In this document: piece after piece, positions 1 to 64,000 of the stretch
Numbering within the stretch: position 1 is the first letter of the stretch
Layout: every line of letters starts with the position of its first letter
Assembly (NCBI GenBank): GCA_041389045.1
Contig: JAWKSQ010000001.1
Span: 331,063-395,062 of the forward strand
Origin: Minisyncoccota bacterium
GTDB taxonomy: Bacteria; Patescibacteriota; Minisyncoccia; Phycocordibacterales; UBA918
DNA length: 64,000 nt
Reading direction: 5' to 3'
Program-made: the position numbers and the translations under genes
Notes under the pieces: model-generated
Told to the model about the DNA's origin: nothing
Seen by the model: the letters and a program-made list of their open reading frames with translations, nothing else
Database searches by the model: none

Positions 1-385
1 GGAGGGTACTTTTTAAGCGGTTAGAGTAGACTGTGAAAGGAAAGGCTTCTATCTAAAATAATATTATAAATATAGTTATATCGGCTAGCCGAGATTAAAC
101 ACAAGAAGATCAAGTCTAATTTAGAGACTGAAAAATTAATTTGTATAAGTCTAGTTAAGTGGTGAGTTTAGACTTCTTTGTCTTAAAGATTGGTGGCGTG
201 GTAGTGTGGGGTAGTAACAGGCGGGAAGCGAAGCTTCCGGCCTTTGGAGTTTTCCTTAAAATCATAGATGTCTGATGGTTCAAATTTTAGATTAAAACTT
301 TTAATTTTAAATTAATAATTTTTAAATTAATTGTGAATAAAAAACCTAAGTAAATAAGCTTAATTAAGTTAAAATTGAGCTTAAC

Positions 386-2017
386 ATGTCCGGTCGTTTA
401 TTAGCTTTAGAGAGGGAAGTGTTGAAGCCTGGTATCTGGTTTATTTTCCGACCAGCTACTGTAGTCTTAAGTTTAATTTTTTTCTTTAGTCTTACTAACT
501 TAGCTTCAGCGGCCACCCTTACTCTTTCTGGTACCTTGTACTCTGACGAAGGGGTAACCCCGATCACTTCCGACAAGACTATCAAGGCAGCAGTTGGTAC
601 TAGTACTGTGAGTACTCACAGTACGTCAACAGATAGTGGGGCTGGTACTTATTCCATCATTATTCCAGATGGTCACTCCATCGTGGCTGGGACTCCCATT
701 ACTATCTTTGTGGATGGTGATGCTTCGACTACGGCTTCGATCACTACTAAAGCTTCGAGTACCGCTGACATTGTTAATCTAGATCTTTTTCAGAATTACG
801 TTATCATTAAAAATGAAGGAGGAGTAAGTACTACTACTACGAATGCAAACTTAGCTTTCTATACCAACAGCCAAGACAGTGACTTGAAGCTTATTGTCTC
901 AGATAATAATCTCACCACGGGCTACCAGCAGAATCTGTATCTGGCCGCCAACACTAATTACGCGCCCGGAGGAAACATCAATGTTGGTGCTAGCTTCGTA
1001 GCTACCTCCACTGCCTTGACTACTTTTAGTTTTGGTAACACTTTAACTTTCATTAGTACCACTACTGGTAATACTATTACAGCACCGCAAACAATACTCG
1101 ACAATTTAGCGGATCTTACTTTCAATGGAGTTGGTGGAGCATGGTCAATTAATTCTGCCGCCACCACTACTAATCTCACGATTAAAAACGGCACACTAAA
1201 CTCTCCTACTACTTCACTTACTATTACTGGCAATTTCATTAATTACGGAACATTCAACGACAACACTGGTATTCTCTATATGCAGAATCTGCAGGCGGAG
1301 GTAGCAGGGTATTTAGCCGGCCGTGACGCTTCAGGTGATGATTCTGGTACAGTATCAGCTTCAGTTAACAGTATTGTTACTGTAGGTAACTACCTGTACT
1401 TAGGCAGACAAGGTAACGCCACCGCCTGCTCCCAAACCCCAGGCTCCGCCATCGGTTGCGAGCTAATGGTCTTTGACATCTCTTCTTCCACGAACCCGAT
1501 CTACGTCGCCGGGCGAGATGCTTCAGGGAATGATGTGGGTACGGGGAGTATTCAGGTAAGAAATATCTCTATATTTAATAACAATCTCTATGTTGGCAAA
1601 AGTGGCAGCGTCACCGCCTGCTCCCAGACTCCCGGCTCCGCCACCGGTTGCGAACTTATGTTTTTTGATTTGAAGGCGATTCAACCTGCAGGTAAATTTA
1701 GAGGTAAGCTTTTTGGTTCAAATAATCTGGGTAATCTCACCTTGAATGGTATTGTCGAATTTATAGATAACGCCTCCACCACTAACCTAAATATATTAAG
1801 TGGCACTACTAGCGCATCAAGCAATTTAACAGTCACTGGTGATTTACAAAATAAAGGACTCTTTATCGCCCCTACTTCAACTCTCACTATAGAAGGTAAC
1901 TACAACCAGTACGGTACCTTCATCCATAGTTCTGGTACGCTTATTATTTCCTCTTCCAGTAACCAGACTTTGTCAGGTCAATTTGCGACTTCGTGGCGAG
2001 ATGCTTCGGGACGGTAG
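386..2017 (+). CDS. N-terminal fragment of giant surface protein: signal peptide, Thr/Asn-rich beta-helix-like segments, LVIVD-like repeats
   Basis: 543-aa ORF. Hydrophobic h-region LIFFFSLTNLASA followed by ATLTLSGTLYSDEG. Repeated NLT-x-GN-x-N-x-GTF segments. Units of the form C-S-Q-T-P-G-S-A-x-G-C-E-L-M-V-F-D-I-S-S-S-T-N-P-I-Y-V-A-G-R-D-A-S-G. Confidence 0.8.
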   Translation: MSGRLLALEREVLKPGIWFIFRPATVVLSLIFFFSLTNLASAATLTLSGTLYSDEGVTPITSDKTIKAAVGTSTVSTHSTSTDSGAGTYSIIIPDGHSIVAGTPITIFVDGDASTTASITTKASSTADIVNLDLFQNYVIIKNEGGVSTTTTNANLAFYTNSQDSDLKLIVSDNNLTTGYQQNLYLAANTNYAPGGNINVGASFVATSTALTTFSFGNTLTFISTTTGNTITAPQTILDNLADLTFNGVGGAWSINSAATTTNLTIKNGTLNSPTTSLTITGNFINYGTFNDNTGILYMQNLQAEVAGYLAGRDASGDDSGTVSASVNSIVTVGNYLYLGRQGNATACSQTPGSAIGCELMVFDISSSTNPIYVAGRDASGNDVGTGSIQVRNISIFNNNLYVGKSGSVTACSQTPGSATGCELMFFDLKAIQPAGKFRGKLFGSNNLGNLTLNGIVEFIDNASTTNLNILSGTTSASSNLTVTGDLQNKGLFIAPTSTLTIEGNYNQYGTFIHSSGTLIISSSSNQTLSGQFATSWRDASGR

Positions 2018-3017
2018 TGCGGTATCTTTTGGTTATTTTGCTTTTTTTAACCATCTCTATGTTGGTAGGTAACGCCACCGCTTGCTCCCAGACTCCGGTC
2101 CGCTATCGGTTGCGAACTTATGGTCTTTGATATTCCAGTTACGAACCCAGTCTATGTTGCTGGCCGGGATGCTTCAGGGGATGAGGTGGGTACGGGAAGT
2201 GTTCAAATCAACACTATTACAATAAATGACCAATACCTTATATTGCCAAAAATGGTAACGCCACCGCCTGCTCCCAAGTCGCCGGCTCCGCCATCGGTTG
2301 CGAGCTAATGGTCTTTGACATCTCTTCTTCCACGAACCCGATCTACGTCGCCGGGCGAGACGCCTCAGGTGATGGTAGTGGAATATCTTCTTTATCCTTT
2401 CAATTCGTTACTGCTTTAAGTAATTATATATATTTAGGTAAACAAGGTAACTCCACCGCCTGCTCCCAGACTCCCGGCTCCGCCACCGGTTGCGAGCTAA
2501 TGGTCTTTGACATCTCTTCTTCCACGAACCCGACTACGTCGCCGGGCGAGATGCTTCAGGGAATGATGTGGGTAGGGAGTATTCAGGTAAGAAATATCTC
2601 TATATTTAATAACAATCTCTATGTTGGCAAAGTGAGCGTCACCGCCTGCTCCCAGACTCCGGCTCCGCCACCGGTTGCGAACTTATGTTTTTGATTTGAA
2701 GGCGATTCAACCTGCAGGTAAATTTAGAGGTAAGCTTTTGGTTCAAATAATCGGGTAATCTCACCTGAATGGTATTGTCGAATTTATAGATAACGCCTCC
2801 ACCACTAACCTAAATATATTAAGTGGCACTACTAGCGCATCAAGCAATTTAACAGTCACTGGTGATTTACAAAATAAAGGACTCTTTATCGCCCCTACTT
2901 CAACTCTCACTATAGAAGGTAACTACAACCAGTACGGTACCTTCATCCATAGTTCTGGTACGCTTATTATTTCCTCTTCCAGTAACCAGACTTTGTCAGG
3001 TCAATTTGCGACTTCGT
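1415..3017 (+). repeat. Segmental duplication inside the giant gene: copy 1 at 1415-1994, copy 2 at 2449-3017, separated by further LVIVD-like units
   Basis: Direct comparison of the two copies. 1751-1994 and 2774-3017 appear identical by eye. 2449-2773 differs from 1415-1750 mainly by single-base deletions, leaving copy 2 a net 11 nt shorter. Confidence 0.85.
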
Positions 3018-3089
3018 CACCGTTATACAACCTTACTTTTGATGGGGTAGGATCGAAATCAGTAGCAGATATGTTTACTGTGGCTACGG

Positions 3090-5510
3090 ATACTTCTGAA
3101 ACATATATTTATTCAATGGCGGTAGATTCCGCTAACGGTGTCCTCTACGCTGGTTCAGGTAATAGTGGCATCATCTACCGTTGCGCCCTCTCTACTGGTT
3201 GCGATTCCTCGGGTGATTTTACGGAGGCGTATGATTCTCCAGCATTATACATCTACTCCCTCACCATCGACTCCGTCAACGGCGTCCTCTACGCCGGTTC
3301 TGGTAGTAAGCGGCATTATCTATCGCTGTGACTTGTCGACTAATTGCGACGCTTCTGGAGATTTTACAACCGCTTATGATAGTATATGGCCAAGTATCTA
3401 CTCCCTCACCATCGATTCTGTCAACGGCGTCCTCTACGCCGGTTCTGGCAATGGTGGTATCATCTATCGCTGTCTACTTAGTACTGCTTGTGATGCTTCT
3501 GGTGATTTTACGGTTGCTTACGATACTTCCGAAATATTCATCCAATCCTTATCATCGATTCTGTCAACGGCGTCCTCTACGCCGGTTCTGGTAGTGGTGG
3601 TATTATCTACCGCTGTGACCTTAGTACTGCTTGTGATGCTTCTGGTGACTTCACAGTCGCTTACGATACTTCAGAAACTTATTCATCGACTCCCTCACCA
3701 TCGAATCCGTCAACGGCGTCCTCTACGCCGGTTCTGGTAGTGGTGGTATTATCTACCGCTGTGACCTTAGTACTGCTTGTGATGCTTCTGGTGACTTCAC
3801 AGTCGCTTACGATACTTCAGAAAGTTATATTCAATCCCTCATCATCGATTCCGCCAATGGCGTTCTCTACGCCGGTTCTGGTACAGGCGGTTTCATCTAT
3901 CGTTGCCTCCTGTACACTAATTGCGATGCGGCGGAGGATTTTATAGTTGCTTATGATACTGCTGAGAATGAGATAACGTCCTTAGTGGTTGATGTAGATA
4001 GTGGTGTCCTCTACGCCGGTTCTGGTATCACTGGTATCATTTATCGTTGTGTTCTTGGTTCAGGCTGTAATTTAAGGGGTAATAGTTTACATACCGATAA
4101 CTTTACTACTAATTCTCTCAGTACTTTCTATACACCTGATTTTTTAGTTGTGTCTGGTGATTACACTCAAAACGGTACTTCGTCTGCTGCTTCTTCGGCC
4201 CGGTTCTATTTTAATGGTGATAGTGAACAGATTTTATCTGGTACTTTAACGGGAATATCAGCCCTACCAAGTAGTCATTTTAGTGGAGCGGGTGTAAAGA
4301 CTTTTTCAGACAATGCTCTTATCTACGGCAATCTGGTTAATGAAAATGGTTCAACTGTAGTAGCGCCAAGCGGAGAATTAACCATTGCTGGTAATTTTAC
4401 TCAAAGTGGAATTTTTACTAATAATAGTGGAGTACTTAATTTGTCTGGATCCGGCGCTATAGCAACTGGTACGTTAAGTGATACTTCTGCTTTAGGAAAT
4501 GTATCAATTGAGGGTGTCGGTTTAGATTTTTTTACCACGGTCTATGATACACCGGATTCAGCTATACACTCCTTAGTTATCGACTCCGTCAATGGTGTCC
4601 TCTACGTTGGTTCTAGTAATAACGGTATCCTGTACCGTTGCTTACTCTCAACTGGTTGCGACGCTTCCGGCGACTTCACAGTTGCTTATGATTCTACGCA
4701 AGGTTATATTCAATCTCTCACTATCGACTACGCCAATGGCGTCCTCTATGCCGGTTCAGCTACAGGAGGTATCATCTACCGATGTGTCCTCTCGACGGGT
4801 TGTGATGATTCTGGCGACTTTGCAACTGCTTACGATACTTCAGAAACATTTATTTACTCCCTCACCATCGATTCCGCCAATGGCGTCCTCTACGCCGGTT
4901 CTGGTAGTGGTGGCATCATCTACCGCTGCCTACTCTCAACTGGTTGCGACGCTTCCGGAGATTTTACAACAGCTTATGATACTCCAGAATGGACCATACC
5001 ATCCCTCACCATCGACTCCGTCAATGGTGTCCTATATGTCGGAACAGGAATTTTTAACGGCATCATCTACCGTTGTCTACTCTCAACTGGTTGCGACGCT
5101 TCTGGAGATTTTACAACGGCTTATGATTCTCCAGCTTGGGCTATCCAATCTATAGTTATAGACGTTACAAACGGCGTCCTCTACGCTGGCAGTGGTAACG
5201 AGGGTGTTCTATACCGTTGTCTACTCTCAACTGGTTGCGACGCTTCGGGCGACTTTACAGTCGCTTATGATTCTCCGGAAAGCTATATACAATATTTAAC
5301 CATCGACTCCGTCAACGGCGTCCTCTACGCTGGTTCTGGTACAGGTGGCATCATCTACCGTTGTCTACTCTCAACTGGTTGCGACGCTTCCGGTGACTTC
5401 ACAGTCGCTTATGATACTGATGAATCATATATTTATTCTATGGCCGTAAATACAAGTGATGGGTCACTTTATGCTGGTTCCAGTAATAGCGGAATTATTT
5501 ATCGTCGGGC
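3090..5510 (+). repeat. Array of ~17 tandem 120-bp (40-aa) repeats, interrupted at ~4080-4540 by a beta-helix-like spacer
   Basis: Consensus unit is NGVLYAGSG-x-GGIIYRC-x-LSTGCDASGDFT-x-AYD-x(3)-YI-x-SLTIDS-x. Eight copies are in frame in ORF 3985..5550. About nine more are spread over three frames between 3090 and 4080. Confidence 0.85.
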
Positions 5511-5550
5511 GGGCGGGGTTTACTTTCGGTGTAAATGCTTCCACCACTAA
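3985..5550 (+). CDS. Internal fragment of giant surface protein (40-aa two-Cys repeats)
   Basis: 521-aa ORF made of the 40-aa repeats plus a Thr/Asn/Gly-rich spacer. It has no independent start context or signal peptide. Confidence 0.7.
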   Translation: MVDVDSGVLYAGSGITGIIYRCVLGSGCNLRGNSLHTDNFTTNSLSTFYTPDFLVVSGDYTQNGTSSAASSARFYFNGDSEQILSGTLTGISALPSSHFSGAGVKTFSDNALIYGNLVNENGSTVVAPSGELTIAGNFTQSGIFTNNSGVLNLSGSGAIATGTLSDTSALGNVSIEGVGLDFFTTVYDTPDSAIHSLVIDSVNGVLYVGSSNNGILYRCLLSTGCDASGDFTVAYDSTQGYIQSLTIDYANGVLYAGSATGGIIYRCVLSTGCDDSGDFATAYDTSETFIYSLTIDSANGVLYAGSGSGGIIYRCLLSTGCDASGDFTTAYDTPEWTIPSLTIDSVNGVLYVGTGIFNGIIYRCLLSTGCDASGDFTTAYDSPAWAIQSIVIDVTNGVLYAGSGNEGVLYRCLLSTGCDASGDFTVAYDSPESYIQYLTIDSVNGVLYAGSGTGGIIYRCLLSTGCDASGDFTVAYDTDESYIYSMAVNTSDGSLYAGSSNSGIIYRRAGGVYFRCKCFHH

Positions 5551-5879
5551 CTTCATGATTGCGAGGGGAAGAGTGTGACTGCCCCAGCGCAACTTTCGAT
5601 CTCCGGCAACTACACCAATAACGGTGCGTTTATTACCGCAACTACTTCCACCACCACCTTCAGTGGTACGACTGCCCAGACTATCGCCGGTAAAGCGACC
5701 GGGACTTCGGCCTTTGCGAACACGGTCTTTACTGGTTCTGGCACTAAGACCTTTGCTTCCACTTCAATGGCGGCAAATAACTTCGTCGTCGAGAGTGCGA
5801 GTGGGGAAGTGATTGTGCCAGAGAGTCTCACGCTCACTGGTAACTACATAAACAACAGTACGACGACCCATGGCGGAGC

Positions 5880-6720
5880 GAAATGGACACTAGGGCTTGC
5901 TACCACCACTACACTCTGGGCTAAGTCAGTAGTCTACGGTAATGGTCGGTTTGTGGCGGTGGTAATGATGGAATTGGTAGAGTCTTTGTCTCTACTAACG
6001 AGTATTGAATGGAGCTATTATGAAAGTGCCATAAAAATGTTGGAATTCTATCGCCTTCGCTAATGGTCTCTTTGTGGCTGTTTCAGATAATGGACTCGGC
6101 ACGATTAACGATCGGGTGATGACCTCACCAGATGGCATTAATTGGACAGCTCGTACCGCGGCCGTCAATAACAATTGGCGATCAGTCACTTACGGCAACG
6201 GTCTCTTGTGGCAGTGGCGTCAACTGGCAGTGGCAATCGGTAATGAGGTCTTTAGACGGCACCGTTTGGGCCACAAGTACCAGTGCAGCGAATAATAACT
6301 GGACTTCTGTCACTTACGGCAACGGTCTCTTTGTGGCAGTGTCCGCAAGTTCTACTACCTCTAATGTCATGACTTCTCCAGATGGTATTACTTGGACATT
6401 ACAAACAGGAGCCTCTAGCAATAGCTGGCAAGCAGTCACTTACGGCAACGGTCTCTTTGTGGCAGTGGCGTCAACTGGCAGCGGTCAAGTCATGACTTCT
6501 ACTGACGGTGTCACATGGACTAGTCGTACTAGTGCGGCCGATAATTGTGGCAAGCAGTCACTTACGGCAACGGTCTCTTTGTGGCAGTGGCGTCAACTGG
6601 CAGCGGTAATCGTGTCATGACTTCTACCGACGGTGTCACATGGACTAGTCGTACTAGTGCGGCCGATAATTCGTGGCAAGCAGTCACTTACGGCAACGGT
6701 CTCTTTGTGGCAGGAATGCT
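5880..6720 (+). repeat. About 7 tandem ~40-42-aa repeats of type W-x-[SA]-V-T-Y-G-N-G-L-F-V-A-V ... M-T-S-x-D-G-x-T-W (beta-propeller-like), frame-broken
   Basis: The units are seen in ORFs 5575, 6074, 6132, 6545 and 6633. 6430-6545 and 6547-6665 are near-identical at DNA level apart from one missing base (ataattgtggc vs ataattcgtggc). Confidence 0.8.
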
Positions 6721-7517
6721 ACCGCTTCTTATCGTGCTATGACCTCTCACATCTCTACTACTACACTCAGTGGCGCAGATCAATCATTTTCGGGTACGCT
6801 TACCGGCGCCTCCACTCTCGGTAACCTCTCCTTCACCGGCAGTGGCACGAAGACCTTCGCAAACAACGCCAGCACTAGCAACTTCATCGTCTCTGCCAGT
6901 AGTACCGTCGTCACCCCAACCGCGCTTTCAATATCAGGCAACTATCACAACGACGGCACACTAACCACAACAGGAAACACTACCTACCTCACTGGTTCTA
7001 ACCCTCAGTCTCTATCTGGTACCACTACTTTCAACAACCTCTATCTCAAAAACAATAGTCGCACCGGCACCACCACTTTCAATTCTGCTCTCACGGTCGG
7101 GGATACTTTTACCGCCGACGGTAGTACATATATAGGTCTACTCTCCGGCGCTACCTCAACCATCGCTAACCTCACCTTAAACGGTTCATCCACTGCGCCG
7201 ATTTCTTTCGGTTCTACCGCAACTGGCACTAAGTCAAATCTAATTGTATCTGGATCTACTGTTGTCACGTACACCAGAGTCCAAGACTCCAGTGCTTGTG
7301 GTAGTAATGGAGGAGATTATTGATGTCTCAACTGGTAATAATACTGATGGTGGGAATACGGAGTGTTGGAGCTTTGTTGCACCAGCTATACCAACTATAA
7401 GTTTAGAGTCTGATCTACAATTCTATACTGGTCAAGCTACTACTAGTATAGGTAGAGTAACTATAACTGAATCAGAATCACCGAGTATTACTGCGATAAA
7501 TGATATTCGTATAACGA

Positions 7518-8906
7518 TTGCTACTAGTACTACTAATTTACGCTTTGATTCCAGTACCAGCCTCTTTTACTGGTTCAGCTATTGAAAAAGTTTCTAGTCC
7601 AGAGGTTTATGTCGATGATGGGGCTACGTTAGTTATTAATGTAGAATCTGATTTTTCACCAGGAGAAACCTTGTTTATTGATGGAATAAAGTTCGGTAGT
7701 TTTGGGACAGTTTCTTCAACAACTAGTCAGCTGGCTCTACACACCGATGGAGATAGTATTGGTGACCCAGCTAACTTAAGTTTTGAAACCATTAAACTTA
7801 CTGGTGCTCTCACAGCCTCAAACCACGACGCCGGCCAAGCCAGCAACCAATTCTCATTCCAAAACCGCACCTCCGTTCCACTCTTTAACTTCAAACTTAC
7901 ACCAACCGGCGAGTCAGCTACCATCACCGACGCCGTCATTACTCTCAGTGGTATTGATAAAATCGACGCTACCAACATTGGAAACTTTGATCTCTACCGT
8001 GACAATAACAGTGATGGAGCTATTGATGGTGGTGACACTCTCATCGACGGTAGTGGAATCCTCACCATCAATGGTCAGCATGGTGCTATTACTTTCAGCA
8101 CCGACTTCCTCTCCACCACCACTCATAACTACATTATGATCGGAGACACCACCTCTATCTCGCAAGGTTCGTCTGTGGTCTTTAGTATCAATACCACCAG
8201 CTTCACTAATATCGGACTGACTTCTGGTTTTGCTCTTTATCCAATTAATACTACCTCAAATATTCAACACCTTAGAAATGGAAGTTCGGGTGGTGGCAGT
8301 AGCCAAATTGGCGGTACACCGCCACCAGGCGCCTCAGTGGAAACTGGTGGTGGTAGTGGAACTGGTGGCGAAACCGGACAGGGAACTGACGGAGCGAATA
8401 TTGCTCCGGACCCAGATTACTATAAGCCGACGGGACTAGGAGCTGATAATGATTGGGCTGATCCGACTAATGCATACAACTCAGACGGAGTCTACGCATT
8501 TGCTAGTTTCAATAACTCTAAGCAAAGCTACACCAACTTCGGTTTCAATGTCCCAAGCGAGAATACAATACAGGGATTAGCGGTGAAGTTGGATGCGTCA
8601 CTCGATAACCCTGGAGAAGGCTCTGGTGCTATAGATGTCGCCATCTCTTGGGACGGAGGTTCTTCGTACACCACCGCTAAAGCTACTCCAACCCTGACTG
8701 GCTCTGACGTGGTCTATACCGTGGGAGGTGGTACCGACACTTGGGGTCGCTCTTGGACCCCAGTGAGTTCAACAGTTCACCTTTTCCGCCTCAGAGTCAC
8801 TGCTTCTAAAGATATGGGACCATTTGCTATACAAATAGACGCCCTGGAAGTCCGGGTTTACCACCAGGCTGGGGGTGGTGGAGCAGGTGGCGGTGGAGGG
8901 ATTTAG
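7518..8906 (+). CDS. C-terminal fragment of giant surface protein
   Basis: 462-aa ORF continuing from ORFs 6673 and 7244. It has a Gly-rich linker (SSGGGSSQIGGTPPPG) and a C-terminal ~150-aa domain (WADPTNAYNSDGVYA ... DTWGRSWTP ... IDALEVRVYH). It ends with a poly-Gly tail. Confidence 0.7.
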   Translation: MLLVLLIYALIPVPASFTGSAIEKVSSPEVYVDDGATLVINVESDFSPGETLFIDGIKFGSFGTVSSTTSQLALHTDGDSIGDPANLSFETIKLTGALTASNHDAGQASNQFSFQNRTSVPLFNFKLTPTGESATITDAVITLSGIDKIDATNIGNFDLYRDNNSDGAIDGGDTLIDGSGILTINGQHGAITFSTDFLSTTTHNYIMIGDTTSISQGSSVVFSINTTSFTNIGLTSGFALYPINTTSNIQHLRNGSSGGGSSQIGGTPPPGASVETGGGSGTGGETGQGTDGANIAPDPDYYKPTGLGADNDWADPTNAYNSDGVYAFASFNNSKQSYTNFGFNVPSENTIQGLAVKLDASLDNPGEGSGAIDVAISWDGGSSYTTAKATPTLTGSDVVYTVGGGTDTWGRSWTPVSSTVHLFRLRVTASKDMGPFAIQIDALEVRVYHQAGGGGAGGGGGI

Positions 8907-8910
8907 AAAG

Positions 8911-8943
8911 ATAACGGCCGAAACCGTAGGTTTCGGCCGTTAT
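8911..8943 (+). terminator. 15-bp stem-loop after the giant gene
   Basis: ataacggccgaaacc-gta-ggtttcggccgttat. No clear U-run follows. Confidence 0.5.
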
Positions 8944-9050
8944 CACCCGAGCGGGTTATACACAAATGTCTATAAATGAACATAAAAAAAGCGATTATTT
9001 TGCTAAAATTAACAGATAAAGAATTATTAAAACCACCACATATATTATTT

Positions 9051-9749
9051 ATGAACACAAAATTTTACCTAAAATCAACCTACCAAGTACTTCTGGCTTC
9101 AGTGCTTATTGCCACTTTTGCTTGTGCGAGTTTCTTCTTTCTTGAACTGGTTGGTTAAGCGGTTACTAGTGGCCCATTCACCATTAAGCAAACGATTACA
9201 GATGAGATTTCTTTCCTAGTTAATGCGGCCAATGTGGTGGCTACGGGTACTATCAACGGTATTACTGGTGGTACCGCTAACGGTACTACTACAGCAGTAG
9301 TAAGAACTAACAGTAACACTGGTTATTACATGGAAATATCTTTCTTCAACAATGGTACTCCACATGCTATGCGTGGTGATAGTAGTTTGAGTCAATCTAT
9401 CCGTAACTACGCCCCGGCGTCTTCAACTGTGCCAGACTACACCTTTTCTACTGCTAGCACGTCAGCTGTATTTGCTTATACAGTAGATGCAACAGATCCC
9501 TCTGATGTAGATCCTTCTTTCGTTCATAACGGTGCTGCTTGTGACGCTGGTGCTACTCCAGGAGGTGGAGCAAATTGTTGGATGGGACCAAGTACTAGTG
9601 GCTTTAGAATCATTGACCGCAACACAGCGGCTACTGCAGGCGCTACTAGTACTATAAATTTCCGTATCCACGTCCCTAATAACCCAAATCCTTCTCTAGT
9701 AGCTGACACATATACTGCTACCGCAACCTTGACGGCCCTTAACCAATAG
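9051..9749 (+). CDS. Secreted beta-sandwich-type protein, paralogue of 10838..11605 (WxL-like C-terminus). The signal peptide is separated from the mature part by an in-frame TAA
   Basis: ATG 9051 gives MNTKFYLKSTYQVLLASVLIATFACASFFFLELVG. TAA at 9156-9158 is in the same frame as the 9234..9749 ORF. The C-terminus is DTYTATATLTALNQ. Confidence 0.6.
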
Positions 9750-9769
9750 AGGTACTGTAGTCACATAAT

Positions 9770-10834
9770 ATGACTACCAATTTTCGACTCAATTTCATTG
9801 TAATTATTCTACTGATTCTCGTTAGTTTATTTTTGTGTTTGCCAACAATGTTGCAGGCCCAGGAGAGTAGCGAGACTGCAGGCACTTCGACAGAAGAAGC
9901 GATTGAAGCAACTTTATTACCAAAACCCGAAGTTAAAACGCCATGGTTTAGAGTAGAAAAGCTAACTGGTGATAACTTAGCGGTTGGTGATTTTGTCGTT
10001 GGTCCGGGACGGGCTGAAATTGAAGTGAAGCCAGGTCAGTCCACGGTCGTAGAAATATCTGTTGCCAATCGAATTAGTGATAATCGGACGTTCGAGATAA
10101 CGGTAGAAGATATCGCTGGTTCAGCTGATGGTGATCAGTCGGTTAATTTGCTTGGTGGTCAAACAGGGCCATATACCATAAAGAACTATATTTCTTTTCC
10201 AGAAAATACTTTCACGTTAGATTTGGGTGAGAGAGCTAGGATACCGGTGACAGTCACTATTCCGCCCAATGCTGAACCAGGTGGCTTTTACGGTACGGTT
10301 TTGATTTCGACTGTGACCACTGATGAGGAAGAAGAGACTGGTGCTACGGCCCGCTCGCCAATCATCGCTCGAGTAGGGACGCTCTTCTTCGTCACTGTGC
10401 CAGGTGATATTAATTATTCTGGAGAGACTAAGGATGTCTTTTTAGCTAGTAAAAGTTGGTGGTATGAAAAAGGACCAATTAACTTTAGTATTTTATATGA
10501 AAACTCCGGTTCTATTCACCTCAATCCCTACGGTGAACTTCGAATCAAGAATATCTTTGGTGAAGAAGTAGGATTCGTTGAACTTGAGCCTTGGTTCGTA
10601 CTACCTAAGTCACTTCGCTCCAGGGAAATTATTTGGGACCGAGAAATTTTATTTGGACGGTATACGGCGACGGTATTTGTAAATCGTGGCTACGATGACA
10701 TTGTAGATGAAAGGCAAGTGGTTTTCTGGGTTCTACCTTGGAAGGTGGTGGGTGGAATTTTCTTAACCGTATTTATTATTTTACTGGGATTGCGTTTCTT
10801 TTTCCGAACTTTTGAATTTAAAAGGAAGACTTAA
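9770..10834 (+). CDS. Membrane-anchored cell-surface protein with DUF916/DUF3324-like architecture
   Basis: 354 aa. Signal peptide (ILLILVSLFLCLPTMLQA). Two beta-rich halves (EIEVKPGQSTVVEISVANRISDNRTFEITVED; NSGSIHLNPYGELRIKNIFGEEVGFVELEPWFVLPKSLRS ... GRYTATVFV). C-terminal TM GGIFLTVFIILLGLRFFF plus a basic tail. Confidence 0.6.
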   Translation: MTTNFRLNFIVIILLILVSLFLCLPTMLQAQESSETAGTSTEEAIEATLLPKPEVKTPWFRVEKLTGDNLAVGDFVVGPGRAEIEVKPGQSTVVEISVANRISDNRTFEITVEDIAGSADGDQSVNLLGGQTGPYTIKNYISFPENTFTLDLGERARIPVTVTIPPNAEPGGFYGTVLISTVTTDEEEETGATARSPIIARVGTLFFVTVPGDINYSGETKDVFLASKSWWYEKGPINFSILYENSGSIHLNPYGELRIKNIFGEEVGFVELEPWFVLPKSLRSREIIWDREILFGRYTATVFVNRGYDDIVDERQVVFWVLPWKVVGGIFLTVFIILLGLRFFFRTFEFKRKT

Positions 10835-10837
10835 GTT

Positions 10838-11605
10838 ATGCTCAGTTTTAGTTATTTAACATCACTGACTACGAACGCTTTGGTCATTACCGTTTTGGTT
10901 TTGTCTGTACTTACTGTTAGTCAGGCACAAGTACGAACGAGTCCTAGTTACCAGTTAGAAAGTGACAGTATTAACTTTGCTGGTGGTTTGTCTACTTCAA
11001 CCAATTATTCACTAGAGAGTACGGCAGGAGAGATAGCTACTGGTGAGTCAAATAGTCCCTCTTACTCTTTGCGAGCTGGGTACCAGCAAATGCAAGAAGT
11101 TTTTCTTAGTATGACTGCTCCGGCCTCGGTTGTGATGTATGACGGAATTGGAGGAATCACTGGTGGAGAATCAAACGGTACTACTTCAGTAGTAATCTTG
11201 ACTGATAGTCCAAGTGGTTACCAGCTTACTATCGAAGCTGAGTCTGCGCCAGCCATGCAAAAAGGCATTGATACGATTGCTGACTATGTCCCAGCTGGCG
11301 ACCCTGATTTTACGTTTACTACTGGCGTCACTGATGCGCATTTTGGTTATTCACCAAGTGGTCCTGATATTACGCAAGCTTTTAGGGATTTTGGTGGGGT
11401 CTGTAATACCGGGTCTGTTGATACATATCTCAGTTGTTGGGATGGGCTTTCGACTTCACCTAGAATAATTGCTTTGGGTAGTGGTGGTAATCAGCCACTT
11501 GGAGCAACTACCACCATTCATTTTAAGGTGGGGCTTGGTGGTAATATAGTGGTACCGGCCGGTGATTATGTGGCTACTACCACTTTGACGGCTCTGCCAC
11601 TATGA
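10838..11605 (+). CDS. Secreted beta-sandwich-type protein, larger paralogue of 9051..9749
   Basis: 255 aa with a signal peptide. N-terminal S-x-(S/N)-Y-x-L repeats (SPSYQLES, STNYSLES, SPSYSLRAGY). Blocks shared with 9051..9749 are GITGG-x-NGTT, PDFTFTT, C ... CW-x-G-x-STS and GATTTIHFKV. The C-terminus is GDYVATTTLTALPL. Confidence 0.65.
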   Translation: MLSFSYLTSLTTNALVITVLVLSVLTVSQAQVRTSPSYQLESDSINFAGGLSTSTNYSLESTAGEIATGESNSPSYSLRAGYQQMQEVFLSMTAPASVVMYDGIGGITGGESNGTTSVVILTDSPSGYQLTIEAESAPAMQKGIDTIADYVPAGDPDFTFTTGVTDAHFGYSPSGPDITQAFRDFGGVCNTGSVDTYLSCWDGLSTSPRIIALGSGGNQPLGATTTIHFKVGLGGNIVVPAGDYVATTTLTALPL

Positions 11606-13158
11606 GACAGTATTTTTTATCTTTAGTTTTATTATCTCTACCTTTTTTAGTTACCGCAGCTACTAGTGACTTTACCATTAGAACCACTATAGTTGACGAT
11701 GCAAATCCACCGACGACACCTACCTTACTATCGGTGACACCAGTAGCGTCGACTCAAATCGATATCAGTTGGTCAACTTCAACCGATGATTACTTAATGG
11801 GTGGTTATGTGCTACTTCGTGATGGTACTCCTAGGGCGACCACCACTTTGACTAATTTTTCTGATACCGGACTAACCGCCTCTACTACTTATAGCTATGA
11901 AGTTTATGCTTTTGACTGGACCAATAACATTTCCAGTACCTCAAACGCACTAGCTACCACCACTTTAGAGGCACCGGTTCAACCGACCAGTACTGTTAGT
12001 ACTACTTCTCCGTCTAGTAACATAAATTCCAATCAAACAATTATCTTAAAGAATATTAATATTCAAACCCAGATCAATAGTGCGTCTTTGGTGTGGCAAA
12101 CGAATGTACCATCACGTTACTTTTTACGTTGGGGCAGGACCGATGCTTATGATGGTGGTTATATTGCCAATGAAACTTATCAAGCTACCCATAACACGGT
12201 AATTACTAACCTAGAACCAGACACGGTTTACCTGTATGAATTAGTAGGTACTTCACCGGCCGGTATTAATGTGGTCATTAAAACTGGTTATTTTAGGACT
12301 GCAGTTAGTCAGGGTGTACAAAATGTCCAAAATGTTAGCCGGTTAACAGCCGAAGTTTTAGACCGAGACGTTAAACTAACTTGGCAGTTGCCGATAGGTG
12401 ATTACACTAAAATCCGCATTGTTAGAAATCATCTAGGTTACCCAAGTGACCCTTTGGATGGTGCTTTTGTTTATGAAGGACTAGGGGAGAGTTATCTTGA
12501 TAGAGGTGCTTTAAATATCCATTCGCCACAATACTACACAGTCTTTGTTATTGGAGAGGATGGGACGGTTTCTTCGGGGGCAGTAGTTTCGGCTTATCTA
12601 AGTGGTTCCGGTGAAGTGATAGAGGTTGGTTCTTCAACTGCTAGTAGCACGGGTGTGCCGGTTACTCCCGATATACCTTTGTTTGGTTTAGATATCAATG
12701 ACATTGTAGTTAGTCAGGGAGTGAACGTTTTCACCTTCTTAAGTGATAGTATCGCACTCTCACACCTAGAACCATTTACGATTTCCATTACCCATGATGC
12801 TTTACCAAAACATTTGAAGTCGATTATTGTTACCTTACTTGATCCGACTGATCATCGTCGTAGCTACTCGTTTTTACTTAAAATCAACAACGATGGCGAT
12901 GCTTATGAGGCCACTATCGCACCGCTAAATGTCCTAGGTGTTTCCAGGTTACAAATTGAGATCTTTGATTATGAGCGGATGTTAGTTGGTAAATATCAAA
13001 AACAGTTAGACTTCAAAGCTCTAAAGCATCAGGGTGGGAAGGAAGTTATTTTCCCGGATGCAATCGTCGATTCTTTTTCGGGAGACATGAAAAAGTACCT
13101 TATCGGTCTGGAGTTCTTTTCGGCTCTTCTTATTTTTCTTCTTTTGGCGTCGCACTGA
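11602..13158 (+). CDS. FN3-repeat surface protein with C-terminal membrane anchor
   Basis: 518 aa with a signal peptide. FN3-like modules (PTLLSVTPVASTQIDISWSTSTDD ... STTYSYEVYAFD; ASLVWQTNVPS ... PDTVYLYEL; VKLTWQLP ... YYTVFV). C-terminal TM LIGLEFFSALLIFLLLA. The start overlaps the upstream stop (ATGA). Confidence 0.7.
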   Translation: MRQYFLSLVLLSLPFLVTAATSDFTIRTTIVDDANPPTTPTLLSVTPVASTQIDISWSTSTDDYLMGGYVLLRDGTPRATTTLTNFSDTGLTASTTYSYEVYAFDWTNNISSTSNALATTTLEAPVQPTSTVSTTSPSSNINSNQTIILKNINIQTQINSASLVWQTNVPSRYFLRWGRTDAYDGGYIANETYQATHNTVITNLEPDTVYLYELVGTSPAGINVVIKTGYFRTAVSQGVQNVQNVSRLTAEVLDRDVKLTWQLPIGDYTKIRIVRNHLGYPSDPLDGAFVYEGLGESYLDRGALNIHSPQYYTVFVIGEDGTVSSGAVVSAYLSGSGEVIEVGSSTASSTGVPVTPDIPLFGLDINDIVVSQGVNVFTFLSDSIALSHLEPFTISITHDALPKHLKSIIVTLLDPTDHRRSYSFLLKINNDGDAYEATIAPLNVLGVSRLQIEIFDYERMLVGKYQKQLDFKALKHQGGKEVIFPDAIVDSFSGDMKKYLIGLEFFSALLIFLLLASH

Positions 13159-13244
13159 AGAAGATGAGGATAAGAAATAGTGTCGATTTTTGATTTTATC
13201 GTTATAGTAGTTAGAGTTAATTAGTTTATTTATTTTTATATCGT

Positions 13245-14270
13245 ATGATTCGTGTTGCAATTAATGGTTTTGGTCGTATTGGTCGAACATTCTTCCGCCT
13301 AGCTTACGGCAATCCTAATTTTGAAGTGGTCGCCGTCAATGACTTGGGTGATTTAGAAAACCTGGCTTATTTACTTGAGTATGACTCTGTCTATGGACGC
13401 AGTCCATTTTCGGTAGAAGTGAAAGAAGGAGCTCTACATATACAGGGTAAGAAAGTAGCCTTTGTGCAAGAGCGTGAGCCAGCTAAGTTACCTTGGCGAG
13501 ATATGAATATCGATGTGGTGGTTGAGTCGACTGGATTCTTTACTACCTATGAAGGTTCCAAGCTACACCTAGATGCCGGAGCCAAGCGAGTAGTTATCTC
13601 AGCACCAGCTAAGGGGGCAGAGGATATTCCTGGAGCAACTGGAGCGACGGTTTTGATGGGCGTAAATGAAGATCGCTTAAACACCTGTCAGATTTCTTCT
13701 AATGCCAGCTGTACTACCAACGCCACCAGTCCACTGATCGCTATTTTGAAGGAGGCGATTGGTATTGATAAGGCGGTGCTAAATACCGTACACGCATACA
13801 CTGCTTCACAATCTCTAGTAGACGCACCAAGTAAGAAGGATAGACGGGCTGGCCGGGCAGCTGCGCTCAATATCATTCCGAGCACTACAGGCGCAGCTAT
13901 TGCTACCACACTAGCTCATCCCGAATTGTCTGGTAAGTTTGATGGGATTGCGATGCGAGTGCCGGTCCCGGTCGGGTCTATTGTGGACGTCACTTTTATC
14001 GCCAAGCGTGACACAACGGTGGAAGAGGTGAATGAAGCTTTGCTGAAAGCAGCTAAAGAAGATCGCTGGAAGAACTTATTTGCGGTCACAAATGAAGAAA
14101 TAGTTTCGACTGATATCATTGGTTCGAGAGTAGGTTCCATTGCTGACTTATCTTTCACTAAAGTAGTGGGTGGAAACTTAGTTAAGGTGCTCGCTTGGTA
14201 TGATAACGAAACTAGTTATACTCAGACTTTACTAGAGCATGTTCAAGCTGTAGCTAAGCGTTTAAGTTAA
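13245..14270 (+). CDS. gap: Glyceraldehyde-3-phosphate dehydrogenase, type I
   Basis: 341 aa. INGFGRIGR NAD-binding motif and catalytic SNASCTTNA. Confidence 0.95.
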   Translation: MIRVAINGFGRIGRTFFRLAYGNPNFEVVAVNDLGDLENLAYLLEYDSVYGRSPFSVEVKEGALHIQGKKVAFVQEREPAKLPWRDMNIDVVVESTGFFTTYEGSKLHLDAGAKRVVISAPAKGAEDIPGATGATVLMGVNEDRLNTCQISSNASCTTNATSPLIAILKEAIGIDKAVLNTVHAYTASQSLVDAPSKKDRRAGRAAALNIIPSTTGAAIATTLAHPELSGKFDGIAMRVPVPVGSIVDVTFIAKRDTTVEEVNEALLKAAKEDRWKNLFAVTNEEIVSTDIIGSRVGSIADLSFTKVVGGNLVKVLAWYDNETSYTQTLLEHVQAVAKRLS

Positions 14271-14273
14271 TGT

Positions 14274-14756
14274 ATGTCAGCCAGGCGGACAATACATCTC
14301 GCTACCGATCACGCCGGCTTTGCCCATAAAGAAGCGGTGAAAGAGTGGCTTCTGAAGTCTGCTGATTATGAGGTGTTTGACCACGGCGCAAAGTCGTTTG
14401 AACCATTGGATGATTTTCCCGATTACATTCGTCTGGCCGTAAGTGCGGTGTCGACTAATCCCGAATCTTGCCTAGCCATAATTTTTGGTGGTTCGGGGCA
14501 AGGTGAAGCCATGGTAGCTAATCGCTTTCCGCGTGTTAGGGCTACTGTCTACTACGGTAGTAATCCAGAAATAATTGAATTATCAAGAGCGCATAATGAT
14601 GCTAATGTTTTATCAATTGGTGCTCGCTTTGTGTCCTTAGAAGAAACCAAAGAAGTTATTACTAAGTGGCTTATGGCGGAGGTGCTGACTGATGAAAAAT
14701 ACCAAAGACGAAATAAAAAGATTGAAACTATTACTAGGGAAATTCACGCCATATGA
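14274..14756 (+). CDS. rpiB: Ribose-5-phosphate isomerase B
   Basis: 160 aa. RpiB/LacA/LacB-type motifs LATDHAGF, GGSGQGEAMVANR and ANVLSIGARF. Confidence 0.9.
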   Translation: MSARRTIHLATDHAGFAHKEAVKEWLLKSADYEVFDHGAKSFEPLDDFPDYIRLAVSAVSTNPESCLAIIFGGSGQGEAMVANRFPRVRATVYYGSNPEIIELSRAHNDANVLSIGARFVSLEETKEVITKWLMAEVLTDEKYQRRNKKIETITREIHAI

Positions 14757-15400
14757 TACCAATAGTGCCAGCGGTTATTCCGAAGTCTCTTGCTCATGCA
14801 CGGGAGGTAATCAGTACGCTTACTTTTTCGCCGGAGATCCATGTTGATGTAGTTGATGGTAAGTTTGTCCCGTTTATTTCTTGGCCCTATACTCCAGCCG
14901 GAGAGCCGTCAGAGGTGAGGGATTTAACAGACCAGTTTACGCTCGAAGTTGATCTGATGGTGGAAGACCCGGTAGTGGCGGGTAGGCAGTGGGCCAAAGC
15001 CGGAGCGGATATGTTGGTTTTTCATATTGAAAATACGACCCCGGAAGAGTTAGCTGATTTTGCGACCCAATATTCTGGCTCCATCATTATTTCTGCCCTC
15101 AATAGTACGCCACTGTCTAACCTCGAACCTTATCTAGAATGGACAGATGGTATACAACTCATGGGTATAGCCGAAATTGGTACCCAGGGACAGGCTTTTG
15201 ATGAAAGGGTGTTGGACAGAATCGTTAGTTTAAAGCAAGTTTACCCCGCTTTACCTATTACGATAGACGGCAGTGTAAATGCTGAGACGATTGTGAGATT
15301 AAAGGAAGCTGGGGCTGATCGCTTTATTTGTGGCTCAGCGATTGTGGGAGCGACTGATCCGTACCTGGCTCATCAAAATTTATCAAAGTTGATTAACTAA
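14753..15400 (+). CDS. rpe: Ribulose-phosphate 3-epimerase-like TIM-barrel protein
   Basis: 215 aa. HVDVVDGKFVP, DLMV, TIDGSVN and GSAIVG motifs. ATGA overlap with rpiB. Confidence 0.8.
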   Translation: MIPIVPAVIPKSLAHAREVISTLTFSPEIHVDVVDGKFVPFISWPYTPAGEPSEVRDLTDQFTLEVDLMVEDPVVAGRQWAKAGADMLVFHIENTTPEELADFATQYSGSIIISALNSTPLSNLEPYLEWTDGIQLMGIAEIGTQGQAFDERVLDRIVSLKQVYPALPITIDGSVNAETIVRLKEAGADRFICGSAIVGATDPYLAHQNLSKLIN

Positions 15401-15451
15401 CAGTCATAGTCTACTCGCCCTGAACTTAGCTTGGTATACTCAAGTAGTAAT

Positions 15452-16348
15452 ATGCATTATCTTTCCACTAAAGAAGTTAGAAACTTAGAATTAAAGGCCA
15501 ATCAAATTAGGCAGAGTATTATCGAGATGTTGGTGGCGGCAGGTAGTGGACATACCGCGGGACCACTTGGTATGGCTGATATTTTTACTTTGCTTTACTT
15601 CAAAGTCCTTCAGCATGATCCAAAGAATCCAGAGTGGGAGGAACGAGATAGACTAGTACTTTCTAATGGACACATCTGCCCAGTGCTCTACGCCACCTTA
15701 GCGCACGCCGGGTATTTTCCGGTAGAGGAATTAATCACGTTACGTAAATTTGGCTCACGTTTGCAAGGACATCCGCACCGAGAGTCGTTGCCGGGACTCG
15801 AGACTAGTTCTGGACCACTTGGTTCTGGTTTGTCTCAGGCGGTTGGTATGGCTTTGGCCGAAAGAATTAACAATCCCTACTCATCAAAATACTTTTATTG
15901 TTTAGCGGGAGATGGTGAACTTAATGAAGGACAGATTTGGGAAGCTGCGATGTTGGCTGGTAAAGAAAAGCTCCATAACCTGATTATGATTATTGATCGC
16001 AATGGAATTCAGATTGATGGGTATACCAAAGATGTAATGCCACTAGAGCCACTGGCCGAAAAATTTGAGTCATTTGGTTTTGATGTACAAGAAGTTGATG
16101 GGCACAACATCCGGGCAATGAATGATGCTATTGGTAAAGCTCAGGCAGTCTATAGTCAGCCGTCAGTCATTATTGCTCACACCATTGCCTCCAAAGGAGT
16201 TGATGTCTTTGAGCGAGATTTTCGCTGGCATGGCAATCCGCCAGGGAAGGGGCCAGAAGATAGAGTACCAAAAGATAAGCAAGCTGAAGTGGCCTTAGAA
16301 AAATTACGTACTTTAGCCGGACTTATTTCTAAAGAAGATATTTCGTAA
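15452..16348 (+). CDS. Transketolase, N-terminal (thiamine-PP-binding) subunit
   Basis: GHTAGPLG, LSNGH and GDGELNEGQIWEA motifs. ATG 15452 is preferred over in-frame TTG 15431. Confidence 0.9.
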   Translation: MHYLSTKEVRNLELKANQIRQSIIEMLVAAGSGHTAGPLGMADIFTLLYFKVLQHDPKNPEWEERDRLVLSNGHICPVLYATLAHAGYFPVEELITLRKFGSRLQGHPHRESLPGLETSSGPLGSGLSQAVGMALAERINNPYSSKYFYCLAGDGELNEGQIWEAAMLAGKEKLHNLIMIIDRNGIQIDGYTKDVMPLEPLAEKFESFGFDVQEVDGHNIRAMNDAIGKAQAVYSQPSVIIAHTIASKGVDVFERDFRWHGNPPGKGPEDRVPKDKQAEVALEKLRTLAGLISKEDIS

Positions 16349-16350
16349 TT

Positions 16351-17337
16351 ATGTTAGTACAACACCTAGATAAAAAATTTGATACCGCTGAAATGGGTAG
16401 TGTACCGAACCGGAATGGTTTTGGTGAAGGTTTGGTAGAAGCCGGGAAGCGTGATGATCGCGTCGTAGCTCTCTCAGCGGACTTAACCGAGTCGACCAGA
16501 ACCCTACCTTTTGCTGAGACTTTCCCAAAACGTTTTATTCAAGTCGGTATCGCAGAACAAAACATGGCTTCGGTAGCAGCGGGAATGTCTGCTATGGGTA
16601 AGATACCGTTCATTGCTTCTTACGCCATGTTTTCTCCTGGCCGTAGTTGGGAACAGATTCGTACTACGATTGCTTATAATAATAGTAATGTAAAGATTAT
16701 CGGTGCCCACGCCGGGGTGTCGGTCGGTCCAGATGGGGCGACTCATCAAGCGATAGAAGATATCGCTATTATGCGTGTTATGCCTAATATGGTTGTGATT
16801 GCTCCAGCGGATGTGCATGAAGCTAGAAAGGCGGTCTTGGCGGCAGCTAAATATGAAGGCCCGGTCTACATTAGAGTTGGGCGTAGTAATACACCAGTGG
16901 TAACTACACTGGAGTCGCCCTTTGCGATTGGTAAGGCAGAGGTCATGTATGAAAGAAATACTGAGTTAGAAAACCCAATCGCGATTGTGGTAACAGGGAC
17001 ACTTTTGTTTAATGCTCTTAAGTCGGCTCAAAAATTGGAAGAGCAAGGGGTAGGGGTGACTGTGCTTCATATGCCAACCATCAAACCACTTGATACAGAT
17101 GCATTACTTAACTTAACTAAAGAACATGCTGGCATCGTCACGGTGGAAGAACATCAAGTGGCCGGTGGTCTCGGTAGTGCTGTAGCTGAATACTTGTCTT
17201 CAGTAAAACCAACCAAGATTGTACGGGTAGGGGTAAGCGACCAGTTCGGTCAGTCTGGCGAACCTGATGAGTTAATTGAGCATTATGGCATGGGAATTGA
17301 GTCTATTGTCGAGGCGGGAATAAAGTGCCGAAACTAA
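16351..17337 (+). CDS. Transketolase, C-terminal (pyrimidine-binding) subunit
   Basis: 328 aa. FIQVGIAEQNM, GPDGATHQAIEDIA and C-terminal domain motifs. It directly follows the N-terminal subunit gene. Confidence 0.9.
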   Translation: MLVQHLDKKFDTAEMGSVPNRNGFGEGLVEAGKRDDRVVALSADLTESTRTLPFAETFPKRFIQVGIAEQNMASVAAGMSAMGKIPFIASYAMFSPGRSWEQIRTTIAYNNSNVKIIGAHAGVSVGPDGATHQAIEDIAIMRVMPNMVVIAPADVHEARKAVLAAAKYEGPVYIRVGRSNTPVVTTLESPFAIGKAEVMYERNTELENPIAIVVTGTLLFNALKSAQKLEEQGVGVTVLHMPTIKPLDTDALLNLTKEHAGIVTVEEHQVAGGLGSAVAEYLSSVKPTKIVRVGVSDQFGQSGEPDELIEHYGMGIESIVEAGIKCRN

Positions 17338-17347
17338 CCCAAAATCA

Positions 17348-17386
17348 AATAAACACCCCAAATGTACTAGGTTTGGGGTGTTTATT
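17348..17386 (+). terminator. Rho-independent-type hairpin after the tkt genes
   Basis: aataaacaccccaaa ... tttggggtgtttatt. Confidence 0.6.
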
Positions 17387-17410
17387 CGTAAAAGCAGGCT
17401 TTTGAGACCT

Positions 17411-17441
17411 AAAACCCCGCGACCGAAGGTCGCGGGGTTTT
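17411..17441. terminator. Bidirectional GC-rich hairpin between convergent genes
   Basis: aaaaccccgcgacc-gaa-ggtcgcggggtttt, flanked by an A-run and a T-run. Confidence 0.75.
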
Positions 17442-17461
17442 AGTAGACTTACGACTAAGTA

Positions 17462-18466
17462 TTAGTCAATTTTCTTGGCTACATAATCTTCGGGTTTATT
17501 ATCGAGGAATTTGAGTAGTTCTTCGCGAGGTAGCAATCCTGCCTGAGCGCCGATTTGTTGGACGACAGACATAGAGTTAATTGGTCCCCACGCCAGTGCC
17601 TCAGCCGGTGTTTTACCTAGGGCAATCGCTGAGGTGAAGGTAGAAGCAAAAGCATCTCCAGCGCCGGTACGGTCAACTGGTTCAGCTGGATCTGGGTACA
17701 TTGGCATGTGCCAAGCTTGGTCTTCGGTATCAACCACATAAGCACCATGGGGTCCGTCAGTCACTACCGGTAAAACTGGACCTAGTTCTTTTAGTTTTCG
17801 AAGTAGAGTTGGAACATGTTGTTCGTCGGTCTCAAGGATTTCTTGAGCTTCCTCTTTGTTGCAGAAGAATATTTCTGTAACGGCGTAAAGTTCCTTTAAG
17901 GCTTCTTTACCAAGTCTGATTTGGAATGATCCTGGTTGGAAGACTAACTTGGTTTCGGTATTTTTAATGTATTCAGCAATTTCAAAGTGATGTGGGAGAC
18001 CATGTTCACCGATAGAAGAGAAGTAAAGATAGCGTGGTGGTACAGCGAAGTCAGGTAAACTATAAGGAAATTCTGAGTGTTTAATAAGAATAGTTCGCTC
18101 TGGTCCATATCTTAGAACATAGTGGTAATTGGTATTTTTCCCTTCGTGAACCTTTACGTACTCGGTATTAACACCCTCTTGTCTCAAGGCTTCTAAACAG
18201 TCTTTACCATATCGGTCATGACCGACGTTTGTTACTAAAGCAGTTTTTAAACCTAGTCTATGGGCTGAGACAGCGGCATTTGGTGAATTACCTACAGCGT
18301 TGATAACTTTAACGTCTTTGTAGGGTAGTTTGCTACCAAAAGGCATATGGAGTGTCTGGCGTCCAGTGTCCATATCCTGACTGACATCAGCGGAATCCTT
18401 ATCAAGCTCTATAAATGCATCGATGACTATGTCACCGAGCGCTACGAAATCATATTGTTCTGACAT
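17462..18466 (-). CDS. PfkB-family carbohydrate/ribo-kinase
   Basis: 334 aa. N-terminal GDIVIDAF and the C-terminal DRTGAGDAFASTF anion-hole motif. Confidence 0.85.
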   Translation of the reverse strand: MSEQYDFVALGDIVIDAFIELDKDSADVSQDMDTGRQTLHMPFGSKLPYKDVKVINAVGNSPNAAVSAHRLGLKTALVTNVGHDRYGKDCLEALRQEGVNTEYVKVHEGKNTNYHYVLRYGPERTILIKHSEFPYSLPDFAVPPRYLYFSSIGEHGLPHHFEIAEYIKNTETKLVFQPGSFQIRLGKEALKELYAVTEIFFCNKEEAQEILETDEQHVPTLLRKLKELGPVLPVVTDGPHGAYVVDTEDQAWHMPMYPDPAEPVDRTGAGDAFASTFTSAIALGKTPAEALAWGPINSMSVVQQIGAQAGLLPREELLKFLDNKPEDYVAKKID

Positions 18467-18534
18467 ATATGCGTATTGTACCTTACTTGGTCAGTGATTT
18501 TTGGTAAGTAGTAACTGGAGTGGGGAGATAGTGC

Positions 18535-19200
18535 ATGCAAGCAAAAGGTGTGATATCTTTGTGGCATATGACAGTAAAATTGCCAATCGAACCAAGAACT
18601 AAGAATAAAAGAGGAGTTGCTGAATACCTAAAAGAACGTATACCAGCTGTTGTGTATGGCCGAAAACAAGAACCAGTATCGGTTTTTGTTGAGCGAAAAG
18701 AATTTGAAAAGACATTTAAGACAGCAGGGGAATCAACCGTAATTGTTCTTGAAGGACTAAGTGCTCCGATTGAGGTGTTGGTAAAAGATGTAACCTTTGC
18801 TCCAATCAAGGGTGGTATCGTGCATGTGGATTTTTATGCCCTAGAAAAAGGTAAAGAAATTGTCACCCACGTACCACTACACTTTATTGGTGAAGCGCCA
18901 GCTACTAAAGTAGGCGCAGTAGTAAATAAAGTGATGCATGAAGTGACAGTGTCCTGCAAGGCGACTGATTTACCTGCACATATCGATGTGGACCTAGCGT
19001 TACTGACCGAGGTTGAATCAAAAATCACTGTCGCTGACATTGTAGCTCCAAAGGGGGTAAAAATTTCTGAAGCGCCAGAGCAGATAGTGGCTTTGGCCGA
19101 AGAAGTAGAGGAGGTAATTGAGGAAGAAACAACAATCGCTGCGGCTGACGTTCCGGCTGAACAAAAAGGTAAGGTTGAAGACGAAGGAGGGGAGAAGTAA
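18535..19200 (+). CDS. rplY: Ribosomal protein L25/Ctc with acidic C-terminal tail
   Basis: RIPAVVYG, HVDFY and long-form Ctc domain 2. The true start may be in-frame ATG 18568 (MTVKLPIEPR). Confidence 0.85.
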   Translation: MQAKGVISLWHMTVKLPIEPRTKNKRGVAEYLKERIPAVVYGRKQEPVSVFVERKEFEKTFKTAGESTVIVLEGLSAPIEVLVKDVTFAPIKGGIVHVDFYALEKGKEIVTHVPLHFIGEAPATKVGAVVNKVMHEVTVSCKATDLPAHIDVDLALLTEVESKITVADIVAPKGVKISEAPEQIVALAEEVEEVIEEETTIAAADVPAEQKGKVEDEGGEK

Positions 19201-19216
19201 TCTTTTAGAATTTAAT

Positions 19217-19250
19217 ACACACCCCTTGGTCTTCGGGCCAAGGGGTGTGT
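19217..19250 (+). terminator. Rho-independent terminator after rplY
   Basis: acacaccccttggtc-ttcg-ggccaaggggtgtgt followed by atgtttt. Confidence 0.8.
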
Positions 19251-19284
19251 ATGTTTTGATTGTTTTGTTATACTAGAGAGAATT

Positions 19285-20652
19285 ATGGGTAAGTTTGTTT
19301 TGGTTTTATTTCTAGGGGTGGCTATTTTTAGTTACCAGGTTTTGACTGTTTCAGCGGAGACAGAGTCAGAGAGACGACTGAGACTTGAGACAGAACTGCA
19401 GAATGTTGAACGTCAGATCTTGACTCAGAGTCGTCTAGTGGAAGATAAGCAACTTGAAAGGCAGTCACTCGAAAGAGACGTAGCTATTATAGAAGGGCAG
19501 ATCACTCAGGCCAAACTTGGTATTCAAGCCCGGTCGGTCGCTATCATGCAGTTGAGTGACCAGATCTCTGACAAGAAAGAAACACTAGAAATACTCGAAG
19601 CAAAATTAAACAGACAAAAGGATTCACTGGCTGATTTGATTCGTAAGTCAGTCTTGCTTGATGACTACACCTTGGTTGAAGTAATGCTTAGTAAACAAAA
19701 TTTTTCGGAGTTCTTTTCTGACGTGGCTAACTACCAATCTCTGAAAGAATCACTGAATGAATCTCTAGGTATACTGCAATCGATTAGACAGGATACTCAT
19801 TTTCAAAAGAACCAGCTTGAATCAAAGCACGAAAGTGAGGCTGAGATGAAAAGGATTCAAGAATTGCAAAAAGCAGAAATTGAAAGAAAAGAAAAAGAAA
19901 AAGAGCAAATCTTAGCTGTCACTAAAGGTGAAGAGAAGGCTTATCAGCAATTACTAGAGTCACAACAGCGGACAGCTTCACAGTTACGTAGTGCATTGTT
20001 CCAGCTACTTGGTGGCGGTGGCGGTATTCCTTTTCCGGAAGCGGTTGAGTTAGCTAAGTATGCTGAAAAACAAACTGGGGTGGCAGCTGGTTTGATTTTG
20101 GCGATTTTGGAACAAGAAACTAACCTGGGTTCCAACTTGGGTAGTTGTATCTATAGTGATATGAGGGGAGGTAAGGCGGTCATGCATCCAGATCGTGATG
20201 CACCAATATTTGTAGCTATCTCTAGCATCCTTGGGTTTGATCCAAAGACCCGTTCAGTGTCATGTCCGATTGTTAGTAATGGTGAACGATATGGTTGGGG
20301 AGGAGCAATGGGTCCTTCACAGTTTATTCCTTCCACCTGGGCCATTTACGGCGGTATAGTCAATAATGGTAATGGTTGGACTTATAGTCAGGCGAACGAT
20401 GCTATTAGAAGAATCAATGGTAGTGGACTACCAGCCAATCCATTCAATAACCGCGACGCTTTCTTAGCGACAGCACTTCTCCTGCGCGATAACGGGGCTA
20501 CGGGCGCTCATAGTAGTGATAGATTAGCGGCATTGCGCTACTATGCTGGATGGGGTGGGGCTAGTAACCCAGCCAACGCTTTCTATGGCGATCAGGTAAT
20601 GAATCGTAAACTGCGCCTTGATCAAGAAATGAAGGTTCTCTCCGGTAGTTAA
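19285..20652 (+). CDS. Secreted coiled-coil protein with C-terminal MltB/SLT_2-like lytic transglycosylase domain
   Basis: 455 aa with a signal peptide and ~230 aa of heptad-rich sequence. This is followed by LILAILEQETNLGSNLG (catalytic Glu context) and WGGAMGPSQFIPSTW. Confidence 0.75.
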   Translation: MGKFVLVLFLGVAIFSYQVLTVSAETESERRLRLETELQNVERQILTQSRLVEDKQLERQSLERDVAIIEGQITQAKLGIQARSVAIMQLSDQISDKKETLEILEAKLNRQKDSLADLIRKSVLLDDYTLVEVMLSKQNFSEFFSDVANYQSLKESLNESLGILQSIRQDTHFQKNQLESKHESEAEMKRIQELQKAEIERKEKEKEQILAVTKGEEKAYQQLLESQQRTASQLRSALFQLLGGGGGIPFPEAVELAKYAEKQTGVAAGLILAILEQETNLGSNLGSCIYSDMRGGKAVMHPDRDAPIFVAISSILGFDPKTRSVSCPIVSNGERYGWGGAMGPSQFIPSTWAIYGGIVNNGNGWTYSQANDAIRRINGSGLPANPFNNRDAFLATALLLRDNGATGAHSSDRLAALRYYAGWGGASNPANAFYGDQVMNRKLRLDQEMKVLSGS

Positions 20653-20696
20653 CAAAAGTTGCTTTATTATCCATATTTGCTATAGTACCTCCACAT

Positions 20697-20968
20697 ATGA
20701 AAGCTGAAATTCATCCGGACAATTATCGTTTAGTAATTTTTAAAGACAACTCAAGTGGTGAGCGGTTTTTAGTAGGTTCAACTATTAATACTACCAAGAC
20801 TGATACTTGGACTGATGGCAAGGAGTACCCTGTCTCATTCGTAGAAGTATCAAGTGCTTCTCATCCTTTCTATACTGGACAAAGAAGATTATGGACACGG
20901 CTGGACGCGTCGAAAGATTTAAGGCTAGAGCAGCTAAGGCTTCAGCGGGATCTAAAAAGTCTAAGTAA
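20697..20968 (+). CDS. rpmE: Ribosomal protein L31 (frameshifted at the A-run 20881-20883)
   Basis: MKAEIHPDNY ... SSASHPFYTGQ. Adding one A restores KKIMDTAGRVERFKARAAKASAGSKKSK and a stop at 20966-20968. Confidence 0.85.
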
Positions 20969-20974
20969 CCAAAA

Positions 20975-21007
20975 GTCCGCTTCGAAGTAAATTCGAGCGG
21001 ATTTTTT
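20975..21007 (+). terminator. Rho-independent terminator after rpmE
   Basis: tccgcttcgaa ... ttcgagcgga followed by tttttt. Confidence 0.7.
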
Positions 21008-21029
21008 GTATGTAGGATACAATTAATAT

Positions 21030-22016
21030 ATGGAATACATAGAAGAAGAATTACAAGCTTTTCGTGACAACCACAAGACACAGTTCTTGGCTGGGCAGTT
21101 TGATGAATTGACTAAGAAACAGGAGGAGTCAATTGCCGTTGGCCAGTCTGATCCAGAGATGGCGTTACTAGTTGAAGAAGAAGTGTCAGCGCTAGAAACG
21201 CAAAGGCAGGCCCTCTACGGTGAAATGCAAAAAATTACCGCGGCCATAAAAGTTGAGGAGGATAAACCTTACGGAGTGATACTGGAAGTAAGAGCTGGAG
21301 CTGGGGGAGACGAAGCGGCTTTGTTTGCAGAGCAACTAGCCAATATGTACTTAAGTTATGCTGGGTTACAAGGGTGGTTATGTTCGGTTGAGAATGAATC
21401 AAGGGGTTCAGCGGGGGGATATAAAGAAGCGACTTTTGAGATTATTCATCCTAAGGCCTATGATGATTTGCGTTACGAAACTGGGGTGCATCGAGTGCAG
21501 AGAATTCCGGTGACGGAAAAAGCGGGTCGGATCCATACTTCGACGGCGTCAGTAGCTATCTTGCCGATGAGACGAAAGCCGACCATTGAGGTTAATCCAA
21601 CTGATATTCAGATGGAGTTTTCTCGTTCGGGAGGAGCTGGTGGACAAAACGTCAATAAGGTAGAAACTGCCGTGCGTTTAGTCCATATACCGACAGGGAT
21701 TGAGGTGCGAAGTCAGTCTGAACGTTCTCAGTTAAAGAATCGTGAAAAGGCGATGACCATCCTAACTGCTAAACTTGAGGCGATGCATGAAGAAGAGGAA
21801 GCTAAGGCGCACGCCTCTGAGCGTAAGGACCAGATTGGTACTGGTGATCGGTCGGAAAAAATTCGTACTTACAACTTTCCCCAGAACCGTATCACTGACC
21901 ATCGCATCAAGGTGTCTTGGCATAATATAGAGGGGACTATGGCAGGAGGGATCGGACCGATGATTGAAGCCTTAAAAGAGGCTACCGGGACCGGCTCTGA
22001 TGTTGCGTCTACTTAG
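21030..22016 (+). CDS. prfA: Peptide chain release factor 1
   Basis: 328 aa. PVT tripeptide ([14 protein letters not shown]) and the GGQ motif ([24 protein letters not shown]). Confidence 0.9.
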
Positions 22017-22073
22017 TATATATGATAGCATCACGGGGCTTAAGCGCAGTGCGCTTTTTTGCTTAGTATTCTT

Positions 22074-22841
22074 ATGTCAACAAACACAAATAATTCATCA
22101 TTAATCGAGCGCTTATTTAGCGTCGGAGCCCACTTTGGCTTCAAAAAAAGTCGACGTCATCCAACCGTGACGCCTTATTTATATGGTACAAAGGAAGGTA
22201 ACGATATTTTCGACCTTGAAAAAACAGCTGATTTAGTCGCTAAGGCTTCAGCTGTCCTAAAGGAGGCTGGTATGAACGGGAAGACGGTACTTTTCGTTGG
22301 TACTAAAGAAGAAGTAGTGAAGGCGGTAGCTTCTGCTGCTGCCAAAGTAGAAATGCCTTTTGTGGTCAATCGTTGGATTGGAGGAATGCTAACCAACTTC
22401 TCTGAGATTCGAAAAAGAATCAACCGATTAGAAGAAATTACTAGCGGTAATGAATCTGGTGAACTAGAACGTAAGTACACTAAGAAGGAACGCATGATGC
22501 TAGGTCGTGAAGCGACTAAGCTTGAACATAACTTCAAGGGTATTAGTACTATCATAAGATTGACTTTATGGTTGTGGTTGACCCGAGACATGATCATATT
22601 GCTGTTAAAAAAGCTCGCGATATGAAAGTGCCAATCATTGGTATCATGAGTTCTGACTTCTGTAATGTGTCGGAAATTACTTACCCAGTTGTTATTAACG
22701 ACTATTTACAGGGGAAGTGTAGCGGTTATCCTAGAAGAACTTACAACCGCTCTGAAGCGCTGTGGTAAAGCAGAATTTGTACCAAAGCCAGTAGCGCCAC
22801 GGACAGAATCTCGTCCTCGAACTCGCGCACCTCGCGCCTAA
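22074..22841 (+). CDS. rpsB: Ribosomal protein S2 (two apparent frameshifts, near 22560 and near 22715)
   Basis: FGFKKSRRHPTV ... NRWIGGMLTNF, then VVVDPRHDHIAVKKARDMKVPIIGI in the +1 frame. The C-terminus VAVILEELTTALKRCGK ... RAPRA lies in a third frame and ends at TAA 22839-22841. Confidence 0.85.
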
Positions 22842-22907
22842 TTAACCATTACCTAAGCAGGTTTGGTGGATTCTTTTATCAAAATTTAAAGTAGAGATTT
22901 ATAGTAT

Positions 22908-23492
22908 ATGGAAATAACATCAACACAACTAAAAGAATTACGCGATAAGACTGGAATTTCAGTCATGCAGTGTAAGAAGGCTCTGGAAGAGGCAGGGGGT
23001 GATATGGAAAAGGCGGTAATTATTCTCAAGAAAAAGCGTAGTGAAGCAGCTGAGAAAAAGTCTGACCGTGAGCTCGGAGCTGGAGCAGTTGGTGTTTATA
23101 TTCACAATACAAATGAAGTGGCTTCAATGGTTCTACTTAGTTGCGAGACTGACTTTGTGTCAAAGAACGAAGAATTCGTGGCTTTAGCTAAAGAAGTGGC
23201 TATGCACGTAGCTGCCACTAACCCGACTTACATCACTAAAGATGAAGTGCCAGCGGAGGCGACCCAAAAGGCTAAGGAAGTATTTATGTCTGAGGTGACC
23301 GATAAACCAGCTGATATGCAAGCTAAGATTGTTGAAGGTAAGATGTCATCTTACTTCAAGGAACAAATCCTACTGGAGCAACCATTCATTAAAAATCCAG
23401 ACACTACTATCGGTGAAATGATCACTGGTGCAGTACAAAAGTTTGGTGAAAACGTTGTGGTGTCAAAAATTTCACGTTTCTCAGTAAAATAA
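22908..23492 (+). CDS. tsf: Elongation factor Ts (short form, 194 aa)
   Basis: N-terminal UBA-like LKELRDKTGISVMQCKKALEEAGGDMEKA and the core domain ETDFVSKNEEF. Confidence 0.9.
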   Translation: MEITSTQLKELRDKTGISVMQCKKALEEAGGDMEKAVIILKKKRSEAAEKKSDRELGAGAVGVYIHNTNEVASMVLLSCETDFVSKNEEFVALAKEVAMHVAATNPTYITKDEVPAEATQKAKEVFMSEVTDKPADMQAKIVEGKMSSYFKEQILLEQPFIKNPDTTIGEMITGAVQKFGENVVVSKISRFSVK

Positions 23493-23493
23493 A

Positions 23494-23940
23494 GTGTCAG
23501 CTATGCTTAGTGCTGGAGCGTTATTTTTCACTAGCTTAGGTTTACTTCTCCTGTTCGCTTTTTTTACTTCTTGGGAACAGCAGAAAGGTGCTAGAGTGTT
23601 GTTACCGCGTCTGCGAGAAATGTTGGACACTCTCATCCTTAAGGTGTATGAGTATTTGAAGTCAAAGGTTAAATATCTGGTTAGACACACCATTAAGCTT
23701 TCTTGGTATTACAGTATTCATTCAATGCTGAAAACCATTATGACTCTTTTAGTTAAGGCTTATGACCGACTCGAGCTGGTTTTCATGGAGAATCGTGAAC
23801 GAGCCAAAGTTTTGCGAGCAGAAAAAAGACTAATGACTAAAGATAATCACTTAACTGCCATGGTAGAACATAAGGCGTCGACCGCTTTAACAGATAGCCA
23901 GAAGAAAAAACTGAAAGCCAAAAAATTAGAACGGGAATAA
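23494..23940 (+). CDS. Hypothetical membrane-anchored protein
   Basis: 148 aa. One N-terminal TM (GALFFTSLGLLLLFAFF) and a Lys-rich C-terminus. No recognisable family. Confidence 0.45.
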   Translation: MSAMLSAGALFFTSLGLLLLFAFFTSWEQQKGARVLLPRLREMLDTLILKVYEYLKSKVKYLVRHTIKLSWYYSIHSMLKTIMTLLVKAYDRLELVFMENRERAKVLRAEKRLMTKDNHLTAMVEHKASTALTDSQKKKLKAKKLERE

Positions 23941-24008
23941 TGGGTTGCACTTTTTTCTAAAAACGGCATAATAGCAGTCACTCGTAAGAGTAAATCAAAA
24001 GTAGTATG

Positions 24009-24236
24009 GCCATCTTAGCTCAGTTGGAGAGTTAAAATAATCTGGGAGATTATTTTAAAGTTATCAAAACCGTTTCTCCATTTTGAACACAGAGGGCGGT
24101 CAGTAGAGTAGGGAAGCATTGCCATCTTAGCTCAGTTGGAGAGTTAAAATAATCTGGGAGATTATTTTAAAGTTTTGTCACAAAACCGTTTCTCCATTTT
24201 GAACACAGAAGGCGGTCAGTAGAGTAGGGAAGCATT
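24009..24236 (+). repeat. Two tandem degenerate tRNA-Thr-derived units (112 and 116 bp) immediately upstream of the intact tRNA
   Basis: Units start at 24009 and 24121. Each opens with gccatcttagctcagttgg, identical to tRNA positions 1-19, followed by (a)gag. Each carries a 27-nt perfect hairpin (ttaaaataatct-ggg-agattattttaa). Unit 2 also has an anticodon-arm-like remnant (ttttgtcacaaaaccgt). Neither unit has an acceptor 3' strand. Confidence 0.85.
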
Positions 24237-24309
24237 GCCATCTTAGCTCAGTTGGTAGAGCAACGGTTTTGTAAACCGTGGGTCGTCAGTTCAAATCTGA
24301 CAGATGGCT
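24237..24309 (+). tRNA. tRNA-Thr (anticodon UGU)
   Basis: Manual cloverleaf: acceptor GCCATCT/AGATGGC, D arm GCTC-AGTTGGTA-GAGC, anticodon arm ACGGT-TTTGTAA-ACCGT, variable GGGTC, T arm GTCAG-TTCAAAT-CTGAC, discriminator U. No encoded CCA. Confidence 0.9.
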
Positions 24310-24345
24310 CCGACACGAGGGTCGTGATACGAGTGAAGCGAGTAA

Positions 24346-24405
24346 GGAACTACAAAAAATACCTTAAGGAAAGTTAACTTTCCTTAAGGTATTTTTTGTA
24401 GTTCC
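24346..24405. repeat. Perfect 60-bp palindrome (30 + 30, no loop)
   Basis: ggaactacaaaaaataccttaaggaaagtt / aactttccttaaggtattttttgtagttcc. It lies 37 bp past the tRNA 3' end. Confidence 0.9.
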
Positions 24406-24770
24406 AGTCTGGCCTTAGCCAGACGTAATCATGACCGAGTGAGGCCAATCTGTATGCTTTGCATACAGATGGTCAATAACCCATTCAAGACCTCTAAAGC
24501 TATGCTTGACCCCTCAAGACTTCCAGTGAGGCCAATCTGTATCCGCAGATACAGATGGCGTGTAATAGCGCTTCATAAATAATAATCAACAAAGTATCTA
24601 TCAATAAGTTTCAGTTCCAGTCAACCAGACGTAGTCATGACCGAGTGAGGCCAATCTGTATGCTTTGCATACAGATGGTCAATAACCCATTTAAGATCTC
24701 TAAAGCTATGCTTGACCCCTCAAGACTTCCGAGTGAGGCTATGCTGTATCGCAGATACAGATGACTAATC
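24400..24770 (+). repeat. Two copies (period 212 bp) of a ~160-bp unit, each with two hairpins that mimic the tRNA-Thr acceptor stem
   Basis: Copies start at 24400 and 24612, both with agttccagtc. Hairpins are at 24444-24473, 24531-24559, 24649-24678 and a degenerate one at 24737-24764. Their form is gcca(a)tct-gtat-loop-atac-agatgg(c/t). Confidence 0.85.
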
Positions 24771-24868
24771 TCAAAATTTACCTTGACAAACTCTTGATAA
24801 ATATAAATTATATCTTCCATAGGTAACCCTGACCTAAATTCAGGGAAAGTTTTCTAGGGAGAAAAGTA

Positions 24869-25251
24869 GTGAAATTGCTAATTGTTGAAGACCAACCTAG
24901 TTGGCAATCCTATTTTCGAGACTACGTTTTGCCAAAGGTCAGATTTTGAGGTGTTATTCGTTAACGACCTCTCCGAAGTGACTGTAGCGTTACTGGACGA
25001 TAAACAACATTTTGATGCCCTGATCGTTACAAACATCTTCGGTGTTGAACTTGTTCGTGCCTTGAGCGTACACCTTGCATTCAAAGGAAATGAAGCTCAT
25101 CATTCTTACTGTGGAGGATTACTGGAGGTTAGAGGCACTGGTTGCTGGGGCGACTCTGTTTCAGAACAAGTTTGACCTAAGGTGCTTGAGCTTCGTGCGT
25201 TGCTCACATTGCCACCTTGAATCCGTCACTACCCTTGAGAAGCGCCCCTAG
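24869..25251 (+). pseudogene. Stand-alone response-regulator receiver (CheY-like) gene with at least 2 frameshifts
   Basis: VKLLIVEDQPS in frame 1. FEVLFVNDLSEVTVALLDDKQHFDALIVT in frame 2. MKLIILTVEDYWRLEALVAGATLFQNKFD in frame 3, ending at TAG 25249-25251. A TTGACA promoter-like box lies at 24783. Confidence 0.7.
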
Positions 25252-25410
25252 GCTCTCTCGGGCGGTTTTTTCATATCCTAAAAACCTCCGGCCAGCCGGA
25301 GAGTACGTTAAGGCAACGCATATACTAAAGCCGAGTGATAGCTTTAGTAATAACCTAAATACGTATGCGCAAACGCTACATTAAAACACTAGCACATTAT
25401 TTACTACGAG

Positions 25411-25810
25411 ATGAAATACCATCTCGTCTGGACTCCCAAAATACCGAGGCAAGGTACTAGGACCACAAAAGGTTAAAGATGAATTGAGACGTACTTTTGA
25501 ATCAATCACTAAATACAGACACTGGAAATAATCGAACTAAACATCCAAGATGATCATATCCACTTAATACTGAGTGCTTCTCCGAGGGATTCAGTCTCGT
25601 ACCTGATGCAAATAATTAAAGGTAAAAGCTCAGCTTGGATGAAGAAAATAAAACGTGCTCATGGTCTCTATGAAAAAGAATCACTCTGGGCAGAGGTTAT
25701 TTCGTCTCTACGATCGGTCTAGATGAAATGATTATCCGTCGGTACGTGAAGCATCAAGATCATCATAATCAAGTTGATCAACCATCACTATTTAACAAAC
25801 TAATCTCCTA
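25411..25810 (+). mobile_element. tnpA: IS200/IS605-family Y1 (HUH) transposase tnpA relic with at least 3 frameshifts
   Basis: MKYHLVWTPK, then across frames YRGKVLGPQKVKDELRR ... IQDDHIHLILSASP (HUH) ... IIKGKSSAWM ... LWAEGYFVSTIG ... IIRRYVKHQ (catalytic Tyr context). Flanking hairpins are at ~25288-25304 (ctccggccagccggag) and 25874-25895 (ccaccggacctaagtccggtgg). Confidence 0.8.
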
Positions 25811-25971
25811 GCAACTACAGATCAGCCGGCTTAAATAGCTCGGAGTGGATTCATCCGACTAGGATGAACCAAAGCCACCGGACCTAAGTCCGGTGGTTGT
25901 TTACTTGTCTTAGTAGCTGTGATGCAATTTACTTCCAAAATTACCAAAATAAGGCTATACTCAACACCATT

Positions 25972-27528
25972 ATGGTAGAAAATGAGCAGTTGCTCCCATA
26001 CGCTAGAAGACCTGATTTCCACGTTGGACGGGCGACAGAGTTAAAGGGCCGGCGACGGCTTTTTTATCGTTGTTTGGAAATTATGCCTGGTCTAGCGTCT
26101 TGGGGTACTTTAATTGGGGTGGTGCTACTTTCTATTTATACACCCTTTGTTGCCGCTTACTTTGTGATTGCTTTTGCTCTGTACTGGGTACTGAAAACGG
26201 CTTTTTTATCCTACCACTTACGCTATAACTGGAAGAGACTCAGACATCATATGAGTTTGGATTGGCAGTCACTAATCGCTCGGTTTACCTATGACCACAT
26301 CTACCACGTAGTCATTTTACCTTTCTATAAGGAACCCACTAGTGTAGTTGAAGCTAGTCTCGACGCCCTGGCGAAAGTAAACTATGATCATAAAAATATT
26401 ATTATAGTTCTAGCGGCTGAGGAAAGAGCGGGGGAGTCGGCCACTACCACCCTTAGGGAGATGAAGGAAAAGTTCGCTGGCAAGTTTGGTTTTTTCTTGA
26501 CGACAGTTCATCCAATGGATGTTCCTGGTGAAGCGATTGGTAAAGGTTCTAATGCATCTTATGCGGCAGAGCAAGTGCGGGTAAAAGTACTGGATGCCCA
26601 CGGTATTCGCTACAACCACACCTTGGTGTCTATTTTTGATATTGATACTGTCCTTTACCCAGATTATTTCAATTGTTTGATTTGGCATTTTATGACGGCC
26701 AAGCAACCACTCAAGAGTTCTTTCCAGCCAGTGCCGATTTTTAATAACAACATTTGGGAAGCTCCGGCAGTGTCACGAGTAGTAGCTATGAGTAGTACCT
26801 TTTGGGAGATGATCCAACAAGAAAGACCAGAGCGGATGGCCACTTTTTCTTCACACTCGGTCAGTTTTAAAGCCCTCTACGAAGTTGGTTATTGGCAAAC
26901 CAACATGGTGAGTGAGGATTCTCGGATTTTCTGGAATTTATTAATTGCCAACAATGGTAATTATGATGTCGTACCGTTATCTTATCCGGTCTCGATGGAT
27001 GCTAATGCCGGTTCATCACTTTGGCAGACATTGGTGCAGATCTATAAACAACACCGACGCTGGACTTATGGTGTCGAGAATCTTTGTTACGTTATTTATC
27101 ATTTTACTCAAAACAAAGACATCCCTCGTGGCAAAAGAATTAAATTGGCCCTGCAACAAGCTGAAGGTTATTGGTCTTTAGTTACTAACCCCATCATGCT
27201 TTTTATTTTGGGCTGGGCACCACTTTTCCTGGGTGGACAAGAATTTCATAAGACAGTCTTGTCTTACAATTTGCCAATCATGGTAAGAGACCTACTTATT
27301 TTGGCTATGTTTGGACTAGTAGTATCTTCGATTATTTCTTTAACACTGATTCCACCAAGACCAGAAAAGGCTAGTCGTTTTCGTTACGTAGTGATGGCTT
27401 TGCAGTGGGTAATGATTCCGGCTACGATGATTATCTTCAGTGCTATTCCTGGTCTCGACGCCCAAACGAGGCTAATGTTTGGACGTTATATGGGCTTCTG
27501 GGTAACACCAAAAGTTCGGTCCGTTTGA
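25972..27528 (+). CDS. Processive family-2 glycosyltransferase (cellulose/chitin-synthase-like), polytopic membrane protein
   Basis: ILPFYKEP, SIFDIDT, VSEDSRIFW and the QHRRW (Q-x-x-R-W) motif, with multiple TM segments at both ends. ATG 25972 is preferred over TTG 25897, which lies inside a hairpin. Confidence 0.85.
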   Translation: MVENEQLLPYARRPDFHVGRATELKGRRRLFYRCLEIMPGLASWGTLIGVVLLSIYTPFVAAYFVIAFALYWVLKTAFLSYHLRYNWKRLRHHMSLDWQSLIARFTYDHIYHVVILPFYKEPTSVVEASLDALAKVNYDHKNIIIVLAAEERAGESATTTLREMKEKFAGKFGFFLTTVHPMDVPGEAIGKGSNASYAAEQVRVKVLDAHGIRYNHTLVSIFDIDTVLYPDYFNCLIWHFMTAKQPLKSSFQPVPIFNNNIWEAPAVSRVVAMSSTFWEMIQQERPERMATFSSHSVSFKALYEVGYWQTNMVSEDSRIFWNLLIANNGNYDVVPLSYPVSMDANAGSSLWQTLVQIYKQHRRWTYGVENLCYVIYHFTQNKDIPRGKRIKLALQQAEGYWSLVTNPIMLFILGWAPLFLGGQEFHKTVLSYNLPIMVRDLLILAMFGLVVSSIISLTLIPPRPEKASRFRYVVMALQWVMIPATMIIFSAIPGLDAQTRLMFGRYMGFWVTPKVRSV

Positions 27529-27539
27529 TAAATTATATT

Positions 27540-28694
27540 ATGCAACCTATTGTTAAACCTTTATCTATTTGGCAGAGAAAATTAGTGTTCGGAACACTAC
27601 TTCTAGCTTTTATCTTAAGCTTACCAATTTTTATTTTCTATGCGACTGGCTATCGCTATGACTTTTCTGAGAGAGAGTCAGGAATAACAGCCACTGGGGG
27701 ATTTTATATTTTAGCTGACGCTAATAATACAGATATTTATATTGATGATGAAATTGTCACTAATGCTCGAGCCTTTCGAGATGCTTTTTATATTCAAGGT
27801 CTTGAACCAGGTTTGCGAAATATCCATGTGCAAGGGCCTGGACTAAATACCTGGGTTAAAGAATTAATGATTTATCCGCATATTGTGACTGAAGTGGAAT
27901 CGTTTAACTTGCCGTTATTACCCAGAGTTCGTTTGGTGCCTGAGTATACAGATGTTGGTGGGGAGGCAGTATTTTTTGCTAAAAGTAGTTCGACTCCAGT
28001 ACTGTTAAGTATTGCAACCACTTCGACACCATTTCGTCTTTCCACTTCTACGGCAACAACTACACTGAGGCAAAGTCCAGAGTTTGTGCTCTTGCAGGAT
28101 TTATTTATAGAAAAGGCCTCGACTACCGCTAGTATGAAGAGACAAGCGATAGGGAAGGAAGAAAAGCCCTTTGGTTTCTCGACCACCTCTAAGGTAACTA
28201 CAGTGGACGAAATAGAGCTAGCTACTACGACAGTTGTACGAGATAAATTGGCATTGGTACAAAAGGGAGATGATGTATTTGCTTTAGCACTTAGTAGTAA
28301 TGTAAAAGATGTCCCTCGCTATTTCTGTATAAATCAAACCCCGGTCATTAAACCAGTTAGTCCGGAAGAGTTGTTTGAAGATAAAAAGCTACCCGCCGAA
28401 CAGTTACTTAATGATATTGCTGATGAACAAACCACACCTTGCCGAGCAGAAATTAGAATTGATCGTAAGTGGCAGACAGTTCATGGTTTTGATTTTTTCC
28501 CTGCTAATGGCAATTTGGTGATTATGCATTTGGATGATGGAATTTATGTAGTTGAGATCGACGACCGTTCGTGGCAAAATACTCAACTTTTGTATCCCGG
28601 TTCTGACTTAGAGTTGTTGCTCTATCGTGACGGTATATTTGTGAGACAAAATGGGTTAATTTTTGAAGTCTTACCAGAAATTGCGAGCGTGTAA
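27540..28694 (+). CDS. N-terminally anchored extracytoplasmic protein with PEGA-like domain
   Basis: ATG 27540 gives MQPIVKPLSIWQRKLVFGTLLLAFILSLPIFIFYA (TM). This is followed by TDIYIDDEIVTN ... LEPGLRNIHVQGPG. The gene sits 9 bp after the GT2 stop. Confidence 0.6.
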   Translation: MQPIVKPLSIWQRKLVFGTLLLAFILSLPIFIFYATGYRYDFSERESGITATGGFYILADANNTDIYIDDEIVTNARAFRDAFYIQGLEPGLRNIHVQGPGLNTWVKELMIYPHIVTEVESFNLPLLPRVRLVPEYTDVGGEAVFFAKSSSTPVLLSIATTSTPFRLSTSTATTTLRQSPEFVLLQDLFIEKASTTASMKRQAIGKEEKPFGFSTTSKVTTVDEIELATTTVVRDKLALVQKGDDVFALALSSNVKDVPRYFCINQTPVIKPVSPEELFEDKKLPAEQLLNDIADEQTTPCRAEIRIDRKWQTVHGFDFFPANGNLVIMHLDDGIYVVEIDDRSWQNTQLLYPGSDLELLLYRDGIFVRQNGLIFEVLPEIASV

Positions 28695-28706
28695 GCCTGT
28701 GTTACT

Positions 28707-29432
28707 ATGATAATTAATATGCATCAAAAAGGTCACCGACATCCTTTATCTTCTACGATTGCAGAAATAAATGCTATTTTCGCTGAGATTGGTTTTGTTT
28801 TTGCTGAAGGTCCAGAACGAGAAAAAATTGTTTACAACTTTGATTCTTTGAATGTACCTAAAGATCATCCATCACGAGACATGCAAGATACTTTTTATCT
28901 GGCTGGTCAGCCTGATTTAGTGATGCGAACCCATACGTCGCCAGTTCAAGTGAGGTTTATGCAAAGTCACCAGGCACCGATTAGGATGATTTGCCCTGGT
29001 AAGGTGTTTCGTAATGAGGCGACTGACGCTACTCATGAAGCACAATTTTTTCAGTTGGAAGGACTTATGGTGGATAAGGATATTTCACTCGGACATATGA
29101 AGGGGGTACTCGAATATTTCTTCTCAAAATTTTTTGGTGGGGAAGTAGAGGTGCGCTTCCGACCCAGTTTCTTTCCGTTTGTGGAGCCGGGCGTGGAGGT
29201 TGATATGAAGATTGCTTACAATCCTGAAAATAAACTTTCTGGTAAATGGATTGAGATTATGGGGGCTGGTATGGTTCATCCCAATGTTCTTAAGGCGTCT
29301 GGAATCGACCCGGAAGTTTACCAAGGCTTTGCTTTTGGTATGGGGATGGAGCGATTGGCGGTACTTAAATATGGTATTGATGATATTAGACTGATGTATA
29401 GTGGTGACCTGCGCTTTATTAATCAGTTTTAG
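28707..29432 (+). CDS. pheS: Phenylalanyl-tRNA synthetase alpha subunit, short form lacking the N-terminal coiled-coil
   Basis: 241 aa. HPSRDMQDTFY, PGKVFRNE and FGMGMERLAVLKYGI (class II motifs 1-3). Confidence 0.9.
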   Translation: MIINMHQKGHRHPLSSTIAEINAIFAEIGFVFAEGPEREKIVYNFDSLNVPKDHPSRDMQDTFYLAGQPDLVMRTHTSPVQVRFMQSHQAPIRMICPGKVFRNEATDATHEAQFFQLEGLMVDKDISLGHMKGVLEYFFSKFFGGEVEVRFRPSFFPFVEPGVEVDMKIAYNPENKLSGKWIEIMGAGMVHPNVLKASGIDPEVYQGFAFGMGMERLAVLKYGIDDIRLMYSGDLRFINQF

Positions 29433-29472
29433 AGTTAAAAGTTAAAAGTGAATAATGAAGAGTTAAATCAAT

Positions 29473-29862
29473 ATGCTAAGCGAAAAAGCTAAAACAAAAA
29501 AAACTGATACAGAATGGAAGGACGCATATTTTTTAAGATTAGTCAGTTTTTCAGTGGAGGTTTTACGCTTTGCTGATAGTCTACGCACTAATCGGACACT
29601 AGTACCTGTGGCTGATCAGTTAATAAGAAGTGCTACGTCTGTTGGTGCTAATGTTCATGAAGCACAAGGGGCTGGTAGTACAAAGGATTTTTGTCACTAT
29701 CTTCAGATTGCTCTTAAGTCAGGTCGGGAGACAATGTATTGGTTTGAAGTACTAAAAGCTTATAAAGGAAGCCCTTCACCAAAGTTGCAGATATTATTGG
29801 ATGAGTGTTCAGAGCTGGTGAGTATTATATATAGTTCTATCCATAAAATTAAAAGAAAATAG
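29473..29862 (+). CDS. Four-helix-bundle protein (23S rRNA intervening-sequence protein / Avd-like family)
   Basis: 129 aa. LIRSATSVGANVHEAQGAGSTKDFCHYLQIALKSGRETMYWFEVL is typical of this family. Confidence 0.8.
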   Translation: MLSEKAKTKKTDTEWKDAYFLRLVSFSVEVLRFADSLRTNRTLVPVADQLIRSATSVGANVHEAQGAGSTKDFCHYLQIALKSGRETMYWFEVLKAYKGSPSPKLQILLDECSELVSIIYSSIHKIKRK

Positions 29863-29913
29863 CATCTTTACTTCTGAAACTTATCACTTTTAATTTTTAA
29901 TTACTAACTTATC

Positions 29914-31818
29914 ATGAATTTTTCTTACAATTGGTTACAAAAATATTTTACCGACAAGCTCCCTCCGCCAGCTGATTTGGCAGAGCAAATTACTTTTCAT
30001 TCTTCCGAACTGGAAGAACTAGTCGATGGTCCACACGGTAAAGTTTTGGATTTAAAGGTTTTACCCGACAAGTCAGCTTGGCTAATGTCCCACCGTGGTG
30101 TAGCTAAAGAAGTGTCAGCTATTCTGGCTTTGCCACTGAAAGATGATCCGTTCCTGACTTCAACCAAGTTGGATTACTCTGATGATATAAAGATAGTGAA
30201 ACAGGGTTTGACTTGCGATTATTACAGCGTGGCTTTAATAGAGGGGGTGAAAGTAGGTCCTTCACCAAGGTGGCTCAGGGACGCTCTTGAGGATGTTGGT
30301 CAGCGTTCAATCAATAATATTGTTGATGCCACTAACTATGTCATGTTTGATTTAGGTCAGCCCCTGCACGCTTTTGCAGCTGATAAGCTAGGCCAGGCGG
30401 ATGGTCAATACCAAATAGGAGTTAGATACGCCAAGGCTGAAGAAAGCATCGTTACTCTGACTGGTGAAAGTTATGAGTTGTCAGCACAAGATTCAGTGAT
30501 TGTAGATCAAACTAACGATGCGCCGATTGGCATTGCGGGAGTAAAGGGAGGGAAGTTGGCGTCCGTGGATGAGTCTACGACAAAGATTATGCTCGAGGCA
30601 GCACACTTCGACCGCAAAGCGGTGCGGGCAACAGCGAGGAGTCTTAAGTTGCAAACAGATGCTTCTAAACGTTATGAAAATGGTATCAGCGTTGGAGTGG
30701 TCCCAATCGCCTTATCTCGCGCGATTGATTTAATTCTTGAAGTAGCCGGTGGTAAGTTGGTGACTTGTAGTGAGTCAGGTGACGCTAAAGTTAGCAGAGC
30801 TCCCGTGACTTGCGATTTAAAGAAAATTAATTCAGTGCTTGGGCTGTCCCTGACTATGGCGGAGGTGATTCAGATTATAAGTCGCTTTGGTTATGAGTCT
30901 AAGCACACCACAGAAACTGTCACGGTCTATCCGCCATTTGAACGAGATGATCTAGTAATTGCCGAAGATCTGATAGAGGAAATAGGTCGTATCTATGGTT
31001 TACATCACATTGTTTCCATTGTGCCGGAAAAACGAGAAGTGACTGAATACAATAGTCGACATTATTATGCTGAAAAAGTACGGACAGCTTTAGTGGCGCT
31101 GGGATTTTCTGAAGTTTATACTAGTTCTTTCCGAAGTCATGACGAAGTAAAAATTGAAAATGCCTTAGCTTCCGATAAAGGTTACTTGCGCAGTATCTTA
31201 GTAGAAAATCTTAAAGAGGCAGTCAGTCTAAATTCTTTTAATCGAGACATTCTTGGACTGAAGGCCATTAAGATTTTTGAAATCGGTACGGTATTTGCTA
31301 AGGATAGTGAAGAGTTTCGCATTGCTTTAGCGGTACTTTCTGGCACAAACTATAAAGCCAAATTAGATGATCCGATACTGGAAGAAGCTTTGGAGGCGCT
31401 CGCTAAAGTTTTCGGTCAGTTACCAGAGTTTAATTATCGACAAGATGGGGTAGTAGAATTTTCACTGGAAAAGCTTTTACCAAAATTAACTCCAGTGCAT
31501 GAATATGACAAAGTGGATCTCCTACCGAAGATAAACTATAAAGCCTTTTCAGTTTATCCAGCCATTAGCCGTGACGTCGCGATGTGGGTGACGGGGGAGG
31601 TGTCAGTGGCAGAGGTGGAAGCAGTGCTAGCTAAAGTAGCTGGACCGCTCTGTGTGTTAATTACCCACTTAGACACCTTCAGTAAGGAGGGTAAAACTTC
31701 TTATGCGTTTAGACTAGTATTTCAATCATTTGAGCGTACTTTGACAGATGTTGAGGTGCAAGGTTTTATGGATAGTGTCTATAATGAGGTTGTAAAACAA
31801 GGCTGGGAAGCCCGCTAG
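29914..31818 (+). CDS. pheT: Phenylalanyl-tRNA synthetase beta subunit (short, 634 aa)
   Basis: B3_4 ([22 protein letters not shown]-like), B5 and a C-terminal FDX-ACB-like region ([15 protein letters not shown] ... [10 protein letters not shown]). Confidence 0.9.
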   Translation: [634 protein letters not shown]

Positions 31819-31893
31819 CTGTCCAAGATTAGGTCGGACAGAAAGTGGCTTTTCTGGTATACTAATCATATTTTAAAGGGTTAATCATTCGGC

Positions 31894-33971
31894 ATGGCAG
31901 AAAAAAAAGAGAAAAAAGGTAATTACGACGCTTCATCGATTTCCGTCCTGGAGGGGCTTGAGCCAGTACGAAAGCGTCCCGGTATGTATATTGGTACAAC
32001 CGGTCCCGACGGACTCCATCATTTGATTTGGGAAGTTTTCGACAACTCTCGTGACGAGGCGATGGGAGGTTTTGCTGATCGGGTTGAGGTGGTACTCTTG
32101 CCGGATAACTATATCCGCGTAGCAGACAACGGTCGAGGTATTCCAGTAGATATTCATAAACAATCAAAAGTTTCAGCTCTCGAAACAATTCTTTGTACTC
32201 TCCATGCTGGAGGTAAGTTTGGTGGTGAGGATACTGGTTACAAAGTTTCCGGGGTCTTCATGGTGTTGGTATTTCAGTGGTAAATGCTCTGTCAGAACAT
32301 GTCATAGCTGAGATTCATCGAGATGGTGGTTACCACATTCAGGAATATAACATCGGTAAACCCAAAGCTAAGGTAAAGAAATTAGGTACCTCTAAACTTC
32401 AAGGTACTATCATCACTTTCCAGGCTGATCCAACTATCTTTAAGGAGATTAACTACGATTACAAGAGAATTGTAAATCACTTACGACAACAAGCTTATTT
32501 GGTGAAGGCTATGAAGTTGTCTGTTATTGATGCGAGAGGGATGACGGAAGAACAACAGAAGAAATTAGATTTGCGCGGTAAACACTATATCTCTGATGAA
32601 CACTTAGAGGTGCCACAACAACACTTTTACTTTGAAGGCGGTCTTCGTTCTTTAGTGGCTTTTAATAATCACTATCAAAAGCCAGTCCACAAAAACATCT
32701 TCTATGTTGAAAAGAATGAAGTAGATGATGCCGTTCTAACTGTGGAAGTGGCATTGCAGTACGTTGATGACATTTCGCCGCGTATTTCCGCTTTTGCAAA
32801 CAACATCTATAACCCAGAACACGGTACTCATGTAACCGGTTTCAAAACCGCTTTGACGCGGACACTTAATAACTACGCTAAGAAAAATAATTTCTTTTCC
32901 GTTAAAGATAAGGATGCTGGTTTTACGGGTGACGATGTACTGGAGGGTATTACAGCAGTAGTTTCAGTTAAGATGCCAGAGATTCAGTTTGAAGGACAGA
33001 CCAAAGCTAAACTTGGTTCAGTTGAAGCGCGGGGAGCAGTGGAGTCAGTCTTTGGTGAAGCTTTTAATAATTATTTGGAAGAAAATCCTGATGATGCTAA
33101 GGCGATTATCAATAAGGTAATTATTGCGGTTAAGGCTCGCAAGGCAGCCAAGGCGGCCAAGGATAGTGTCTTGCGTAAAGGAGCCTTGGAAGGTATGTCT
33201 CTGCCAGGAAAACTCGCCGACTGCCAAAGTAAGAAAGCCGAAGATTCAGAACTCTTCATTGTGGAAGGGGACTCAGCTGGTGGTTCAGCCAAGATGGGTC
33301 GTGATCGTAAAACACAAGCTATCTTGGCCTTGCGCGGTAAAATCCTTAACGTCGAACGAGCTCGTATCGACAAAATGCTGGCTTCGGAACAGATTAAGAA
33401 TGTGGTAATTGCGCTAGGTACTGCGATTGGGGATGTGTTTGATATTTCTCGCTTACGTTACCACAAGATTATCATTGCGACTGACGCTGACGTGGATGGC
33501 GCACACATTAGAACACTGCTGTTAACTCTATTTTATCGTTACTTTAAACCTCTGGTGGAAGGTGGCTTTATTTACATCGCCCAACCACCACTGTATAAGA
33601 TTCAGTACGGTAAAGAGAATCGCTATGCTTTTAGTGATGAAGAAAAGTTTGCGGTCTTAAAGGAATTTGGGGTTGAGCAGTCAGCCGATGACGAGTTGGT
33701 AGAAGAGGATGATGCTCCGGTTGAAGGAGTGGAAACTACTACTAAAAAGCAACCAAAAGTTAGAATTCAACGCTATAAGGGTCTGGGAGAAATGAATGCT
33801 GATGAACTCTGGGAAACCACCATGAATCCAGAGTTTAGAATTTTGAAGCAAGTGAATATTGATGACGCGCAGATGGCAGATAAAGTGTTTGATATCTTGA
33901 TGGGTACAGATGTTTCTAGTCGAAAATCTTTCATTCAGTCTAATGCCCGCCTAGCTAACTTAGATATTTAG
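31894..33971 (+). CDS. gyrB: DNA gyrase subunit B (frameshift at G-run 32251-32254)
   Basis: [16 protein letters not shown] and HAGGKF ... YKVSG, then [14 protein letters not shown] once one G is added. Also [10 protein letters not shown], Toprim [13 protein letters not shown] and RYKGLGEM. Confidence 0.95.
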
Positions 33972-33988
33972 GTAGATGTATAAAAGCA

Positions 33989-34019
33989 AAAAGCCGCGCC
34001 CCTTTGGGGCGCGGCTTTT
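33989..34019. terminator. Bidirectional GC-rich terminator
   Basis: aaaagccgcgcccc-tttg-gggcgcggctttt. Confidence 0.85.
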
Positions 34020-34025
34020 GTTTTT

Positions 34026-35125
34026 TTATCTCAGCACTAATACCGGTTGATTTAAGTAATTAGTGGCAAAGTTAGTATCTGACTTAGTGTCAATTTTAAT
34101 AATTATGTTCTGGGTACTGGTTTCTTTGGTGGGACCAAAGCTGATAGTTAGTACCGCTCTTTCATTTGGTTTGAGGGGAGTTTGCTTATCAGAAGTGTAG
34201 GTAATGTTACCTGGGAGTTTGGCTTCAAAGGTCCAAGTGTCTGACGTTTTAGAGCCGACATTGTGCACTGCGAATTGGACTCCACCTGGTTGGTTGTAAT
34301 TTATAACCCCGGTGTTGTTGAACATGCCGTTTGTGTATAGTTGTCCGGTACCAAGGTAACTCACGACTAGGTCAGTAGTGCCGTTCGGGTTTGAAACAGG
34401 AATTTCGTAAATATAAGTTGGTGTAGTCGGTTTCGGTTTTGTTACCACTGGCTTAGTTGGGGTAGTGGTGGCTACTGGCGTTGGTTTTACTGTCGGTGTA
34501 GAAGTAGCTACCGGCTTAACCGGCTCCGGTTCTGGCTTTACTTCGGGGTAGTGGTAGCTGTTTCAACTATCGGTGTCTCGGTGGCCGGAAGTTCGGCAGC
34601 CAGTTTAATGGCTTCATTAACTATGGTAAGTGAACCGGAGTTAGAGGCTACAGCGTTCGTGGAGTTAGTTCGATAAAAAGAGATGGTGTATTTCAAATCT
34701 GTGAAGCGTTCGTTATTTGAATAGATAGTCAAAGTGGCTCCATCGACATTTCCTAGTTCATAAGATTTGTCACAAGTCAGTTCAGCATATTCCTTTTCGG
34801 ATGTACTTAGATTTAAAGCTAGGCCTGGATTACACTCATAGAGAAAAGTATAAGTACCGGGTAAGTTTAGGTTCTCCCATTTTATTTCTGCGGTGTCATT
34901 ATGATTGACCATGGTACTAGTCCCTGACAGCTCTAAGTCACGCGTAATGTTAGGGTTGTAATTGTAAACACTATTAGCTAGAGAGGCTAGGGAAGTCATG
35001 GCGTTAGGGAAGACTTGTACTATCTGTACAGCTAACCAAGCCACAAAAACAATGATCCCTAACAGGCCAGCCACTGCTAGGGTTTTCATAATAGGCTGTT
35101 TTTTCTCCGGTGTAATTGGTTCCAT
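34026..35125 (-). CDS. Membrane-anchored two-domain extracytoplasmic protein with Pro/Thr-rich linker (frameshift at run 34545-34548)
   Basis: ORFs 34538..35125 (N-terminal TM LAVAGLLGIIVFVAWLAV) and 34026..34448 are joined by the linker TPEVKPEPEPVKPVATSTPTVKPTPVATTTPTKPVV when one base is restored. Confidence 0.6.
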
Positions 35126-35190
35126 ATAAACTTCATATTACCATAACATACAGTATTGTCAAGCATAAGCAAAATCGCGTTTAGTTTATA

Positions 35191-35218
35191 TTGACTTTTG
35201 TCTAAAGTGTGCTATTAT
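35191..35218 (+). promoter_or_regulatory. Sigma-70-type promoter upstream of the sortase gene
   Basis: TTGACT, a 16-nt spacer, then TGcTATTAT (extended -10). Confidence 0.45.
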
Positions 35219-35234
35219 CACCACTACTTATTTT

Positions 35235-35930
35235 ATGAATATCCGCAACTGGAATGAATTAGTGGACGCCGTTCTGCTCCGGAAAATTTCTTTCCTGGTG
35301 ACTTTTTTTGTGATCTTTCTTTTGTCATACGCTTTTTTTGCTTGGCTTGATCTGCTTCCAGAACCAGTATCAACTGAAAAAGCCGAGTCGGTAACCGAGA
35401 CTGTAGTAAATGAGTCATCTCCAGAAAACGCGGAGTCAGTTATTTCATCTTCTACTGAGCTTGAATCAGAAGCCAGTAAGGAAATCGAACCCCTTCTACC
35501 AGACACAATTATTATCGATAGCTTGGATAGAACAATTACAGTTTTAAATCCTACTTCAACCAAGGTAGAGGATTTAGATGCTGCATTGCTATATGGAGTG
35601 GTGCGACATCCTGATTCGGCTACTTTGGAAAGGGATGGTAGTGTTTTTATTTTGGGACATTCCAGCTATCTACCAACAGTATTAAATCGTAATTTCCAGG
35701 CTTTTAATGGTATTCAAAACTTAAAGTTTGGTGACACTATTAGATTGCAGTCCAATGATCAGGAGTATGTTTATCGGGTTGATAAGGTTTATCGAACAAA
35801 GGCACAAGACGCCACGGTACCAATTGCTGGTGTTAAACAAAGGTTGATCCTAGCTACTTGTAACAGCTTCGGTTCGATTGATGATAGATATATTGTGGAG
35901 GCAGACTTGCTAGAAGTAAGGGTTATTTAG
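35235..35930 (+). CDS. Sortase-family transpeptidase
   Basis: 231 aa with an N-terminal TM. Catalytic His context VFILGHSSY, Cys context LILATCNSF, and a conserved Arg near the C-terminus. Confidence 0.85.
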   Translation: MNIRNWNELVDAVLLRKISFLVTFFVIFLLSYAFFAWLDLLPEPVSTEKAESVTETVVNESSPENAESVISSSTELESEASKEIEPLLPDTIIIDSLDRTITVLNPTSTKVEDLDAALLYGVVRHPDSATLERDGSVFILGHSSYLPTVLNRNFQAFNGIQNLKFGDTIRLQSNDQEYVYRVDKVYRTKAQDATVPIAGVKQRLILATCNSFGSIDDRYIVEADLLEVRVI

Positions 35931-35938
35931 ATTTTACC

Positions 35939-35967
35939 TTGACAAAGTCCTTATATTAAGATATGAT
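35939..35967 (+). promoter_or_regulatory. Sigma-70-type promoter, leaving a ~135-nt leader before 36107
   Basis: TTGACA, a 17-nt spacer, then TATGAT. Confidence 0.5.
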
Positions 35968-36106
35968 ATAAAGATATAGGCAGTCGCTCTTTCTCTGTGG
36001 GTTTGGCGCCCCGTGCTCTTCTTAAGGTGTCAAAATCGTAGTCTTGGTTACTCTTGCGTACATGGGTGTAGGTAGGAGTATTAAGTTTATGAATAACTAA
36101 GTTTAT

Positions 36107-39025
36107 ATGAACGCAATTACTTTAACTAAAAAGGTGTTTGGAGTAGCTATGCTACTTTTCTTCGTGTTTGGGCTGTTTAATACTGGCTCATACAACTCAC
36201 AAAATCGACTAGCGGTATTTTCGACTGATGTCGCTATGGCGTCTCCGTCTTCATCTTCGTCATCTTCTTCAAGTTATAGCTATAAGAGCTGTAATGTGGA
36301 CGCTAATGTCTACAGTGTAACTTATGGGTCTGACTTAACTATTTCTTGGACTACCCAGGGATATTCACATATTTCTCTAAATGGAGAAACTGTATCTGGC
36401 TCTAGTGGCACTAAAACTTTTTCAAATATCAAAGTAAATACTACCTACACCCTCGTAGCTACTAACCCAGGTTCAAGTGATAGTTGTACAACTTCAGTGA
36501 CCGTACTTTGTTTGCCAGCACCACTGCCAGCTTGTGAACTTACTCCAGCCAACAAAACTATTCAGGAAGGTGAGTCAGTTACTCTAAACTGGACTACTAC
36601 CAACGCCTCTAGTGTGACTTTGACCAATTTTGGTACAGTCGCAAATTCTGGTAGTAAAAGTACCGGTCCTTTAACGGCCGATAAAAATTATACGCTCACT
36701 GTCGTTGGGGTTGATGGTTCAACAGTGTCTTGTCACTCAGCTATTAAGGTCGAGAAGATTGTTACTCCGCCACCAACTTGTACTTTAACTCCGGTTTCAA
36801 CCACTATTGCTAACGGTGAGTCAGTTACTCTAAACTGGACTACTACCAACGCCTCTAGTGTGACTTTAACCAACTTCGGTACGGTGGCTAATTCTGGTAG
36901 TCAAAACACTGGGGCGCTAAATGCGAGTCAAAACTACACATTAACGGTACTTGGTTTGAATGGCAGTACTGTAACTTGTAACTCAAACATTGTGGTACAA
37001 AATACACCACCTGCGCCACTCTGTGAGTCTTTCACAGCCAGTCCTTCTACTATTACTCGTGGCAACGCTTCAACTTTAACTTGGCAAACTAAAAACGCTA
37101 CTCGAGTAGTGATTGATAATGCAATTGGGGAAGTGAGTGCAAGTGGTAGTACTTCTGTAGCGCCACTGGCTACTACTGAATTCACGCTCAAAGTGTATGG
37201 ACAAAATAATCAAGAAGCGGTTTGTAAAACGACAGTAACTGTTAATGAACCACCTGAGGTCCTGGTGCCAGAATGTACGTCATTTACCGCTAACCCCAGT
37301 ACTTTACCGTTTGGTGGTGGCACTAGTACACTAACTTGGCAAACTAAAAATGCCAGCTCAGTTAGTATTTCACCAATTTTCGGAAGTGTTGAGAAGAATG
37401 GATCAAGGACAGCTTCGATAGCTACTACGACAATCTATACCTTAACCGCGGGTGGAACGGGTACTAGTACAGTTTCTTGTACGACTAAAGTCGAGGTTTT
37501 GCCACCAGTCCCAGTAGCTTTGACATGTGCCAATAATGTTTCACTTTCGGTTAGTCCGACTTCAGTGAGACGAGGTGATTCAGCGACACTCAATTGGACT
37601 ACGAATGGTGTGACTTCAGTCAGTTTTGATCAAGGTGTCTCTGCGACTGGTCTAAATGGTTCTTTTTCAGTTTCACCAAATAGTAGGACCACTTATACGA
37701 TGACAGTTTCTGATGGTAAAACTTCAGCTTCTTGTCCAGTTACTCTTGATGTGACAACTGGTGGAGGAGGGGGAGGTTCTGTATCTCCAAGTTGTGAACT
37801 CTCAGTTTCTAAGACACGAATTAGTCGTGGTGAAGAGGTGACGCTACGTTGGGACAGTACTCGGGCGACCGAAGTAGAGTTGGTTGACTCTTTTAGAAAT
37901 GTCTTGATGACAACCAAGGACCGACTAAGTGATGACAAAGAAGAGTTGTTTGATGGGTCTATCCGGGTCTCACCAAAGCAAGATACGACTTTTATCTTTA
38001 CCGCTAAACGTGGTTCAAGGGATGATGTTTGTAAAGTTAGTGTTGATGTCGGTGGAGGCGTAGTCGTCTCACAGGTGCGAACACAACAACCGCTAATTGC
38101 CGGTATTTCACTAGCACAGGTTCCATACACTGGTTTTGAAGCTGGTCCAATTATGACAGCTACTTTCTATCTACTACTTATGGCTTGGGCGCTCTATCTC
38201 GCTTACTTGATAGTGATTCGTCGCGATAGTATTGGTGGACTGAAATTAGCAGAAGTACCAGTTCCACATACGTCCCCAACTCCTGAAATAATTAGACCAG
38301 ATGTGTTTGTGGCTTCGGTAAAAGTACCAGAAGTACGCTCGACTTTAGAACTCCCGGATAATTTACCGGTAGGTAATCCGATCGTTGGTTATGCTAGTGT
38401 CGCTGGCGAGTCTGCTACTATCTCAACCAACCCTCATCATGCCGATGATCGGACAGTGACTGCTATCGAGAATCATGCCCATAAACGCAAAGTCTTACTT
38501 TCTAGTGATGCTATCAGACACTTTATCGGTACCACCACTAACGAAGAGGAGCGAATAGATGCTCTAGATGAAGTAATTTCTCTAGCTAAGTCACAGTTCC
38601 CGTCTGAGGATGGTTGGGTAGTGATTAATGAAAAGCGTATGAAGGATCTATGTGTTACTTGTTCAGCTAATCAAATAAAGTCAACCAACGCTCCTTATAT
38701 TCCGGCGGTAATTCCTGAGGGCTCCGGTTCTCTAGCCGAAGCGATTGTGACAGGAAACGTTGTAGCGGCCTACGAGATGATTGGTAACCGACCGATGTTT
38801 GCGTTAGCTGATGCTTCAGCTGACCTGGATGCTGTCTATCGTGTTCGCAAAGGTGCTACCAATATCGCTATTTCAGAGCTACTAATGCAAGAGTCAGCTA
38901 GACTTTCTGATGAGCAAATCATGCAAATGATCAAGGCCCTCACTAGTGCTTTAGATGGAGTTTATACTGATGAGGCTTCAGCCGTAAAGATGGCGATTAT
39001 GAAGGCAGTGAAAGTGGCTGCGTAA
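36107..39025 (+). CDS. Large surface protein: signal peptide, seven Cys-bracketed Ig-like domains, a VPYTG sorting-like motif plus TM, then a ~270-aa C-terminal domain
   Basis: 972 aa. Domains of ~80-95 aa carry G-x-S-x-T-L-x-W-x-T-x-N-A. LAQVPYTGFEAGP is at 38120-38134, followed by TM IMTATFYLLLMAWALYLAYLIVI and RRD. Confidence 0.85.
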   Translation: MNAITLTKKVFGVAMLLFFVFGLFNTGSYNSQNRLAVFSTDVAMASPSSSSSSSSSYSYKSCNVDANVYSVTYGSDLTISWTTQGYSHISLNGETVSGSSGTKTFSNIKVNTTYTLVATNPGSSDSCTTSVTVLCLPAPLPACELTPANKTIQEGESVTLNWTTTNASSVTLTNFGTVANSGSKSTGPLTADKNYTLTVVGVDGSTVSCHSAIKVEKIVTPPPTCTLTPVSTTIANGESVTLNWTTTNASSVTLTNFGTVANSGSQNTGALNASQNYTLTVLGLNGSTVTCNSNIVVQNTPPAPLCESFTASPSTITRGNASTLTWQTKNATRVVIDNAIGEVSASGSTSVAPLATTEFTLKVYGQNNQEAVCKTTVTVNEPPEVLVPECTSFTANPSTLPFGGGTSTLTWQTKNASSVSISPIFGSVEKNGSRTASIATTTIYTLTAGGTGTSTVSCTTKVEVLPPVPVALTCANNVSLSVSPTSVRRGDSATLNWTTNGVTSVSFDQGVSATGLNGSFSVSPNSRTTYTMTVSDGKTSASCPVTLDVTTGGGGGGSVSPSCELSVSKTRISRGEEVTLRWDSTRATEVELVDSFRNVLMTTKDRLSDDKEELFDGSIRVSPKQDTTFIFTAKRGSRDDVCKVSVDVGGGVVVSQVRTQQPLIAGISLAQVPYTGFEAGPIMTATFYLLLMAWALYLAYLIVIRRDSIGGLKLAEVPVPHTSPTPEIIRPDVFVASVKVPEVRSTLELPDNLPVGNPIVGYASVAGESATISTNPHHADDRTVTAIENHAHKRKVLLSSDAIRHFIGTTTNEEERIDALDEVISLAKSQFPSEDGWVVINEKRMKDLCVTCSANQIKSTNAPYIPAVIPEGSGSLAEAIVTGNVVAAYEMIGNRPMFALADASADLDAVYRVRKGATNIAISELLMQESARLSDEQIMQMIKALTSALDGVYTDEASAVKMAIMKAVKVAA

Positions 39026-39045
39026 TCATAGAAATAAAATAAACA

Positions 39046-39076
39046 AAAGACGCGCCCATTTATGGGCGCGTCTTTT
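39046..39076. terminator. Bidirectional GC-rich terminator
   Basis: aaaagacgcgccca-tttat-gggcgcgtctttt. Confidence 0.85.
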
Positions 39077-39091
39077 GTTTTAGCTTCTAAT

Positions 39092-40839
39092 CTAGAGTTG
39101 TTTTGTCTCGATTTCAGTTAGTAAGTGATTAGCTAATTTATGTAGATCTATTTGTTTAGAGGTTCCGTCACGAGCTTCAAGGGTCACATTTTTAGCTTCT
39201 ACCTCCTTGTCACCAATAACAATAAAGTAAGGGAGCTTGGCTTGCTTAGCCGAGCGGATTTTCTTACCCATTGATTCGTTGCTGTCATCGAGAACTACTC
39301 GCACACCAACGGCCTTGAGGGCTTGGTAGACTTCTTCAGCGTAATGGTGATGGACGTCATTAACCGGAATTACTTTTACTTGTTCTGGAGCGAGCCAAAG
39401 AGGGAAGTTACCGCCAAGGTGTTCAAGCATGACAGCGGTGAAGCGTTCGAGTGAACCCATGATAGCGCAGTGGATCATCACTATTCGCTCCTTTTCACCT
39501 TTCTCATTAATACAGTTGAGGTTAAACCTTTCCGGTAAGTTCATATCAAGCTGAATAGTAGCCACTTGATGTTCACGACCGAGCGAGTCCTTAGCCATGA
39601 AGTCAAGCTTAGGGCCATACATCGCTGCCTCGCCTGGTGCTTCAAAGTAATTAGCTTTACGTTCGGTGGCGATTTCTCGCAGGGCTGACTCGGCATTTTG
39701 CCAAACTTCTTTAGTCCCTAAATATTTTTCCATTTTGGTTTCATCGTGAAAAGATAGTCTGACTCGCATATCTGAAAAGCCGAAGGTGCCATAGAATGTG
39801 TCAACGATATCCCAAATACGGAAAAACTCATCTTTAACTTGGCTATGGCGACAAAAAACGTGTGAGTCGTCTTGAGTGATAGATAGTACTCGGGTGAGGC
39901 CACCTAGTTCGCCAGATTGCTCGTCCCGGTAGACCATAGTTGTCTCAGCGTAGCGTTGTGGCATGTCGCGATAACTGTGTGGTTTACGGTCGAAGATTTG
40001 TGTATGGTGCGGACAGTTCATTGGTTTGAGAGCGTATTCTTTACCTTCTCGTGTAGTAATGCGAAATAGTTCATCAGCAAATTTCTCCCAGTGTCCAGAA
40101 GTGACGTAAAGATCTTTTTTGGTGATATGAGGAATCGTCACTCTTTGGTAGCCATGCTTGCTCCGTAATTGCCACATGTACTCATCAAGTAGGTGACGCA
40201 CCAAGGTACCGTCTGGTGTCCAAAGTGGCAGACCAGCCCCGACTAACTCTGAGAAAGTAAACAAATCTTGTTCTTTACCTAGTTTGCGGTGGTCGCGTTT
40301 TTTAGCTTCGGCAATTTGCAGTTCGTAAGCATCTAATTCTTCTTTGGTTTCAAAAGCGAGACCATAGATGCGAGTCAGCATCGGGTTTTTTCGTCCCCAC
40401 GCCAGTAGGCGCCAGCGACCTTATCTAGCTTAAAAGCATCGGCCTTAAGGTCTTTGTTGGGATGTTCAGAGTGTCCACCACGGCAGAGGTCAGTGAAACC
40501 ACCACAAGTATAGAGGGTAATAGTTTCACCACGGTCAGCGATTTCTCTTACTAACTCAAGTTTATAAGGGTTGTCTTTGTAAAGTTCTTCAGCATCTTTC
40601 AACGAAACTTCAGCGTGACTGAACTCGGTCCAGGAATTTAGGAGCTTCTTCATGTTTTTCTGAATGTCCTTTAGGTTGTCGTCACCAACAGCTGGACCAC
40701 CAGTAAAGTCGATATCATAGTAGAAGCCGTTATCAATTGCCGGACCAAGCGTGAGTTTGGCGTGAGGATAGTCTTTAAGGACGGCGGCGGCTAGTAGGTG
40801 GGCTAAAGTATGCCTTTTATTCTCTAGAGTGTGTGACAT
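39092..40839 (-). CDS. thrS: Threonyl-tRNA synthetase, short form without TGS domain (frameshift in the A6 run, + strand T-run 40386-40391)
   Basis: N-terminal HTLAHLLAAAV ... CRGGH (editing/SAD-type) ... AYWRGDEK. Adding one A gives NPMLTRIYG and the class II core (ORF 39092..40381). Confidence 0.9.
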
Positions 40840-40999
40840 ATATAGGTGTGGTGCCCAAAATTATATGGTCTGCTTTGTTGCGGAACCTTTGTGTCAAACT
40901 CACCGTATATCCATACGACTCGTTTACCACCTTTCCGCGCCTCGCATACCATATAATTTTGACCACCAGGTAATTAAATAATAATGTGTTTAGGAACGT

Positions 41000-41200
41000 A
41001 AAATCGTCCGAGTAAAAATATAACTAGAGTTATATTTTTACTCGGACGATTTTGAAAACCGCGGTTCCACCGAGCTTCCGAGCATTTTATAAATAAAGTG
41101 CTTCGGCGCTTAAGATACAGATTAGGTGTTAGTGACACAGACCTTGGTCTTAACGTTTGGTAGACGTTACAATCTCTGATTACCTCTATCCTAATCCCTA
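41000..41200 (-). promoter_or_regulatory. T-box riboswitch leader of thrS (terminator/antiterminator type)
   Basis: Minus strand gctcGGTGGAACCGCGg at 41059-41075 matches the T-box core GGUGGUACCGCG. A 25-bp terminator hairpin lies at 41000-41053. Its 5' strand (ccgag) can alternatively pair with the ctcgg of the T-box. Stem-I-like pairing gattagg/cctaatc encloses AGAGA and ACN triplets (ACC at 41159-41161). Confidence 0.75.
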
Positions 41201-41373
41201 ACAGTAAATTGTCAAACTTTAGTTATGTAAAGGAATATCTATTTTCACTTTTAAATATGTGTGATACTGTGAAATTTGGTTAGGTTGGTCCCCAAACATC
41301 TTCAAGGAGTACGAAATGGAATGGTACGAAATCTTAGTGATGTTTTTTTATCGTTTGGTGGCTGTGTGAATTG

Positions 41374-41604
41374 ATGTACACAGCTTTCATTGTTCTGAAA
41401 TATCCAAAAAGGAAGGTGGAAAAGTTTGATTTTGTCGCATTTGGCTACATTTTTGTCTTTTCTTTTACCTTTATAGGCACGAAGCATTGTGTTCGTAGTG
41501 TCTATCACTATTTTGTGCCCCCGCCAAAGTTTCTGCAGCTGAAAGGCTCTAAGTTAGTCACTGAATCTGGAGCTACGGCAAATTCGAAGAATCACCGCCG
41601 CTGA
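41374..41604 (+). CDS. Possible small hydrophobic protein (weak call)
   Basis: 76-aa ORF from ATG 41374 with one TM-like stretch (FDFVAFGYIFVFSFTFIG). A + strand hairpin plus T-run sits at its end. No family is recognised. Confidence 0.25.
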   Translation: MYTAFIVLKYPKRKVEKFDFVAFGYIFVFSFTFIGTKHCVRSVYHYFVPPPKFLQLKGSKLVTESGATANSKNHRR

Positions 41605-41636
41605 TGTTTGCAAGTAGCAACAGCGGCGGTTTTCCA
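41593..41636 (+). terminator. Hairpin with downstream T-run on the + strand, abutting the dnaE stop
   Basis: caccgccgctg ... cagcggcggtg-like stem followed by ttttccatttt. Confidence 0.55.
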
Positions 41637-41645
41637 TTTTAAATA

Positions 41646-44600
41646 TTAAGTAGCTAGGTCTGTCGCTGGTAGAGGAGTCTGTCCAGACAATAACTTAGCT
41701 CTCTCGAGAGCAATACTAGCTTCGTCGTTACGGATAGTTAAGCGACCTTTAATAGCGATACAAGCACCAACGGTAAGAATGGAGCGCAGTTCAGTATAGG
41801 TGCGCGGGAAGGCGACCATTTCAATTTGATCGCGTTTGTCCCCGAGAATCACAAAGGCCATCCGGTCGCCTTTTTTAGTCAGAAGTTCTCTGACACTGAT
41901 GACCATGCCGGCAGTGATAACCGGGATGCCATTACGATTTTCTTCTTTAAAGCTACTGATACTTGGTCTCTTTTTAAGCTCGTCTTCAAATTCATCAAGT
42001 GGATGTCCTGATACATAGACGCCAAGCAAATCCTTTTCCCAAATTAGCATCTGCGCTTTCGGGATAGGTTCGGCTTGGTCAAGGGTGACTGTCTCTTCTT
42101 CGTTCATTCCGCCAAACAACGACTCCTGAGCTGATTCTTTTCCAGCCACATGTTCTTTGTTGAAAGCGAGGAGTTTTTCGACGTTAGCGTACATTAGACC
42201 CCGTTCGCCAAATGAATCCATCGCACCGGTCATGATGAGGGCTTCGATAGATTTCTTATTTAAGTTCCGGTCGTGAATTCTGGTGAGGAAATTGCTGATG
42301 GAAGTAAAGGGACCGTTTTGCTTTCTTTCGCTGATGATTGTTTCTGCAATACCGGCGCCGAAGTTTTTGATGGTAGTGAGCCCAAAGCGAATGGTTTCTT
42401 TGCCAGGTACGACTGAGAAGTCAGCGAAGGATTCATTGATGTCTGGTGGTAACACTTCGACTCCCATCCGTTCACACTCACGAATAATTTCAGAAATTTT
42501 ATCATTATCACCAGAGTCAGCAGTGAGTACAGCTGACATATATTCGACGGGGAAGTTGGCCTTCATGTAGGCGGTTTGGTAAGCAACGCGGCCGTAACTC
42601 GCTGCGTGCGCCTTGTTAAATCCGTAGGCGGCAAAAGGTTCGATTAGTTTCCAGATACGGTCAGCTAGACTCTGGGAGATTTTACCGAAGTTCACAAAGC
42701 CAGTTAGCAGTTTATCTTTTTCGGCAGCCATTACTTCGGGAATTTTCTTACCCATCGCTTTACGGAGCATGTCAGCTTCAAGCCAGCTGTAGCCAGCTAA
42801 GACTCTAGCAATAGTCATTACGTCGTCTTGGTAAGTGATAACACCGTAAGATCGGTCGAGGATAGTTTCCAGTCGGGGATCAAGATATGAAATAAGAGCT
42901 GGATTGTGTTTGCGTTCAATATACTGCGGGATGGACTCCATCGGTCCTGGACGGTAAAGGGCAACCATCGCATTAATATCGTGGATGGTGGTTGGTTTTA
43001 GTTGCTTGAGGAAAGCCGTCATGCCAGAACCGTTGAGCTGGAAGAGTCCCATCGTTTCTCCGCGAGCCAGAATATTAAAAGTCTTAGCGTCATCGAGAGG
43101 AATATTTTCAATATCGACCTCTATTTTACGAATCTTTTTTACCCGTTTTACCGCGTCAGCTAGAATGGCTAAGTTTTTGATACCGAGGAAGTCGAACTTA
43201 AGTAGACCAACACCATCTTCACCGACACTTTTCATTTCGTACTGCGTGATGAACTTACCACTTTTCGGGTCGGGTTGGATTGGGACGAATTGGCTAAGTG
43301 GCTCAGGCGCGATTACGACACCAGCAGCGTGTACGCCAAGGTGACGCACTCTACCTTCAATTTGTTTAGCTAAGTCTATGACTTCTCTCGATTCGGCATC
43401 CTTCTTATATAAGTCAGCTAGGTCAGGTTCAATTTCCAGTGCCTTAGTGATGGTCATTGGAAAACCTTGGCTACCCATGGGGATGAGTTTAGCTATCCGG
43501 TCGCCAGTCGAGTAGGGATGACCTAGGGCGCGAGCTACATCGCGCACGGCCGCGCGCGCCATCATGGTACCAAAGGTACCAATTTGGGCTACTTTGTCGG
43601 CCCCATACTTAGTTTTGGCGTATTCAATTATTTCGTCACGACGGTTATCAGCAAAGTCCATGTCGATATCGGGGGCTGACGGACGTTCGGGGTTAAGGAA
43701 ACGTTCGAAGGGAAGTTTGTATTCGAGTGGATCTACGTTAGTAATTCCGAGGACATAAGTGGTGAGTGAACCGGCTACCGAACCTCTAATTGTAGTAAGG
43801 ATGCCACGTTTACGCGCTTCGTTTAGGAGGTCACCCACTACCAGAAAGTACTTAGCGTAACCTTTAGTTTTGATAACTGACAACTCGTAGTCGAGTCTGT
43901 CCATCACGGTTTTGTCGTTAGGATCTAGTTTGCGCCAAGAGACTCCTTCATAAGCGGTGGCTTTTAGTTCGTCGTCGGGGTTACGACCACTTTCGATTGG
44001 ATAATCAGGGAAGTACCAGTGAGTACCGATTTCTATTTCCACACTGCAAGCCTCAGCAATTTTCACAGTATTAGCTAGGGCGTCGGGTGTATCCTTAAAT
44101 AACTCCTCGGCTTTGGCTTGGGTGATAAATGAAAAATCTTCTGTACTACCATGATCATCGGTAGTGTCTACGACACCACCATTTTGGATCTTGATCATTA
44201 CTTCTCTCGCTACGCGGTCTTCTGGTTTTAGGTAATAGACATCATGAGCAGCCACCAACTCAGTTTTAGTTTTACGAGCCAGGTCAATTAACTTATTTTG
44301 AATTTTTTCATGATCAATAATTTCTGGGTGATGCGTAATTTCTAAATAACAATCATCACCAAAAGTTTGCTTGTACCAATCTAGTCTTTGCTCAGCTTTA
44401 GTGTCGTTTATATCTTTGTAGGCTTGAGCGACTTCGCCAGCAAAAGAGGGAATAATACAAATTAAATCTTTAGCATACTTTTTGATTAGTTCTTCGTCGA
44501 GTCTAGGTCGATAGTAAAAACCTTCCAGGTTTGATTCAGTGACTAACTTGATTAGGTTTTGATAACCAGTAAAAGTTTTAGCTAATAGAACTAAGCGAGA

Positions 44601-44879
44601 ACGAGGTTTGTCTATCTGCGCCTCTTTGTCATGTCTGGTACGAGGAGCTAGGTAAGCATCAAGTCCGATGATGGGTTTAATGCCGGCATAAGTACAAGCT
44701 TTATAAAAGTCGATGGCACCATAGAGAGCACCATTATCGGTGATAGCTAAGTAAGGTTGATTGTCGGCTTTAGCGGCTGCCGCCAGTTCTTTTGGGGTAG
44801 GTAGGGCATTTAGGAGAGAGAAGTGACTGTGGACATGGAGGTGAACGAATTTTGGTGGAGTTGGCGTAGTTTCGGACAT
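41646..44879 (-). CDS. dnaE: DNA polymerase III alpha subunit
   Basis: PHP domain FVHLHVHSHFSLL, polymerase core (GRVRHLGVHAAGVVI), HhH and an OB-fold C-terminus. The MSETTPTPPKF start at 44879 is preferred over the upstream in-frame extension to 44918. Confidence 0.95.
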   Translation of the reverse strand: MSETTPTPPKFVHLHVHSHFSLLNALPTPKELAAAAKADNQPYLAITDNGALYGAIDFYKACTYAGIKPIIGLDAYLAPRTRHDKEAQIDKPRSRLVLLAKTFTGYQNLIKLVTESNLEGFYYRPRLDEELIKKYAKDLICIIPSFAGEVAQAYKDINDTKAEQRLDWYKQTFGDDCYLEITHHPEIIDHEKIQNKLIDLARKTKTELVAAHDVYYLKPEDRVAREVMIKIQNGGVVDTTDDHGSTEDFSFITQAKAEELFKDTPDALANTVKIAEACSVEIEIGTHWYFPDYPIESGRNPDDELKATAYEGVSWRKLDPNDKTVMDRLDYELSVIKTKGYAKYFLVVGDLLNEARKRGILTTIRGSVAGSLTTYVLGITNVDPLEYKLPFERFLNPERPSAPDIDMDFADNRRDEIIEYAKTKYGADKVAQIGTFGTMMARAAVRDVARALGHPYSTGDRIAKLIPMGSQGFPMTITKALEIEPDLADLYKKDAESREVIDLAKQIEGRVRHLGVHAAGVVIAPEPLSQFVPIQPDPKSGKFITQYEMKSVGEDGVGLLKFDFLGIKNLAILADAVKRVKKIRKIEVDIENIPLDDAKTFNILARGETMGLFQLNGSGMTAFLKQLKPTTIHDINAMVALYRPGPMESIPQYIERKHNPALISYLDPRLETILDRSYGVITYQDDVMTIARVLAGYSWLEADMLRKAMGKKIPEVMAAEKDKLLTGFVNFGKISQSLADRIWKLIEPFAAYGFNKAHAASYGRVAYQTAYMKANFPVEYMSAVLTADSGDNDKISEIIRECERMGVEVLPPDINESFADFSVVPGKETIRFGLTTIKNFGAGIAETIISERKQNGPFTSISNFLTRIHDRNLNKKSIEALIMTGAMDSFGERGLMYANVEKLLAFNKEHVAGKESAQESLFGGMNEEETVTLDQAEPIPKAQMLIWEKDLLGVYVSGHPLDEFEDELKKRPSISSFKEENRNGIPVITAGMVISVRELLTKKGDRMAFVILGDKRDQIEMVAFPRTYTELRSILTVGACIAIKGRLTIRNDEASIALERAKLLSGQTPLPATDLAT

Positions 44880-44909
44880 GGTCGGGACATTATAGCACTC
44901 GCTCGTAGC

Positions 44910-45099
44910 TCTCGCCAAAAAGTAGGGAATGTTTCGTTCTGGTGACTAAAATGTTACTGAGTTTTACTTGAGACTGGTATCTCAACCGCGGTGGACTTTA
45001 TAAGCAGGTCCTCACTCCTGGCATTGTCGTTGCGGATGCTCATAAAGTCCACCGTGGTTTAATATTTCCCGATGTAAAATTTCCTACTTTTTGATGAGA
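44910..45099. other. 190-nt long-range imperfect palindrome (rod-like fold) in the dnaE-divergent intergenic region
   Basis: The outer arms 44910-44926 / 45083-45099 form 17 bp with 1 mismatch. The inner arms 44984-45005 / 45038-45059 form 22 bp with 2 non-Watson-Crick positions. The intervening loops are asymmetric, 57 nt versus 23 nt. Confidence 0.6.
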
Positions 45100-45156
45100 G
45101 TACCCGCTCGTGTTTGTAGGTCAAGGTGTTTAATAATATTGTATAATCTGAATACA

Positions 45157-45520
45157 TGGTAGAAAATTTTGAGCAAACTGCTGATTTTATTAAACCAGAT
45201 TTAGTAGATGAAATTGGTGAATTTAAGAGGACAGCAGATGTTTTTAATATAGAAGATTCCGCACTACTATTTTTAGCGGAGGAAGGTTGCCTGCAGTTTT
45301 AAGTGAGGATATTTGGAAAAGTCTGCAGAACAGTGACTCCGATCGAAAAAGGTGATTGGTCACAAGTAGAGAAGTGTTCTGTTATGCAAGAAAAGCCTAG
45401 AGATTGGGAAAATCTAAAAAGTCTTTTAGAAGCTGGACAAAAAATAAACGCACCAATTGTATTAATCGGAATAGTAATGAACGACTCATGGTGTCTAGGC
45501 CCGGGGTTCCTAAAATCTGG
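45157..45520 (+). pseudogene. Decayed ORF of unknown function, spread over three frames
   Basis: MVENFEQTADFIKPDLVDEIGEF ..., then DWENLKSLLEAGQKINAPIVLI, then NERLMVSRPGVPKIWLFEV, each in a different + frame. Confidence 0.4.
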
Positions 45521-46105
45521 TTATTTGAAGTTTTTAATAATGAAGGGACTAAATTTTTAATCGGAATTTGGCGGGGCCGGTGGCGGTTGGGGTAGTGCTA
45601 GTGCCGAAGAATTTTGATTGGAAGTTGGTTCCAGGAGTCGGGGATTCTAAGTGTCGGAGAAAAATCGCGAAGCGGTTTTTCTCCAGGCTCGAGAACTTAA
45701 GAAAGTTGGTAACTTGATTATGTCGTTTCATTAATTAGCGCATCTGTTATAGATAAAATTGGTATTACAAAGGCAGTGCGTCTCGGGATAGAAAGAGGTT
45801 TAAATAAATTAAAGGTTGATCATAAAGAGGTGAGTGTGAAGTTGGATGGATTACTACATGCCCCAGCTGAGTATATGAATCAAGAGACAATTATAAAAGG
45901 TGACGCCAAAGAGAAGGTGATTGGACTAGCGTCCATTATGGCTAAGGTGACGCGAGATAGGGTGATGGTAAAAATGGCCAAAAAGTATCCAGTCTACCAA
46001 TTTGAAATACATAAAGGTTACGGTACTAAAAAGCATTTAGAAGCGATAGAAAAACATGGCCTTTCGACTGTTCATCGGAGGTCTTTTTGTAAGCGGTTTA
46101 ACTGA
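45520..46105 (+). pseudogene. rnhB: Ribonuclease HII, multiply frameshifted and apparently lacking the N-terminal DE catalytic pair
   Basis: TKFLIGI then (W)RG .. LAGPVAVGVVLVPKNFDWKLVPGVGDSKC .. EKNREAVFLQARELKK .. DYVVSLISASVIDKIGITKAV across 3 frames. The intact tail is ORF 45776..46105 (HKGYGTKKHLEAIEKHGLSTVHRRSF). Confidence 0.7.
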
Positions 46106-46251
46106 GTAGCTTCCTATACCCACAGGCTACTATTTACTATACTTATATACTGTGTTATAATTGTAAATTCGGCCAGGCAGACAAAGTGTGTGCCTGGGAG
46201 CGAAAAAGCCGCCACGGGCAACGTGGTAATAACAAACAGGAGAAAGATTAA

Positions 46252-46560
46252 ATGAGGATGTCAAAAAAGTTGGGAGCCAAGCACACCGATGAGGAGTTGG
46301 AAGCTCTCACAGTCGGTTGCCAAGGCTGTGAGTTTTGGGTCAGGACAATTTCAAAAAAAGTGAATGGCCACGGACTGCCCAGTAGTCATTCCTTCTTGCC
46401 GGTAGTTCATTGTCGGTCTACGAATGATCTGAAACAAATGAACAACCCGATGTTTTACCGGGAAAGATCTCCGAATTGCCCGCAAGAGAGCTTCGGTACA
46501 TGTGGTGACTACATCATGGCCAAGAAAGCTCAGAAAAAGGCAGAAGAAGTAAAAAAATAG
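46252..46560 (+). CDS. Hypothetical Cys-rich small protein
   Basis: 102 aa. AGGAGA Shine-Dalgarno 8 nt upstream. C-x2-C ... C ... C-x7-C pattern and a Lys-rich tail. A hairpin plus T-run lies at ~46622-46650. Confidence 0.45.
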   Translation: MRMSKKLGAKHTDEELEALTVGCQGCEFWVRTISKKVNGHGLPSSHSFLPVVHCRSTNDLKQMNNPMFYRERSPNCPQESFGTCGDYIMAKKAQKKAEEVKK

Positions 46561-46781
46561 CAGAACCAAGGCTGAGGCCTAAGTTTTAGTTAGGGTGTAA
46601 AACGCCTGAACTCACAATAACAAGGCCGCTGGTGATCCTGGCGGCTTTTCGTATGTCTGAGGCATCTACATATGAAAGAAGAACCTACACAGGAAAGACC
46701 TGTGTACTGGACAGGAACCATTACCCAAACAATTGCTTTTTTATAGATATCTGCTATATTTCTACCACTATGGTTATTCGA

Positions 46782-47036
46782 ATGCGACATACGCGGTCAC
46801 ACACCGCGAACCGACGATCTCATCACGCTCTAAAGGCGCCAAATTTGGCTGTCTGCAAGAACTGTAATGCAGAACATCGTCCACACCACATGTGTCTAAA
46901 TTGTGGATTTTATAAAGGTAAAGTCGTTATTGACTTACTAGAAAAGAAGAAAGGTCGCGAAGCGCGAATGACTGCTAAGAAAGAAGCAATCCGTGGTCAG
47001 GAAGCCACTGAGACCGTTACTCCAGAGCAGAAGTAA
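46782..47036 (+). CDS. rpmF: Ribosomal protein L32
   Basis: MRHTRSHTANRRSHHALKAPNLAVCKNCNAEHRPHHMCLNCGFYKG (zinc-ribbon form). An alternative in-frame ATG is at 46770. Confidence 0.85.
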   Translation: MRHTRSHTANRRSHHALKAPNLAVCKNCNAEHRPHHMCLNCGFYKGKVVIDLLEKKKGREARMTAKKEAIRGQEATETVTPEQK

Positions 47037-47141
47037 ATGGTCTACTGCCACAAAGCCCCGTCAGGGGCTTTGTGGATTTATGTCCAGACAAGCGAAAATA
47101 CCGTGCTACACTGTAAGCAGTAAAAATAAGTACATTATATT

Positions 47142-48043
47142 ATGGCCAATAGACACCTTTCACGAAGTATCGTTCTACAGTCACTCTTTGAGTGGGATTT
47201 AAATGCAATTGAGAGGAAAGCCGTCATCGACGTTTTAGATAGAAATATTGAGGAGTTTGCGCCCAACAAGACCGATAAACCATTCATGGAAAACTCCTGG
47301 ATGGTATTTTGGGTAAACAATCAGAAATTGATTTAGTCATTGAGAAGGCGGCACCGGAGTGGCCGATTGACCGTATTTCACCAGTAGACCGCAACATTCT
47401 CCGCCTTGGTCTCTATGAGCTTTTATTTTCAGATAGGTCTGAAGTACCGGCTAAGGTAGCAATTAATGAAGCGATTGAACTCGCTAAGCAATTTGGTGGC
47501 GATAATAGCAGTCGCTTTGTAAATGGTGTGCTTGGTGCTGTCTATAAAGAAATTGGCGAACCAGGAAAGGAAGAGGTAAGTAAGCGCAAGAAGCGTGAAG
47601 TACCATTTGATCAAATGCCGATTTTGCGACTAGCTGGGGCAGTAGTCTACGCTGAGTCTGAGGGTGAAATTTACCTTGCCTTAGTGCATGATATTTTTGG
47701 ACATTGGACACTGTCTAAAGGAAAGATCGAAGAAAACGAAACTGTCGAAGCCGGGGCCGTACGAGAACTTAAGGAAGAAATGGGGCTCGATGTGACTATC
47801 GAAGCTGAGCTCGGCATGAATGAATACGTGGCGTCCAATCCGGAGTTAGGTAAAGTTAGAAAACAAGTTCACTACTTCTTAGCTACTTCTCCCTATAGTG
47901 AAATTAAACTAGAGCAAAAAGGTGGTTTAGATGACGCTAAGTGGTTTAGAGTAGCTGACATTTTGGAACTGAATTTCTACGAGGATATTTTACCGATAGT
48001 AACCAAGGCAGTAACCATGTTGGTTGGCAGACGCAGTAAATAA
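47142..48043 (+). CDS. nusB: NusB antitermination factor fused to a C-terminal Nudix hydrolase domain (frameshift at A-run 47290-47293)
   Basis: [13 protein letters not shown] ... then after the frame fix [45 protein letters not shown] ... [11 protein letters not shown] linker follows, then the Nudix box [30 protein letters not shown]. Confidence 0.8.
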
Positions 48044-48090
48044 TGATAATCTCGCTAGGTAACTAGCCTAAATATAAGCTTTCTAACTGT

Positions 48091-48804
48091 ATGGATGACA
48101 AAGTCATAGCTCATAACCTAAAACAATTAGAGGTTATTCTTAATGTTAATTTTAAAGACCCGACCTTACTTTTGACGGCGGTAACCCACCGCTCATATTT
48201 AAATGAGCATCGTGACGCAACTTGGGAGCATAATGAGCGACTAGAATTTTTGGGTGACGCGGTTCTTGAACTAGTGGTTACTGATTTTTTGTTTAATAAA
48301 TATCCAGAAAAGCCCGAAGGAGATTTGACGGCCATTAGAGCTGCGCTAGTCAATACGGTGTCTCTATCATCTGCTTCCGAAAAGTTGGGAGTAAATACCT
48401 ACCTGCTTATGTCTAAGGGGGAGTCCAAGGATGAAGGTCGGGCTAGGCAGTATATACTAGCCAACGTATTTGAGGCTTGTGTGGGAGCGATGTATCTAGA
48501 TCAAGGTTATGATGTGGCGCGAGATTTTATTGCTTCGCAACTTTTTGCTAATACTGAAGAAATAATTAGTAAAAAGCTATGGCAAGATGCTAAGAGTCGA
48601 TTCCAAGAATTAGCTCAAGAACATGCTTCGGTTACTCCGACCTATGAAACTATTTCGCAAGAAGGTCCTGATCATGACCGAGTATTTACGGTGGGTGTTT
48701 TCCTGCGTCGTGAAAAAGTAGCTGATGGTAAAGGAAGGTCAAAACAAGAGGCTGAACAAGAGGCCGCTAAGCAGGCGATCAAGGCCAAAGGTTGGGGAGG
48801 ATAG
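48091..48804 (+). CDS. rnc: Ribonuclease III
   Basis: NERLEFLGDAVLELVV signature and a C-terminal dsRBD (GPDHDRVFTVGVFL ... GRSKQEAEQEAAKQA). Confidence 0.95.
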   Translation: MDDKVIAHNLKQLEVILNVNFKDPTLLLTAVTHRSYLNEHRDATWEHNERLEFLGDAVLELVVTDFLFNKYPEKPEGDLTAIRAALVNTVSLSSASEKLGVNTYLLMSKGESKDEGRARQYILANVFEACVGAMYLDQGYDVARDFIASQLFANTEEIISKKLWQDAKSRFQELAQEHASVTPTYETISQEGPDHDRVFTVGVFLRREKVADGKGRSKQEAEQEAAKQAIKAKGWGG

Positions 48805-48812
48805 TGAATGAG

Positions 48813-48851
48813 AAAAAGCCGGTTTGAAGCTACGCTTCAAACCGGCTTTTT
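48813..48851 (+). terminator. Rho-independent terminator after rnc
   Basis: aaaaagccggtttgaagc-tac-gcttcaaaccggcttttt. Confidence 0.85.
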
Positions 48852-48887
48852 CTATCCCAAGAACATAAATCTCACGCCAATAGTGCG

Positions 48888-48896
48888 TGTTATAAT
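48888..48896 (+). promoter_or_regulatory. Extended -10 promoter (TGtTATAAT) positioned for a leaderless pilin mRNA
   Basis: TATAAT at 48891-48896 is preceded by TG. The ATG of the pilin gene is at 48903, 6 nt after the -10 element. Confidence 0.5.
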
Positions 48897-48902
48897 TTAC
48901 TG

Positions 48903-49691
48903 ATGTGGCAAAGTACTAATAAGTCTAAACAGGGTTTTACGCTGACAGAATTAATGGTTGTGTTAAGTATAATCGCTATTTTGTCAGCGGTGACTTGGAT
49001 TAATTATTCTCAGTCTTCAGCCAAGTCACGAGACTCCAAGAGACAGACAGATTTAAAGATGCTGCAAGCTGCTATCGAGACCTACAAAAAAGACCATGGA
49101 CGCTATCCAGCAGGTTGTAATGGAGCAAATAATTGGTCAGGTCAATTAGATACTACCTATGCTTGTACGGATGGTTCTAGGGGTGAATACATCATTGGTC
49201 TTGCTCCAACCTACATACCAGTTTTACCAAAAGACGTTAAACTTAATGGTGCTAATTCAGGCTATGTATACCGAACAAACGCCGAAGGTACGGTTTATAA
49301 GTTGAAGGCTCAACGTACGGTAGAAGCCGATACGATTACTCACACTCATCCACTGAAACCGTGTGATATTAGGGTAGCTCATGCTGGATCTGGTTCACTT
49401 ACAAATAATTCTCAAGACCCAAGGGTTATTGGTTGGTGTGGTCGAGTCTACAATTCTTCTGCTAATAGCTACACACTTCCGTCAACTTGTAATTCAACTC
49501 AGGACGATTGGCGAATTTCCTATGGTCTTTGGGGTGGTTTGTCTTTGGATCAAGGTATTATAACACAAGGTAATCTTAATAATGCTTACGCTGCCGATCC
49601 TTTAGCTAATATTTTTGGGGCTAATGAAGGAGCTAAAAATCGATTTAGAGCCCAAGCCATTTTTCCTACTGCAGACGTAATTTGTAAATAA
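48903..49691 (+). CDS. Type IV pilin / GspG-like pseudopilin with prepilin N-terminal cleavage-methylation motif
   Basis: KQGFTLTELMVVLSIIAILSAV, then SRDSKRQTDLKMLQAAIETYKKDHGRYP. 262 aa. Confidence 0.85.
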   Translation: MWQSTNKSKQGFTLTELMVVLSIIAILSAVTWINYSQSSAKSRDSKRQTDLKMLQAAIETYKKDHGRYPAGCNGANNWSGQLDTTYACTDGSRGEYIIGLAPTYIPVLPKDVKLNGANSGYVYRTNAEGTVYKLKAQRTVEADTITHTHPLKPCDIRVAHAGSGSLTNNSQDPRVIGWCGRVYNSSANSYTLPSTCNSTQDDWRISYGLWGGLSLDQGIITQGNLNNAYAADPLANIFGANEGAKNRFRAQAIFPTADVICK

Positions 49692-49697
49692 CCATTT

Positions 49698-50288
49698 ATG
49701 TATATGTTAAATTTCAAAAATAATTCCCGGGGATTTACTTTAGTAGAATTGATGGTGGTTATATCTATAATCGGTCTATTGTCTGCTGTTGTTTATTCTA
49801 GTTTCGGTGAGGCAAGAGCCCAGGCACGCGATAAAGTACGTATAGCTGCGTTAAAGGAAATGCAGTTAGCGATTGAGCTCTATAAGGCGCAAAACGGTCG
49901 TTATCCAGCTGGTTGTAATAACCCTGGTAATTGGTCAGGTAATTCTGGTGTCGGAAATTACAAATGCCCTAATCCTTTGACAGACCCATTTATAGTTGGT
50001 TTAGTGCCAGACTACATACCAGAATTACCTAAGGATCCTTTGCACACAAGTCTGTCAGGTGATAGGGGTTATTTGTATTTAACTGACCCCTCAGGATCAG
50101 CTTATAAGCTATTAGCTTTCGATACGTTTGAGGAAGATAATATTGATTGGGATAATGAATTTGCCAGGTGTCCAAGTAGTTGTGAAGGTAATGCCAATTT
50201 CACTGTCTCTGCCCAGTGTGACGATGAAGATCAATTGTTTTCAAGTACTATAGCCGTGTATTCATCGGGTGTATACATGTGTATATAG
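49698..50288 (+). CDS. Type IV pilin / GspG-like pseudopilin, second paralogue
   Basis: SRGFTLVELMVVISIIGLLSAV, then ARDKVRIAALKEMQLAIELYKAQNGRYP. 196 aa. Confidence 0.85.
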   Translation: MYMLNFKNNSRGFTLVELMVVISIIGLLSAVVYSSFGEARAQARDKVRIAALKEMQLAIELYKAQNGRYPAGCNNPGNWSGNSGVGNYKCPNPLTDPFIVGLVPDYIPELPKDPLHTSLSGDRGYLYLTDPSGSAYKLLAFDTFEEDNIDWDNEFARCPSSCEGNANFTVSAQCDDEDQLFSSTIAVYSSGVYMCI

Positions 50289-50294
50289 TTTGTT

Positions 50295-52559
50295 ATGTAC
50301 CTGAAAGAACTTTCGATTAATGGTTTTAAGTCATTCGCCAAAAAGGGTGAACTGGGTTTTTCGGCGCCGATTACAGCTATTGTCGGACCAAATGGTTCTG
50401 GTAAAAGTAATGTAGCGGAGTCTTTTCGGTTTGTGCTTGGTGAGCAGTCAGTAAAGTCGATGCGTGGTAAGCGTGGTGAAGATCTTATCTGGGGAGGGTC
50501 AGAAGCGGTCTCTCGCGGTAATCGGGCCAGTGTGACTATCACCCTTGATAACTCACAGAAAGTTTTTCCGATCGATTTTAGTGAAGTAACTATCGAACGA
50601 GTGGTTCACCGTGACGGACAAAATGACTATTTGCTAAACGGCTCTAATGTCAGACTGAAAGATATTCAGGAACTTTTGGCTTCAGCCAATATTGGTTCAA
50701 CTGGACATCATATTATTTCGCAGGGTGAAGCTGACCGGATTCTTTCCGCTAACCCAAAAGAGCGCCGAGAAATGATTGAGGATGCTCTCGGTCTAAAAAT
50801 TTATCAATACAAGAAACAAGAGTCAGAAAGAAAGCTCAGTAAGACAGTTGAGAATGTTGCTCAAGTTGAGTCTTTGCGCCGAGAAGCTGCGCCACATTTA
50901 AAGTATTTAGAAAAACAAATACAGAAGATTGAAAAATCTTTGGAACTTCAAGCTATTCTTAAAGATACTTACGCCGAATATTTACGACGTGAGGATGTGT
51001 ATATAGCTTTTCATCACGACAGACTAACTAGTGACAAGCGTGCGCCAGAAAAGGATTTGGAGCGTATTAAAAATGATTTAAAAGAAGCTAAGGAATTTTT
51101 GAAAGCTACTGAAGCCAAGCAAGACGCCGATGTTTTAATTGAAGCTCAAGAGGCGCTACAAATAGTCCTGCGAGAAAGACAGCAGGCGGAAAGAGATTTT
51201 AGTAAATGTGAAGGGCAAATAGCTCTACTAACACGTCGTTTAGAAGAGCAAGAGAGACGAGCTAAGAATATTGAAGGTAAGGCTATTCCTTATGTCGAAT
51301 TCAAAAAATTGATTGAAGGACTAGAACAGACTACCGAAAAGGCTACCCAAAAGGACGACGTCAGTTTTTTGAAACGAGCACTTATCGATGTGATTCATCG
51401 TTTGAAAGTCTTTTTAGAAAAATCTGAGGAAGTGCCAGATGGTAACTTGCAGTTTGATCGAGAAGAAAAAGAACGTTTGGTTGCTGAACTAAAATCATTA
51501 GAACAAAAATTAAAGTCAGCGTCAGAAAAAGAGGAAAAAGCTAAGCAAGCCTATGAAGAACTGCAAGATAGAAGAACTAAAGAAGCGACCGATGGCCGTG
51601 AGGCCGAAAGAGCCGTCTTTAGACTGATTAACGAAGAGCGTGAACTGGAGACAAAGATTGAACGGATTGATCGAGAGTTAGCGATTCTTGACCGAGACCG
51701 GGATGAATTTAAGGAAGAACTACAGGAGGCGGTAGCGTTGCTTGGTCGTGGTGCCTCTGATTATTTTAAGTACGAAATCAAAAATGCTGAAGGTGGAGTT
51801 GTCTCTGAAGAGGAGGTGGTGGCTGAATCGCGAGACAAACAGCGAACACGCAGACATGAACTTGAAAAACTTAAGATTCGTCTGGAGGAGTTAGGTATTG
51901 GGGCTACTGAGGATGTTATTAAAGAATACAATGATGCTAAGGCTCGGGATGAATTTTTGGTACATGAACTAGCTGATTTAGAATCCTCTATTCAAAAGTT
52001 ACGAGAACTGATTGCTGAACTTGATGTAAAACTTGATGCAGAGTTTAAGGAGGGGATAGATAAAATTGCGATTGAGTTTAAACGCTTCTTCACTTTAATG
52101 TTTGGTGGTGGTGAAGCCGATCTGATTAAAGTAGCTACGAAAGTTTCTGAAGAAGACCTGGAGTCACTTGATGAAAACGGCGAAGCGAAAGCGAAGGGAA
52201 GTAAGGATGGGATAGAACTTTCAGTGAAACTGCCAAATAAGCGAGTTAAGGGTCTCGAGATGTTGTCGGGTGGTGAAAGAGCACTGACTTCGATTGCTCT
52301 CATCTTTGCTATGAGTCAGGTCAATCCACCGCCTTTTATTATTCTCGATGAAACCGACGCTGCGCTTGATGAGGCTAATAGTCGTCGCTATGGCGACATG
52401 ATTGAGGCTCTGGCGGAGAAGTCACAGCTAATCCTTATTACCCATAACCGCGAGACGATGAGTCGTGCCGGCGTGCTTTATGGCGTCACAATGGGTGGAG
52501 ATGGAATCTCCAAACTCCTTTCAGTAAAGTTGGATGACGCAGTGGCGGTGGCGAAATGA
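50295..52559 (+). CDS. smc: SMC-family chromosome-partition ATPase, short form (754 aa)
   Basis: FKSFAKK ... GPNGSGKSNVAESFRFVLGEQS (Walker A), a long coiled-coil middle, LSGGERALTSIAL (signature) and FIILDETDAALD (Walker B). Confidence 0.8.
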   Translation: MYLKELSINGFKSFAKKGELGFSAPITAIVGPNGSGKSNVAESFRFVLGEQSVKSMRGKRGEDLIWGGSEAVSRGNRASVTITLDNSQKVFPIDFSEVTIERVVHRDGQNDYLLNGSNVRLKDIQELLASANIGSTGHHIISQGEADRILSANPKERREMIEDALGLKIYQYKKQESERKLSKTVENVAQVESLRREAAPHLKYLEKQIQKIEKSLELQAILKDTYAEYLRREDVYIAFHHDRLTSDKRAPEKDLERIKNDLKEAKEFLKATEAKQDADVLIEAQEALQIVLRERQQAERDFSKCEGQIALLTRRLEEQERRAKNIEGKAIPYVEFKKLIEGLEQTTEKATQKDDVSFLKRALIDVIHRLKVFLEKSEEVPDGNLQFDREEKERLVAELKSLEQKLKSASEKEEKAKQAYEELQDRRTKEATDGREAERAVFRLINEERELETKIERIDRELAILDRDRDEFKEELQEAVALLGRGASDYFKYEIKNAEGGVVSEEEVVAESRDKQRTRRHELEKLKIRLEELGIGATEDVIKEYNDAKARDEFLVHELADLESSIQKLRELIAELDVKLDAEFKEGIDKIAIEFKRFFTLMFGGGEADLIKVATKVSEEDLESLDENGEAKAKGSKDGIELSVKLPNKRVKGLEMLSGGERALTSIALIFAMSQVNPPPFIILDETDAALDEANSRRYGDMIEALAEKSQLILITHNRETMSRAGVLYGVTMGGDGISKLLSVKLDDAVAVAK

Positions 52560-52567
52560 TATTACTT

Positions 52568-52653
52568 ATCACTATACCCTGTGGCTTCATCCATCCCGTC
52601 CTCGTTCATAAATTATCACTGCGGGGATGGTTTCAACCACAGGGTCTAGTGAT
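52568..52653 (+). other. 86-nt nested hairpin directly after the smc stop
   Basis: atcactataccctgtgg / ccacagggtctagtgat forms 17 bp with 1 mismatch. It encloses catccatcccg / cggggatgg. Confidence 0.6.
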
Positions 52654-52677
52654 TTAGATAAAATTGTATAAATAAAA

Positions 52678-52716
52678 CGACGACAGATGTGCCCATCTGT
52701 CGTCGTAAGTTTTTTT
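52678..52716 (+). terminator. Rho-independent terminator
   Basis: acgacgacagat-gtgccc-atctgtcgtcgt, then aag, then ttttttt. Confidence 0.85.
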
Positions 52717-52909
52717 GGCACCTCTGCCGTAGTTCTGGGTTTCCACATCCCAATAATAGGACTCATAAAGTGTGCCTTATCGGGGTAACGAATCATCCAT
52801 GTCTTTTGACTCTATGGGTGCATGGTGACGTTTGCCGCGAGTGGTTTTACAATGGTAGGAAAAAACCTACGTATTGAATATAACATTCAAAGCATCAACT
52901 GTCTGCAAT

Positions 52910-52941
52910 AAAAACCTGGACCCTTTAAAGGGTCCAGGTTT
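52910..52941. terminator. Bidirectional terminator (serves rnr on the minus strand)
   Basis: aaaaacctggaccc-tttaaa-gggtccaggtttt. Confidence 0.85.
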
Positions 52942-52947
52942 TATTAT

Positions 52948-54891
52948 TTACTTACTTTCGATTAATTCAAAATCTAGTTGTCGTTCTTCTTTATCTGCTC
53001 GTGTTAGTTTTACCTTCACCGCGTCTCCAAGTTGGTAGACTTTACCGGTCTTTTGGCCTTTGATGCGGTACTTACTAGCTTCATGTTCAAAGAAATCACT
53101 CTTGATAGTAGCGAGACGCACCATACCATCGGCCATGCAAGTAGACTCTTGTACGTAGATACCCCAGTCAGTCACACCAGTAATGACACCATCGAAAGTT
53201 TCGCCGACACGATTCATAAGGTATTCGACTTGCTTAAACTTAATTGAGTCACGTTCCGCACTGACGGCTTCCATTTCTCGTTGTGATGATTTGATGCACA
53301 TCCTTTCGTACTCGGCTGTTTCTTTCGGTCCAACATAAGTTCGGTCCAAGTGCTTACGCAGTAATCGGTGAGACATTAGGTCGGGGTAGCGACGAATCGG
53401 GGAAGTGAAGTGGGTATAAAACTTAAAGGCGAGACCGAAGTGACCAATGTTTTTGGTAGAGTAGACCGCTTTAGCCATGGAGCGGATGGTAGCCGTTTTA
53501 ATTAAGTTGGCTTCTGGCTTACCTTCAATTTCTTTGAGGAGATTATTGATAGCATTAGCTTTCACAATTCCTTTCTTAACTTCAAATTCGTAGCCCAGGG
53601 CACGAAGGAAAATACCTAGTTCTTCTAGTTTGTCTGCGTTTGGTAAATCGTGAATACGATAAACGAAAGACAGGTCTTTGTTGGTATTCTTAGCGGTATC
53701 GTAGATGTGGGTGGCTACTTCGCGGTTAGCTAGGAGCATGAAGTCCTCAATCATCAGCATCGTTTCTACCCGCTCTTTTACAAAGGCTCTGACGGGAGCT
53801 CCACGCTCATCGAGTTCAAACTTAACTTCTGGTTGATCAAAAGCAATAGCTCCTTGCGCATACCTCTTTTGTCTGAGTTTACGACCCAGAGTCATGAGAA
53901 TCTTCAAATCCTCCAAGTGTGGGCCAGCACCTTTGTCTAGAACTTGTTGAGCTTCTTCATAACTAAAGCGCTTATCTGAGTGGATGACTGTCTGACCATA
54001 CCAGCTATTTACAATGTGAGCATCAGAATTAAGTTCAAAGACAGCTGAAAAAGCTAGTCGGTCTTCATTGGGACGCAAGGAACAGAGGTCGTTAGAAAGT
54101 ATCTCTGGTAGCATCGGGATAACTCTGTCTACTAAGTAGACCGACGTAGCTCGTTCGCGGGCTTCTTCATCAATAGCGTCGTGGTCGCGTACATAGTGAG
54201 AGACGTCGGCAATATGAATACCCACCTCGTAGTTGCCCGAAGGTAGTACCCGACAAGATAGAGCGTCGTCGAAGTCTTTTGCATCAGCCGGGTCAATGGT
54301 CATCGTCATCACGTCACGCATGTCGCGACGTTTAGGGTCTTTAAGGGCGTCAGCAAAGATTTGCGCCTTGGTCTCGTACAGTTCTTGAGCGGTTTTCTGG
54401 ACTGATTCTGGAAAGGCTTTAGAAAAACCGCCGCTACGGATGATAGCCTGCATTTCCGTTTCGTGATCGCCAGCGTGTCCGAGGACTTCAGTTATCTTTG
54501 CTACAGGGTCTAGGAGTGGCTGAGTCCAGGTAGTAAATTCAACCACTACTTTCATGCCAAGGTCGTTCCCAGTTGCCTCCGGTAAGACAGGTTTTACGTG
54601 TAGTCGTGAATTGTCTAATGAGACATAATACTGGGTTTTTCCTTCAACCGGCTTTTCTTTTACGACACCAATAAATTCACGAAAGGCTGGTTTTACCACT
54701 TTGCTCACTTTAGCCTCCTGCCTACGTCCAGGGATTTTTTTCTTTAGTTCGATTTCGACAATATCACCATCAAGCGCAAAACCAAGGTTTTCGCGTTCGA
54801 TCACAATATCCTCTTCAAAACCTTCTGCCTTCACAAAACCAGTGCCTTTACCGCGCACCATGATTACTCCTTCTATTTTAGTATTTGACAT
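52948..54891 (-). CDS. rnr: Ribonuclease R (RNB-family 3'-5' exoribonuclease)
   Basis: 647 aa. N-terminal OB/CSD, RNB domain (TIDPADAKDFDDAL ... HFGLA ... YTHFTSPIRRYPDL) and a C-terminal S1 domain. Confidence 0.9.
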   Translation of the reverse strand: MSNTKIEGVIMVRGKGTGFVKAEGFEEDIVIERENLGFALDGDIVEIELKKKIPGRRQEAKVSKVVKPAFREFIGVVKEKPVEGKTQYYVSLDNSRLHVKPVLPEATGNDLGMKVVVEFTTWTQPLLDPVAKITEVLGHAGDHETEMQAIIRSGGFSKAFPESVQKTAQELYETKAQIFADALKDPKRRDMRDVMTMTIDPADAKDFDDALSCRVLPSGNYEVGIHIADVSHYVRDHDAIDEEARERATSVYLVDRVIPMLPEILSNDLCSLRPNEDRLAFSAVFELNSDAHIVNSWYGQTVIHSDKRFSYEEAQQVLDKGAGPHLEDLKILMTLGRKLRQKRYAQGAIAFDQPEVKFELDERGAPVRAFVKERVETMLMIEDFMLLANREVATHIYDTAKNTNKDLSFVYRIHDLPNADKLEELGIFLRALGYEFEVKKGIVKANAINNLLKEIEGKPEANLIKTATIRSMAKAVYSTKNIGHFGLAFKFYTHFTSPIRRYPDLMSHRLLRKHLDRTYVGPKETAEYERMCIKSSQREMEAVSAERDSIKFKQVEYLMNRVGETFDGVITGVTDWGIYVQESTCMADGMVRLATIKSDFFEHEASKYRIKGQKTGKVYQLGDAVKVKLTRADKEERQLDFELIESK

Positions 54892-54997
54892 GTGGGCTTG
54901 ATAGTAGCATGGAGAGCACTACATTTCCATTACATTTTTTAGACCAGTATTTATTTACTTGACCGAAAGCAAGGCTTCTGGTAATCTTCCGCTACTT

Positions 54998-55372
54998 ATG
55001 TTAATGATGCGTTTACAAAGAGTTGGTCGCAAAAATGAGCCATCCTACCGAATTGTGGTGGTGGACAAGCGAACTGGCCCAAAGAGTAATAAGAATATAG
55101 ATCAGCTTGGTTTTTATAACCCAAAGCTCGGTGTATTTGAGATTGATGGTGAGAAGGCTAAGGATTGGTTGTCTAAGGGAGTACAGGCTTCAGATACGGT
55201 TCACAACATGCTCGTATCAAAGAAGGTGATTGACGCTAAGAAAATCAACGTCCTACCAAAGATGAAGAATCGAAAAGCTGAACCAGTAGCCGAAGAAGAT
55301 ACACCAGAGGCAGAACCAGCTAAAGAGGAGGCTCCAGCTGAGGAAAAGGCTACCGAAGAAGTACCTGCCTAA
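54998..55372 (+). CDS. rpsP: Ribosomal protein S16 with acidic C-terminal extension
   Basis: M(LM)MRLQRVGRKNEPSYRIVVVDKR ... LGFYNP. Promoter-like TTGACC, a 17-nt spacer, then TGgTAATCT ending at 54986. In-frame ATGs at 54998, 55004 and 55007. Confidence 0.9.
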   Translation: MLMMRLQRVGRKNEPSYRIVVVDKRTGPKSNKNIDQLGFYNPKLGVFEIDGEKAKDWLSKGVQASDTVHNMLVSKKVIDAKKINVLPKMKNRKAEPVAEEDTPEAEPAKEEAPAEEKATEEVPA

Positions 55373-55397
55373 ATCCAACTAATATTCTTTACATTTT

Positions 55398-55418
55398 CCG
55401 TGCTTCTGCACGGTTTTT
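55398..55418 (+). terminator. Small terminator/attenuator hairpin after rpsP
   Basis: ccgtgc-ttc-tgcacgg followed by ttttt. Confidence 0.6.
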
Positions 55419-55421
55419 GTG

Positions 55422-55450
55422 TTGACGGGTAGTCACCTCTCTCGTATTAT
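55422..55450 (+). promoter_or_regulatory. Sigma-70-type promoter for the KH-protein gene
   Basis: TTGACG, a 17-nt spacer, then TATTAT. Confidence 0.55.
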
Positions 55451-55510
55451 ATAAAAAGCAACCCCGCCTTGGCGGTGTCAGCTTAACAGAATATCTAAGA
55501 AAATTGATGT

Positions 55511-55870
55511 ATGGATACAACGCATGAAGATAAACAGTTTCTTGAAGCGCTAGTAAAAGCTCTGGTTGACCACCCAGAAAGTGTAAATATTAATCGCACT
55601 GTAGATGAAATGGGCGTTCTTCTTACTTTGGACGTTCACGCAGAGGACATGGGTAAGATTATCGGTCGTTCAGGTAATACAGCTAAGGCCATCCGAACTC
55701 TACTTCGAGTAGTAGGGATGAAGCATGATGCTCGTGTGAATTTGAAGATTAATGAACCAGAAGGTGGAAGAGGAATGAATCAGGAAATGAGTGATGCGAT
55801 GAAGGAAGATAATCCAGCAGTGGCAACTCCTAAGTCTCTGGATGAAGCTATCGAAGACCTAAAAATTTAA
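55511..55870 (+). CDS. KH-domain RNA-binding protein (YlqC/UPF0109 family) with C-terminal extension
   Basis: LVKALVDHPESV ... DMGKIIGRSGNTAKAIRTLL (GxxG loop). The position after rpsP is conserved. Confidence 0.85.
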   Translation: MDTTHEDKQFLEALVKALVDHPESVNINRTVDEMGVLLTLDVHAEDMGKIIGRSGNTAKAIRTLLRVVGMKHDARVNLKINEPEGGRGMNQEMSDAMKEDNPAVATPKSLDEAIEDLKI

Positions 55871-56005
55871 TACTGGAAAATTTCTTTGTTGGACTACAAA
55901 ATGTTTCAGTCAATGTACTATTTGTACATCCCTCTCAAAATTTTTTGTCCGCCTCGAAATTTCCTCAGTCTAAAACCTTAGGAAGTTAAGATACTTAAAA
56001 CTATA

Positions 56006-56035
56006 AAAAGCCCGGCGCTACGCGCCGGGCTTTTT
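56006..56035 (+). terminator. Rho-independent terminator
   Basis: aaaaagcccggcgc-tac-gcgccgggcttttt. Confidence 0.85.
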
Positions 56036-56056
56036 CTATGCTAGGATTTCATTAAT

Positions 56057-56479
56057 ATGAAACCAGGTCAGGATTATGTCGGAGTATACGTGGGGACATT
56101 TGTTCATGATGGTAAAGGTCAGTATCTTTTAGGTTACAGGACTAAAAATTGTCGAGACGAGCAAGATTGTTGGGATATGACATTTAAAGTAGAATTAGGG
56201 GAAACACTTGAAGAAGCTGTGAGGCGAGAAATAAAAGAAGAGATTGGAGCTGAAGTGCTCACCCTAACTTATTTGGGGTATAAAGAAACATTTAGAGAGC
56301 ATGATGGCAAAAGACACATTGGGTTGGTTTTTATTATAAAGTTCTTGGGATCCATTGAGAGTAAAAATGTTGAACCTGATATGTGTTCTGAACTTCGTTG
56401 GTGTACACTTAATTCTATTCCTAAACCCCGTCATTCACATATGGACTCAAATCTAGAAAAATATAAAGATAAACTCTAA
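56057..56479 (+). CDS. Nudix hydrolase
   Basis: 140 aa. Nudix box VELGETLEEAVRREIKEEIGA. Confidence 0.85.
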   Translation: MKPGQDYVGVYVGTFVHDGKGQYLLGYRTKNCRDEQDCWDMTFKVELGETLEEAVRREIKEEIGAEVLTLTYLGYKETFREHDGKRHIGLVFIIKFLGSIESKNVEPDMCSELRWCTLNSIPKPRHSHMDSNLEKYKDKL

Positions 56480-56481
56480 AC

Positions 56482-57159
56482 ATGCATTTTCATATTATTA
56501 CGCTTTTTCCTGAACTTTGTGAACCGTATACCAGCGGGAGTATTTTGGGTCGGGCGCAAAAGACTGATAAAGGGGTAGGGGCTAAAGTACGGGGGAAGAA
56601 GATAGAAGTTTCATACTACAATCCCCGTGATTTTTCTAAAGATGCGCATAAGCGAGTTGATGACAGGCCTTATGGTGGCGGTCCAGGAATGGTGATGCAG
56701 GTCGAGCCGATTGTGCGCGCTTGGGAAAAGGCAGTTGGTCGGAAGAAAGATCAGGGTAAAGTACTGACTCTTATCATGTCGCCACGTGGTGAGACTTTTA
56801 CCCAAACTTTTGCCAAAAACTACGCCAAGAAATACGAACACTTAGTCCTTATTTGTGGTCGTTATGAAGGAATCGACGCTCGGGTAAAAGAAATCCTTAA
56901 GGCTAAAGATATATCAGTCGGGGATTATGTGTTGACTGGTGGGGAACTGCCGGCTCTCACTATTATCGACGCTGTCGCTAGACATATCCCTGGTGTTCTT
57001 GGTGAGTATGATTCACTCGAAGACGACCGTGCGACTAATGGCGAGACCTACACTAGACCACCAGTTTACACCTACAAAAAACAGGATTTTTCCGTCCCAG
57101 ACGTTCTAATGGGCGGTGACCATAAGCAAATTGACGCTTGGCGCTCTAAAAAGGGATAA
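56482..57159 (+). CDS. trmD: tRNA (guanine37-N1)-methyltransferase
   Basis: MHFHIITLFPE ... DDRPYGGGPGMVM ... LICGRYEGIDARV ... SVGDYVLTGGELPA. Confidence 0.95.
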   Translation: MHFHIITLFPELCEPYTSGSILGRAQKTDKGVGAKVRGKKIEVSYYNPRDFSKDAHKRVDDRPYGGGPGMVMQVEPIVRAWEKAVGRKKDQGKVLTLIMSPRGETFTQTFAKNYAKKYEHLVLICGRYEGIDARVKEILKAKDISVGDYVLTGGELPALTIIDAVARHIPGVLGEYDSLEDDRATNGETYTRPPVYTYKKQDFSVPDVLMGGDHKQIDAWRSKKG

Positions 57160-57165
57160 AAATAC

Positions 57166-57193
57166 TTGCATATATCGGTATATTTGGTATAAT
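57166..57193 (+). promoter_or_regulatory. Extended -10 promoter upstream of rpoB, leaving a ~180-220-nt leader
   Basis: TTGCAT, a 16-nt spacer, then TGgTATAAT. Confidence 0.55.
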
Positions 57194-57371
57194 CCTGGCC
57201 ACATACGTAAAGAGGTCTCGGGTGAGTTATGGTTGGGAGATGATTTCGTGTCGCGAGTCAAGGAACTTGATGACGATATTAATAAAATAAAACGGGCAGA
57301 AAATAAGAAAGCGCAAGCGATTGCGACTTTATATTTATGTCTGTTTGGGGGTTTAATAAAAATACCAGTCT

Positions 57372-60300
57372 ATGCAAGCAGGTAACAACAGTCATAGTGA
57401 AGTGTCTGTGGGAAACATGCCACAAAAGTTTTTCCAGGTGAGCCAAGCGCCGCGTATTGATTTACCAGATTTAATTGAACCACAGAGACTTTCTTTCACT
57501 TGGTTTATTGAAACTGCTCTAAAAGAAATTTTCACTGAATTCTCACCGATCAGTGACTATTCTGAGAAAAAGTTCGAACTAAAGTTCAAGAAGTACGAAC
57601 TAGGTGCGCCTAAATGCACACCTGAATTTGCTAAAGAAAACAAACTTACTTATGAGGCTCCTTTGCGCGCTCATGTAATTTTGAAGAACAAGACTTTTGA
57701 ATCTGAAAAAGATCAGGAGATTTTCATGACCGACATCCCAGTAATGACTAGTCATGGTACTTTCATTATTAATGGTGTTGAACGAGTAATTGTCCCCCAA
57801 CTAGCTCGTTCATACGGTATCTTTTTCACCGCTGAAGAAGTAAAAGGACGCCAGCTCTTTGGCGCTAAGATTATTCCAGCCCGTGGTGCTTGGATAGAGC
57901 TTGAGTCTGATGCTGAGGGAGTCATCTACGTTAAGATTGATCGCAAGAAGAAATTCCCAGTCTCTTCACTACTGCGAGTGATTGGTGTAGAAAAGGAAAA
58001 GGACATGATTGCTCTACTTAAGGATACTCCACGTGGTGAGGAGTATATGAAGGCCACGATTGCTAAAGATCCAGCTAAGACCACCGATGATTCTTTTGTG
58101 GAAATTTACCGACGTCTGCGTGACGGTGATTTGGCAACGGTTGAAAATGCTCGAGAGTTTGTTCGTTCTATTTTCTCACCAGAACGTTATGACCTTTCCG
58201 AAATCGGACGTCACCACTTTAATGAAAGATTTGGTCGACCAATCGACGCTAAGGCAACGGCTGAGCGAACTATTTCTATCGAGGATGTAAAGCTGATTTT
58301 AAATCACATCGTGGTCCAAAACCACGAAGCTGGAGCTTTGCCTGACGATATTGACCACTTAGGTTTCAGACGAGTTCGCTACTTTGGTGAAATGCTACAA
58401 CAGCGTGTTCGTGTTGGTATGACTCGCATGAAGCGAAACATTCAAGACCGCATGTCTACTATTGAGGCTGAGACTAGTCTTCCGATGCAGATCATTAACC
58501 CACGACCTCTGCAGGCTGCTATTAAGGAATTCTTTAGTACCAACCAACTTTCGCAATTCTCACAACAACAAAACATTCTCGCGGAAATCGAACACTTGCG
58601 TACTCTCTCGGCTCTTGGACCCGGAGGTCTGACTCGTGAACGAGCTGGCTTTGAAGTGCGTGACATTCACACTAGTCACTACGGACGACTTTGTCCGATT
58701 CATACACCAGAAGGACCAAACATTGGTCTCATTCTACGTCTCTCAATGTACTCTCGCGTTAATCGTTTCGGTATTATCGAAACACCATACGCTAAGGTAG
58801 AAAAGGGAGTCGTGACTGGTGAGGTAACTTACTTTAATGCTCATGAAGAAGAGAAGTTTAATATTGCTCATGCCGCGATTGAGGTAGATGACAAAGGCAA
58901 GATCAAGGCTGACTTCGTTGAAGCTAGACGAAAGGGTGCGCCAAAGCTAGTGGCTAGAAAAGATGTTGAATATATCGACATTGCTACCAACCAACCATTC
59001 TCAGTGGCTACTTCGATGATTCCTTTCCTTAACCATGACGACGCCAACCGTACTCTGATGGGTAGTAACATGCAGAAGCAGGCTACACCATGTGTAGTGC
59101 AAGAAGCTCCACTCGTAGCAACTGGAGTAGAAGGGATGGTAGCGCGCGACACTGGCCGAGTAATTTACGCTAGTGAAGCTGGAGAAGTGGTGGAGTCTGA
59201 TGCTAAGCATATTGTGGTCAAGAATAAGGAAGGTAAGAAGAAGGATTATGTCCTCACCAGCTTCCAAAGAACTAACGACTTCTCGGCTTTCTATCATCGT
59301 CCAGCGGTGACAGTTGGTGACAAGGTTAAAGCCGGAGATCTACTAGCTGATACTTCATCAACAGACAACGGTCAGATTGCGGTGGGACAAAACGCCCTGG
59401 TCGCTTTCATGAGTTGGAATGGTGCTAACTACGAAGACGCGATTGTTATTTCTGAACGTCTAGTGAAGAAGAGTAAGTTCTCGACGATTCATCTCGATGA
59501 GCTTGATGTCTCTGTCCGTGACACTAAGCTTGGACCCGAGGTTACTTCTTCAGACATTCCAAACGTTTCTGAACTTAAATTACGAAACCTAGATGAAAAC
59601 GGCATTATCCGTATCGGAGCCGAAGTTCGTCCAGGAGATATCTTGGTTGGTAAGGTAACACCAAAGGGTGAAACCCAACTAACTCCAGAAGAAAGACTGC
59701 TTCGCTCTATCTTTGGTGAAAAGGCTAAGGATGTAAAAGATACTTCACTACGTCTCGAAGCTGGTAAGCGTGGTCGCATCATTGGCGTAAAGATTTTCTC
59801 ACGCGAAAATGGTGACCAACTTGAAAGTGGAGTGATTAAGCGAATTCACGTCACTATCGCCCAAGTACGTAACATCTCAGTGGGAGACAAGCTCGCTGGT
59901 CGCCACGGAAACAAAGGTGTTATTTCTCGCATCTTGCCCGAAGAGGATATGCCATACACCGAAGACGGTCAGCCAATTGATGTCCTACTTACACCACTTG
60001 GTGTACCAAGTCGTATGAACCTAGGACAGATTCTAGAACTGCACTTAGGTATGGCTGCCAATACTCTTGGCTACCAAGCCATCGTGCCACCGTTTGCTGG
60101 TGCTACAGAACATCACGTTAAGGCTGAACTTAAGGCCGCTGGTCTACCAGAAGATGGCAAGATCCAGTTACGTGACGGCTTGACCGGAGAGAAGTTTGCG
60201 CAGAAGACGGCTGTTGGTTACATGTATATTCTTAAGCTTCACCACATGGTGGAAGACAAGATCCACATGCGTTCGATTGGGCCGTACTCACTTATTACGC

Positions 60301-60584
60301 AACAGCCTCTTGGTGGAAAGGCACAAGTGGGCGGTCAGCGTTTCGGAGAAATGGAAGTGTGGGCGCTCCTTGGTTATGGTGCCGCCTATACCTTGCGAGA
60401 AATGCTCACCATCAAGTCTGACGACATTGTTGGTCGTTCAGCCGCCTTCGACGCTATTGTGCGCGGAGAAAAGATTAGTCATCCTCATACACCGGCAGCC
60501 TTCAACGTACTGGTTAATCAACTGCGGGGTCTAGCTCTAGACGTTAAGCTCGAGCGAGCTGAACGTCCTAAGCGGGAGTATTAG
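57372..60584 (+). CDS. rpoB: DNA-directed RNA polymerase beta subunit
   Basis: 1070-aa ORF. The likely true start is in-frame ATG 57417 (MPQKFFQVSQAPRIDLPDLIEPQRLSF). Conserved blocks include GRHGNKGVISRI and GGQRFGEMEVWAL. Confidence 0.95.
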   Translation: MQAGNNSHSEVSVGNMPQKFFQVSQAPRIDLPDLIEPQRLSFTWFIETALKEIFTEFSPISDYSEKKFELKFKKYELGAPKCTPEFAKENKLTYEAPLRAHVILKNKTFESEKDQEIFMTDIPVMTSHGTFIINGVERVIVPQLARSYGIFFTAEEVKGRQLFGAKIIPARGAWIELESDAEGVIYVKIDRKKKFPVSSLLRVIGVEKEKDMIALLKDTPRGEEYMKATIAKDPAKTTDDSFVEIYRRLRDGDLATVENAREFVRSIFSPERYDLSEIGRHHFNERFGRPIDAKATAERTISIEDVKLILNHIVVQNHEAGALPDDIDHLGFRRVRYFGEMLQQRVRVGMTRMKRNIQDRMSTIEAETSLPMQIINPRPLQAAIKEFFSTNQLSQFSQQQNILAEIEHLRTLSALGPGGLTRERAGFEVRDIHTSHYGRLCPIHTPEGPNIGLILRLSMYSRVNRFGIIETPYAKVEKGVVTGEVTYFNAHEEEKFNIAHAAIEVDDKGKIKADFVEARRKGAPKLVARKDVEYIDIATNQPFSVATSMIPFLNHDDANRTLMGSNMQKQATPCVVQEAPLVATGVEGMVARDTGRVIYASEAGEVVESDAKHIVVKNKEGKKKDYVLTSFQRTNDFSAFYHRPAVTVGDKVKAGDLLADTSSTDNGQIAVGQNALVAFMSWNGANYEDAIVISERLVKKSKFSTIHLDELDVSVRDTKLGPEVTSSDIPNVSELKLRNLDENGIIRIGAEVRPGDILVGKVTPKGETQLTPEERLLRSIFGEKAKDVKDTSLRLEAGKRGRIIGVKIFSRENGDQLESGVIKRIHVTIAQVRNISVGDKLAGRHGNKGVISRILPEEDMPYTEDGQPIDVLLTPLGVPSRMNLGQILELHLGMAANTLGYQAIVPPFAGATEHHVKAELKAAGLPEDGKIQLRDGLTGEKFAQKTAVGYMYILKLHHMVEDKIHMRSIGPYSLITQQPLGGKAQVGGQRFGEMEVWALLGYGAAYTLREMLTIKSDDIVGRSAAFDAIVRGEKISHPHTPAAFNVLVNQLRGLALDVKLERAERPKREY

Positions 60585-60605
60585 TATTTTGTAATTACAT
60601 ATCAT

Positions 60606-64000
<3,395 letters not shown>

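Follow-up and report, generated by a model that had tools for sequence, protein, structure and literature searches.

Directly downstream of the tRNA-Thr(UGU) gene of the 64-kb stretch of DNA analyzed here (hereafter the window), and on the same strand as that gene, lies an element of some 180 nt that very probably is not a mobile element but a structured RNA of the + strand, conserved and linked to the tRNA. It is composed of four helices, P1, P2, P3 and P4, the last of which is a hairpin that copies the acceptor stem and part of the T-stem of the neighboring tRNA. On the fuller explanation our judgement is evenly balanced: the hairpins of the window would be P4 copies of a vertically inherited element, and this element would act as a trailer RNA, transcribed together with the tRNA, with a minihelix on which tRNA end-processing enzymes would act. 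The mechanism taken by itself, mimicry of the tRNA with subsequent processing, is offered tentatively, and we hold it to be somewhat more doubtful than probable.

Results

Four Hairpins in Two Tandem Units

The original prediction was that four hairpins copying the acceptor stem of tRNA-Thr follow the tRNA gene, and all four are present (HP1, 24443-24474; HP2, 24531-24559; HP3, 24649-24680; HP4, 24738-24765), each of them preceded by (C)GAGTGAGG. The motif CCGAGTGAGGCCAATCTGTAT is found at 24435, 24522, 24641 and 24729 (100, 90, 100 and 86% identity, respectively); with up to three mismatches allowed, this gives four matches in the 64-kb window as against none in 100 shuffles, and there is no match in the window outside the hairpin locus. 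A covariance model of the hairpin also finds the four copies on the + strand, with scores of 68.5, 68.5, 45.2 and 37.5 bits; nothing else in the window does better than E=0.65, and all the hairpin copies of the window are confined to positions 24431-24772. The predicted folds of HP1-HP3 have stems of 13-14 bp with a single bulged A (-17 to -20 kcal/mol), whereas HP4 is a decayed hairpin with a degenerate fold (-10.1 kcal/mol).

The copies are arranged in two tandem units (24400-24560 and 24612-24765), each of which carries two copies of ACAGATGG. A repeated unit of about 160 bp with a period of 212 bp had been proposed. The repetition itself is real, in the form of a direct repeat of 106 nt that is 97% identical (24419-24524 and 24625-24730), but the 212-bp period holds at the unit starts only (24400 versus 24612); the spacing of the direct repeat is 206 bp, because the small hairpin of the second unit has a deletion of about 6 nt. 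HP1, the first P4 copy (GGCCA(A)TCTGTATGC-TTT-GCATACAGATGGTC; -19.5 kcal/mol), has the type I loop and is both the orthologue of the hairpin of the sister genomes and the acceptor/T-stem minihelix mimic. The segment 24524-24559 contains CAGTGAGG followed by HP2, which has the type II loop (GCCA(A)TCTGTATC-CGCA-GATACAGATGGC). The beginning of the second unit (24612-24680; the repeat D1) contains the end of the P2 3' arm, a deleted remnant of P3, a copy of the P1 3' strand, GAGTGAGG and HP3, which is identical in sequence to HP1; since this unit has no second P1 5' strand, the HP3 copy is a by-product of duplication. Last in the series (24731-24765) comes GAGTGAGG followed by HP4 (GCTATGCTGTATC-GCA-GATACAGATGAC, with three mismatches), which is a decaying copy of HP2. 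The four copies of the window come from local tandem duplication. In the scenario that we propose, the P4 module was amplified through unequal crossing-over: an ancient pair of type I and type II hairpins would have been duplicated again as a unit of 206-212 bp, so that there are now four copies, the last one in decay.

Likeness to the tRNA

The tRNA-Thr(UGU) gene (24237-24311, + strand; ARAGORN; Rfam tRNA model 72.4 bits, E=5e-15) is the sole tRNA gene of the window; it has the acceptor strands GCCATCT/AGATGGC and a T as discriminator, and its CCA is unencoded. As predicted, the arms of the hairpins, GCCA(A)TCT...AGATGG(C/T), match these two strands with the addition of a bulged A. P4 is the "top half" of tRNA-Thr: an acceptor stem of 7 bp, interrupted by a single bulged base, is stacked upon what is left of the T-stem. 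All seven acceptor pairs are kept, in stems of 12-14 bp, and so are the T-stem pairs 49:65 and 50:64 and, in type I hairpins, 53:61 (the T-stem pairs had been missed in the original prediction); in total, about 10 of the 12 bp of the acceptor/T-stem stack of the tRNA are reproduced. In about 10 of 19 copies P4 ends in GGC followed by a discriminator-like U. The bulged base and the lack of a T-loop are its deviations from a tRNA minihelix, and neither ARAGORN nor the Rfam tRNA model detects a cloverleaf that would make the hairpins a tRNA gene or pseudogene. The view of GAGTGAGG as a primer-binding-site-like complement of the tRNA 3' CCA end was rejected, as it is not complementary to U73-CCA.

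It had further been claimed that removal of the 12 inner nucleotides leaves a 14-nt identity with the tRNA. The product, AATCTGACAGATGG, is indeed present in the tRNA, but the relatives conserve the 3' part of this match only, ACAG(A/G)TGG(C). The hairpin of locus L026, for example, reads CCACACTG, as against TTCGAATCTG in its own tRNA; the AATCTG half of the identity follows from the complementarity of the arms plus the bulge. The tract of P4 that is identical to the tRNA measures 8-10 nt, and reaches 16 nt in L006/L027 alone.

Conservation and Copy Number among Relatives

When the tRNA-Thr locus was compared among sister genomes, what appeared was not unrelated sequence but the same hairpin; in 16 Paceibacteria/Nomurabacteria genomes it follows tRNA-Thr(UGU) at a distance of 125-132 nt, even though the flanking 148-aa protein is in most of them only 38-60% identical to that of the window. 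The distance from the tRNA is fixed irrespective of any extra DNA beyond; the DNA just past the hairpins differs by lineage (window, L011, L020, L021, L023, L035), and where the tRNA is inverted relative to its neighbors (L006/L027) the module travels with it. No copy of this hairpin was found in the window or in the fetched loci outside the site downstream of tRNA-Thr. A genome-wide scan gave two Patescibacteria hits, each a short distance 3' of tRNA-Thr, and in the two species-representative genomes that have the hairpin only one hairpin-bearing stretch each was found. The number of P4 copies ranges from one to eight; in locus L037 a unit of 99 bp recurs 7.6 times (99% identity), and type II hairpins (GTATCGCAGATAC) are also present in L025, L026 and L033. 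These repeats break short-read assemblies at the locus, and the contigs of two relatives end within them. The module has been lost in L009, L010, L013, L015, L019, L021, L022, L028 and L036; it is therefore dispensable.

The hairpin and the tRNA change together. Eight genomes have an A at tRNA position 68 and the other eight a G, and no intact hairpin departs from the tRNA of its own locus, a rule that holds across the two to eight copies of individual loci (Fisher p=1.6e-4, uncorrected for phylogeny). On NJ trees the genomes with A and those with G are intermingled, which implies at least about five switches. A U5.G68 pair in the tRNA corresponds to C-G in the hairpin. The hairpins have the form of minihelices, an acceptor stem plus a T-stem remnant, and the reading of them as minihelix mimics is strengthened by their conservation in 16 genomes and by their change in step with the adjacent tRNA.

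A Four-Helix Element with Covarying Pairs

The order of the parts is the tRNA, a short CGAG(N)G trailer, P1 enclosing P2 and P3, the single-stranded CGAGUGAGG, and P4. In the window, the trailer with its CGAG(N)G motifs and the P1 5' strand occupy 24312-24345 (P1 core GTCGTGA at 24321-24327, extended to 24320-24331). P2 (24346-24405) is a perfect 60-nt palindrome, the repeat I1, which would form a hairpin of about 28-30 bp with the apex GAAAGTTAACTTTC. It is followed by the small hairpin P3 (24407-24424; GTCTGGC-CTTA-GCCAGAC) and by a segment (24424-24444) that comprises the P1 3' strand (core TCATGAC at 24429-24435) and the single-stranded CGAGTGAGG, which is nearly invariant (alignments A2 and A3). 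All these features are on the + strand, and a minimum free energy fold of the window sequence taken singly consists of the tRNA cloverleaf plus P1-P4 (-118 kcal/mol), P1 being recovered.

P1 joins strands that are about 100 nt apart, spanning both P2 and P3, and four of its seven pairs are changed on both sides (RNAalifold, pair counts). Among 15 genomes, 22 of the 28 pairs of P2 covary, as do five of the six pairs of P3. In P4 the inner stem, CUGUAU/AUACAG, is conserved in sequence and does not covary, the closing pairs covary, the loop varies from 3 to 8 nt in length, and the bulge persists in nearly all lineages. For the element as a whole (55 pairs), 93.5% of cells are paired as against 39-47% when the partners are slid, and 34 of the 55 pairs are changed on both sides as against 20.9 +/- 2.3 in shuffles, none of 500 shuffles reaching the observed value. 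A G.U pair in P1 is retained in 12 of 15 sequences and would be C.A on the - strand. Inside P4 the asymmetry between G.U and A.C is mixed, so that the assignment of the element to the + strand rests on P1; 6 of 18 P4 copies even fold slightly better on the minus strand. The covariance-model hits, however, are exclusively downstream of tRNA-Thr and exclusively on the tRNA strand.

P2 resembles a bidirectional terminator, yet its stem extends beyond the A and T tracts, the T-tract sitting within the extended stem, and a terminator scan of the window made no call at P2 or at P4. A U-run follows P4 in about 5 of 14 lineages (L020, L025/L026 and L033 among them) and is absent from the copies of the window. 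In the window region and in five sister loci, Rfam 15 returned only the tRNA above threshold; the sub-threshold matches on the P2 palindrome are to miRNA-precursor and Thr_leader models. We found no description of a tRNA-linked motif of the CPR in the literature.

Upstream Parts of the tRNA Unit

Directly 3' of the gene for the 148-aa protein there is, on the + strand, a promoter-like site of the consensus type, TTGCAC-N16-CATAAT (23945-23972), which would drive the whole tRNA-Thr unit; a TTGCGA...CATAATAGCAG block that follows this gene is conserved in nearly all sister loci. Between the promoter-like site and the tRNA are two pseudo-5'-half units (PSI'), so that, as the original prediction had it, the tRNA is flanked on both sides by modules derived from its own ends. 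PSI' unit 1 (24009-24120, + strand; period 116, 2.2 copies, 95% identity by TRF; repeats D2/D4) combines a tRNA-Thr copy that covers the 5' acceptor strand and the D-arm (GCCATCTTAGCTCAGTTGGAGAG) with a hairpin, rich in AT and closed by the loop CUGGGAG, and with leader sequence. Its tandem duplicate, unit 2 (24121-24236, + strand), adds a foldback, AGTTTTGTCACAAAAC, and an antisense copy of the 5' piece of the tRNA D-stem/anticodon-stem (ACAAAACCGTTTCTC, complementary to GAGCAACGGTTTTGT of the tRNA; repeats I4/I7). Homologous units were seen in 18 of 21 loci, about 106 nt before the tRNA; their inner hairpin covaries, and they are duplicated in the window, L007, L013 and L020. The CUGGGAG loop was considered as an anticodon loop and rejected, since the loops vary across loci (CCGGGGG, CUUUGAG), and the pairing of the leader with the downstream module (TCACTCG with CGAGTGA in the window) is absent from the other loci as a conserved feature.

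Discussion

A Proposed Trailer RNA with a tRNA-Like Minihelix

From evidence that is wholly comparative and computational we infer that the most likely function is that of a co-transcribed trailer RNA with a minihelix that would be handled by tRNA end-processing enzymes. The element would be transcribed together with the tRNA, and upon release of the tRNA P1-P4 would remain as a 3' trailer RNA. Its terminal minihelix could then be read by the enzymes that recognize the acceptor/T-stem, RNase P on the 5' side and RNase Z, the CCA-adding enzyme and possibly ThrRS on the 3' side. Such recognition would define and protect the ends of the RNA, or would titrate these factors, and selection for likeness to the cognate tRNA would hold P4 in step with position 68. 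CPR genomes are tiny and have little noncoding DNA; that an intergenic structure of about 180 nt has persisted across a class-level clade therefore makes a function very likely.

Some features sit uneasily with parts of this scheme. P2 is terminator-like (A-tract, stem, T-tract) and, if efficient, would block the transcription of P4; the covariation of P1 argues against such a block, without proving read-through. P4 has no T-loop-like loop, and its conserved bulge has no counterpart in the tRNA. Its terminal pairs have drifted from G1-C72/C2-G71 in L020, L039 and the second copy of L033, which weakens the reading of P4 as a mimic presented to ThrRS or RNase P, and we know of no acceptor-stem reader that discriminates the pair 5:68. 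The conserved and non-covarying inner stem of P4 hints at some other specific partner. A bolder version, which we consider decidedly unlikely, is that P1-P4 represents a new class of tRNA-appended RNA: its minihelix-Thr would be CCA-tailed, recognized and perhaps charged by the threonine system, and the arrays of up to eight copies would be a decoy, sponge or donor for an acceptor-helix factor. Dependence on such a factor would make the hairpin match its own tRNA through at least about five A/G switches.

Alternative Explanations

Several explanations treat the hairpins as DNA features. A relic of a Y1_Tnp gene is nearby (25403-25800; Pfam E=2.4e-24 on stitched frames), and hairpins with an extrahelical base are typical Y1 substrates; the original prediction included a tRNA-derived MITE or PATE, to which may be added a REP-like element, mobilized by this IS200-type transposase. 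That reading is already contradicted and we give it practically no weight. The hairpins are found at a single locus of the window and in one stretch in each of two other genomes, their position is always the same orthologous one, the relic is flanked by hairpins of its own (CTCCGGC..GCCGGAG and CCACCGGAC..GTCCGGTGG) that are unrelated to the tRNA-like ones in sequence, and the sister loci have no comparable transposase ORF and no transposase family among their called genes (Pfam having been applied to the window relic only). The serial att-site scars that had also been suggested fare little better. As remnants of recombination sites, the 3' arm would be the att core of an integrase that targets tRNA-Thr and the 5' arm an inverted binding site, CGAG(N)G would be arm-type sites, and the arrays would be repeated integrations or a cis-mobilizable mini-element. 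Recombination itself would keep the identity of an att core, the hairpin does copy the tRNA 3' end, in L006/L027 the second copy is identical to the tRNA end plus trailer over 16 nt (ACAGATGGCTCCGAGA), and lineage-variable DNA beyond the hairpins is typical of tRNA-linked insertion hot spots. We nevertheless find this highly improbable: about 25 loci show no integrase-like gene in their ORFs or called genes (Pfam having been applied to a minority of these ORFs), three scans of viral contigs gave no hit to the motif, no direct repeat was found on the far side of the window's extra DNA, and the identity, as against the 15 bp or more that is usual for att repeats, is one of 8-10 nt inside a hairpin whose variable arm spacing and covarying closing pairs point to a hairpin and not to a recombinase site. 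The hairpin is, moreover, passed on vertically, keeps its distance from the tRNA, and is embedded in the covarying P1 structure. Scarcely credible, in our opinion, is the possibility that the palindromes are bound as DNA by a protein, or that they belong to a minus-strand small RNA that ends at P2 and has CCUCACUCG as its seed. P4 and P2 are near-perfect palindromes able to fold on either strand, P2 has symmetric A and T tracts, the P2 apex and the P4 inner stem are conserved in sequence, and the minority of P4 copies that fold slightly better on the minus strand would fit; the long-range P1 with its conserved G.U, a C.A on that strand, does not, nor do the model hits, which include the asymmetric flank and lie on the tRNA strand only. 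Reading and scanning of the sister loci revealed no conserved minus-strand promoter downstream of P4, and the variable spacing of the arms is at odds with a fixed dimeric DNA site. More specific candidates of this sort were rejected as well. P4, a palindrome of about 28 bp, was considered as a dif/Xer site, but the cumulative GC skew keeps climbing across the locus and the arms are not spaced uniformly; for a LexA-type CTGT-N8-ACAG box, the spacer is N8 in L006 but N8-N12 across the other loci. A small ORF (a 47-codon GTG ORF at 24439-24582, or ATG starts in the hairpin) would encode peptides that are unrelated in L003 and L006.

Two other explanations accept the RNA and dispute the meaning of its likeness to the tRNA. 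P4 could be a historical relic, derived from a decayed tandem copy of tRNA-Thr and now an ordinary 3' stabilizing or terminator hairpin, with its resemblance maintained by short-tract gene conversion or template switching and not by selection for mimicry. The locus is clearly subject to unequal crossing-over (the PSI' duplications; P4 arrays of two to eight copies), P4 departs somewhat from the tRNA in its terminal pairs in L020 and L039, a terminator-like U-run follows P4 in about 5 of 14 lineages, and the tyrT/tyrV locus of E. coli has recombination-made repeats of the tRNA 3' end of the same kind. However, an identical tract of 8-10 nt, reaching only 4-5 nt to the left and right of the tracked base, would make a very short conversion tract, and copying from arm to arm would erase a bulge that nearly all lineages have kept. 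The window copies have no U-run and no called terminator, and a generic hairpin has no need of an invariant inner stem; we consequently regard the relic as unlikely. We think it quite improbable that the element is a switch of alternative pairings, in which the P4 5' arm would have two competing partners, the P4 3' arm and the tRNA 3' acceptor strand, the second of these pairings lengthening P1. Such an attenuator-like logic of four segments would couple the folding or processing of tRNA-Thr to 3'-end formation or to read-through into the downstream glycosyltransferase gene. It needs a P4 3' arm equal to the tRNA 3' strand, which would explain their joint change, and both arms do match position 68 strictly, as such a design requires. 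With a truncated tRNA, RNAalifold does extend P1 (tRNA UGGCU with P4 GGCCA; ACG with GUG), and one compensatory change, C-G to U-A in L006, backs the extension; L033 breaks the very pair that is compensated in L006. The swapped state is about 24 kcal/mol less stable in the window (-94 versus -118 kcal/mol, under a partial constraint of the swapped pairing), a U-run after P4 occurs in a minority of lineages and not in the window, and arrays of up to eight P4 copies do not fit a switch.

If the co-transcribed trailer is a real RNA, it would be a structured motif that is physically and evolutionarily coupled to one tRNA and that holds a natural acceptor/T-stem minihelix. "Top-half" mimics of tRNA have been studied mostly with synthetic substrates, and a minihelix that is processed, CCA-tailed or bound by a factor would be a rare natural cellular example. 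It would also open a route into tRNA maturation and regulation in organisms not yet cultured. P1-P4, which has no match in Rfam, would be a previously undescribed folded RNA segment.

Comparison with Known Systems

Like tRNA-linked att repeats and cis-mobilizable elements, the locus has copies of the tRNA 3' end downstream, sometimes in series, beside variable DNA; P4 differs in being very short, a hairpin with a variable loop, and vertically conserved, and no integrase-like gene was seen among the ORFs and called genes examined, nor an attP partner in the viral contigs scanned. The trailers of tRNA operons can yield functional RNAs that are released by tRNA processing, for example 3'ETS-leuZ of E. 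coli, an sRNA sponge (PMC8166272). P1-P4 occupies the same trailer position, but 3'ETS-leuZ is short, ends at the operon terminator, base-pairs with Hfq-dependent sRNAs and has no tRNA mimic.

Minihelix and 4.5S-type RNAs are substrates of RNase P; at 12-14 bp the stem of P4 is of a suitable length, and a discriminator-like U frequently follows it. This likeness extends to tRNA-like punctuation elements such as mascRNA at the 3' end of MALAT1 (see also PMC8457004). In these, the RNA ends are defined by RNase P, RNase Z and the CCA-adding enzyme, which are drawn to a mimic of the acceptor/T-stem stack. However, mascRNA has a full cloverleaf-like fold and belongs to eukaryotes, whereas P4 has no T-loop, has a conserved bulge, and its processing is only predicted. 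Viral 3' tRNA-like structures and the tRNA-like domain of tmRNA are likewise non-tRNA RNAs that show an acceptor-arm mimic to CCA-adding enzymes and aminoacyl-tRNA synthetases. These have the whole L-shape or a T-arm and are experimentally aminoacylated, whereas P4 is a bare minihelix beside its cognate tRNA gene, and charging of it would be pure speculation.

The tyrT/tyrV locus of E. coli, with its rtT (RttR) RNA, has tandem repeats directly 3' of a tRNA gene, each with a copy of the tRNA 3' end. In E. coli K-12 we counted three 178-bp repeats, the last of which overlaps 19 nt of tyrV, with rttR annotated there; tandem units of this type are found in the window and, as the 99-bp unit, in L037. 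The copy number of the tyrT repeats arises through unequal crossing-over. The rtT model of Rfam gave no hit at E<=1 in the window region and five sister loci. We know of no class-level conservation, tRNA-coupled change or embedding of a minihelix for rtT, whose RNA has been linked to processing of the tyrT transcript (bioRxiv 10.1101/2024.07.17.603846). In the element described here, by contrast, the tRNA piece, with its 8-10 nt of identity, folds into a complete minihelix within a covarying structure of four helices, and it has been conserved across a class-level clade while changing in step with its tRNA.

Acceptor-Like Hairpins and Their Repeats

The sole tRNA gene of the window, tRNA-Thr(UGU) (24237–24311, forward strand; ARAGORN; Rfam 72.4 bits), is followed on the same strand by hairpins whose arms equal its acceptor strands GCCATCT and AGATGGC. 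The original prediction of four such hairpins was borne out, and the finding is real and non-random: the CCGAGTGAGGCCAATCTGTAT family has copies at 24435, 24522, 24641 and 24729, and a search allowing ≤3 mismatches gave these 4 matches in 64 kb against 0 in 100 shuffles. Three of them, HP1 (24443–24474), HP2 (24531–24559) and HP3 (24649–24680), are well folded, with stems of 13–14 bp, a single bulged A and energies of −17 to −20 kcal/mol, but HP4 (24738–24765; −10 kcal/mol) is decayed. Beyond the acceptor part, the stem pairs G-C and U-A correspond to T-stem pairs 49:65 and 50:64, and hairpins of the first of two loop flavours (type I) have an additional G-C corresponding to pair 53:61. These hairpins, copies of a helix that we call P4, are homologous in form to the acceptor/T-stem stack of the tRNA. 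The fold of 24312–24780 is much stronger than that of shuffled sequence (z = −8.75).

The four copies arose by local duplications. A 106-nt direct repeat (24419–24524 and 24625–24730; 97% identity) has a spacing of 206 bp; the 212-bp period initially proposed holds at the unit starts only. The 14-nt identity with the tRNA obtained by removing 12 nt from the hairpin is literally true, but the AATCTG half of that 14-mer is not conserved in relatives. The conserved identity is ACAG(A/G)TGG(C), and the discriminator U often comes next.

A Conserved Four-Helix Structure

Four parts separate the tRNA from HP1: a trailer with CGAG(N)G motifs, a perfect 60-nt palindrome, a small hairpin and, just before HP1, CGAGTGAGG. 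The ~180 nt that run from the 3′ end of the tRNA to the close of the first hairpin were aligned for 15 genomes, and the fold of this alignment shows four helices on the forward strand. P1 is a long-range helix joining the trailer (24321–24327) with the segment just 5′ of CGAGTGAGG (24429–24435); P2 is the ~30-bp palindrome (24346–24405), P3 the small hairpin (24407–24424) and P4 the acceptor-like hairpin (first copy, HP1). The second duplicated stretch of the window includes a P3 remnant and the P1 3′ strand, with no second P1 5′ strand. In the 15 genomes the structure comprises 55 pairs, and 93.5% of cells are paired as compared to 39–47% when the partners are slid by 1–3 columns. Changes on both sides affect 34 pairs versus 20.9 ± 2.3 in shuffles, and none of 500 shuffles matched the observed value on any pair measure. 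Covariation is seen in 22 of 28 pairs of P2, 5 of 6 of P3 and 4 of 7 of P1. Unlike P2 and P3, P4 conserves its stem sequence, CUGUAU/AUACAG being invariant; the closing pair alone switches between G-C and C-G (7 of 20 copies). The window sequence alone folds into the cloverleaf plus P1–P4 at −118 kcal/mol. Rfam has no family for any part of the element.

A P1 G·U pair, which would be C·A on the opposite strand, is kept in 12 of the 15 sequences. Such a strand-specific wobble, in a helix that reaches across two hairpins to pair strands ~100 nt from each other, is a hallmark of an RNA on the tRNA strand. Since P1 spans P2, the folding model also implies that transcription would pass P2, despite the latter's bidirectional-terminator look.

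In the window (24312–24345 and 24436–24444) and in all sister modules, the trailer has three to four CGAG(A/T/C)G motifs, and one more precedes each hairpin. They lie on both sides of P1; candidate roles are a protein site or non-canonical pairing of the two linkers.

Distribution among Relatives

When one genome per species was scanned for the exact pattern, the hairpin turned up in two Patescibacteria (L003 and L006; L numbers denote loci or genomes of relatives), directly downstream of tRNA-Thr(UGU) in both, with one hairpin-bearing stretch found in each genome. The other two matches, in Bacillus and Paludibacteraceae genomes, had no nearby tRNA and scored at noise level with the covariance model. 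Immediately upstream of the tRNA-Thr unit there is always a gene for a 148-aa protein (window 23494–23940). The protein has a hydrophobic segment at its N terminus, conserves the motif SWYYSIH...AEHKAS...QKKKL, and has 349 homologues at E ≤ 1e-10 and no significant Pfam domain. Used as a query, it led to 22 sister loci in metagenomes, and exact-protein look-ups added 7 further full loci. The window protein is 100% identical to that of a “Candidatus Paceibacterota bacterium” MAG; in most hairpin-bearing genomes identity is merely 38–60%.

The gene order tsf, 148-aa gene, tRNA-Thr, GT2 glycosyltransferase gene is conserved. The hairpin is present in 16 genomes, its first copy beginning 125–132 nt past the tRNA, or 51 nt in the reduced version of L020; it is absent or decayed in L009, L010, L013, L015, L019, L021, L022, L028 and L036. 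Over 229 kb of fetched sequence, the hairpin covariance model matched only at tRNA-Thr-linked positions, always on the strand of the tRNA. In the UBA3466-type genomes L006 and L027, tRNA-Thr is inverted with respect to tsf and the 148-aa gene, and the module downstream has been turned around with it, as a single block. The element is vertically inherited, structured and specific to the tRNA-Thr locus.

Copies per locus range from 1 to 8. The largest array, in a Candidatus Nomurabacteria genome (L037:2688–3440; GCA_020632095.1, 997-kb contig), repeats a 99-bp unit 7.6 times with 99% identity and forms eight consecutive acceptor-like hairpins. GTATGCTTTGCATAC is the loop region of type I hairpins and GTATC(C)GCAGATAC that of type II; both flavours, which co-occur in the window, L025 and L033, are old.

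Change in Step with the tRNA

Position 68 of the tRNA is A in 8 of the hairpin-bearing genomes and G in 8, and in all 16, loci with 2, 4 and 8 copies included, every intact hairpin carries the base of its own tRNA (Fisher p = 1.6e-4, uncorrected for relatedness). Disagreement is confined to decayed copies such as the L039 remnant. In neighbour-joining trees of the flanking proteins the two states are interleaved: L023 (A) is nested with L025, L026 and L035 (G), L020 (G) lies beside L019 (A), and L037 (G) beside L006 (A). Position 68 has switched at least about five times. Where the tRNA has U5·G68, the hairpin is fully compensated by a C opposite its G, and so its 5′ arm tracks its own 3′ arm rather than the tRNA 5′ strand. 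Drift from the tRNA was seen at position 67 in L007 (compensated), at position 71 in L039 and the second copy of L033, and at pairs 1:72 and 2:71 in L020. The trailer beyond the conserved identity is uncopied, except in L006 and L027, where 16 nt (ACAGATGGCTCCGAGA) of the second hairpin are common to the tRNA end plus trailer.

Upstream Units and Neighboring Genes

As had been proposed, tRNA-Thr is flanked by tRNA-derived modules on both sides, with acceptor/T-stem-like hairpins downstream and pseudo-5′-half units (PSI′) upstream. The window has two PSI′ units of 112 and 116 bp (24009–24236; TRF). Each opens with the first ~23 nt of the tRNA, which cover its 5′ acceptor strand and D-arm; after these come an AT-rich hairpin and a stretch antisense to the 5′ part of the tRNA D-stem/anticodon-stem. 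Such units lie ~106 nt upstream of the tRNA in 18 of 21 sister loci. Their covarying hairpin has two flavours, V1 (GGTGAGACAGTC..) and V2 (GTTAAAACAGT..). They also have a foldback in which the anticodon-loop sequence faces its own complement (GTTTTGTAAAC/ATTTACAAAAC), and this foldback contains a −35-like TTTACA. The PSI′ 5′ strand tracks that of the tRNA (GCCACC, GCCGCC), and in the window, L007, L013 and L020 the units have multiplied in tandem. A second partial tRNA unit, downstream of the tRNA in L007, L009, L010, L013, L014, L015 and L036, comprises the D-arm, the hairpin seen in PSI′ and everything from the anticodon loop to the 3′ end of the tRNA, without the 5′ acceptor strand. Sometimes a perfect tandem (L013, 118-nt period), it looks like an unequal crossing-over product of PSI′ and tRNA. 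Short-read contigs of L029, L030, L031, L041, L009 and L014 end within PSI′/tRNA repeats; assemblies therefore break or collapse this locus systematically, and MAG-based copy numbers may be unreliable.

Between the hairpins and the GT2 gene lie a frameshifted receiver-domain-like ORF (24870–25250; no Pfam match on stitched frames) and, ~650 bp beyond the hairpins, a frameshifted IS200-type Y1 transposase relic (25403–25800; Pfam Y1_Tnp E = 2.4e-24, stitched frames). Because L011, L020, L021, L023 and L035 have different extra DNA at this place, it appears to be an insertion hot spot. The window rpsB gene (ribosomal protein S2; 22059–22841) is split over three frames, whereas relatives have a single ORF of 245–277 aa; it is either a pseudogene or reflects sequence errors in the source assembly.

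Discussion

The element is very probably a conserved, tRNA-linked structured RNA and not a mobile element. It would be co-transcribed with tRNA-Thr, and the P1–P4 RNA would persist as a trailer RNA once the tRNA is released. P4 might then be handled by readers of the tRNA top half: RNase P, RNase Z, the CCA-adding enzyme and perhaps ThrRS. We propose this mimicry or processing role only tentatively, as a possibility short of probable: P2 is terminator-like, and P4 has no T-loop, conserves its bulge and drifts at its terminal pairs in a few lineages. To our knowledge, no reader discriminates pair 5:68. A generic terminal hairpin of tRNA origin, its likeness maintained by gene conversion, would suit a recombination-prone locus and the U-runs after some P4 copies; we regard it as unlikely, given the very short tRNA-identical tract, the persistent bulge and the invariant inner stem. 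A strand swap in the manner of an attenuator, with the P4 5′ arm pairing to the tRNA 3′ strand, would explain the position-68 matching, and RNAalifold does find the extension. Nonetheless, the swapped state is ~24 kcal/mol worse (with a partial constraint applied), hairpins occur in arrays and U-runs are lacking, which makes such a switch quite improbable.

The mobile and DNA-level readings fare worse. Scars of att sites, suggested in the original prediction, or a cis-mobilisable element could account for the variable DNA beyond the hairpins among lineages and the 16-nt repeat in L006, but the ORFs and called genes of ~25 loci include nothing integrase-like, scans of viral contigs found no attP and there is no distal repeat; moreover, arm spacing varies and the element is embedded in P1, leaving this explanation a slim chance. 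Slimmer still is that of a DNA operator or minus-strand sRNA, which the P1 G·U pair and the strand-specific model matches contradict. The suggested MITE or PATE origin, or a REP one, is contradicted by copy number and orthology and is almost certainly wrong.

We know of no previous description of matching such as that between this element and its cognate tRNA, and our search of the literature on CPR bacteria found no such tRNA-linked motif. In form, the nearest analogue is E. coli tyrT/tyrV, where our re-check showed three 178-bp repeats, the last with 19 nt of the tRNA 3′ end, and the annotated RttR; rtT has been linked to processing of the tyrT transcript (bioRxiv 10.1101/2024.07.17.603846). 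In function by position the element resembles 3′ETS trailer RNAs (3′ETS-leuZ), and in mechanism by mimicry the mascRNA-type tRNA-like punctuation (PMC8457004) and minihelix substrates. It belongs to none of these systems: no model matches it, its tRNA-derived piece is a complete folded minihelix and it has four covarying helices. We class it as a variant within the tRNA-linked repeats and trailer RNAs that carry a tRNA mimic.
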